A stretch of 38,059 bases of DNA, from the NCBI GenBank assembly GCA_032249135.1, contig JAVVGL010000019.1, forward strand, positions 1 through 38,059, written 5' to 3'. This DNA is from Candidatus Calescibacterium sp. (GTDB lineage Bacteria > Calescibacteriota > Calescibacteriia > Calescibacteriales > Calescibacteriaceae). Positions 1 to 38,059 of the stretch are shown here, in pieces. Under the pieces are notes generated by a model. It was not told where the DNA came from. It searched no databases and saw only the letters and a list, made by a program, of their open reading frames with translations. The position numbers and the translations under genes are program-made. How positions within the stretch are numbered: position 1 is the stretch's first letter; every line of letters begins with the position of its first letter.

Positions 1-1
1 T

Positions 2-595
2 CAGATCTCAAAAAATTATTTTTCTCACACTCTTTACTTTGCTCAAAGAATAGGTCCCATATACCAATATGAAATAAAAGGGAAACAAATTTTTGAAAGT
101 AGCAGAGTTTCCTGGGAAATAGAACTCGGACTAAAATCTGCTATATTTCACAACAAAGAAAATTTGACTATTCTGTCAGGAGGAATTGAAACTGCAATTC
201 CAATAAAGTCAGAAGAAGAATTTTCTTTGATACCATATATTGCATTCGGCAAAGGAATACAAGATACACTCTCTTTTCAGAGCTCACTTAAAATTCAATT
301 CTCTCCGGGAGAAAAAACAGTAGGAGGTTTATTATCAGGAGCTTTAAACTTTATTACAACACAAAAAACAAAAAGAGGAATTTTTCCAGCTATTGAATTA
401 GCTTACCAGTGGAGAAAAGACAATTATATTCATCTTATACCACAGGTATATTTCGCTCTATCTAAAAGAGGACATATAGCAATAAATTTGGGATATGATA
501 TTTATTCAGAACTGAAAAACATAACTCCAAAATACTTTATAAGAGGATTTTTACTATGGGAATTTTCAGAGGGAATGCCATATGAAGGTTGGTAA
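2..595 (+). CDS. 5'-truncated protein, probable outer-membrane beta-barrel C-terminal region
   Basis: The frame of the 164..595 ORF is open back to position 2, so the gene starts outside the window. It has alternating hydrophobic/aromatic beta-strand patterns (IPYIAFGKG, IPQVYFALSKRGHIAINLG) and ends in an aromatic residue (GFLLWEFSEGMPYEGW). Confidence 0.45.
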   Translation, partial: QISKNYFSHTLYFAQRIGPIYQYEIKGKQIFESSRVSWEIELGLKSAIFHNKENLTILSGGIETAIPIKSEEEFSLIPYIAFGKGIQDTLSFQSSLKIQFSPGEKTVGGLLSGALNFITTQKTKRGIFPAIELAYQWRKDNYIHLIPQVYFALSKRGHIAINLGYDIYSELKNITPKYFIRGFLLWEFSEGMPYEGW

Positions 596-673
596 AATCA
601 ACTCTAAACTAAAAACTTAAAATTGAAAATCATCAAAAACTGAAAGCGGACTGTTAAATATTATAGGAAAAAA

Positions 674-1693
674 ATGGAGATACAAGAAATTGATACGCAG
701 AAAATCCTTGCAGAAATAGAGAAAGAGGTAGAGAAAATATTTTCTGAATTTTCAAAACTCAATGTAGCAGTTCTCGGAGATTCAATGCTTGACTCATACC
801 TTATAGGAGATACTACAAGAATATCTCCTGAAGCTCCGGTACCTGTTGTACAAATTTCAAAAAGTTATTTCAAACCAGGCGGAGCAGCTAACACAGCAGT
901 AAATATAAAGAAAATAGGAGGATGCAAAGTAAAATTATTTTCTGTCGTAGGAGAAGATAAAGAGGGAGATATTCTTGAAGATTTAATAAAAAAAGAAGGA
1001 GTTGAGGTCTATTTCGTAAGAGACAGTAGCAGACCAACAACTCAGAAAACAAGAGTGATAGCAAGAGGACAACATGTTGTGAGAATAGACACAGAAAAAA
1101 CCCACAATATTGAAAATGCGCTTGCAGAAAAAATTATATCAGAACTCAAAAAAGAAGAGTTTGATGTAATAGTTCTTTCAGACTATGCAAAAGGATTTTT
1201 TTCAGAGAAAATAACAGACACAATAAAGGAAAAACGAAACTCAAAGAAAATTTTATGCGACCCAAAACCTCAAAATATAAAACTTTTTGAAGGAGTGTAT
1301 ATGATTTTACCAAACATAAAAGAAGCATATGAAATAAAAAAAATAGTAGCAGGCGGAAGAGAAGAGAATTTATATGAAACGGCAAGAAAAATAAGAGAGA
1401 ATCTGAAAATAAAAAAAGTTGTTATAACGCAGGGAGAAGAAGGTTTAAGCTTTTTTTCAGAAAACAAAGCTTTTCACATAATAGCTTTCGCAAAAGATGT
1501 ATATGATGTGACAGGAGCAGGAGATACAACAACAGCGGCTTTTGCTTTGTGTGAAGGAATAGGACTTGAAGATGAAAAATCAGCAGCATTCGCCAGCCTT
1601 TGTGCTTCATGCAAAGTCTCACATCTTGGAACATACTCACCAACAAAAACTGAGATAGTAAAAACTTTGAAAAATTTGATAAATTTCAAATAA
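674..1693 (+). CDS. rfaE1: D-glycero-beta-D-manno-heptose-7-phosphate kinase (stand-alone RfaE/HldE kinase domain, PfkB family)
   Basis: Motifs GDSMLDSY, RISPEAPVPV, GGAANTAVN, RPTTQKTRV, LSDYAKG, DPK and DVTGAGDT. No adenylyltransferase domain. Confidence 0.9.
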   Translation: MEIQEIDTQKILAEIEKEVEKIFSEFSKLNVAVLGDSMLDSYLIGDTTRISPEAPVPVVQISKSYFKPGGAANTAVNIKKIGGCKVKLFSVVGEDKEGDILEDLIKKEGVEVYFVRDSSRPTTQKTRVIARGQHVVRIDTEKTHNIENALAEKIISELKKEEFDVIVLSDYAKGFFSEKITDTIKEKRNSKKILCDPKPQNIKLFEGVYMILPNIKEAYEIKKIVAGGREENLYETARKIRENLKIKKVVITQGEEGLSFFSENKAFHIIAFAKDVYDVTGAGDTTTAAFALCEGIGLEDEKSAAFASLCASCKVSHLGTYSPTKTEIVKTLKNLINFK

Positions 1694-1723
1694 AAAATCT
1701 ATCAAAGAATTATATTTTGTTTT

Positions 1724-2815
1724 ATGAAACTTGAACTAAAAAGAAAGGAGTTTTTGGAGGTTTTGGGACAAGTTCAACATATAACAGAAAGAAGAGCACA
1801 TCAACCAATTTTATCTTTTGTCCTCATAAAATCTGATGATAAAAATCAGCTTACTTTGCTTGCAACAGACCTTGAAGTTTTCGTGAAAGCAAAATCAAAA
1901 TGTGAAAAAAGTTCAAATCTTGAAGTTGCTCTACCCGCAAGAGAACTATATGATCTTGTAAAAGAAATAGATTCTGAAAAAATAGAATTAGAAGTAAAAA
2001 ATGGTACAACAGAACTCAGGACAAAATCAGGAAGATATTCTATTCACTCCTTACCGTCATCTCAATTTCCATATCCGCCAGAGGGGGAGTTTTTTACTAT
2101 CGCGTCAGTTCCCTCCGCAACTTTGTACGAGCTCTTTGAAAAAACAGCATTTGCTGCATCATCTGATGAATCAAGATATGTTCTCACAGGAGTTCTTGTT
2201 GAAATTTCCAAAAATGAAATAAGGCTTGTCGCATCTGATGGACACAGACTTGCGACATATAGCGTTGAAAATGAAAATTCGCAGGAGACAAAGTTTATCA
2301 TTCCAAAAAATGCTGTATCTGACCTAAAAAAAATTCTTCCTTCACAGAAAATAGTAGAAATAAAGCAGAATGAAGGAGTTGTGTTGATAAGTTCACCAGA
2401 TATTTCAATATGGATAAAGACGATAAATGAAGAGTATCCAAACTGGCGTGCAGTCTTTCCAAAAGATGAAGAAGTTTCTCGTTGTATAGTAAAAAGTCAG
2501 GAACTCAAAAAAGCTTTAAAAAGGGTAGGAATTTTTGCAAGCTCCAAATTCCCCTATGTCATCCTTGAAATAGATAAAGGGAAAGTCATTTTGCGAGCAG
2601 AATCAGATGAACTTGGTTCATCAGAAGAAGAAATAGATGCAGATACTTTTGGTGAGGAGAAAATAGCATTGTCTTTGAAGTTTCTCCAAGATGCTATCTC
2701 TTCTATTGATTCTCCTCTCCTGTCAATAAAAATTTTTGGACAAACTGCCCCCTGCCTTATTCAGCCCGTAGGTGGCAAAGGAGCTGAAAACCTTATCATG
2801 CCAATAAAACTTTGA
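1724..2815 (+). CDS. dnaN: DNA polymerase III beta sliding clamp
   Basis: 363 aa with ATDLE, AASSDESRYVLTGV, VASDGHRLA, YPNW and C-terminal LIMPIKL. Confidence 0.95.
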   Translation: MKLELKRKEFLEVLGQVQHITERRAHQPILSFVLIKSDDKNQLTLLATDLEVFVKAKSKCEKSSNLEVALPARELYDLVKEIDSEKIELEVKNGTTELRTKSGRYSIHSLPSSQFPYPPEGEFFTIASVPSATLYELFEKTAFAASSDESRYVLTGVLVEISKNEIRLVASDGHRLATYSVENENSQETKFIIPKNAVSDLKKILPSQKIVEIKQNEGVVLISSPDISIWIKTINEEYPNWRAVFPKDEEVSRCIVKSQELKKALKRVGIFASSKFPYVILEIDKGKVILRAESDELGSSEEEIDADTFGEEKIALSLKFLQDAISSIDSPLLSIKIFGQTAPCLIQPVGGKGAENLIMPIKL

Positions 2816-2859
2816 AAATTTTATAACCCAGTAAAACGTTTGATGTTCCAAAATTCTGA

Positions 2860-2875
2860 TGTTTCACATGAAACA
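2860..2875. promoter_or_regulatory. parS site TGTTTCACATGAAACA
   Basis: 1 mismatch to the parS consensus TGTTNCACGTGAAACA. Confidence 0.85.
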
Positions 2876-2925
2876 TTTTCGCCTAAATTCAGATTTATGA
2901 TGGATTTTTCATATTTTAGATTTTA

Positions 2926-2941
2926 AGTTTCACATGAAACC
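2926..2941. promoter_or_regulatory. parS site AGTTTCACATGAAACC
   Basis: Same 14-bp core as the 2860 site. Confidence 0.8.
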
Positions 2942-2973
2942 ATTTATTATCCGGATATGTTTTGTTTTTAGAT

Positions 2974-4389
2974 TTATGTAAATTTTTTGAGATCAGATAT
3001 ACTTTCTTTGAGAGCTTCTAAAAGAAAATCTATTTCTTTTGTTTTTATAGATAAAGGCAAATTTATAACCACTACATCACCAAGAGGTCTTATAAAAACT
3101 CCTTTTTTCCACATACTAAGACACACTCTCCAACCCGCAAGAAATCTCGGTGGAAAACTTTCTTTACCCTTTTTTACAATTTCTATTCCCCACATAAACC
3201 CCTTCCCTCTTATATCTCCTACGAACTCTAAATCCCAAAGCTCAGAAAGTCTCTTTTCAAGATACCTTATTTTATCTTGAATTTTCTGCAATATGTTTTC
3301 TTTTTTGAAAAGTTTCACATTTTCAAGAGCAAGATTGCATAAGATTGGATTACCAGTGAAAGTATGTCCATGAAAGAAATGTTTCCCTTCCCACTGTTCC
3401 CCGAGGAACACTTTGAAAATTTCATCTTTTGCCAAAGTCGCAGCAAGAGGGAGATATCCACCACTGAGTCCTTTTCCAAGACAAACTATATCTGGTAGCT
3501 CATCTTGTTTCTTTTTTAGTTCCCACTCAAAACCGAACATTTTTCCTGTTTTTCCGAAACCTGTTGCGACCTCATCTACTACTAAAAGAGCGCCTATTTT
3601 TTTTGTTTCTTCTCTTAGCATTTTGAGGTATCCGGGAGGCAAAGGTATTATCCCCCCTGCTCCTTGCACTCCTCCTTCAACAAAAACAGCGGAAGGTCTT
3701 TTTTTTCTCAAAATCTTCCGGGCTTTTTCCATACACTCAAAGGAACAAATTCTCTCTCCTTTTTCTTTTGCTCTGTTCCAACTACATCTGAAACAGAGAA
3801 CTGGTGGGAGTTCAATTGGACTGAAAAGAAGTTGAGAGTACTCTTTTGTAAATTGAGTCTTGCCAGATATAGACATAGCCCCGAGTGTATCTCCATGATA
3901 CGCATTCTTGACGCATGCAAATTTTATTTTTTTATTATTATTTCCGACTTTTTTACTATTTCTCTTTGCAAAAGAGAAAGCCATCTTTATAGCTATTTCT
4001 ACTGCTTCTGCTCCGTCTTCTGAAAAGAAGACTTTTGGGAGCCCCATAAGTCCGGAAAGTTCTTTTGCCAAAAGTATTGAGGGTACATTTGCGAGTCCCA
4101 AGGTTGTTGAATGTTGTAGTATTTTTGCTTGGGAAACTATTGCTTTCACAAGTTCAGGTTTTGAGTGACCATGCAAAACACACCATATAGAGGATACGGC
4201 ATCAAGATATTTTTTCCCATTTATATCAATAATCCAGTTCCCTTCTCCTTTACATATTATTGGTGGTTTTATTTTTTTGTAAAAGTTCATTTGAGTGTAC
4301 GGGTGCCAAAAATGTTTTAAATCCCATCTTCTCAAAGTTTCCTCCTTGAACTTCATCTGTTTTTCTTCTCTCATCTTTTTTCCCTTCAT
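2974..4389 (-). CDS. bioA: Adenosylmethionine-8-amino-7-oxononanoate aminotransferase
   Basis: WHPYTQM, LDAVSSIWC..HGH, AYHGDTLGAMS, DEVATGFGKTG, GKGLSGGYLPLAA, HGHTFTGNP. RBS AGGAGG upstream; adjacent to bioF. Confidence 0.95.
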   Translation of the reverse strand: MKGKKMREEKQMKFKEETLRRWDLKHFWHPYTQMNFYKKIKPPIICKGEGNWIIDINGKKYLDAVSSIWCVLHGHSKPELVKAIVSQAKILQHSTTLGLANVPSILLAKELSGLMGLPKVFFSEDGAEAVEIAIKMAFSFAKRNSKKVGNNNKKIKFACVKNAYHGDTLGAMSISGKTQFTKEYSQLLFSPIELPPVLCFRCSWNRAKEKGERICSFECMEKARKILRKKRPSAVFVEGGVQGAGGIIPLPPGYLKMLREETKKIGALLVVDEVATGFGKTGKMFGFEWELKKKQDELPDIVCLGKGLSGGYLPLAATLAKDEIFKVFLGEQWEGKHFFHGHTFTGNPILCNLALENVKLFKKENILQKIQDKIRYLEKRLSELWDLEFVGDIRGKGFMWGIEIVKKGKESFPPRFLAGWRVCLSMWKKGVFIRPLGDVVVINLPLSIKTKEIDFLLEALKESISDLKKFT

Positions 4390-4409
4390 TTTGTTCCCTC
4401 CTTTCTTAA

Positions 4410-4425
4410 AGTTTCACATGAAACA
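4410..4425. promoter_or_regulatory. parS site AGTTTCACATGAAACA
   Basis: parS core in the bioF-bioA intergenic gap. Confidence 0.8.
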
Positions 4426-4460
4426 TTTTTAAAAGCCAGAAGTTTTACAAAAACAAAAAA

Positions 4461-5744
4461 TTAAGTTTCAGTTTCACGTGAAACCTTCAAATCTAAAATT
4501 ACATCTTTGAGGTTTTTGACAAATTCTGAAATCTCGGTTTTTGTATGTTTTGCAGTAACAGTTATTCTCAGTCTTGAGGTTCCACGTGGAACCGATGGAG
4601 GTCTTATTCCCTGAACAAAAAACCCCCTCTCAAAAAGCAAAGAAGAAACTTTCATAGTATTTACCTCATCTCCTATAATAAATGGTGTTATCTGAGTAGT
4701 TATATTGGGAGGAAAAAACTGGTCAAGATTATGTCTTTTTAGTTCCTCTCTCAAAAAAAACGCATTTTCTAAAACTCTTTGTCTTAGCTCATGATTTTGA
4801 CTGAAAATCTGAATAGATTTTTTCGCAGCAGACAAGATAAAAGGCGGTAGCGCAGTAGAGAAAATAAAACTTCTTGCTCGGGAAATCAAAAATTTTATTA
4901 TATCTTTTGGAGCTATAACAAAAGATCCAAATACTCCAACAGCCTTTGATAAAGTAAAAAGTGCTATATCAGGTTCCACTCCAAGCTCATAACTTAATCC
5001 CCGTCCTCCCTCTCCAAAAATTCCAAAGGCATGAGCTTCATCTATATATAAAGCTGATCCGTACTTTTCACATAAAAAACTTATCTCTCGCAGAGGTGCG
5101 ATATCACCATCCATAGAAAAAACCGCATCTGTAATGACAAGTTTGAATTTTGCGCGAGACATTTTCAGAAGGTCTTCAAGGTGATTTGGATCGCGATGAC
5201 GGAAAATACTTATCTTTGCTTTTGATAATCTACATCCATCTATTATTGAAGCGTGATTAAGCTCGTCTGAAAAAATCTCACTTTCTTGATCGCACAGTGC
5301 GGAAATTACCCCCACATTTGCACACCAGCCAGAATTAAAAATAAGAACATCCTTTCCCTTCTTTTCAAGTCCAAAAAACTCTCTTATAAAATCTTCAAAT
5401 TCAATATGTGGTAAAAAGTTTCCACATACAAGGCGAGAAGCCCCTGATCCGGAAGAAAAATCTTTTGCCCCCTGTTCCAGCTCTTCAAGAACCTCTTTAC
5501 TTTTTGTCATTCCAAGATAGTCATTTGAACAAAAAATAAACACATCTTTTTCTTTCCCATCAACCAAAATTGTTCCATGTGAAACATCATAAGAAATAAA
5601 AGGGAAAGGAATTTTTCTGAGCAAATTTTGCTTTTTTATATCTTCAAGTTTGTGAAAGATATAATCAAATTTCCCTAACACAAACTCAAATTTTTTGCAA
5701 AATTCCAAAAATTTTGTAAACTTCAAATTTTTTCTGGTTTGCAA
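4461..5744 (-). CDS. bioF: 8-amino-7-oxononanoate synthase (true start possibly GTG at 5681)
   Basis: FCSNDYLG, GSGASRLVCG, DELNHASIIDG, VFSMDGD, DEAHAFG, TLSKAVG, IRPPSVP. Confidence 0.93.
   Translation of the reverse strand: MQTRKNLKFTKFLEFCKKFEFVLGKFDYIFHKLEDIKKQNLLRKIPFPFISYDVSHGTILVDGKEKDVFIFCSNDYLGMTKSKEVLEELEQGAKDFSSGSGASRLVCGNFLPHIEFEDFIREFFGLEKKGKDVLIFNSGWCANVGVISALCDQESEIFSDELNHASIIDGCRLSKAKISIFRHRDPNHLEDLLKMSRAKFKLVITDAVFSMDGDIAPLREISFLCEKYGSALYIDEAHAFGIFGEGGRGLSYELGVEPDIALFTLSKAVGVFGSFVIAPKDIIKFLISRARSFIFSTALPPFILSAAKKSIQIFSQNHELRQRVLENAFFLREELKRHNLDQFFPPNITTQITPFIIGDEVNTMKVSSLLFERGFFVQGIRPPSVPRGTSRLRITVTAKHTKTEISEFVKNLKDVILDLKVSRETET
4470..4485. promoter_or_regulatory. parS site AGTTTCACGTGAAACC within the bioF 3' end
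   Basis: Perfect 14-bp palindromic core GTTTCACGTGAAAC; encodes VSRET. Confidence 0.85.
4578..4593. promoter_or_regulatory. parS site GGTTCCACGTGGAACC within bioF
   Basis: Perfect 16-bp palindrome of the GTTCCACGTGGAAC variant; encodes VPRGT. Confidence 0.75.
5571..5586. promoter_or_regulatory. parS site TGTTCCATGTGAAACA within bioF
   Basis: 1 mismatch to consensus; encodes VSHGT. Confidence 0.8.
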
Positions 5745-5806
5745 TAAAAAAATGGAAAATTTGCTATTTTTTTGAAAACAAAATAAGCAAAAATAAAATT
5801 TTCTTA

Positions 5807-7438
5807 ATGCAAACAGAAATAACAGAATTACTTGACGCTATATCAAAAGAAATAGACCTTGAAAAATACTTCACAAAAGTAATTTTTTTCCTCTCACAAG
5901 ATTTCTGCAAAAAGTGTGAGATAATCTGGCCGGAGGGACAAAAATTTTTTCACCTGAAAAAAATAGGAAGAAACAAGATAGAAAAATCAGAATACGAAAG
6001 CGAGCCCCAAATCCAAGAAAACGGATACAAAATAATTTCCCTTGATGTACCCTCTTTTTTCCCATACAAAGCATTCATAAAGTACAAACCAAAAGTAAAA
6101 CTCTCTTGGAAAAGATTTTCTGAAATATTGAACATAATATCCTGCGGAGCAGAAATAGTAATTGAAAGAAGAAAAAAACTCGCAGATATTCACAATTTAG
6201 GAATCGCCCGCGATAACCTGATAAAATCTGCTACGGAAATCTCAAATCTTTGGCACAGAATCTACGAAAAATACAGCGACAAAAAATCTTTCTTAAATGA
6301 GATAATTCTCTCCATAAAAAAAATAATTCCTGTGGAAAATGCAGGAGCAGTAATTCTTTTTGAAAATGAAATGATAGAAACTTTTTTAGATGAGAAAGAT
6401 GAAGAGTTCAAAAAATTTCTTGAAATGAAACTCAAAAACCCGGATCTTCCCGAAATCTCACCTATATATACAGTTGAAATAAAAGGCGAAAAAATATCAG
6501 GACTTGTAGGGCTCAAATTTTCCCAGAAAGTAGAAGATGAAAACTTGAAAATAATTACAGCGGTTTTGTCCTCAATCCCAAAAATTTATGAATTCCAAAA
6601 AACTCAGGAAGAAAAAATTAAAGATGAATTGCAAAAAATATTGGAAGAACTTGAAACGGGAATAGCTATTTTACATAAATTAGATCACAAGATTTTGCTT
6701 TCAAACAAAAAATATCATCACATCATTGAAAATATAGAGAAAATCAAAGAAATAGTTATGTCAGAACTAAACTTCCTCTCTGTATTTGGAATTCAGGGGT
6801 TCAAAAAACTAAATTTAGCAGAAAAAAATATAAGTATATACACAAAACCTCTGCAAGATGATAAGATCATAGTAGAAATTCAGGAAATAACAAAAGAAGA
6901 GGAAGAAAGTACGGAAAGGATGCTACTCAAAATACAACTCATAAGAAAAATAATAAACCTCATTTTGAACATATCGGAAAAAGAATTAGAAGCAGAAAAA
7001 ACTCAAAAAATAACAAGCACTCTTTTGAGTCTTCTTGAAAGGTCCATAAGAGAAGAACCTTTTACACCGGAAGAATTGAAAGAATTCATTTTACCACTAC
7101 AAAATAAGTTTGAAGGAAAACTTGATATGGACTCCGCAATTGAAAATGAAAAAAGCTTACCCAAAAATTTTCTTCTTATTTTTATCCTCATCCTATCGAA
7201 TCTTATAAAGATATCAATAGAAACCCGTGAAAAATGTCGAGCGAAAATGAAAATAGGTCAAATATCAGATGAAATCTCTGTGGAATGCGAGCTCCATGAA
7301 GAAGGAAGAAGATCTAAAATAAAAAAATTTGTAGAAGATGAATTAGATGAGATAATAGATAAACTCGGAGGCTCAATATCTATACTCAAAGATAAAAATG
7401 AAATGAAAGTTTCTATATCAATCCCCAAGATAGAATAA
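5807..7438 (+). CDS. Hypothetical protein resembling a degenerate PAS/histidine-kinase-like sensor
   Basis: PAS-like start (ILEELETGIAILHKLDHKILLSNK), N-box-like LILSNLIK and HATPase-like tail (IIDKLGGSISI...VSISIP). No recognisable H-box or G-boxes. Confidence 0.4.
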   Translation: MQTEITELLDAISKEIDLEKYFTKVIFFLSQDFCKKCEIIWPEGQKFFHLKKIGRNKIEKSEYESEPQIQENGYKIISLDVPSFFPYKAFIKYKPKVKLSWKRFSEILNIISCGAEIVIERRKKLADIHNLGIARDNLIKSATEISNLWHRIYEKYSDKKSFLNEIILSIKKIIPVENAGAVILFENEMIETFLDEKDEEFKKFLEMKLKNPDLPEISPIYTVEIKGEKISGLVGLKFSQKVEDENLKIITAVLSSIPKIYEFQKTQEEKIKDELQKILEELETGIAILHKLDHKILLSNKKYHHIIENIEKIKEIVMSELNFLSVFGIQGFKKLNLAEKNISIYTKPLQDDKIIVEIQEITKEEEESTERMLLKIQLIRKIINLILNISEKELEAEKTQKITSTLLSLLERSIREEPFTPEELKEFILPLQNKFEGKLDMDSAIENEKSLPKNFLLIFILILSNLIKISIETREKCRAKMKIGQISDEISVECELHEEGRRSKIKKFVEDELDEIIDKLGGSISILKDKNEMKVSISIPKIE

Positions 7439-7502
7439 CCAAAAATTGAATAGTTGTTCAAAAATAAGGAAAAAAACAAGATTGAAAATTAAAAATAAAA
7501 GT

Positions 7503-8771
7503 ATGATAATAAAAGATTACAATTGTAATTATAAGGCTTTATTTGTTTTGTTAGCTTTTCTTTTAATAATAAATGGTTCAGTAAAAGCTCAAACTCAAAT
7601 ACCCGAAGGCTTCCCTCAGATCCCTTCATATGATGTAATAAAAACTCTCATTCCAATTCTTGAAAAAGCCTCGGTTGTTATAATTCAGAAAGAGAAAGAC
7701 AAACCCCCCTTCATAACCGGTATCTTACTCATCAACGAAAAAATAGATAATGTAGTAAAAGTTGTCAGAGATTTTGATAAATATCATGAGTTCGTCCCAA
7801 ATGTCTCAAAAGTAAAAATATTGGAAAAAAAAGAAGATGGAACAGAGATAGTTGAATATAACTTGGCTTTTGATGTTGCCCTTGGAGTAAAATTCAAAAT
7901 AACCTATACTTTGGAGCAAAAATATAACGAAAAGGAATATTTGATCTGGGGACTTCCAGCCAAAGGTAAAGAACAAGCTTTCTCAGATGTAAGATTTATT
8001 GAAAAGTATTACGCAACAGAAGATGGAAGAACCGTAATGATATATTCAGCTTATGCAGATCTTGCTTCATTCGGACTGCTTTCAAAACTTGTTTTCAAAG
8101 CTTTTCCTGAACTCCAGATTCCAGCATTAGTCGCAGTCTCTACCTTGTTTCCGGAAGCAGTAAAAGAAAGAATAGAAGGCAAAAAAATAATAGTGGAACC
8201 TAAAAATGTGGATTATGATAAAATAAAGTTACCCGAAAGGCTTCCAATTGAATCTTTGCTTCCCATACTCAGAACATATAGAACAATAATTGTTTCGTGG
8301 CACCCGGATGAAAACGGAGTGAGATTTTTTTCCTCTTACTCTCTGCTGAAAAAAGATATAAACTATGTCAAATCTCAAATAACAAATTTTGAGGGGTGGA
8401 AAAGAGTTTTCAGAATAATTGAAGACGCAAAAGCAACTCAAACAGAAAATGGATACAAAGTAAAATTCAAAATAAAATACAAGGTAGCATTCCCAATAGA
8501 ACTTGAATATACTCAAATATATAACTGGGTAGGAAACACAAGACTTGAATGCGAAATAGACAGAAGAGAAAAAAGGGATATAGAAGGTGGTTTTTGTAGT
8601 TGGGATTTTTATGATACAAAATTTGGAACTGTGATAGGTTACACAGAATTTTCAGATCTCCGTACAGGAAGCTACTTTCTAAAACTACTTATGGATAAAG
8701 TAAAGGGATTTGGTATAGGTCTCCGAGTGGCGATAGTTTCAACTCAGGCAGAATCTCTAAGATGGCTATAA
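7503..8771 (+). CDS. Exported protein with two START/SRPBCC-like lipid-binding domains
   Basis: Signal peptide ending VKA|Q (ATG 7503 preferred over TTG 7446). Two internally similar halves (VVRDFDKYHEFVPNV...Y..AFDV...YT vs QITNFEGWKRVFRII...KIKYKV...YT; YSAYADL vs YTEFSDL). Confidence 0.6.
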   Translation: MIIKDYNCNYKALFVLLAFLLIINGSVKAQTQIPEGFPQIPSYDVIKTLIPILEKASVVIIQKEKDKPPFITGILLINEKIDNVVKVVRDFDKYHEFVPNVSKVKILEKKEDGTEIVEYNLAFDVALGVKFKITYTLEQKYNEKEYLIWGLPAKGKEQAFSDVRFIEKYYATEDGRTVMIYSAYADLASFGLLSKLVFKAFPELQIPALVAVSTLFPEAVKERIEGKKIIVEPKNVDYDKIKLPERLPIESLLPILRTYRTIIVSWHPDENGVRFFSSYSLLKKDINYVKSQITNFEGWKRVFRIIEDAKATQTENGYKVKFKIKYKVAFPIELEYTQIYNWVGNTRLECEIDRREKRDIEGGFCSWDFYDTKFGTVIGYTEFSDLRTGSYFLKLLMDKVKGFGIGLRVAIVSTQAESLRWL

Positions 8772-8854
8772 TATAAAAATGAAATAAAAAAACAAAAATC
8801 AAAAACCAGAAAAAGACGAAAAATCAATGCTTCAAACTATAATCAAAAAACAAT

Positions 8855-10105
8855 ATGGATATACTGAACAGCATATTTTTATTTCCGTTTTTTGGACTTC
8901 TTATAACCATAGCTGTTTTTCCACTTATAAATCCGCATCTTTGGGAAAAAAATATAACCAAAGCGATAGTTTCTGCAATCTTCGGAGTTCCAGTTCTTAT
9001 ATATCTTATTGCAAAATCTCCCGGGAAGGTTCTTCATGTAGGAGAAGAATTTATCTCATTCATATCTTTGGTGACTTCTCTTTTCATAGTGAGTGGAGGA
9101 ATATTCATTTATATAAGAAAAAAGCCAACTCCCTTACTTAACACAGCCATATTATTTTTAGGATCAATTCTTGCAAATTTTGTCGGAACAACCGGAGCGA
9201 GCATGATTTTAGTTCGTCCCTTCTTGCGCCTCAACAGATGGAGAAAAAATACATTTCATATCCCAGTATTTTTTATTTTCACAGTATCAAATATAGGCGG
9301 CGGACTTACACCTATTGGAGATCCTCCTTTGTTTATGGGATTTTTAAAGGGAGTTCCTTTTTTTTGGTCGCTCAAACTTTTTCCAATCTGGCTCTTTGAA
9401 ATTTCTGTCGTTCTTCTTATATTTTTCATCTGGGACTCAATAACTTTGAAAAACGAAAAATATCCTGAGGCTTTGGCAAAGGAAGAAGAAAAAATTCTTA
9501 TATATGGGAAAAGAAACTTTATCTATCTTGGTTTGATACTTTTAGCGGTTATACTTTTACATTTTCCTTTCAGAGAAATAGTCCAGTGGACAGCAGCAAT
9601 TTTATCTTTGAAAACAACTCCAAAGAGAATAAGAGAAGATAATGAATTTACATTTCATCCAGCAGAAGAGGTAGCGATAGTTTTTGCAGGTATATTTGCA
9701 ACTATGACTCCCGTTTTAGATTACCTCAAAGATAATGCGGATAAATTCGGAATAAGCGAGCCTTGGCAATTTTTCTTTCTGACAGGAGTTTTATCTTCAT
9801 TTCTTGATAATGCTCCCACTTATCTTACATTCTTTTCTCTTGCGCAAGGTCTTTCTGAGAAATTTGGACTTACTCCCCAAGTTGCTGGGGTTTGGGAATC
9901 TTTTTTGAAAGCTATCTCATGTGGGAGCGTATTTTTTGGAGCGAACACATATATAGGTAATGCGCCAAACTTTATGGTAAAAAGCATAAGCGAAGAGATG
10001 AGAATAAAAGCTCCAAACTTTATAGCATATCTCCTATATTCTTTCCTTATTCTCTTACCTTCATTTTTTGCAATAGCTTTTATTTTCTTTGGATTTGGAA
10101 GATAA
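8855..10105 (+). CDS. Ion-transporter-superfamily membrane protein (putative Na+/H+ antiporter or citrate transporter)
   Basis: Multiple TM segments; GTTGASM, SNIGGGLTPIGDPPLF, SSFLDNAPTY, TYIGNAPNFMVK. Confidence 0.85.
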   Translation: MDILNSIFLFPFFGLLITIAVFPLINPHLWEKNITKAIVSAIFGVPVLIYLIAKSPGKVLHVGEEFISFISLVTSLFIVSGGIFIYIRKKPTPLLNTAILFLGSILANFVGTTGASMILVRPFLRLNRWRKNTFHIPVFFIFTVSNIGGGLTPIGDPPLFMGFLKGVPFFWSLKLFPIWLFEISVVLLIFFIWDSITLKNEKYPEALAKEEEKILIYGKRNFIYLGLILLAVILLHFPFREIVQWTAAILSLKTTPKRIREDNEFTFHPAEEVAIVFAGIFATMTPVLDYLKDNADKFGISEPWQFFFLTGVLSSFLDNAPTYLTFFSLAQGLSEKFGLTPQVAGVWESFLKAISCGSVFFGANTYIGNAPNFMVKSISEEMRIKAPNFIAYLLYSFLILLPSFFAIAFIFFGFGR

Positions 10106-10114
10106 AAGTTTTTG

Positions 10115-10130
10115 TGTTTCACGTGAAACC
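10115..10130. promoter_or_regulatory. parS site TGTTTCACGTGAAACC
   Basis: 15/16 match to consensus, immediately before the truA ATG. Confidence 0.85.
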
Positions 10131-10868
10131 ATGCTCAAAAACATAGCTCTGAAAATATCTTATATAGGAAAAAATTATGCAGGATGGCAAATTCAAAAAG
10201 ATGTCCCTACCATACAAGGTGAGATAAAAAAAGCTATAAAAAAAATAACAGGAGAAGATAAGATAAAAGTCATAGGAGCTTCAAGAACGGATGCAGGAGT
10301 TCACGCTTTATGCCAAGTTGCAAACTTTATAACTTCATCTGAAATCCCTCCCGAAAGGTTCAAATATGCTCTAAATACAGTCTTACCAGATGATATAAGA
10401 ATACTAAAATCATGCGAGGTAGATATGAGCTTTAACGCAAGATACACCCCCTGTGAAAAAACCTATAAATACATCATATATCAGGGAGAAATAATTCCAT
10501 TTTTGAAGGACTTTGTTTTAAGCATAAAATCAGAGCTCAATATAGAAAAAATGCAAAGGTGCGCAGAGATGTTAGTAGGAGAAAAAGATTTTGCAGGATT
10601 CACTCCGGAAAAAACAAATACACAAAGAACAATCTTCAAATCTCAAATTACAAAAAAAGGAAAATTCATAATATATGAAATAAAAGGAAGAAGCTTTTTA
10701 AGATATATGGTCAGAAACATCGTTGGAACGCTTATTCTTGTTGGACTTGAAAAACTCAAAGAAGAGGATTTTGAAAAAATTCTAAAAGGAGAAGAAAAGG
10801 CAAGATTTACAGCTCCACCACATGCCCTATACCTTGCAGATATAAAATACTTAGGATATGATATTTAG
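10131..10868 (+). CDS. truA: tRNA pseudouridine(38-40) synthase
   Basis: SYIGKNYAGWQIQ, ASRTDAGVHA..QV, FLRYMVRNIVG, TAPPHALYL. Start taken at ATG 10131. Confidence 0.95.
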   Translation: MLKNIALKISYIGKNYAGWQIQKDVPTIQGEIKKAIKKITGEDKIKVIGASRTDAGVHALCQVANFITSSEIPPERFKYALNTVLPDDIRILKSCEVDMSFNARYTPCEKTYKYIIYQGEIIPFLKDFVLSIKSELNIEKMQRCAEMLVGEKDFAGFTPEKTNTQRTIFKSQITKKGKFIIYEIKGRSFLRYMVRNIVGTLILVGLEKLKEEDFEKILKGEEKARFTAPPHALYLADIKYLGYDI

Positions 10869-10910
10869 AAAAAGAGAAGCTCAGAAGAACTTTTACTGCT
10901 TACCTTACTT

Positions 10911-11909
10911 TTACTGACTACCTTTTTGTTTTTCGTTCGTAAGAAATAGAAGCTCAGGTCCCAAAGATATTTTAAGAGTAGTTTTCTCTCTTTTGAAAAC
11001 TTCTCCATCTAATGTATATCCTCCTTCAAAGCTCATTTTTACATTTTGAGCAACTCCATTGAATGATTTTTCAAGAACTTTCTTGCCAAGAGCTATCCAC
11101 AAAAAATTCAAAGCAAGTTTGATATGTGGATCAGCAAAAACAGCTACAAAAAATTTATCTTTTTGGTAATTACGAGTAAAAGGTGTTGTAAACAGGACCA
11201 TTTTTCTGAAAACAGATATAATGCATGATACAACTTTTTTATGAGGGAAAGTGAAATCATCTATTTGAACCTCGCAATCTATAAACCTTTTCAATATATG
11301 AGAAAGTTCTCCCCCAAAAATTATAGATAAAATAGATTTCACCATAAGCGACAAGGCTTTTTCTGGACCAAAACCTTTTGAGTAATAGTATTCCATAGCA
11401 GAAAATATCAGCCCGTTTGCGAACATGAATCCAAAATGAGGTGAAAACCCTTCTTCTTCAATTTTCAGGGGCCTGACTTTCCGTATGTATAAAGGGTCAA
11501 CATCAGAATATGAGCTGAAATTATTGACTATATCGCAAACTATGCGTGGAGCGGTACCGGGGGTCTGATTTTTTACTATATTCTTTGCGACAACATTCAA
11601 AGATCCAGCTCCTATGGGTATCAGAAAAGGTATATTTTTTCCTTTTGTTTTCAATTCATCATAAAGGGGAATAAAAAAGTCGGCAAAAGTTTTTATTGTA
11701 CCGTCTCCTCCTACTATGACTATCACATCTGAGACGAATGCAATTTCTCTTATTTTCTGTTGAAGTAAATCAGGAGGAACACCGCTGACGATCTCAAAAG
11801 TATGCGAGCGAGAAAGATGTTTTCGCAGAATATCTTTAATTCTTTCCTCCGAGAAAAATCCATAAAATGCTTTCCCCGAAAATGGATTTAAAAAAAATGT
11901 AATATGCAT
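10911..11909 (-). CDS. Diacylglycerol/lipid kinase family protein (YegS-like)
   Basis: NPFSGK, VGGDGT, IGAGSLNVVA, LDGE motifs. Confidence 0.8.
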   Translation of the reverse strand: MHITFFLNPFSGKAFYGFFSEERIKDILRKHLSRSHTFEIVSGVPPDLLQQKIREIAFVSDVIVIVGGDGTIKTFADFFIPLYDELKTKGKNIPFLIPIGAGSLNVVAKNIVKNQTPGTAPRIVCDIVNNFSSYSDVDPLYIRKVRPLKIEEEGFSPHFGFMFANGLIFSAMEYYYSKGFGPEKALSLMVKSILSIIFGGELSHILKRFIDCEVQIDDFTFPHKKVVSCIISVFRKMVLFTTPFTRNYQKDKFFVAVFADPHIKLALNFLWIALGKKVLEKSFNGVAQNVKMSFEGGYTLDGEVFKREKTTLKISLGPELLFLTNEKQKGSQ

Positions 11910-12250
11910 AGGTTATATCTATTTTTAACCTTTTATTTTTAGTCTTTGAATTTATTTATTTGACTTGTTCAAAATGTTTCCTTCACTTTATAATTATTTT
12001 CACAGATATATATACCTTAAAAGGTATTTTCTTGATATAAATAATACCTCTTGATTTTTTATGGAAAACTTATTTTTGCCTTGACAGTATTGGTTTTCCG
12101 CTGTTGAAAAAGATGTGGAAAAGATGTTGAAAGAGATGTTGAAAAAATTGTTGAAAATTTTTGTGGAAAAACTGAAAGGTTTTTCCACAAAATTTTCCAC
12201 TGATTTCCCTAATTTTTTCACAAGTTTTCCACAGGTTTTCCACAAGGAAA
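11910..12250. other. Probable replication origin oriC: AT-rich tract plus DnaA-box arrays
   Basis: Intergenic region at the dnaA 3' end. TGT(G/T)GAAA(A/G) at 12102, 12114, 12125, 12137, 12149 and 12162; TTTT(C/T)CAC(A/T) at 12181, 12193, 12214, 12225 and 12236. parS cluster nearby. Confidence 0.85.
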
Positions 12251-12252
12251 AA

Positions 12253-13320
12253 TCAGTGTTTGCCATTCTTCCCGCTTCCTGACGCTTCTCCAAGGATGGT
12301 TTCTCTTATTGATGTCAAAATCATCTGTAAAGATGAATCTTTTTCTTTTTCTGCTTTTACTTTTTCTATTGCGTAGATTACAGTTGAATGGTCTCTGTTT
12401 CCGAAAATTTGTCCTATTTGTGTAGTTGATAGGTTCAGCATTTCTCTGCAAAGGTATATTGCTATTTGTCGTGCCATTGAAATATTCTTTTTTCGTCTGG
12501 GACTTTGAATTTCTTTAGGGTCAAGGTTGAAGAACTTTGCTGTTATTTCTATTATTTTTTTTGCATCAACATTTTTCAGTGGGACATTAAGTTGAGAAAG
12601 TGCCCTTTCAGCAAGTTCAAGGTTTGGCTCTTTTTCTTCTATTTCTGCGAACATAACTACTGTTTCGAGAGCTCCTTCAAGCCATCGGACATTTCCAGAA
12701 ATTCTCTCTGCGATATAGTATATTACCTCATCTGGGACCTTGTATCCTCTCTCATATGCTTTTGCTTTGAGGATTGCTACTCTTACATCAAACGGGGGGG
12801 GTTTTATTTCAACTATTCTTCCCCACTGGAATCTTGATATAAGTTTGCTTTCAAAATTTTTAAGGGAGTGAGGGGGTTTATCTGCTGTTATGACTATTCT
12901 TTTTTTTGTTATAAGGAGGTAATTTACTGTTTCAAAAATTTCTTCGCGGGTTGCAGATCTTGAATCGGTTTCAAGTAGATTTATATCATCTATCAGTAGC
13001 ACATCGCACATATCTCTGTATTTTCTTCTGAATTCTGTGAGTATGTTTTCTTGATATGCTGTCATAAATTCTCTCATAAATTCGTTTGCAGGTATATAAA
13101 TTACTCTTGCGCCGAATCCGTTTTCTAAAACTTCATTTCCTATTGCATGAAGAAGATGGGTTTTTCCGAGGCCGCTTGGACTCCATATAAAAAGGAGGTT
13201 TGTTCTTGATGTTCCTTTTGCAATTTCCATCGCAGCTGCTTTTGCTAATTTGTTGTTCTCTCCTGTCACATAATTTGAAAATGTGAACCTTCTGTCTATT
13301 GGAAACATAAGGTTAAGCAT
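12253..13320 (-). CDS. dnaA: Chromosomal replication initiator DnaA, domains III+IV only
   Basis: FTFSNYVTGENN, Walker A SGLGKTHLL, Walker B LLIDDI, SRFQWG, NVRWLEGAL, domain IV ARQIAIYL and RDHSTVIYA. SD AAGGAGGTG just upstream of the ATG. Confidence 0.92.
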   Translation of the reverse strand: MLNLMFPIDRRFTFSNYVTGENNKLAKAAAMEIAKGTSRTNLLFIWSPSGLGKTHLLHAIGNEVLENGFGARVIYIPANEFMREFMTAYQENILTEFRRKYRDMCDVLLIDDINLLETDSRSATREEIFETVNYLLITKKRIVITADKPPHSLKNFESKLISRFQWGRIVEIKPPPFDVRVAILKAKAYERGYKVPDEVIYYIAERISGNVRWLEGALETVVMFAEIEEKEPNLELAERALSQLNVPLKNVDAKKIIEITAKFFNLDPKEIQSPRRKKNISMARQIAIYLCREMLNLSTTQIGQIFGNRDHSTVIYAIEKVKAEKEKDSSLQMILTSIRETILGEASGSGKNGKH

Positions 13321-13465
13321 AAACTTTCACCTCCTTATTTATATTTTACAAATTCTCTCTTTTGTTTCTACTCTTTTTTTATGGGTGGAATCAATTTTAT
13401 GTTTATTTTAATATTTTAATCGTTTCGGGATGTAATTTCAAACATTTTTATATATTTTTGGTGGT

Positions 13466-13504
13466 TTTTTAACAGCTTGTTGAAAGATTTGAGGTTTTTC
13501 AACA
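13466..13504. promoter_or_regulatory. DnaA-box-like sites upstream of dnaA
   Basis: TTTTTAACA (13466), TGTTGAAAG (13478) and TTTTCAACA (13496), the latter two matching variants in the oriC array. Confidence 0.5.
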
Positions 13505-13589
13505 AAATGAAAAATGCAAAATACTAAATTCAAAATCAGAGAAGATGTGAAATCAAAAAGAAAATTCGTTTTAGTTTTTATTTTTTGTT

Positions 13590-14378
13590 TTAAAAGTACT
13601 TTATGAGTTTTTCATAGGAAAGTTCAATTAAATTTTCCATAATAAGTGTCTTTACTTTTTTTGAGAAAGGCAAATCTGAATGAAACATGCCTGATAAGAA
13701 TATATTTTTTGTGTTTGGAAGCTCTGGGAGACGGCACGACTCAGGAGGAGCCATCCAGTCGTGTTCTGATGAAATTGAAACAAAGTAGCATGATGGAGGG
13801 AAAGGCTTTTTTTTCAGTTTCCTTATAAAATCTGAACCTTCCCAAAGGTCATATACAGATCTGAGGGTTCTTATTATATTTTTAAGCGGAGCAGCAAGTA
13901 TAGCATATTTTAAGCCGTTAATAGGTGATGCTATTGTTATGAGGCGGTCTATAAAAGACGCTCCATCCATCGCTCTGATAACATAGTGGAGTAGAACTCC
14001 CCCCATAGAGAAACCTATTGCCGGTATTCTTGCATATTTTTTTGTTCCGTTGAAATTGTTCTTGAAGAATATCTCAAGAAATAGTCTCAACTCACTTGCC
14101 AAAGTTTTCAGGTCTTTATCTTTACCAAGTCTTTTGAGTTCAAAAGATATGGGAGCAAATCCTGCATCTTTGAGAGCATTATCTATTTCTCGCATAGATT
14201 CTCTTTTCATAAGATAACCTTGTATAACTATTACGGGGGTTCTGCCGGTTCTCAGGAGGGAGTAGCTTTCGTCTGATATTTTCCATGCTGGTAGTAAAGA
14301 ATCTATAATTCTTCCCCTTCTTTCTTTTTCTAAAATTATATCAACTAATCCCCTTATATCTTTTATAACCTTTATCAT
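13590..14378 (-). CDS. Alpha/beta hydrolase (lipase/esterase, PGAP1-like)
   Basis: Nucleophile elbow GFSMGG, ITIASP..G, Asp in DWMAP and His in FHSDL. Confidence 0.8.
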   Translation of the reverse strand: MIKVIKDIRGLVDIILEKERRGRIIDSLLPAWKISDESYSLLRTGRTPVIVIQGYLMKRESMREIDNALKDAGFAPISFELKRLGKDKDLKTLASELRLFLEIFFKNNFNGTKKYARIPAIGFSMGGVLLHYVIRAMDGASFIDRLITIASPINGLKYAILAAPLKNIIRTLRSVYDLWEGSDFIRKLKKKPFPPSCYFVSISSEHDWMAPPESCRLPELPNTKNIFLSGMFHSDLPFSKKVKTLIMENLIELSYEKLIKYF

Positions 14379-14771
14379 TTTTTTCAGTTCAAAACATAAA
14401 GATTTTTTAATAAAAATTTTCCTTTTTCTCTATCAAAATTGTTTTTAAATGCTAACTTTTTTCTCTCAATAATATATAAATTAATCGGAAAAAATATGGA
14501 AAAGCTGAATTTACAGGAAAGATAGTATAGGGGTAATTTGAAAGTATGTAATAATAAGTTAAAAATAAAGACGTTATAATAAGGTAATTGATGCGTAAAT
14601 AAAAAATTACCCCGTACCATTTTTATTGCCCCGTTATGAACAAATTATAAAAAAAAGAAAAATTTTTTTCAACTTTTTGGCAAATTTTTTTATTTTTTGG
14701 GACAGATTTTTTTATTTTTTGAATTTTCCAGATAAATTGAATTTTTTTTATCAAATCCAAAATTTTTGAGT

Positions 14772-15224
14772 ATGAGAAGAATTCTTGTTGCTTTTGATGG
14801 GTCAGAAGCGTCAGAACTTGCTTTGCAGAAGATATTGAGTTTTGCACCGAAAAACTCCAAAATCTTTGTTTTCTATGTCATAGACGAAGATGATGTAAGG
14901 TGGCCTTCAAGGATTGATATATCTTTGATATGGTCGGGAAATATAGATGAACTTGAAAATAATATCCTTGAGATTCACAAAAAGTATGCAGAAAGGTTGT
15001 TGGAAAAAGCGCGTAAGATGGCAAAAAAGAAAGGTAGAGCTGTAAAGCTCTCATATGATGTCGGGTATCCACCTGATAAAATAATAGAATTTGCGGAAAA
15101 ACAAAAGTGCGACCTTATAGTTCTTGGAAGTAAAGCAAGAACTCAGCTCGGATTTATACTTGGTTCAGTTGCACAAAAAGTTGCTGTAAAAAGTAAAATA
15201 CCAGTTCTTATTGTGAAGGCTTAG
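14772..15224 (+). CDS. Universal stress protein (Usp)
   Basis: ILVAFDGSEAS, DLIVLGS, LGSVAQKV, PVLIVK. Confidence 0.92.
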   Translation: MRRILVAFDGSEASELALQKILSFAPKNSKIFVFYVIDEDDVRWPSRIDISLIWSGNIDELENNILEIHKKYAERLLEKARKMAKKKGRAVKLSYDVGYPPDKIIEFAEKQKCDLIVLGSKARTQLGFILGSVAQKVAVKSKIPVLIVKA

Positions 15225-15252
15225 GGTAATTTTTAATTTGGGTCAATTTTTT

Positions 15253-17811
15253 TCAGCTTATTTCTTCTTTTTCAACTTCTAATCCAGCTTGTTTTATTGT
15301 TTCTTTGATTTTATCTTCATAATCTGATTTTGAAATTTTACCCTCTTCCGCTGATATTTCTATTTTTAGAGAAACTTTTTGAAATTTCTCTTTAATTAAA
15401 TTCATCATCTTGTATATGTCAGAAAATTTTCCGGTTGGAGGAACATCAAGTTTAAGGAATATTTTGGAGTAAGTTTTCCTTTCTTTTCCCTTTGCTTTAA
15501 GTTCTTCATCTTCTTCTTCATACTTTTCTGGTTTAGTTAGAGGGGTTTCAGGTTTTTGATGTGGAGACTTTGCTTCTGAAATTTGTTTTTGTTGCAAGCA
15601 CAACTCTTTTTTGATTATGATTTCATCTTCTCTGAGTTCTGGGTCCGAGTCGCTTTCAAAGTATTTACAGATAACTTTTCCGTTTTCTATGTATCCGAGA
15701 CCAAATTCTCCTTTTTTTACTCCCTCTTTTATTGAGTTTTTCAGGACATTCTCATTTACAATCCTTTTTTCTCCGGGAGTTCTATAAAATGATTCGTAAA
15801 TATTTTTTGTTTCAACATAATCTTTATTTTTGAGGTAATCGTTAAGAACAAGATAACTTAATTTTTCAATGATTTCCCCTTCGCTTTTGAGTTTTTCATA
15901 TACTTCTTCATCTATGGTTTTTTCAATACCATAGGTAGCCATTCCTAAATTTTCCTCTTTGAATCCTGTTTTTGATGGAATAAGCAAAATACGATAAAGG
16001 TTTCTTATGTTTTCTTTTGCAGATGATTCTGCTTTTTTAACTTCATCTTTGACTCTTTTTTTCTGCTCATCACTCAGATGTAATTTCTTATCTTTTTCTA
16101 TCTCACTCCATGCGATTTTTCTTTTTGCGAATTGTTCAAAATTTATTCTTTCTGATTCAGATTGGCACAGGAAAATAAGAGTGTTGCGATATACTCTTGG
16201 CTTATCTCCGCAATATTCTAAAAATTCTTTGCATTTTGTTTTGTCTTTTAGGATAACGAGTTTAATTTTTTTGTCATCTGGGATGTCTTTTGAATTGCTT
16301 GGCCAGATATAAACTCTGAAATATTTACTATCTTTGCTTATAATTTTGTTCAGAAGCTCTTTTTCTTCTACTTCAATGTCTTTTGCTTTGACAGATTCAA
16401 TTTTGTCCAAAAGAATTCTATTTAAGTTTGGTTGGTTTGTAAAGAACAATCCAGAATCTGATATATAAAAGAGGTTCTCTTTCAGGAGCTGAATTGTTTC
16501 CACGATTACGCTGCTAGGGAAATTTACATCTGCGCAAGAAAGTTTTATTTCTTTTTCTGTTGCTCCTTTCTTTGGACCCCCTGAAAATGAGTAAAGAAAT
16601 ATTGCTGTTGCCACTTTTGTTCCAAATGAAAATGGGTAATATGATGTGCCAAGTGCTTTATCAACTCTTTTTGCTCCCGAATTTGGTGATGTTATATCTG
16701 CTGCTATTATGCTGTCATATTCTTGTCCTATGTGTTTTATAAGCTCTTTTCTCAGTTCTTCGTTTGTTAAATCAAAATCTCCTAACCTTATGAATGGGAT
16801 TTTTGAGTCTTTAAGTGAATGAACGACGAGGGCTAAAATTCTCAAAACTCCTCGTGTTCTTTGGAAGGTCGGAAAAGAACCCCAGTTTTTATATAATACA
16901 TCAATTACTTCTGGTTGAAATGGATAGCTTGCGTTGAACATTTTTCTGTACTGTGATACATCTATTCCCTCCGGGAGCATTTTTTCCTTTTCTACATAGG
17001 TCAAAAATTCTTCTATTACATCTGATGCTGCTTTCTGATCAATTGAGCTGAAAAGTCTTTTTCTTATAACTTGTGCTATTTCTTCATCTTGTACTGGTGT
17101 GAAAATTTTCTCAACTCTTCCGAATATTTTCTGTAATTTTAAGAAAAATTCTTCTCCCTTTTCGCTATAATGTTCAAGCTCACTTGATGGTAATGTAAAA
17201 ACTAAAACAGCTTTCGGTATAATTGATATTGCACCCGTGAGTTCTTGAAAAAAAGCAAGGTGCTGGTCAGCCAATGTTGTGGAACCAACTTTTACTCCTG
17301 CTGCTTTGATTATATATTGCAGAACTTCATCCATCAAAATCAGTAAAGGTTGATACTTTTCTAAAAGCTTTGTCAATTTTTCTTTGCCTGGTGCAGTCTG
17401 TCCTTTCAGCAGAGTTATTTTTTCTGTGAGTTGCTTTTCAATCTCTTCCCACAGCGTTATTTCCTTTGGGTCGTAAGCTGTTCCGTCAATAACTACTAAA
17501 TTTGATTTCCATTCTTCTTTTGCCTTGTGATAAAGAGCTATCAGAGAGTGAGTTTTTCCTCCTCCGAATGGGGTTTGGAGCTGAATTATAGGGTCTCCAC
17601 CCTTTCCGTCAATTCTATTTTTTACGACATCAAAAAGGTTTTTCATTCCAGCGGTTATATAGGTTCTACTGAAAAAGACATTCGGATTCTGATATTCGTC
17701 GGGGGCGTCTCCTTTATATACTTTCATAAGGTCGGCAGCATAAACATCAAGCGAAAACCGACCTTCAAGAATATCTTTGTGTGGTATAGCTATTGCTGTA
17801 AAAGGTTTCAT
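15253..17811 (-). CDS. DUF499-family AAA+ ATPase
   Basis: PHKDIL, YAADL, Walker A LQTPFGGGKTHSL, Walker B LMDE, SYPFQPE, FQRTRGVLR. Neighbours are the typical DUF1156 and SNF2 genes. Confidence 0.88.
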   Translation of the reverse strand: MKPFTAIAIPHKDILEGRFSLDVYAADLMKVYKGDAPDEYQNPNVFFSRTYITAGMKNLFDVVKNRIDGKGGDPIIQLQTPFGGGKTHSLIALYHKAKEEWKSNLVVIDGTAYDPKEITLWEEIEKQLTEKITLLKGQTAPGKEKLTKLLEKYQPLLILMDEVLQYIIKAAGVKVGSTTLADQHLAFFQELTGAISIIPKAVLVFTLPSSELEHYSEKGEEFFLKLQKIFGRVEKIFTPVQDEEIAQVIRKRLFSSIDQKAASDVIEEFLTYVEKEKMLPEGIDVSQYRKMFNASYPFQPEVIDVLYKNWGSFPTFQRTRGVLRILALVVHSLKDSKIPFIRLGDFDLTNEELRKELIKHIGQEYDSIIAADITSPNSGAKRVDKALGTSYYPFSFGTKVATAIFLYSFSGGPKKGATEKEIKLSCADVNFPSSVIVETIQLLKENLFYISDSGLFFTNQPNLNRILLDKIESVKAKDIEVEEKELLNKIISKDSKYFRVYIWPSNSKDIPDDKKIKLVILKDKTKCKEFLEYCGDKPRVYRNTLIFLCQSESERINFEQFAKRKIAWSEIEKDKKLHLSDEQKKRVKDEVKKAESSAKENIRNLYRILLIPSKTGFKEENLGMATYGIEKTIDEEVYEKLKSEGEIIEKLSYLVLNDYLKNKDYVETKNIYESFYRTPGEKRIVNENVLKNSIKEGVKKGEFGLGYIENGKVICKYFESDSDPELREDEIIIKKELCLQQKQISEAKSPHQKPETPLTKPEKYEEEDEELKAKGKERKTYSKIFLKLDVPPTGKFSDIYKMMNLIKEKFQKVSLKIEISAEEGKISKSDYEDKIKETIKQAGLEVEKEEIS

Positions 17812-17813
17812 TT

Positions 17814-19049
17814 TTATAACAACCTCCCAATTGTTTTTTCTTCTTTTATTTCTTCTTTTATTTTTTCTTTGCCTGAGAGGAAACCATCAAGAAGTTTTTT
17901 TTCTTTGCTGTCTTTTGGGAGTATTTCTGATATTGCCTGCGCCACTTTGTAAAAAGAATCATTGCTACCAAATCCAGTTTCTTGGAGAACTTTTTTCATC
18001 TCCTCTCTCCTACCATCCTTCCATAGTAGTAGAACTCTGTGAAGAACATCAATCAGCTCTGTTGAGTTTTCAAGTTCTTTCAAATTCCTATCTTGTGGTC
18101 CGAGAACTTTTATGAATTCTTTTTCTTTCTTTATGAAACCTTTGTTCCACTCTCGTGCGAGGTCTATCCCAACGCTTTGAGCGAGCTTTCTTGCTTCATC
18201 AAACTCAACTTTGCCCTCTCCAAATGCCCATCTGAAAAGTATGTAAAACCTTGTCAAGGGTGAAAGCTCACCGGCAATCCCATTATGTAGAATTTGACGA
18301 ACAGCATAATCTGTGACGACTTCCCTGACGAACTCCAAAAGTTTATCTGCCCTTATAATGTTTCCCTCGTAGTCCATAACCTTTTCGTATTTGCCGAAGA
18401 TTTCAATTGCGGAGCCAATTCCAGCGATGAAAAAGTCAGCACCTGAAATTCCTTCACTCCATAATCTATCAAGTTTTTGGAAAATATGCTTTTTAATCTC
18501 TTCTTTCACTTCATTAAACCAACCTGTCTCTTCTCTCTTAATTTTTCTGCAAACTATGTAAATTGAAGAGACAAGTGAGGCGGTTTCTCGCGCATTCAAT
18601 CTCTCTTTCATTTCAGTATCAATTGGCCATGATGCGGTGGGGACAAGTCCGGAGTCCAAAAGTGAGTTTATAAGTGTTTCCCACCCAGCAGTTGATTTGT
18701 GAGCATAAACGATAATGCAGATCCCGTTTGGTTTTAAAACCCTATAAATTTCCTGAAATGATTTTTTCAGCATTTCTTCAAAGAATCTTTTTGCTGATTC
18801 TTGATTTCCATGTCTTACTGGATTTGCTACTATTTCTTTTGATTTCGGTGTAAGAGGGGTTGAAAATAAATCAGGATATAAATCGCCGATGCTTCTTTTC
18901 AGCCATACATAAAAGAAATCAGAAAGTTCAGCATAGTTTACATTGTCATAATAGGGCGGGTCTGTGAAAACTGCATCAAAGTAGTTGTCAGGATAAGGTA
19001 GTTAAGTTGCAGAAGATTGTGAAACAACAGGGATATGTAATTTTTTCAT
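17814..19049 (-). pseudogene. C-terminal (catalytic DPPY) half of a split DUF1156 adenine methyltransferase, with premature TAA at codon 16
   Basis: Manual translation from ATG 19049: [51 protein letters not shown]..., continuing in frame into the 17814..18773 ORF. TAA at 19004-19002; DPPY at 18962-18951. Confidence 0.85.
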
Positions 19050-19057
19050 TCTTCAAC
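19043..19057. repeat. 15-bp direct repeat, copy 1 (TTTTCATTCTTCAAC)
   Basis: Identical to 19360-19374; spans the MNT stop and MTase-C start. Confidence 0.8.
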
Positions 19058-19366
19058 TCCCTTTTGTAATATTAATTTAGTTATATCCTCTTTTACATTT
19101 TCCCAGAGTAAAGATTTTTGTTTCAAAGCGGAAAGGGTTAGAACATCTACTTTTATTCCGAGGATATTTTCAAGATAATCACAGAGTTCATAGAATTTGA
19201 GCCCTATCGGTCTTTCAAGCTCAACAATTATATCTACATCACTTGTTTCATTTTGTTCTCCTCTTGCATAGGATCCAAAGACGCCAACTATTACTACTCC
19301 ATATTTTTCTCTTATTTCTGATTTATGCTCCGCAAGTATTCTCTTTATTTCTTCAAGCGTTTTCAT
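19046..19366 (-). CDS. Minimal nucleotidyltransferase (MNT/MntA-type antitoxin)
   Basis: 106 aa; [16 protein letters not shown] (GSx10DxD), [11 protein letters not shown]. Confidence 0.9.
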
Positions 19367-19374
19367 TCTTCAAC
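19360..19374. repeat. 15-bp direct repeat, copy 2 (TTTTCATTCTTCAAC)
   Basis: Spans the MTase-N stop and MNT start. Confidence 0.8.
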
Positions 19375-20820
19375 CTCCACTGGTGGAATTTGGGTAAGAT
19401 GAGAAAGAACATTAAGAATCCAGTCCATAGCTGATTGCCAGTCTGCATTACCGCCAAAAGGATTAACTTCTGAATAGTCCCAGGTCATAGCCAAAGCTTG
19501 TCTGCCCATACCTGGATTTACTAATTCTCTTGTATTATGCCAATAGCCAAACATAGTAGCATAAATTGCCAACCTATTTACCCCCAACCCCAAATAGCTC
19601 ACCACTGCTTTTGCGTATTCTTTATCGTATCCTTCTTCAATCATTTTTTTATAAGCGAGGCGGACTTTTTCTGTGAATGTAATCAAAGCAAGTTTCTGGC
19701 GGGAGTTGAAAAGGTCACCCCAAACTTTAAAACCGTAGCCTCTTCCTGCAACAGTTGTCGGGTCATCTTGGTTCATTTCTTCATCTGGCACAGGGTCGAT
19801 TCCCCATTCTTCCATCAATTTTTTTCTTTTTTCTTCAAGGTATTTTTCTGCGGATTTGAAAATCTTCAAGTCGTTTTCTGTTGCCAATCTATAAATTTTT
19901 CCCTTTGCTCGTGGGTGGTGTAGAACAACTGCGACCATTCTTTGACCTGCTTTTCCATCTTGGAAAAGTTTTCTTACTGTTTTATCATCTTGGGTTGAGC
20001 CACAGACGAGACACGACGCAATTGCTCTGCTTATCGTTCCTTTTTCAGGTTCAAAGTCAAGAGGGAAATTATTATCTTGTCCTACAATTTCAAATTCAAC
20101 TTTTTTATCTTTTATAATGGGTTTTAGAGCAATTTTTCTCGTATCTTTTTTTGCAAGCCAGAATTGTCTCATCAAAGGAATTTCAGCTCCACAGGATGGA
20201 TTTTGGCAAGGAATTGTTCTTGCCCAGATGTATCCCACAGGTATTGAGCCATCTTCATCGTTTGGGTAGAATTTCCCTATCTCTTTTTTTGCTTCTTCTA
20301 AAACCCAATTTCCCCATTTTTTTACATCTTCAAGCAAAGGAATTTCAATCCATCCATCTTTTGTTTTTTGAGGTCTTCCGTATTTTTGTGGGTATTCAAG
20401 TGTGCATTTTAATATTAAGACGGCAACGGGGTTATATTCATTGGCGTATGTCTCCATTCCGAGTCGCAGGCATTCAAGAGGTATAGAACCACCGCCTGCG
20501 AATGGGTCTAAAACTTTGAGAGTTTTTCCGCCGTTTGCTTCTAAAATATCTTTTCTTGCTTTTTCAATTATCGTTTTATTCAGAGAGTTTTCCCATTTTG
20601 CAAGGTTTTCTATAAACTGTTTTTTTGTGTCCCATTCCAAATTGTTTTCAGGAGCCGGAATTAGTGCAGCATAAGCCGTAGCTCTTGAAGATGCTAATGG
20701 TCTTCTTGCCCACCATATATGCAAGGTTGAAATATGCCCGTGTCTTATGTTTTTTTCTCTTGATGATTCTTCGCTAACTTCTTTGACGGGGAAACTTACT
20801 TCAATAAAGCTTTTTTTCAT
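19363..20820 (-). CDS. N-terminal half of a split DUF1156 adenine methyltransferase
   Basis: [13 protein letters not shown]-binding [10 protein letters not shown], Zn-ribbon-like [28 protein letters not shown]. No DPPY motif. Confidence 0.88.
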
Positions 20821-20866
20821 AATTTTTCACTTTTTATTTCTTCTAAAATTTTTATATAATTTTAGT

Positions 20867-21094
20867 TTAAGTTCTGGGAATATAAATAGTTTCTTTGAAA
20901 ATATATTCTTTGAGTTCTTCTCTCACTGTATCATAGGGAACAACATCAACTTTTTTAATTCCGAGTTTTTCTTCAAGAAAGAGAGCAAGTCCAACAAATT
21001 CAAATAATTTTGCTTTTTTATAAAATTTCACAAGCACATCAAGGTCGCTTTTTTTCTTTTGTTCTCCTCTTGCGTAGGATCCGAAAATACTCAT
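20867..21094 (-). pseudogene. 5'-truncated second MNT nucleotidyltransferase
   Basis: [30 protein letters not shown]. Lacks the ~25-aa N-terminal segment present in the first MNT. Confidence 0.7.
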
Positions 21095-21154
21095 ATTTCC
21101 ATTATTTAATTTAGTTTTGTCTGTATTTTTTATCTTTTATTTTTCATAGTAAAT

Positions 21155-24100
21155 TCAAGCTTGTTTTAGCAAAGCTTTCATACCTTTTTTCTTGCATTCT
21201 TCTGATGTTATAATGAAGCGGACTTCTCTTTTTTCTTGCATTTTGAGTTTTTCAGCTGGATTGTTTATTATAAGCAATTCAGGGTTTGAGACTGCGTTAT
21301 AGACCACATATAACCAGTATTGTTCTTTAAATCTTTCGGCATAATTTTTTTCGTTGAGGGTTAAAGCTACTGGTCCCTCATCTTTTCTTGTTTTGACTTC
21401 TATGTATCTTATTTCATTTTTGCCTTTTGACCTTATATCATATCCTAAATTTTCTTTTGATACATCTTCTGGTTCTCTGCCTTGACTTTTTTCATATTCC
21501 ATAGCTATTTTCATACCAATTTTTTCTATTTCCTCACTACTTACCATATCATCGGATTCAGAAGAAGAAGGTTTGATGTAGATTGCACCTAAAAATTTTG
21601 GCTCTGAGATTGATAGAGATACTTCTTGTTCTATTTCTTTTTCCAATTTTCGTTTTGCTTCTTCATATTGCCTTTTTCTTTCACTTTTATTTGATATAAC
21701 TAAATCAACTTTTTCACCTTTTTCTTTCCTCTCTTGTAGTTTAAGTATTTCTCCATCAAGTTCTTCTATGAGATATTCAAGTGATTTTAATCCATATTTT
21801 CTCTTTATTTCTTTTTGTCTCTCTCTTTCTTTTGATATTTCTTTTTTGTAATCTTCTAAAACTTCTATGGAAAATCTTTGAGCTTTGACTTTTCTTTCTT
21901 CAAGTTGGCTTTTGCTGATTTCAAAAGATTTATCGGGTTCATCAATTGGAATAAGGTCCCACACTATTGCAGGGTTGATGGGTTGAAGATTTTTTCCATC
22001 GTCGTATATTGCCAGGATTTTTTTGCCAGCTATATTTCCTGTTCCGTCTTTGACTTCTCCTTCAAAGAACCAAACTATACCATTATATTTGCAAGATGGG
22101 TCTTCAAATACTGCGCCTTTTTTGAGTTTATCCTCATAATTTTTATGTATGTATTCTATGAGGGCTTCAAGGATAGGGTGTCCAAAAGATATGAATTCAG
22201 AGTCCGGATTTTTGAAAGCTTTTTCTTTGTCAAAAGTTACTTTTGTGTATGACTTCATAGGTTCTCCGTATTGTGCTTTGAAATTAGGGTCATCAGCGAT
22301 TTGCTTTATTTCATAAGGTATGGACTCTATTTTGATAAATCCATCTTTTTTTATAGAGAATTCTCCTCCTATTTTTTCAAATGCCTTTTTGAAAAATCCC
22401 TCAACATATTCTGGAATTAGTCTATATTCTTTTGCTTTTTGGGTTATTTCTTTTATTTTTGTGTAGTCAATATGTTTTGTGGCAAGGCTTTGTCCGAGAG
22501 CATCTTTGATTTTACTTATGTATTCTTCATCAACTTTTATATCTATCTCGTTGATTATTTCATCAAGGTTTTTCGCGTTTGCGACTGCATCTAAAATGAG
22601 TTGATATAGATTTTTTCCTTGGAATATTTCTCCTATGACATCAAAGACTTTGTCGCTTCCTAATGCTTCTCTGATTTCGTCAAGTTTTTCAAGTATTTTT
22701 ATCAAAACTATTCCTTCTCTTGTATCTTCTGCGACGAGGTTGAATATATATACATCTTTTTGTTGTCCGTATCTGTGGATTCTACCCATTCTTTGTTCAA
22801 GTCTTGTTGGGTTCCATGGAATATCGTAGTTTATCATGATATGGCAGAATTGGAGATTTATACCTTCACCTGCTGCCTCTGTTGCGACCATGATTTGAGT
22901 TTGATCTCTGAAAACTTTTTCAGCTCTTATTCTTTCTTCTAATGACATGTCACCGTGTATGAAGTTGACGGAATATCCCCAGGATTCAATCTTTTTAACT
23001 AAATAATCAAGTGTATCTTTTGATTCGGTGAAGATGAGAATTTTTTCATTTCCTTGAATTTCTCTTATTCTTTTTAATCCTTCTTCTATTGCTTTCTTTA
23101 ATTCGGTTAGTTTTATTTCGTTTTCTTCTTTGATAATTTCATTTGCTTTTTCTATTAGATCTTCAATTGTGTTGATTTCCTGTTGGAGTTCTTCTTTTGT
23201 TTCTGCGAGGCTTAATGTTTCCCATTCTTTTTCTTTTTCCCATCTTTCCTGCTCGCTGTATTCTTCAAATTCTTCAATATCAAAAACAGAGTATGATTTT
23301 TCTTTTTCTAATTCGTTTTTTTTGAGTAGTTCTTCAAGTCTTTGTTTTCTTCTTTCAAGTGATTTCAAAAGGGCATATGTGCTTGAAGCCATTCTTCTTT
23401 GCAAAATCAAGAGAGCAAATGCAACATTCCTCTTTTTATCTTTTTGCAATGCCTTACTGTATTGGGAGATAACATATTTTGAAAGCTCATTATATAATTT
23501 TTTTTCTTTGTCAGATAGTCTGAACTTTATAGTTTTTGGATAGCGGTTTGTAAAGATACGTTTCCCTTCAAGGTCCGTTAAATCTTCTTTTAATCTTCTT
23601 ATGAATAGAGGATTATCTTTATTATTTATTGATTCTTGAATGAGTTTATCTGTTGCAAAAAATCCCGGTATCAGCAGGTCTAAAAATAGCCTGAAATTTT
23701 CTGGGTCTCCTTTGTGTGGAGTTGCAGTAAGGAAAAGAAGATGAGTTGATGTCTTTGATAACACTTCCCCTAATTCATATCTATCTGTTTTTGAAGTTTT
23801 ATCTCCGTATCTATAAGCAGCCATTTTATGTGCTTCATCTACAATAACGAGGTCCCAGTGGGTACTTGATAGAGAAGGTAAAATATCTTCTTGTTTTGCG
23901 AAATCCATTGAGGTGATAACCTGATTTTTTATCTCCCATGGGTTTTCTCCATATAAGCTGTTCATTAAACTTCTGTTGACTTCAAGGAATGTTTCTTGAA
24001 ATTTTTCTTTCATTTCTCTTATCCATTGGTCTTTGAGGTGTCCGGGAACTACTATGAGGATACGTTTTGCAAGTCCTCTTAATTTTAGTTCTTTTAGTAT

Positions 24101-24538
24101 GAGTCCTGCCATAATAGTTTTGCCGGCTCCGGGGTCATCTGCTATAAGAAATCTTATTTTTGGGAGCTTTAATGCATATCCGTAAACAGCTTCTATTTGG
24201 AAGGGTAGTGGGTCAATTTTTGAGGTGTTGAGAGCTAAAAAGGGGTCAAAGAGAGAGGCGTATCTGAAGCGGATTGCTTCAATGGCTAAAAATACATCAG
24301 AGGCTTTTGAGGAAAAATCTAATTCTGAGACTTTTGCTTTTATTTTTTTGAGGTCTTCTTTATTCAATATTTGAGTGCCGAAAACAGAGGTTTTTGTATT
24401 AATATATCCGATTTTGATTATGAGGTTTTCTTCATTTCTTTCAATTTCTTCTACTTCAATTATTTCAACGGGGTCTGGCCAGAAAGGACCTTCAATTATT
24501 GCCCCTTTTTTAAATAGTTCTTGGGGTGATTTTTCCAT
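21155..24538 (-). CDS. SNF2-family helicase with C-terminal DUF3883 (PD-(D/E)xK) nuclease
   Basis: LIADDPGAGKT, DEAH, LTATPH, EGINLQ, PWNPTRLEQRMGRIHRYGQ; C-terminal GYDIRS...YIEVK...YWLYVV. Confidence 0.9.
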   Translation of the reverse strand: MEKSPQELFKKGAIIEGPFWPDPVEIIEVEEIERNEENLIIKIGYINTKTSVFGTQILNKEDLKKIKAKVSELDFSSKASDVFLAIEAIRFRYASLFDPFLALNTSKIDPLPFQIEAVYGYALKLPKIRFLIADDPGAGKTIMAGLILKELKLRGLAKRILIVVPGHLKDQWIREMKEKFQETFLEVNRSLMNSLYGENPWEIKNQVITSMDFAKQEDILPSLSSTHWDLVIVDEAHKMAAYRYGDKTSKTDRYELGEVLSKTSTHLLFLTATPHKGDPENFRLFLDLLIPGFFATDKLIQESINNKDNPLFIRRLKEDLTDLEGKRIFTNRYPKTIKFRLSDKEKKLYNELSKYVISQYSKALQKDKKRNVAFALLILQRRMASSTYALLKSLERRKQRLEELLKKNELEKEKSYSVFDIEEFEEYSEQERWEKEKEWETLSLAETKEELQQEINTIEDLIEKANEIIKEENEIKLTELKKAIEEGLKRIREIQGNEKILIFTESKDTLDYLVKKIESWGYSVNFIHGDMSLEERIRAEKVFRDQTQIMVATEAAGEGINLQFCHIMINYDIPWNPTRLEQRMGRIHRYGQQKDVYIFNLVAEDTREGIVLIKILEKLDEIREALGSDKVFDVIGEIFQGKNLYQLILDAVANAKNLDEIINEIDIKVDEEYISKIKDALGQSLATKHIDYTKIKEITQKAKEYRLIPEYVEGFFKKAFEKIGGEFSIKKDGFIKIESIPYEIKQIADDPNFKAQYGEPMKSYTKVTFDKEKAFKNPDSEFISFGHPILEALIEYIHKNYEDKLKKGAVFEDPSCKYNGIVWFFEGEVKDGTGNIAGKKILAIYDDGKNLQPINPAIVWDLIPIDEPDKSFEISKSQLEERKVKAQRFSIEVLEDYKKEISKERERQKEIKRKYGLKSLEYLIEELDGEILKLQERKEKGEKVDLVISNKSERKRQYEEAKRKLEKEIEQEVSLSISEPKFLGAIYIKPSSSESDDMVSSEEIEKIGMKIAMEYEKSQGREPEDVSKENLGYDIRSKGKNEIRYIEVKTRKDEGPVALTLNEKNYAERFKEQYWLYVVYNAVSNPELLIINNPAEKLKMQEKREVRFIITSEECKKKGMKALLKQA

Positions 24539-24619
24539 AGTAAAAATTGATTTTTCTAAAAAATTTAATTACTTTTGTGAATTTTTTGTGGGATTATTGA
24601 AATGGAAAACATAGCGAAA

Positions 24620-25148
24620 TTAGCAATCATATTTTTCAATGAAATACTTAAATGATGTATTTTTCTGCTTTGCTACTTCTATGGAAAAATTTTTCAGAAT
24701 TTCTGACATAAAATCTATTCTATCAAATTTTTTGGGTATCAAATTGTTAAATTCTTCCTTGGTAATGTTGTTTGTATTTTCTATGACCTTGATTTTAAGT
24801 TTTTTGCAGTGTTTATTGTCTATTCCTGCAAGGTACCAACTTTCTATTTCTTTTATAATAACAATGATTCTATCTATTTCTACATTTTTTAACTTTCTTT
24901 TTATTTCTTCCTTTTTGCGGTTACGCAGGGAGATTGGTCAATATCTACGACATAAAAATAATCAGCTCCCATTGATTTGATACTTCTGATGAAGTTAGAA
25001 ATTTTTTCTGTTTTTTGTTGGGCGTATTTCCATATTTTTACTGTGCCATATTTTTTTTGAAATTTTGGAACTATAATTTTTTGAAAAAATCTTTCGTCAT
25101 CGTTGACTTCTACGAAGAAAAAATAAGTAGTTTATATTTTGTGCTCAC
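24620..25148 (-). pseudogene. Frameshifted TOPRIM-like protein partnered with the ABC ATPase (absent from the ORF track)
   Basis: GTG 25148 overlaps the ATPase stop (GTGA). Stitched translation: ...FFVEVNDDERFF...YFYVVDIDQSPC...IIVIIKEIESWYLAG...SFKYFIEKYDC*. Frame changes near 25120 and 24914. Confidence 0.7.
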
Positions 25149-26414
25149 AATTCCAATAGATTTTGTATATAAAGTTCTTCAATTCCTATTTCATTTTTTA
25201 GAAATGTTTTTACATTTTCTTTTTCGGATGGTCTGGAAATGACGGAGAATCCTTCTTTATCTCGTGAGATAAGTAAGAGGTTTTCTAAATCTGCGAGTTT
25301 TACTATCTCGGGATTGTGAGTTGAAACGAGAATTTGAATGTTGTTGGATGCGTCTTTCATCATTTCTACTACTTTTGATATAAGATAAGGATGTATATTT
25401 CTTTCGGGTTCTTCAATTATGGTTAAGGGTTTCTTCTCAAAAAATAAAGCTATAATTAAGGCAGTTATATTTATGGTCCCATCAGAGATCAGAGATGCCG
25501 GCAAATACTGTTTTTTATTGTAAGATTCCTTCAATTTAAACAGCAGAGATTTATCAGCAAATTTCTCCACGGACAAATTATCTACGAAGGGTAAAAGGTC
25601 TTTCACTAAGTTAGAAAGCTTTCTTTTCTTTTCTTTATCTCCTAATATATTTTTTAGAACTATTGCGAGATTACTTCCATCCTCTTCAAGTTCAGTTTTC
25701 CCAGTTATTGGGGTAGCTTTTTTAGGAAGTTTTGGATCAAAATCATATATTGCAATACCCCGATTGAATAAATCGGAAATTGGTGGATTGATTATCAGGA
25801 TGGGAGGAAACTCAATGAGTAAAGTTTTTGATCTAAAATTTATATTTTCAAAATACGGTAAAGATATATCATCTTTTTTTATTTCCAGTCCTCCGGTTAT
25901 TTCAGCTTTGATTTTACCGTTTGCAACAGAAAATATAATCTCTCCTTTCCCAAAGTTTTTTTCTTCTTCTATTTTACCGTTCTTTGACCTCTCTACCTGA
26001 ACAAGATTTCCTCTATGTATTAATTTATCTTCAACAATTTCAAATTCTTTCCGTTTCTTGCTAAATCTCAGAGTGAATCTATAAGCTATTTCATAGGTTT
26101 CTACCATAAGGCTTTTTTCTTTTATTATTACTGGCCAGCTTTTAAATGGTCGGTCAGGGATTACTTCTATTTCTATTGAGAGATTCTCATATGGACCAAT
26201 ATTTATGTTTGTTAAGATAATCTACTCCACCTTGTATAGATATTGCATTATCTAAACCATAGTTCCTTATATCTCTGAGGAACTTAAAGATTTGTATAAA
26301 ATTAGATTTTCCAGATGCGTTTGGTCCAATTAATACATTAAATTTTCCAAGTCCAACCTCTAAATCTTTGAAGCTTTTGAAATTTTTTACTTTTATTTTC
26401 CTTATTATGGTCAT
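25145..26414 (-). pseudogene. ABC-type ATPase (AAA_15/AAA_21-like) with a +1 frameshift near 26212
   Basis: The 5' ORF has KNFKSF and Walker A GPNASGKSN. The 3' ORF has ISDGT, IEEPERNIHP and STHNP, and its frame is open back to ~26212 (TNINIGPYENLSIEIEV...). Confidence 0.85.
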
Positions 26415-26528
26415 ATCCTATTAAAGCGAATTTCCAAATTTTTCAGAAGAAAAATTTATAAAATTTTTCTGCTACATACTAAATTTAGAGTTTTTTGCAA
26501 AAGAAAGGCATTTATAGCCTTTTTATTT

Positions 26529-27605
26529 TTGGTATTAGTCAATATTGATTTTGATGGCAGAAAGGAAATTATGGTGGTGAAGATGAGAGTTTTTATGATA
26601 AGGAAGAATGTGAGATTTTGGGGGTCATTAGGACAGATCGGGAATTTGCTTCAAACAATAATTGTTGCTTTATTTCTGCTAATTCTTTATTTGGTCGGAT
26701 GTGGAAAACCAACTAAAAGCGAATCAGAAAAAGTTGATTTTTCAGAAAAAATAAAACATTACGAGGAGTTAGCTTATAAATTTGCTCCTATATATGTTCA
26801 GACTTTTAAATCAAAATACGATATTCCTACGAATTTTGATTTTGACGGAGATTTTGTAGGAAATAACAATTGGGAGAATGCTGAAAAATTTGAGTTTTCA
26901 CCTTATGTTTATTGGGATGTAAAAGAAAGTGAAAACTTTCTATTTTTCTATTATGCTTTGTTCTATCCCCGGGACTATCTTGAAGATTGTGAAAATCCCC
27001 CGCCTTTTGAGAGCTGTCATGAGAACGATTGGGAACAAATGCTTGTGGTCGTAAAGAAACCGGAAATGAAAACAATTTTGTTTGAAACTTTACCTCATGT
27101 ATTTGATATAGTTTATCTCAAAGATTATTCAGCAGATTTGGTCGTCTCAGGAGTGTTGATGAAAGGAAAAAATCCTCATTTTGTTGATCAAAGACCTATA
27201 ATTTTCATCGAGTGGGGAGGACATGGTCAATATGGCTCTCCAGAAGATATAGCTGAAAAAGAATTCTTCTCTTTTGAAAGCACGAAAGTTCTTGTTCCAG
27301 AAAAATTTGATTTTGATCTCAAATCAGATTCTGTTCTAAAATACAAGCTCATATATATTTATGATGTTTTCTGGCCAAGAAAAGATGATGTAGGAGAAGG
27401 TAAGACTTTTGATAACTATTTTGAATTTGAGGTAGAGGGTATTCACTTTAAGCTCCCCAAAAATTTTGATGGTGATGTTCCAGAAAAAGGAAAGTTTGTA
27501 GAAGATGCTGCATCAGCTCCTTGGTATGCTCATTCTGTGCCGGGAGAGGAAGGAATATGGTTTGTTCATCCTGTTGAGATTTTGAAAAAAATGAGGAATT
27601 ATTAG
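26529..27605 (+). CDS. Predicted lipoprotein of unknown function (true start probably downstream of 26529)
   Basis: Hydrophobic stretch plus lipobox LVGC; motifs FDGDFVGNNNWEN, HENDWE, EWGGHG. Confidence 0.6.
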   Translation: MVLVNIDFDGRKEIMVVKMRVFMIRKNVRFWGSLGQIGNLLQTIIVALFLLILYLVGCGKPTKSESEKVDFSEKIKHYEELAYKFAPIYVQTFKSKYDIPTNFDFDGDFVGNNNWENAEKFEFSPYVYWDVKESENFLFFYYALFYPRDYLEDCENPPPFESCHENDWEQMLVVVKKPEMKTILFETLPHVFDIVYLKDYSADLVVSGVLMKGKNPHFVDQRPIIFIEWGGHGQYGSPEDIAEKEFFSFESTKVLVPEKFDFDLKSDSVLKYKLIYIYDVFWPRKDDVGEGKTFDNYFEFEVEGIHFKLPKNFDGDVPEKGKFVEDAASAPWYAHSVPGEEGIWFVHPVEILKKMRNY

Positions 27606-27671
27606 CTCCGGTGCACAGGAAAAATATCTGTTTAATCCGTATATAGATGTGAAGTAAAAAAATTTTTAGTT

Positions 27672-29174
27672 ATGAGTAGTATAGAAATTCAGCGAGTTGA
27701 AACCGGGGGTTTAGAATCTGTTTTAGATTGCCTTCACTCACCCTCTTCTTTTCTGAAAAAGTTTTTAGGTAAAGATGAGATTTCTCATTTTTTGACGGTA
27801 GATGAGCTTGAAGATTATGATTTTTGGTGGCAAGAAAAAGGAGAGAGTCTTTCTGAATCTGTTGATAAATCAAAGACTCCTTGGCTCAAAATGTATGATG
27901 AATCAGGTAAAAGAATAGATAAAATAGAATACATTTCAGAATACTGGGATCTGCTTTATGAAGGATACAAAAGAGGAATAATAGATAAGGTTTTTGAGAG
28001 AGATTCGGTAAAACCATTTTATTACATGCTCTATATAATTACATTCTATGACGCGGGTCTTGGGTGTCCATATACTGTCTCTTTATCTACTGCTATCCCT
28101 ATATCAAAGTATGCTGATGAGAAAATGAAATCTGAACTTTTACCGAAGATGAGAAGGAAAGGAAGAGATGTTTGGCAAGGTGCAACATGGATGACAGAAA
28201 TAAAAGGTGGTTCAGATCTTGGATTTTCTGTTGAAACGAGAGCATATGAGAAAGATGGAAAGTGGTTTCTTGATGGAGAAAAATATTTTGCGTCTAATGT
28301 TGGAGCAGAATTAGCTGTTGTTGCTGCAAGACCAGATGGAGCTCCTCGGAATGTTAAAGGGCTTGCTCTGTTTCTTATAAAAAAATTCAGAGAGGATGGG
28401 AGCTTAAACTACTTTATAAGAAGGTTAAAAAACAAAATAGGAACAAGATCTGTCCCAACGGGTGAGGTTGAATTAAAAAATTCAGAAGCCTATCTTCTTG
28501 GGAAGAGAGAGTGGGGCATATATGAAATTTTAGATGTTCTGAATTCATCGCGTGTTTCAAACATATTCGGTAGTGTTGCAGTGATACAAAGAGCAATCTC
28601 GCTTGCTTACAAATTTGCAAGCCAAAGGTTTGCATTTGGGAAAAATGTGGTGGAGCATCCACTTATGAGAGCTCAGTTTGATGAGAAAGTAAAGGAGCTC
28701 AAAAAATGCTTTGCGTTAGCTTACGATGCAGTTGATTTATATGATAAGGTCTGGAAGGAAACTCCGCCATTTTCAGATAAATTCAATCTTTTCAGACTTA
28801 TATCTCATATTGCGAAATATTACACTGCTGAGGTTGCAATACAGACATCAAAATGGGCTATGGAGGTCTGGGGAGGACTTGGAATTTTAGAAGAATTTCC
28901 GGTTGAAAGACTTTTCAGAGAATCAATAATTCTCTCAATATGGGAGGGAACACCGCACAGGCAAATGTTAGATGGTCTTGAAGTTATTCTGAAAAAGCAA
29001 GGTCATAAGCTTTTATTTGAATATATGAAAGAAAAAGCAAAACAAGACGAGTTCAAAATTGCAAAAATAAAAAAAGTAGAAGAATTTACTCAAAAATTTC
29101 TCGATCTTGACGACAACGAAAGAGAGAAAAATGTTGAAGCACTTTTTAAGGAACTCGCTTCTTTGTGGGAATAA
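27672..29174 (+). CDS. Acyl-CoA dehydrogenase (AidB-like subgroup)
   Basis: GATWMTEIKGGSD, GEKYFAS, RLKNKIGTRSVPTGE, EVWGGLG, IWEGT. Confidence 0.88.
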   Translation: MSSIEIQRVETGGLESVLDCLHSPSSFLKKFLGKDEISHFLTVDELEDYDFWWQEKGESLSESVDKSKTPWLKMYDESGKRIDKIEYISEYWDLLYEGYKRGIIDKVFERDSVKPFYYMLYIITFYDAGLGCPYTVSLSTAIPISKYADEKMKSELLPKMRRKGRDVWQGATWMTEIKGGSDLGFSVETRAYEKDGKWFLDGEKYFASNVGAELAVVAARPDGAPRNVKGLALFLIKKFREDGSLNYFIRRLKNKIGTRSVPTGEVELKNSEAYLLGKREWGIYEILDVLNSSRVSNIFGSVAVIQRAISLAYKFASQRFAFGKNVVEHPLMRAQFDEKVKELKKCFALAYDAVDLYDKVWKETPPFSDKFNLFRLISHIAKYYTAEVAIQTSKWAMEVWGGLGILEEFPVERLFRESIILSIWEGTPHRQMLDGLEVILKKQGHKLLFEYMKEKAKQDEFKIAKIKKVEEFTQKFLDLDDNEREKNVEALFKELASLWE

Positions 29175-29217
29175 ATAATGATGTAAGAAAGTATGAAATA
29201 TATAATGTAAGTATGTT

Positions 29218-30198
29218 GTGTTCTTGGTGAAAACCAAAATTCCTCCAAGTACTATCCAAATAGACTTCAAAAGGAGCGAGCTACCGCTTGATGCATCTGA
29301 ACTATCTAAGATAGTAGGTATAGAGAATCCAAAAATATATGTGGAGATAGGTTTCGGAAACGGGGAATTTTTGGTAGAGATGGCAAAGAGAGAAAGTTCA
29401 AGTATATTCATAGGTTTTGAAATTTCAGGAATATCGGTTGAAAAATTGAGATCCAGAGTAAAAAGGGAGAACTTGAGAAATGTTTTTTGTATAAGAGAAG
29501 ATGGTTTTTGGGGTTTATACTTTTGTTTTCCTGATTCATCTATTGACAAAATATTTATAAACTTTCCTGATCCGTGGCCTAAGCGGCGACACGAAAAAAG
29601 AAGGATAACAGAGAGGAAGAAGTTGATATTATTTTTTAGGAAGCTCAAACCGGAGGGAAAAATAGAAATCTTAACAGATAGTGAGAACTTTGTGAATTAT
29701 ACAGTGGAGCAAGCAATGGGAATTTTCAAGGTAAAAGCAGAAGAGAAGAAAGATTTCTCAATAACAACAAAATATATGAGGAAGTGGCTACAGGAAGGGC
29801 GAAAAATTTATTCAATTTTGCTTGAAAAAAGTGAAAGCTCATTTTCTGCTGAAAACAAAAAATATTATGATTTTGAGATTGAAAAACTACCTAAACCAAA
29901 GATGTTTCTTGAAAGGAAAATAGAGAAATTTCCATATAGGAAAGAAGAATTGGAACATAAGGTGTTTAAAATACAAGAGGGTATATTTGTGAAATTCTTT
30001 GATATATTTGAAAAAGAAAATAAGATTCTAATTGAAACTCTAATCTCAGAATACGGATACGAGCAGATGTTTATTATAAAAATAGAAAAGAGAGGTGAAA
30101 ATTTCATTTTAGATATTTCTCCTTTCAGTTCGGTAATAAGAACAGAGGGGATAGAAAAACTTATAGAAAAATTGTCGGAGGGTACTTTGTCAAAATAA
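29218..30198 (+). CDS. trmB: tRNA (guanine-N7)-methyltransferase with C-terminal extension
   Basis: VEIGFGNGEF, NFPDPWPKRRHEKRR, LTD, TKY. About 120 extra residues at the C-terminus. Confidence 0.9.
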   Translation: MFLVKTKIPPSTIQIDFKRSELPLDASELSKIVGIENPKIYVEIGFGNGEFLVEMAKRESSSIFIGFEISGISVEKLRSRVKRENLRNVFCIREDGFWGLYFCFPDSSIDKIFINFPDPWPKRRHEKRRITERKKLILFFRKLKPEGKIEILTDSENFVNYTVEQAMGIFKVKAEEKKDFSITTKYMRKWLQEGRKIYSILLEKSESSFSAENKKYYDFEIEKLPKPKMFLERKIEKFPYRKEELEHKVFKIQEGIFVKFFDIFEKENKILIETLISEYGYEQMFIIKIEKRGENFILDISPFSSVIRTEGIEKLIEKLSEGTLSK

Positions 30199-30219
30199 CT
30201 AACTCATAAAATTTTCTAT

Positions 30220-31128
30220 ATGGGAACCACCGTAATAAAAGATATTAAGATCGTTGAGGTCTCTCCACGAGATGGACTGCAAAATGAGAAAGAAATTATT
30301 CCATTTGATAAAAAAAAGAGTTTTATTGAGAAACTGATGGAAACGGGTGTAGACGAGATAGAAGTTGGTTCTTTTGTATCTCCAAAATGGGTTCCTCAGA
30401 TGCAAGATACCGATAAACTGTTCTTTTCAATTCTACCAAAAGATGGAATCAAATTTTCTGCACTTGTTCCAAATATGAAGGGTCTTGAAAGGGTTATGGA
30501 GCTTCCACCACAACATCGTCCTAAAAAACTCGCTGTATTTACAGCCTCATCAGATACTTTTAATCTAAAAAATATAAACTGTACCGTTGAGGAATCGTTT
30601 GATAGAATAAGACCTGTCGTTGAGTTTGCAAAGCGTGAGGGTTTTGAAGTAAGAGCATATATTTCAGTAGCTTTTTGGTGCCCGTATGAGGGAAAAATTC
30701 CTCCAGAGAAAACTTTGTATGTTTGCGAAAAACTTATTGAAATGGGTGTTGACGAAATATCTTTGGGAGATACCATAGGTAGAGCTTCTCCGAAAGATGT
30801 TTATGATTTGCTTTCCCTCCTGCTAAAAAAAATAAAACCTAATATGGTGGCTCTTCATTTTCACAATACATATGGAATGGCTCTTTTGAATTCTTTCATA
30901 GCATTTCGTGATTTTGGAATTACAACTTTTGATAGTTCAGCGGGTGGATTAGGAGGATGTCCTTTTGCTCCCGGGGCAGCTGGAAATGTTGCAACAGAGG
31001 ATTTAGTTTTTATGTTTGAAAACTCTGGAGTTAAAACAGGAGTAGATTGGAAAAAAATTATGGAGGCAGTATCTATTTTGGGCATTCCTTTGAGGTCAGT
31101 TATATCTAAGGTTTTAGGTAAAGGATAA
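30220..31128 (+). CDS. Hydroxymethylglutaryl-CoA lyase
   Basis: EVSPRDGLQNE, SFVSPKWVPQM, LGDTIG, HFHNT, GGLGGCPFAPGAAGNVATED. Confidence 0.92.
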   Translation: MGTTVIKDIKIVEVSPRDGLQNEKEIIPFDKKKSFIEKLMETGVDEIEVGSFVSPKWVPQMQDTDKLFFSILPKDGIKFSALVPNMKGLERVMELPPQHRPKKLAVFTASSDTFNLKNINCTVEESFDRIRPVVEFAKREGFEVRAYISVAFWCPYEGKIPPEKTLYVCEKLIEMGVDEISLGDTIGRASPKDVYDLLSLLLKKIKPNMVALHFHNTYGMALLNSFIAFRDFGITTFDSSAGGLGGCPFAPGAAGNVATEDLVFMFENSGVKTGVDWKKIMEAVSILGIPLRSVISKVLGKG

Positions 31129-31259
31129 ACTTTTTTCCTTTCTTCCTTCTTTTTTTAAAATTTTATGTTTTATTTAAATTATTAAATGACTTTAAAAAAT
31201 TTCAAACTTTCCTGAATTTTCAAAATTACATACTTTGAGAAATAAAAATAGAAGATATT

Positions 31260-32771
31260 ATGCCTCGTGGTTTCAAAAAAATTCTTGTTGCGAACAGAGG
31301 AGAGATAGCAATAAGAGTAATAAGAGCTATAAAAGAATTGGGAAAACAAGCGGTAGCTGTAAGGACACCAGAGGATAGATCTGGATCATGGGTTTACCTT
31401 GCAGATGAGTTCTATGAAATTTCAAACTATCTGAATATAGATGAGATAATAGATGTCGCAAAAAAAGCAAAAGTAGATGCGATACACCCCGGGTACGGTT
31501 TTCTTTCTGAAAGGGAAGACTTTGCGGAAGCTTGTGAGAAATCCGGAATAAAATTTATAGGTCCTTCCCCAGAGTCTCTGCGGATGTCAGGAGATAAAGC
31601 AATTGCACGGCAGAAGGCAAAAGAAGCGGGAGTCCCAATAGTTCCGGGGACAGATGTTGTGGAAAATCCTGAAAAAGCTCTTGAAGAAGCAAGAAGAATA
31701 GGTTTCCCAGTTCTTCTGAAAGCAGCCGGTGGTGGAGGTGGTAAGGGGATGCGTCCCGTTTTTGATGAATCGGAGTTCGTGAATTTGTTCAAACAAGCAT
31801 CTGAGGAAGCAAAAGCTGCTTTTGGAGATCCAAGAATTTACATAGAAAAATATATAGTTGCTCCGAAACATATAGAGGTTCAAATTCTGGGAGATGAGTA
31901 TGGTAATATGGTATATCTCTTTGAGAGAGATTGTTCTTTGCAGAGAAGAAATCAGAAGGTTATTGAGGAAAGTCCTTCTCCACTTTTACCACATGATGTT
32001 AGATTGAAGATGTGTGAAGCGGCTTTAAAAATAATGAAAAAAATAAATTATTTTAACGCCGGAACTGTTGAGTTTATAGTTGATAATAACTGGAACTTTT
32101 ACTTTATTGAGATAAACGCAAGAATTCAGGTTGAACATCCTGTCACAGAAATGGTTACAGGTATAGATCTCATAAAAAGGCAAATAAAGATAGCCGAGGG
32201 GGAAAAACTTGATATATCACAGGAGGATATAAAGCAATCAGGACATGCTATGGAGTTAAGAATATATGCTGAGGATCCGGATAACGATTTTATGCCTTCT
32301 GGTGGTTATGTCTCATTTTACAAAGAACCCTCTATGCCGGGGGTAAGATGTGATGGATGGTTGTACTCGGGATGTTATGTTCCTTCAAAGTATGATCCCT
32401 TACTTTTGAAGCTTATTGTCAAGGGTGAATCAAGAGATGAAACAATAAATAAAACTCTTATCGCACTTGATGAGCTAAAAATTCAAGGTATAAAAAACAA
32501 TATACCTTTTTTCAAGTTTGTGCTGAACCTTCCCGAATTCAGGGAAGGAAATATAAACACTTGGAGTATGAAAGATATTCTGGAAAAATATAAGGAACAC
32601 AAAAGAGCTTTATACTTGCAAGATATGGAGCATGCCATTGTTTTAGGAGCTTATTTATGTTCTAACGGTACTATGCAAGAGATCATTCATAATCAATATC
32701 AAGAAAATTTAAAGGGAGGATGGAAAGTTTCTGGATGGAAAATCAACGGAAGAATTTTAAGAAGGGAGTAA
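31260..32771 (+). CDS. Biotin carboxylase subunit of an acyl-CoA carboxylase
   Basis: LVANRGEIA, HPGYGFLSE, GGGGKGMR, ERDCSLQRRNQK, RIQVEHPVTE. Confidence 0.93.
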   Translation: MPRGFKKILVANRGEIAIRVIRAIKELGKQAVAVRTPEDRSGSWVYLADEFYEISNYLNIDEIIDVAKKAKVDAIHPGYGFLSEREDFAEACEKSGIKFIGPSPESLRMSGDKAIARQKAKEAGVPIVPGTDVVENPEKALEEARRIGFPVLLKAAGGGGGKGMRPVFDESEFVNLFKQASEEAKAAFGDPRIYIEKYIVAPKHIEVQILGDEYGNMVYLFERDCSLQRRNQKVIEESPSPLLPHDVRLKMCEAALKIMKKINYFNAGTVEFIVDNNWNFYFIEINARIQVEHPVTEMVTGIDLIKRQIKIAEGEKLDISQEDIKQSGHAMELRIYAEDPDNDFMPSGGYVSFYKEPSMPGVRCDGWLYSGCYVPSKYDPLLLKLIVKGESRDETINKTLIALDELKIQGIKNNIPFFKFVLNLPEFREGNINTWSMKDILEKYKEHKRALYLQDMEHAIVLGAYLCSNGTMQEIIHNQYQENLKGGWKVSGWKINGRILRRE

Positions 32772-32856
32772 TTGAGATAAGATTAGGATAAGAATTAAAA
32801 TAAGAAGGATTAAATAATAATAAGGGGGAGGAATAAATAAATAGGAAAATAAAGCC

Positions 32857-33357
32857 GTGCGTGTAAGACTAAAAAGTAAGGATGGAAAAAAGTTAGAGGG
32901 ACATATATCTTCTTATGGAAATACTGTGGAGGTCAAAATTAAAGATAGTGTCAGGAAATTTATAATTGAGAAGACTCCTTTTGGTGAGATAGTAGCGAAA
33001 GATGAGGCTGGAAATAAATACAAAATAACTCCCATTTTTTCTTCAAAATATGAGATCGTTTTTGAATTGAATGGTCAAACTTTTCAGTTTGAAAGAATTT
33101 TACCCGGAGCGGAGTTTGAGGAAGAGGATGAAAGCGTGGCGATAATAAAGCTTTCTTTTTCTGGGCTCATAAGAAAGCTATATGTTAAAAAAGGGCAGAG
33201 TGTGAAAAAAGGTGATGTTCTTGCTGATGTTGAATCTATGAAAATGATAAATAGCTTGAAATCTCCCATTGATGGTGTAGTTGAAGAAATTTATGTATCG
33301 GAGGGTAAAAGTCTGATGTCGGGGGAAAAAATTATGAAGATTGTAAAATCTCAGTAG
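32857..33357 (+). CDS. Biotin carboxyl carrier protein with N-terminal beta domain
   Basis: VKKGDVLADVESMKMINSLKSPIDG biotinylation motif. Confidence 0.85.
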   Translation: MRVRLKSKDGKKLEGHISSYGNTVEVKIKDSVRKFIIEKTPFGEIVAKDEAGNKYKITPIFSSKYEIVFELNGQTFQFERILPGAEFEEEDESVAIIKLSFSGLIRKLYVKKGQSVKKGDVLADVESMKMINSLKSPIDGVVEEIYVSEGKSLMSGEKIMKIVKSQ

Positions 33358-33378
33358 CCGAAACAAAAATAAACCAGA

Positions 33379-33912
33379 ATGCAAGATCAAGAAGGAAATG
33401 TAGTTTTTGGTTCAGACGACAAAATCACAGTTTTTGAAGGCAGAAAATTTTTGAATTTTTCTGAGCATGAATTTTCAGTTTGGGTCCCAATACAAATGAG
33501 ATTTTGCGACACAGATATGATGGGACACATAAATAATGTCTCTATAATAGCTTTTCTTGAAACCGCAAGGGTTGAATATATGAACAGAATGAGAGATGTT
33601 GCTAACCAAAAAGGTATAGGACAAGATTTATTTTCTATCATATTAGCTGAAATAACTTGTGTTTATAGGGGGCAAATTTTCCTCAGAGACAAAATTCAAG
33701 TCGGAATAAAAATAAGATGTTTTAAAAGAAAAAGTTTTGTTTTTGATTATATAATATTGGCAGATCACGGAGATGGTATAAAAAGGAAGGTTGTTGATGC
33801 ACAATCTATTCAAGTTATGTATGATTATTTTGAAGGGAAAAGTATAGAAATTCCAAAGGAGTTTATAGAAGTTGCCGAAGCTGTTGAGGGGAGGAAAATT
33901 CCTATTTTTTGA
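33379..33912 (+). CDS. Hot-dog-fold acyl-CoA thioesterase (4HBT/YbgC-like)
   Basis: RFCDTDMMGHINN...FLETAR. Confidence 0.85.
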   Translation: MQDQEGNVVFGSDDKITVFEGRKFLNFSEHEFSVWVPIQMRFCDTDMMGHINNVSIIAFLETARVEYMNRMRDVANQKGIGQDLFSIILAEITCVYRGQIFLRDKIQVGIKIRCFKRKSFVFDYIILADHGDGIKRKVVDAQSIQVMYDYFEGKSIEIPKEFIEVAEAVEGRKIPIF

Positions 33913-33917
33913 AATTT

Positions 33918-35048
33918 ATGAAAGCAGTTCTCTATCTTGAAGATGGAACTTTGCTTTCTGGTAAAGCTTTCGGAGCAAAAGGGACCAAAGTTGGAGAAAT
34001 AATTTTCAACACAGCTTTAACTGGGTATCAGGAAGTTCTGACAGATCCGTCTTATAAAGAGCAAATTGTGGTTATGACTTATCCTCACATAGGAAACTAT
34101 GGAATAAACTTTGAAGATGATGAATCCTATAAAGCTTTTGTTGAGGGATTTGTTATAAAGGAGTTGGAAGTTCAACCTTCAAATTGGAGATCAAAGATAA
34201 CGCTTCATGAGTTTCTTGAAAAACAAGGTGTAATAGGTATAGAGGGGGTTGATACAAGGTTTCTCACAAGAAAAATAAGAGAAAAAGGTTCTATGAAAGC
34301 GGTAATAACCACAGAAGATGTTGATTCTGAAACTTTGAGAAAAGTTGTTGCAGAGTATCCGGGATTGCAAGGCAGGGACCTTGTGAAATATGTTACATGT
34401 AAGGAACCTTATATTTGGGGTGAAGGTTTGTGGTATCACAAATCTGTATATTATGAGAAGAAAAAGAAATTTTCTGGGAAAAAAATTATAGTTATGGACT
34501 TTGGAGTGAAAAGAAATATATTAAGGCATCTTGTTGAATTTTTCGGTGAGGTCAGAGTTGTTCCGGCTTATACATCAGCTGAGGAGATTTTAGGATTTTA
34601 TCCTGACGGAGTTGTTCTTTCAAATGGTCCGGGGGATCCGGCGCCACTTAAATCAATTCAGGAGAACATAAGAAAAATTTTAGGAAAAGTTCCAGTTTTG
34701 GCTATATGTCTTGGACATCAGCTTACAGGTCTTTCTTTGGGAGCTAAAACATACAAATTAAAATTTGGACATCATGGAATAAATCATCCTGTGAAAAGCC
34801 CTGAAAGAAAAAATGTTGAAGTGACATCTCACAATCATAATTTTGCTGTTGATCCTCAAACTTTTCCAGAAGATGTAAGAAGCAAGATAAAAGTAACTTA
34901 TGTATCTTTGAACGATGGAACTTTTGAAGGTTTTAGGTCTGATGAGTTAAAATTTATATCAGTTCAGTTTCATCCGGAAGCTGGACCGGGACCAAGCGAT
35001 TCGTATCATATATTTGAAGAATTCGCAAGAATGGTTGCGCAATGCTGA
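33918..35048 (+). CDS. carA: Carbamoyl-phosphate synthase small subunit
   Basis: FNTALTGYQEVLTDPSY, LSNGPGDP, ICLGHQ, VQFHPEAGPGP. Confidence 0.96.
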   Translation: MKAVLYLEDGTLLSGKAFGAKGTKVGEIIFNTALTGYQEVLTDPSYKEQIVVMTYPHIGNYGINFEDDESYKAFVEGFVIKELEVQPSNWRSKITLHEFLEKQGVIGIEGVDTRFLTRKIREKGSMKAVITTEDVDSETLRKVVAEYPGLQGRDLVKYVTCKEPYIWGEGLWYHKSVYYEKKKKFSGKKIIVMDFGVKRNILRHLVEFFGEVRVVPAYTSAEEILGFYPDGVVLSNGPGDPAPLKSIQENIRKILGKVPVLAICLGHQLTGLSLGAKTYKLKFGHHGINHPVKSPERKNVEVTSHNHNFAVDPQTFPEDVRSKIKVTYVSLNDGTFEGFRSDELKFISVQFHPEAGPGPSDSYHIFEEFARMVAQC

Positions 35049-35743
35049 AATTTACAACTTTGTTAGGAAAAATCAGGAAAATTTTTTTAATAAAAAATAA
35101 AGTAGGGCAGAGGTTTTTTGACTTTCTTTTCGTTCCGATTTTTCTTTGGTGCTTTTGTTTTTTGGGGCTTTTTATTCTACGTATTTTAGGGAAGTGGGAA
35201 ATTTCAGGTTACTTCGCTTTGTTTTCTTTTTTTGTTATTCCTTCTTTGATTGAAAGATCAAATCAGATTCTTGGTATAAACATCAAAATAAAAAGAGATT
35301 TTTTGTTTTTTGTTTTCTGCCTTGTTTTTTTCACTTTCCTTTGGGCAATTTTTTTCTTCTTTGTTGGTGAAAGGAAAATAGACGATATAATCACTTTTTC
35401 TCCTCGGTTTCCTAACAAGGAGGACTTGAAATGGTTTTTGATATATTTTTTTGGAGTATCAATACCCGAAGAATTTTTTTTCAGGGGGTTTATGCAGGGA
35501 AGATTTAACATTTTTTTTGGTAAAAGATTTAGGTTTTTAGGTGTGAGTTTGGGTTATGGTTTTTTTCTTCAAAGTATTTTTTTTATGCTCATACATTTGG
35601 TTTGGTCGCTTCACATAGTGAGATTTTTGGTTTTCTTCCCAGGTTTATTATTTGGTTTTTTGCGTGAGAGGTATTCAAGTATAGTTCCACCAATAATTTT
35701 CCACACTTTTAGCAATGTCTTCATGCTCCTTATAGTAAAGTAA
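35042..35743 (+). CDS. CPBP (Abi/CAAX) intramembrane glutamic protease, myxosortase-like
   Basis: PEEFFFRGFMQ, F..IH, VFFPGLLFGFLRER, FHTFSN. Confidence 0.8.
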   Translation: MLKFTTLLGKIRKIFLIKNKVGQRFFDFLFVPIFLWCFCFLGLFILRILGKWEISGYFALFSFFVIPSLIERSNQILGINIKIKRDFLFFVFCLVFFTFLWAIFFFFVGERKIDDIITFSPRFPNKEDLKWFLIYFFGVSIPEEFFFRGFMQGRFNIFFGKRFRFLGVSLGYGFFLQSIFFMLIHLVWSLHIVRFLVFFPGLLFGFLRERYSSIVPPIIFHTFSNVFMLLIVK

Positions 35744-35768
35744 AATTTCAACTAAGATCCGAAATTAC

Positions 35769-36749
35769 CTATCTCTTACCTTTATTATATTTTCTTTTAA
35801 ATCTCAGATATGCGAGTCGTTGAGCAGATTCAAATATTCTCTCTTTATCCTTTATTTCTTCTTTCACGATTTTGGAAAACTCTTCAAATAATTTTGAGGC
35901 TAAATTGTAATCGGGTTTGCACATCAAAATCGCATCACAACCCACCTGAAACGCCCGGAAAGCTACATCGGGTAAATCCCCAAAGTCTCTTAATGCCCCC
36001 ATAGTTATATCATCTGTTATAACGCAACCAGGAAAAAAAGTTTTAAGTTCTCTTAACCATTTTTCAGATAATGTGCAAGGCAAATCATCTATATTTTTTA
36101 CGACTATATGAGCAGTCATTATCCCGTAAACATCATAAGCTAATTTTTTAAAAGGCAAAATGTGCCTTTGAATTTCCTCCTCATTAGCATCAGAAAAAGG
36201 AAGTTCTATATGAGAATCTTCTTTTACAAGACCGTGCCCTGGAAAATGTTTTGCCACTGGTAAGACTCCTGAGGAGAAAAGTCCCTTTGAAAAAGCAGAA
36301 GCAATTTTTGATACTATTTCTGGATCGGAAGAAAAAGCCCTATCTCCGATTACCGTTTCATTATATCCAAAAAGATCAACAACTGGTGCAAAATTTACAT
36401 CTATTCCAAGACTCGCAAGAAAAGCCCCAAGTTTCTGACCTAAATCAAAAATATCTTGTTCAGTAATCAGACCGCTCTCAAAAGCTTCTCCTATTTTTCT
36501 TGCAGGAGGAAGTTCAAAAGGAGTTTCTATCCTCTTTACCCTCCCTCCTTCCTCATCTACACACACGAACAAATTATATCCAACTTTACCTTTTAAAGAA
36601 AAGATAAATTCTCTCAAATCATCTATATTATCTGGCACATTGTAAGAGAAAATTATTATTCCTGAGGGTTTGTATGTTTTGAGGAAATCTATCGTTTCCT
36701 GATCCGGACTTTTTCCTTTTATTGCAACTATAAATAATCCGGAAAGCAT
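35769..36749 (-). CDS. nagZ: Beta-N-acetylhexosaminidase (GH3)
   Basis: VDEEGGRV, APVVD, KHFPGHG...DSH, ITDDITMGA. Start taken at ATG 36749. Confidence 0.88.
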   Translation of the reverse strand: MLSGLFIVAIKGKSPDQETIDFLKTYKPSGIIIFSYNVPDNIDDLREFIFSLKGKVGYNLFVCVDEEGGRVKRIETPFELPPARKIGEAFESGLITEQDIFDLGQKLGAFLASLGIDVNFAPVVDLFGYNETVIGDRAFSSDPEIVSKIASAFSKGLFSSGVLPVAKHFPGHGLVKEDSHIELPFSDANEEEIQRHILPFKKLAYDVYGIMTAHIVVKNIDDLPCTLSEKWLRELKTFFPGCVITDDITMGALRDFGDLPDVAFRAFQVGCDAILMCKPDYNLASKLFEEFSKIVKEEIKDKERIFESAQRLAYLRFKRKYNKGKR

Positions 36750-37834
36750 AGGATAAAGTTTAAAAAATATATCCACATTTTTTGGTTTAAGATTCTCTCA
36801 ATAACTTCTATTATCTTCTCTTTTTCAATTCTCATACATTCTTTGTTTCTGGGACACGGTGGAATTTCTGCGAAATTTGAACAAGGAGAACACCACAAAT
36901 TTTTCCTTATTATCTTCCCCATCAACGGTCCCCACTTTATATGATTTGATGGACCAAAAATCGCTATAACTTTTTTCCCCATCATATATGCAAGGTGCAT
37001 CAATCCATTATCTACTCCTACAAATATTTTTGCGGATAATATTACTTTTGCAATATCATCAAAACTCAATTTTCTATCACCTATGATTTGCACTTTATAC
37101 CCCTTATTTTTCATAATTTCTATAACTTCGTCAAACTCATCATACAATTTTTCCCATCTTGTGGTAAATGGAGAAAAAACAATATCTAAATTTTCAAAAT
37201 TCTGAGTATTAACTTTATTTCTAATAAATGACTGACTTTTCCTTATGAGTTCATCTGAATTTGTAAGCTCATCCGAATTTTCTTCATTTTCTCTTTTGAA
37301 GTATAACAATATTTTTTCTCCAAGTCTTATAAAATTCTTTGTTTCATGTTGTGCGAAAAAATATTCGGCTTTTATATCAAATAATTTACTTTTCTCTGTT
37401 GTATCAAAACCAACCAATATTTTCCCGAGCAATCTACCAAAAAAAGCAGGGAGTAGAAAAGATTGCTCTGTATCTATTACCACATCATATTTTCTTATAT
37501 TTTTAAGAAAGAAAAATATAAATTTGAAAGAGTCGTAAGCAAAAAAGTTTGAAACCATATCCCCGTAGCAGAATTTAGCTCCATCCAAGTTTCTTTTTTC
37601 TCCGAGAAAATCAATTTTTGATTTCAGCTTTTCTTTAAGAAAAATAACAAGAGGAGTAAGTAATATGGCATCACCCAATCCACCAGGTCTTATGATGAGA
37701 ACCTTTTTGATCTCGTTGATTTGTTTTAATTCACGAATGAACTTTTTTTTCCAGAGAAAGAAAAGAGCTCTTATAAAAAATTTTCCAAAAGTAGCATCAA
37801 ATTTTTTCAAGATTTTCTGTTGAAAACTTGTCAT
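36728..37834 (-). CDS. Glycosyltransferase family 9 (LPS heptosyltransferase-like)
   Basis: IRPGGLGDAIL, FVGVDNGLMHLA, IAIFGP, CSPC...C...C. Confidence 0.88.
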   Translation of the reverse strand: MTSFQQKILKKFDATFGKFFIRALFFLWKKKFIRELKQINEIKKVLIIRPGGLGDAILLTPLVIFLKEKLKSKIDFLGEKRNLDGAKFCYGDMVSNFFAYDSFKFIFFFLKNIRKYDVVIDTEQSFLLPAFFGRLLGKILVGFDTTEKSKLFDIKAEYFFAQHETKNFIRLGEKILLYFKRENEENSDELTNSDELIRKSQSFIRNKVNTQNFENLDIVFSPFTTRWEKLYDEFDEVIEIMKNKGYKVQIIGDRKLSFDDIAKVILSAKIFVGVDNGLMHLAYMMGKKVIAIFGPSNHIKWGPLMGKIIRKNLWCSPCSNFAEIPPCPRNKECMRIEKEKIIEVIERILNQKMWIYFLNFILCFPDYL

Positions 37835-38059
37835 TTTCTGATATTCTTCTAAAAGCCGTTTTTTATAAATTTATTTACAACAAAATAAAATAAAAATAAT
37901 AAATCAACCTAATGCGCTGTTTAGTTAATTTTTGGAAATCTCAAAATTTCAAATCTTAATAAATTTCAAGTTTCACTAAAAACCATATAAAACCCCCTGA
38001 CTTCACAAATTCTTGACTTCTTTATAAAAAATGATTATTGTTTTTTTATATAAAAAAGA

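Follow-up and report, generated by a model that had tools for sequence, protein, structure and literature searches.

A Likely Conserved Cargo Slot within the Split Methylase Gene of an Hma Defence Operon, Decayed in Candidatus Calescibacterium sp.

Introduction

Naturally split methylases are known from the C5 class, where the genes of M.AquI and of M.EcoHK31I lie adjacent or overlap, with no cargo between them. In type VII toxin–antitoxin pairs, MntA AMPylates and neutralises HepT. Restriction-like operons are also already known to harbour toxin–antitoxin and abortive-infection genes between their own genes. The anticodon nuclease PrrC, which sits in the EcoprrI type Ic restriction–modification operon, is the model of a second-line or guard effector in the available text of PMC3710099. 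Regarding the Hma system, the accessible part of PMC11232893 describes the testing of HmaA in Halomonas meridiana and reports that gene insertions are common in hma operons (~66.5%), and that of PMC12839542 reports HEPN–DUF499 fusions for 1370 of 2446 Type-1 taxa.

The locus considered here lies in a contig of 38,059 nucleotides (JAVVGL010000019.1, assembly GCA_032249135.1) from Candidatus Calescibacterium sp., the whole of which is referred to as the window. By its sequence, the operon in the window is an Hma (Type-1, DUF499-centred, BREX-related) defence system. It resembles the described systems in its three core genes, which share a strand, follow the usual order and give strong profile matches; furthermore, its methylase carries an insert after core strand 2, as does the Type-1 BREX-related methyltransferase in the available text of PMC12839542. 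Unlike described Hma operons, however, it has an hmaB whose coding region is divided into two ORFs by cargo. The terms "split", "interrupted", "fragmented" and "two polypeptides" have 0 uses in the main text of PMC12839542, the supplements of which may list such loci.

Small defence or toxin–antitoxin genes are familiar as nested operon insertions, and a remnant of a minimal nucleotidyltransferase (MNT) gene between hmaA and hmaB in the window is of this kind. The known insertions lie between genes, whereas the cargo described below sits within hmaB itself, always at the same codon position, and is chained to both halves. As with M.AquI and M.EcoHK31I, one methylase fold would be built from two polypeptides; in contrast to them, hmaB is of the N6 type, is cut before motif IV and holds 0.3–1.3 kb of cargo. 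PrrC, as far as the available text of PMC3710099 describes it, resembles the HepT cargo of such loci in being a HEPN RNase nested in a restriction–modification-like operon, but its place is between intact hsd genes, it is joined to an ABC ATPase and no MNT accompanies it. The literature searched contained no description of a fixed, conserved cargo slot within the methylase's own coding sequence.

Results and Discussion

Composition of the operon

PADLOC and Pfam profiles place hmaA, hmaB-N, MNT, hmaB-C and hmaC in this order on the minus strand (Table 1). All three components by which an Hma operon is recognised are present: HmaA, with SNF2-rel_dom, Helicase_C and a C-terminal NOV_C/DUF3883 nuclease-type domain; the DUF499 ATPase HmaC, whose gene adjoins hmaB-C on the same strand; and the DUF1156 N6-adenine methylase HmaB, whose profile is covered by the two ORFs together. 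The HmaC of the window has no HEPN extension at its N-terminus (0 aa). A promoter/terminator scan found no terminator-like sites within the operon on the gene strand, which is weakly compatible with a single transcript. The second, truncated MNT matches PF01909 (E 1.3e-11) over profile positions 19–93 of 93 and is 42% identical to the MNT in the slot; the ORF map of the operon of a same-genus genome, G001, lacks this gene, and hmaA and hmaB overlap there.

Table 1. Positions of the features of the Hma operon in the window
Feature	Positions	Strand	Description
hmaA	21155..24538	-	1127 aa, intact; PADLOC HmaA E 8.7e-207
Second MNT, N-terminally truncated	20867..21094	-	75-aa ORF between hmaA and hmaB-N
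hmaB-N	19363..20820	-	485 aa; PADLOC HmaB E 8.9e-81, profile 8-550 of 973; PF06634
Left junction, 15-mer copy 1	19360..19374	-	N-half tail codons, SD-like GGAGG, ATGA overlap with MNT start
Slot MNT, MntA-like minimal nucleotidyltransferase	19046..19366	-	106 aa; PF01909 E 1.5e-16, PF18765
Right junction, 15-mer copy 2	19043..19057	-	Former HepT tail, SD-like GGGAG, ATGA overlap with hmaB-C start
hmaB-C	17814..19049	-	411 codons, broken at codon 16; PADLOC HmaB E 1.7e-51, profile 572-873 of 973
In-frame TAA (Glu16, GAA in L020 and in runs X5, X8, X13)	19002..19004	-	After 15 codons of hmaB-C, upstream of DPPY
hmaC	15253..17811	-	DUF499 ATPase, 852 aa; PADLOC HmaC E 1.2e-143; PF04465

The two halves of the methylase

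The original prediction, made from this DNA alone, had described a methylase encoded as two genes with an MNT gene between them and the FAGGG SAM motif in the N-half; the ORFs on the minus strand agree with this arrangement, and the motif lies in the ORF 20820..19363. The N-half comprises the DUF1156 helical domain, Rossmann strands 1–2 with FAGGG and a four-Cys insert. DPFAGGGS occupies residues 105–112, and F107, G109–111 and C205/C210/C270 are invariant in the N-half alignment, as is the FxGGG motif across its 24 sequences. The reading frame of the C-half specifies the strand preceding DPPY, DPPY itself, the remainder of the methylase fold and a C-terminal helical domain, with D30-P31-P32-Y33 invariant in 26 of 26 aligned sequences. 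Motifs I (FAGGG) and IV (DPPY) of an amino (N6/N4) methyltransferase are consequently both encoded, not in a single-polypeptide catalytic core but in two ORFs, with a spacing of 317 bases in the window and of 0.3–1.3 kb elsewhere. With the SAM motif on one half and DPPY on the other, the halves would have to assemble in order to methylate.

The position of the cut is apparent from an AF2 model of the fused G001 protein (87 sequences, mean pLDDT 93.5). It maps to the turn 499–501, between strands 496–498 and 502–504; FAGGG follows strand 102–105 and DPPY follows strand 525–530 of the same sheet. The cut would therewith fall just before the strand preceding DPPY, leaving the SAM motif and the large insert on the N-half. 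An earlier model from 17 sequences was dropped, its residues 468–544 being below pLDDT 50 and its junction unusable. Foldseek comparison of the G001 model with the PDB recovered generic class-I methyltransferases only, with 0 matches reaching E ≤ 0.001, and a sequence search of the PDB gave one weak match; no solved relative can be named.

Conservation of the split

A gene divided in this way might result from one-off insertional damage, in which an MNT landed in a fused hmaB and left a pseudogene in pieces. The closest relative, G001, carries a fused hmaB of 909 aa in both of its Hma operons and has no MNT there, the C-half of the window contains a nonsense codon, and removal of one repeat unit leaves the halves out of frame with one another, with 4 more bases present in the fused relative at this place; all of these points are in line with such damage. 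However, among 69 loci scored (29 fused, 27 split including the frameshifted L109, 7 with an N-half followed by the contig end and 6 off the contig), 26 have a cargo-bearing split at this position; they are drawn from metagenomes and genomes, many of them from similar hot-spring material and not independent. Two single-contig genomes of complete size show it as well, namely G073 (N517-NTase163-MNT98-HepT119-C412) and G079 (N519-NTase124-46aa-C414). N-half identity reaches down to about 60%, with N-half tails such as IPPVE(V/T)EE* and ..EEEG* (asterisk, stop) and C-halves starting with M(K/R)K(L/I)x(I/L)P.V.Q.SAT.LPYPDNYFD.

Among 8000 proteins scored, 2747 are C-half-like at E ≤ 1e-20, and in the best 120 clusters of these, 104 are stand-alone C-halves of 399–444 aa. 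Seven of eight N-termini examined in these clusters begin at the split site; P0177 is a partial record without a start. Short representatives that appeared to be N-halves only were left out of the split counts, most of the 15 examined being contig-truncated fused proteins that reach DPPY. The range of split hmaB extends from Calescibacterota to Bathyarchaeota and includes named Thermotoga and Thermodesulfobacterium proteins.

Furthermore, dN/dS among split loci is 0.07–0.39 for the N-half and 0.07–0.22 for the C-half, values which, at the level of sequence, place both halves under purifying selection. The metagenome contig L020, one base different from the window, has both halves intact. Taking these observations into account, one-off damage is extremely improbable, and the split, as had been proposed, appears as an evolved and conserved state: close homologues are neither uniformly fused nor is the window alone in its split, though G001 is fused. 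No allele that is split and empty was found among the loci examined; L109 is a frameshifted fused gene and not a clean split.

Cargo of the slot and its exchange

The interpretation of the junction as a place where toxin–antitoxin genes reside with their translational coupling preserved is likewise sustained by the 26 loci and two genomes, in which variable HepT/MntA (HEPN/MNT) cargo, mostly with overlapping stops and starts, is found at the same break. The families represented are PF01934 HepT-like (E 1e-20 to 6e-32), PF05168 HEPN and PF01909 NTase. The cargo resembles type VII HepT/MntA (PMC13000451, PMC4621449) in its matches to PF01909/PF18765 and PF01934, in the MNT coming first and overlapping HepT, and in the Rx4H motif (e.g., RNRMIH in L169). 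Unlike that system, the pair does not occupy a separate locus but is embedded in the reading frame context of another gene.

An NTase gene or remnant is present in 28 of the 28 slots read end to end, a census biased by the fact that 22 of them were found via the MNT itself, and an HepT/HEPN ORF of at least 83 aa in 15 of the 28. Such a distribution would be expected if the NTase were a working part of Hma, for instance a nucleotidylating regulator of an Hma protein or nucleic acid, with HepT as an optional extra. In keeping with this, the MNTs of alleles without HepT retain a GSx10DxD-type motif, and L020 and L023, which have an MNT only, show dN/dS 0.14; a single slot can contain as many as three NTase genes (L169, L060); and 9 of 27 fused loci have MNT genes at different borders between Hma genes. 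Loci with an MNT between hmaB and hmaC also occur. On the other hand, a decaying toxin–antitoxin pair is expected to lose its toxin first, NTases decay too (remnants of 36–64 aa; broken genes in L106 and L045), and in many fused Hma operons the stretch read contains no MNT. That the NTase is a working part of Hma is regarded as quite unlikely.

Divergence is far lower in the cargo than in the sequence on either side of it. Between L020 and L023, dS is 0.17 for the MNT, compared with 3.1 for the N-half and 2.2 for the C-half; between L035 and L030, it is 0.32 for the MNT and 0.19 for HepT, compared with 2.2 and 1.6 for the N- and C-halves. The contrast is reversed between L030 and L041. At the DNA level, identity amounts to 90–98% in the cassette and drops to 45–65% in the flanks, with tracts of high identity extending past the junction into the C-half. 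This difference in divergence indicates that cassettes move between hmaB genes. The label "split" changes at least five times on the N tree and at least three times on the C tree, counting starred branches only; the final ~70 residues of the N-half are mosaic, so that such tree-based counts of gain and loss may be inflated. An AU test gave p 8.8e-67 for a group that was named after the tree had been seen.

Junctions and the lost HepT

The anatomy of the two junctions is as originally described. ATGA stop/start overlaps lie at 19366–19363 and 19049–19046, each ATG is preceded at a distance of seven bases by GGAG(G) or GGGAG, both upstream proteins terminate in VEE*, and the 15-mer GTTGAAGAATGAAAA is exact at both junctions, 317 bases apart. 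Four-base overlaps of this type chain the genes together, and on this anatomy the C-half would be translated by coupling through the cargo.

The slot MNT carries the G-S..D-x-D motif of the MNT fold, and its closest solved chain is the minimal nucleotidyltransferase 1wot_A (E 8e-8). It is not a complete cassette: alignment with L035 reveals a clean deletion of ~290 bases in the window, which removes HepT, the adjacent DUF86 RNase with an Rx4-6H motif. The last ~10 codons of the slot MNT (about 19046–19080) derive from the tail of the deleted HepT, as the tail ILQKG(V/I/G)E(E/K)* is that of HepT in L030, L033 and L035. By sequence comparison, the slot MNT is an MntA fused to the final codons of a deleted HepT, a state in which the toxin is gone and the antitoxin bears the last codons of the toxin, unlike type VII HepT/MntA. 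This fusion explains the second VEE*ATGA of the window.

The 15-mer had been seen as part of the mechanism, and one could envisage it as a recombination site for the entry and exit of cassettes, similar to integron attC. Its exact copies in the 2.1-Mb assembly are only those at the two junctions (four more places have 1 mismatch), the junctions of L035 share 11 bases, and L059/L060 repeat the ..EEEG*ATG junction inside the slot, which is compatible with this role. Across loci, however, the string shared by left and right junctions measures 15 bases in the window, 11 in L035 and 8 in L045, and 4–7 in 15 of 18 loci, which equals the control mean of about 5; conserved recombination repeats of the integron kind are thus not found. 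Each junction type also occurs without the other (e.g., L027): the left string is present in L029, L035 and L045, and the right one follows a HepT that is complete or nearly so in L027 and L035. The right copy in the window is the inherited HepT tail, and the tracts of high identity cross the junction into the C-half. The form lacking 317 bases, looked for through the joint 19057>19375, is absent from four sequencing runs at the level of contigs, which drop rare variants. No recombinase domains were detected among the ORFs scanned around the operon. A repeat-flanked recombination slot is consequently very unlikely, and conservation of the junction 15-mer is not supported.

A nonsense codon in the C-half

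The DPPY motif had been assigned to a C-half gene, yet the ORF starting at the coupled ATG 19049 stops before reaching it. The first canonical start past the TAA, ATG 18773, is already downstream of DPPY, and the catalytic motif therefore lies in no intact ORF of the window. The TAA aligns with a Glu codon of the fused hmaB of G001. It reads GAA in L020, where it is the sole difference from the window across 6318 bases and where hmaB-C is an intact 411-aa ORF, as well as in contigs of three of the four sequencing runs examined (X5, X8, X13); X3 keeps TAA. Recoding or another genetic code is ruled out, given that hmaB-C itself ends in TAA and that GAA is found in L020 and the three runs. An assembly error would also account for the codon, against which the X3 contigs carry TAA at a depth of 94.5 with 0 other letters.

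Such damage is not confined to the window. The strain of L021, 94–97% identical, has two further nonsense codons in hmaB, and C-halves are broken in 6 of 22 assessable loci, that of the window included, with an intact ORF in the other 16; decay thus seems to be common. The window copy of hmaB is probably non-functional on the evidence of its reading frame, since a single recent GAA>TAA change that removes the catalytic half leaves the methylase of this strain very probably dead.

Proposed explanation and possible role of the cargo

The explanation that fits these observations as a whole, and which is considered likely, is an Hma operon, probably of a hot-spring Calescibacterium, with a conserved cargo slot in a split hmaB, decayed in the window. 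Its hmaB would belong to a widespread, mostly thermophile lineage in which the gene forms two ORFs, the cut always falling at the same surface turn. The slot would hold at least one MntA-type gene and, in about half of the loci, a HepT/HEPN RNase toxin too, and homologous recombination within the conserved flanks, with no dedicated repeat, would swap cargo among diverged hmaB genes. In the window, an in-frame deletion of HepT would have left MntA joined to the end of HepT and its coupling junction, by which the 15-mer repeat was created, and one recent GAA>TAA change would have followed, severing the catalytic half.

It is most likely that the cargo serves as an addiction module and/or a backup abortive-infection module of the operon. 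The HmaC proteins of this clade all lack the HEPN domain, and considering the HEPN–DUF499 fusions elsewhere in the available text of PMC12839542, a stand-alone HepT could replace that domain. Intact HepT genes, moreover, have dN/dS 0.26–0.28. Both points weigh against purely selfish cargo, for which the hmaB linker would be a safe harbour, any imprecise loss destroying a selected gene, without benefit to the operon. In favour of selfishness, the history of the cargo is separate from that of the diverged hmaB genes among which it spreads, toxins are often lost and remnants persist with the coupling junction as the retained part, and the frequency of insertions cited above for hma operons is high. 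Purely selfish cargo is therefore possible, although somewhat unlikely.

A further reading would make the slot a working circuit and not a parking place, in which the C-half is made only by ribosomes that have passed through MntA/HepT, and HepT takes the place of the DUF499-fused HEPN with MntA as its switch. An abortive RNase response would then follow when the expression or assembly of Hma is disturbed. By gene conversion in the conserved flanks, the cassette, junctions included, would pass from split to fused hmaB genes, resembling a homing element without an endonuclease. This circuit is tentative and, in our estimation, unlikely.

Conclusions

The copy in the window is a decayed example and is less interesting than the family to which it belongs. 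In that family, the slot cuts the Rossmann fold so that the SAM motif and the catalytic motif fall on opposite sides, and split hmaB may, judging from its sequence, offer a natural two-subunit N6-methylase to study. For annotation, the thermophile proteins of 410 aa recorded as "DUF1156 domain-containing" or "DNA methylase" would be read as enzyme halves and not as fragments. The slot would also represent a clear case of cassette exchange via recombination in conserved flanks, and it would allow HEPN RNases to be tested directly as guards of BREX-related systems.

Genetic organization of the Hma operon

The divided methylase gene belongs to an operon that is the Hma system of PADLOC, called the Type-1 DUF499-centred BREX-related system in PMC12839542. 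The terminator scan revealed no terminator-like sites on the gene strand within the operon. The window is one entire contig of 38 kb, and the assembly to which it belongs comprises 2.1 Mb and is 87% complete; the window stretch is shared by 20 sequencing runs, 17 labelled as hot-spring and 3 as sediment metagenomes.

Genes of the Hma operon in the window (HmaB profile, 973 positions; MNT, MntA-like nucleotidyltransferase)
Feature	Position	Strand	Description
hmaA	24538..21155	-	1127 aa; SNF2 + NOV_C/DUF3883; PADLOC HmaA E 8.7e-207
Second MNT, N-terminally truncated, between hmaA and hmaB-N	21094..20867	-	75-aa ORF; profile positions 19-93 of 93
hmaB-N	20820..19363	-	485 aa; DUF1156; HmaB profile positions 8-550 of 973
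MNT gene in slot	19366..19046	-	106 aa
hmaB remainder (C-half)	19049..17814	-	HmaB profile positions 572-873
hmaC	17811..15253	-	852 aa; DUF499; PADLOC HmaC E 1.2e-143

The truncated MNT resembles the second MNT type found directly before the C-half in two related loci (L059/L060); in the same-genus operon, by contrast, hmaA and hmaB overlap directly. An AAA_21 ATPase gene (PF13304, "putative AbiEii toxin" type; 25145-26107, minus strand) lies directly upstream of hmaA and is possibly a further defence gene of the island. A DnaA-like protein of 355 aa (12253-13320, minus strand) combines a Bac_DnaA ATPase with a C-terminal helix-turn-helix and lacks the usual N-terminal domains.

Distribution of the split gene

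Judging from homologous loci, the split of hmaB is conserved and not peculiar to the window. The MNT protein, used as a query against metagenome contigs, matched 80 loci. In 23 of the 41 with the closest MNT (L020-L060), this gene sits between N-half and C-half homologues; in three, the N-half lies upstream of MNT and the contig then ends, in five the C-half alone follows MNT, in four MNT occupies a different Hma gene border, and in six no Hma genes were found near it. A scan with the N-half, using one genome per species, yielded 50 loci spread over numerous phyla of bacteria and archaea. Among the 69 loci where N-half homology extends to its end, fused genes account for 29 (one record being a duplicate) and split genes for 27, the latter including a frameshift without cargo (L109); in seven the N-half ends and then the contig or the homology stops, and six run off the contig.

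Several split loci were found independently of MNT: L105 (Campylobacteraceae), L102 (Thermodesulfovibrio), L106, L120, L135 and L110 (Bathyarchaeota), the last with its C-half and a HepT on another contig (L152), as well as the single-contig genomes G073 (1.76 Mb) and G079 (1.83 Mb). The order in G073 is N517-NTase163-MNT98-HepT119-C412, with every ORF intact and overlapping.

At the protein level, the intact C-half was compared with 5.8 billion proteins, giving 2747 matches at E<=1e-20 among 8000 scored, and 104 of the top 120 clusters have lengths of 399-444 aa. The sources include Thermotoga petrophila, Thermodesulfobacterium, Caldisericum, Thermodesulfovibrio, Dictyoglomaceae and Kapaibacteriota. 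A common start, M(K/R)K(L/I)x(I/L)P.V.Q.SAT.LPYPDNYFD, is present in seven of the eight sequences examined; the remaining one, P0177, is an incomplete record, beginning further upstream and lacking a start codon. Across the wider family, fused forms are still in the majority: about 73 of the best 150 N-half representatives reach at least 840 aa, and the short ones examined are mostly truncated fused proteins.

Two further arrangements were observed. In L038, L043, L054 and L056, the MNT is 80-86% identical, but the hmaB pieces on either side of it are incomplete: the N-half reaches only to residue ~290 and the C-half begins only at residue ~87. DPPY and the final part of the insert are thus absent, and the arrangement is probably a degenerate derivative. 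One protein of 1749 aa (P0001) carries two complete fused HmaB units in tandem.

Position of the cut in the methylase fold

Neither sequence search nor Foldseek retrieved solved relatives of the methylase. The fused protein of the same-genus genome G001 was modelled with 87 sequences (mean pLDDT 93.5, pTM 0.92). In this model a strand (102-105) precedes FAGGG (107-111) and another follows (123-128); a large four-Cys insert spans about 150-490, then comes a hairpin of strands 496-498 and 502-504, after which strands 509-512 and 525-530 lead into DPPY (531-534), with more strands at 606-678. The insert position agrees with the statement in PMC12839542 that it comes after core strand 2. Aligned onto the model, the split falls in the hairpin turn (499-501), where the 10-residue blocks have pLDDT values of 82 and 86, compared with 94-98 around them. 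The cut therefore places the SAM-binding and catalytic elements on separate polypeptides of one fold, and the two halves presumably assemble.

Selection, cassette movement and phylogeny

Comparison of split loci gives dN/dS values of 0.07-0.39 (N-half) and 0.07-0.22 (C-half); for cargo with unsaturated dS they are 0-0.26 (MNT) and 0.26-0.28 (HepT). FxGGG is invariant in 24 aligned sequences and DPPY in 26. Cargo and flanks are discordant in synonymous divergence: L020 versus L023 gives a dS of 0.17 for MNT, 3.1 for the N-half and 2.2 for the C-half; L035 versus L030 gives 0.32 (MNT), 0.19 (HepT), 2.2 (N-half) and 1.6 (C-half); L030 versus L041 gives 0.80 for MNT, saturation for HepT and 0.25 for the C-half. 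Cassette DNA identity is 90-98%, decaying into the C-half. L022 carries the same HepT-deleted cassette as the window, yet its hmaB comes from the other deep clade.

Split forms occur in both 100%-supported deep clades of the C-half tree, and a single split clade is rejected by the AU test (p 8.8e-67; the tested group was chosen with the tree already known). On the C-half tree, starred branches require at least three changes of state, and on the N-half tree at least five; these counts lean upwards because of this post hoc grouping and because the last ~70 N-half residues are a mosaic of discrete types common to split and fused genes. The same-genus fused gene is nested among split genes in the N-half tree. 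The fused-gene linkers of G001 (L018, G001:C13; ..PPVEIGAKVKKLLISQV..) and of L143 (..ESAEEERKTLNIPQV..) resemble an N-tail plus a C-start, and some linkers of this kind may be scars of a former split, as if re-fused after cargo loss.

A hypervariable block at about 19397-19577 (minus strand), in the last ~70 codons of hmaB-N, exists in discrete sequence types; these are reshuffled between hmaB genes, split as well as fused, of different phyla, and many contigs from the sequencing runs swap exactly this block (joints 194xx to 1957x-1958x).

Junctions, early stop codon and origin of the repeat

The original prediction described FAGGG in the N-half, two ATGA overlaps, each behind a GGAG-like stretch, VEE* tails on both upstream proteins and an exact 15-mer at 19360-19374 and 19043-19057, spaced by 317 bases; all of these are present, with the GGAG-like stretches 7 bases ahead of each ATG, and the assembly holds no other exact copy of the 15-mer. 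It also placed DPPY in the second half, overlooking that this motif lies behind an in-frame stop: the ORF from the coupled ATG at 19049 ends after 15 codons at TAA (19004-19002), a codon that is Glu in aligned relatives. Across 6318 bases, the nearly identical metagenome contig L020 differs from the window by one base, that of the TAA, and its C-half is an intact 411-aa ORF. GAA stands at this codon in contigs of runs X5, X8 and X13; in contigs of X3, which represents a near-identical strain, it is TAA. Of the single substitutions possible in the 6318-base stretch, only 2.4% would create a stop in hmaB. Two further nonsense codons interrupt hmaB in L021, a strain with 94-97% identity: W37 of the N-half has become TGA and Y23 of the C-half TAA (within L021:1526-1800 and 3318-3390). 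The methylase has therefore been knocked out repeatedly in this population, which suggests selection for its loss, and the window's copy of the split architecture is decayed.

In MNT-HepT alleles (L030, L033, L035), MNT ends in ..KEDIVYV*, and the end of HepT, ..ILQKG(I/G/V)E(K/E)*, runs over the start of the C-half. In an alignment with L035, ~290 bases (HepT) are missing from the window-type allele, which is elsewhere 83-97% identical across MNT and the junctions. The right-hand 15-mer therefore represents an inherited junction of HepT tail and C-half start, and the left-hand copy is the N-tail/MNT-start junction; other loci have one junction type or the other alone. Left and right junctions have at most 15 consecutive bases in common in the window, 11 in L035 and 8 in L045, falling to 4-7 in 15 further loci (control mean about 5). 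The repeat is thus real in the window but not a general feature of the slot.

Cargo of the slot and its possible role

Slot junctions are mostly 4-base stop/start overlaps behind purine-rich tail codons (EE*, EEG*, EKG*), and of the 17 loci with both ORFs intact, 11 have a C-half whose start overlaps the stop before it. The cargo matches PF01909/PF18765 nucleotidyltransferases (NTases) and PF01934 HepT-like RNases, with PF05168 HEPN in L022 and L036. It is arranged as MNT alone, MNT-HepT, two pairs (L044) or MNT-HepT-MNT (L059/L060), with an extra NTase of 163-165 aa, or its 36-64-aa remnant, ahead of MNT, or with another NTase type (L168, L063). Each of the 28 slots read end to end contains an NTase gene or what remains of one, and 15 of them have a HepT/HEPN ORF of at least 83 aa; this census is biased, 22 of the 28 having been found via MNT, and the six found via hmaB agree.

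Toxin-antitoxin or abortive-infection genes nested in restriction-like operons are known, as are split methylases, and the window architecture is a new variation on both. Among the papers listed for "split methyltransferase" with toxin-antitoxin, HEPN and restriction-modification, none contains that phrase, and those listed for HepT, MntA, methyltransferase and split held nothing relevant; "split" is absent from the main texts of PMC12839542, PMC3710099 and PMC2701414.

HmaC of this hmaB clade lacks an N-terminal extension in all 50 loci, fused and split alike. In PMC12839542, 1370 of 2446 Type-1 taxa are reported to carry DUF499 with a fused HEPN RNase, which is proposed there as a last-resort effector. 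MNT or HepT lies at other Hma operon borders in 9 of 27 fused loci, and also at the window's hmaA/hmaB border and in L050 and L051; according to PMC11232893, ~66.5% of hma operons contain insertions. On these points, a free-standing HepT switched by MntA could correspond to the HEPN that elsewhere is fused to DUF499. About equally compatible with the data is a selfish cassette that has settled in a safe harbour. In G073, a fused hmaB paralogue (906-aa open frame) exists beside the split, cargo-bearing hmaB (L169) in one complete-size genome, and the two genes form a natural pair to compare.
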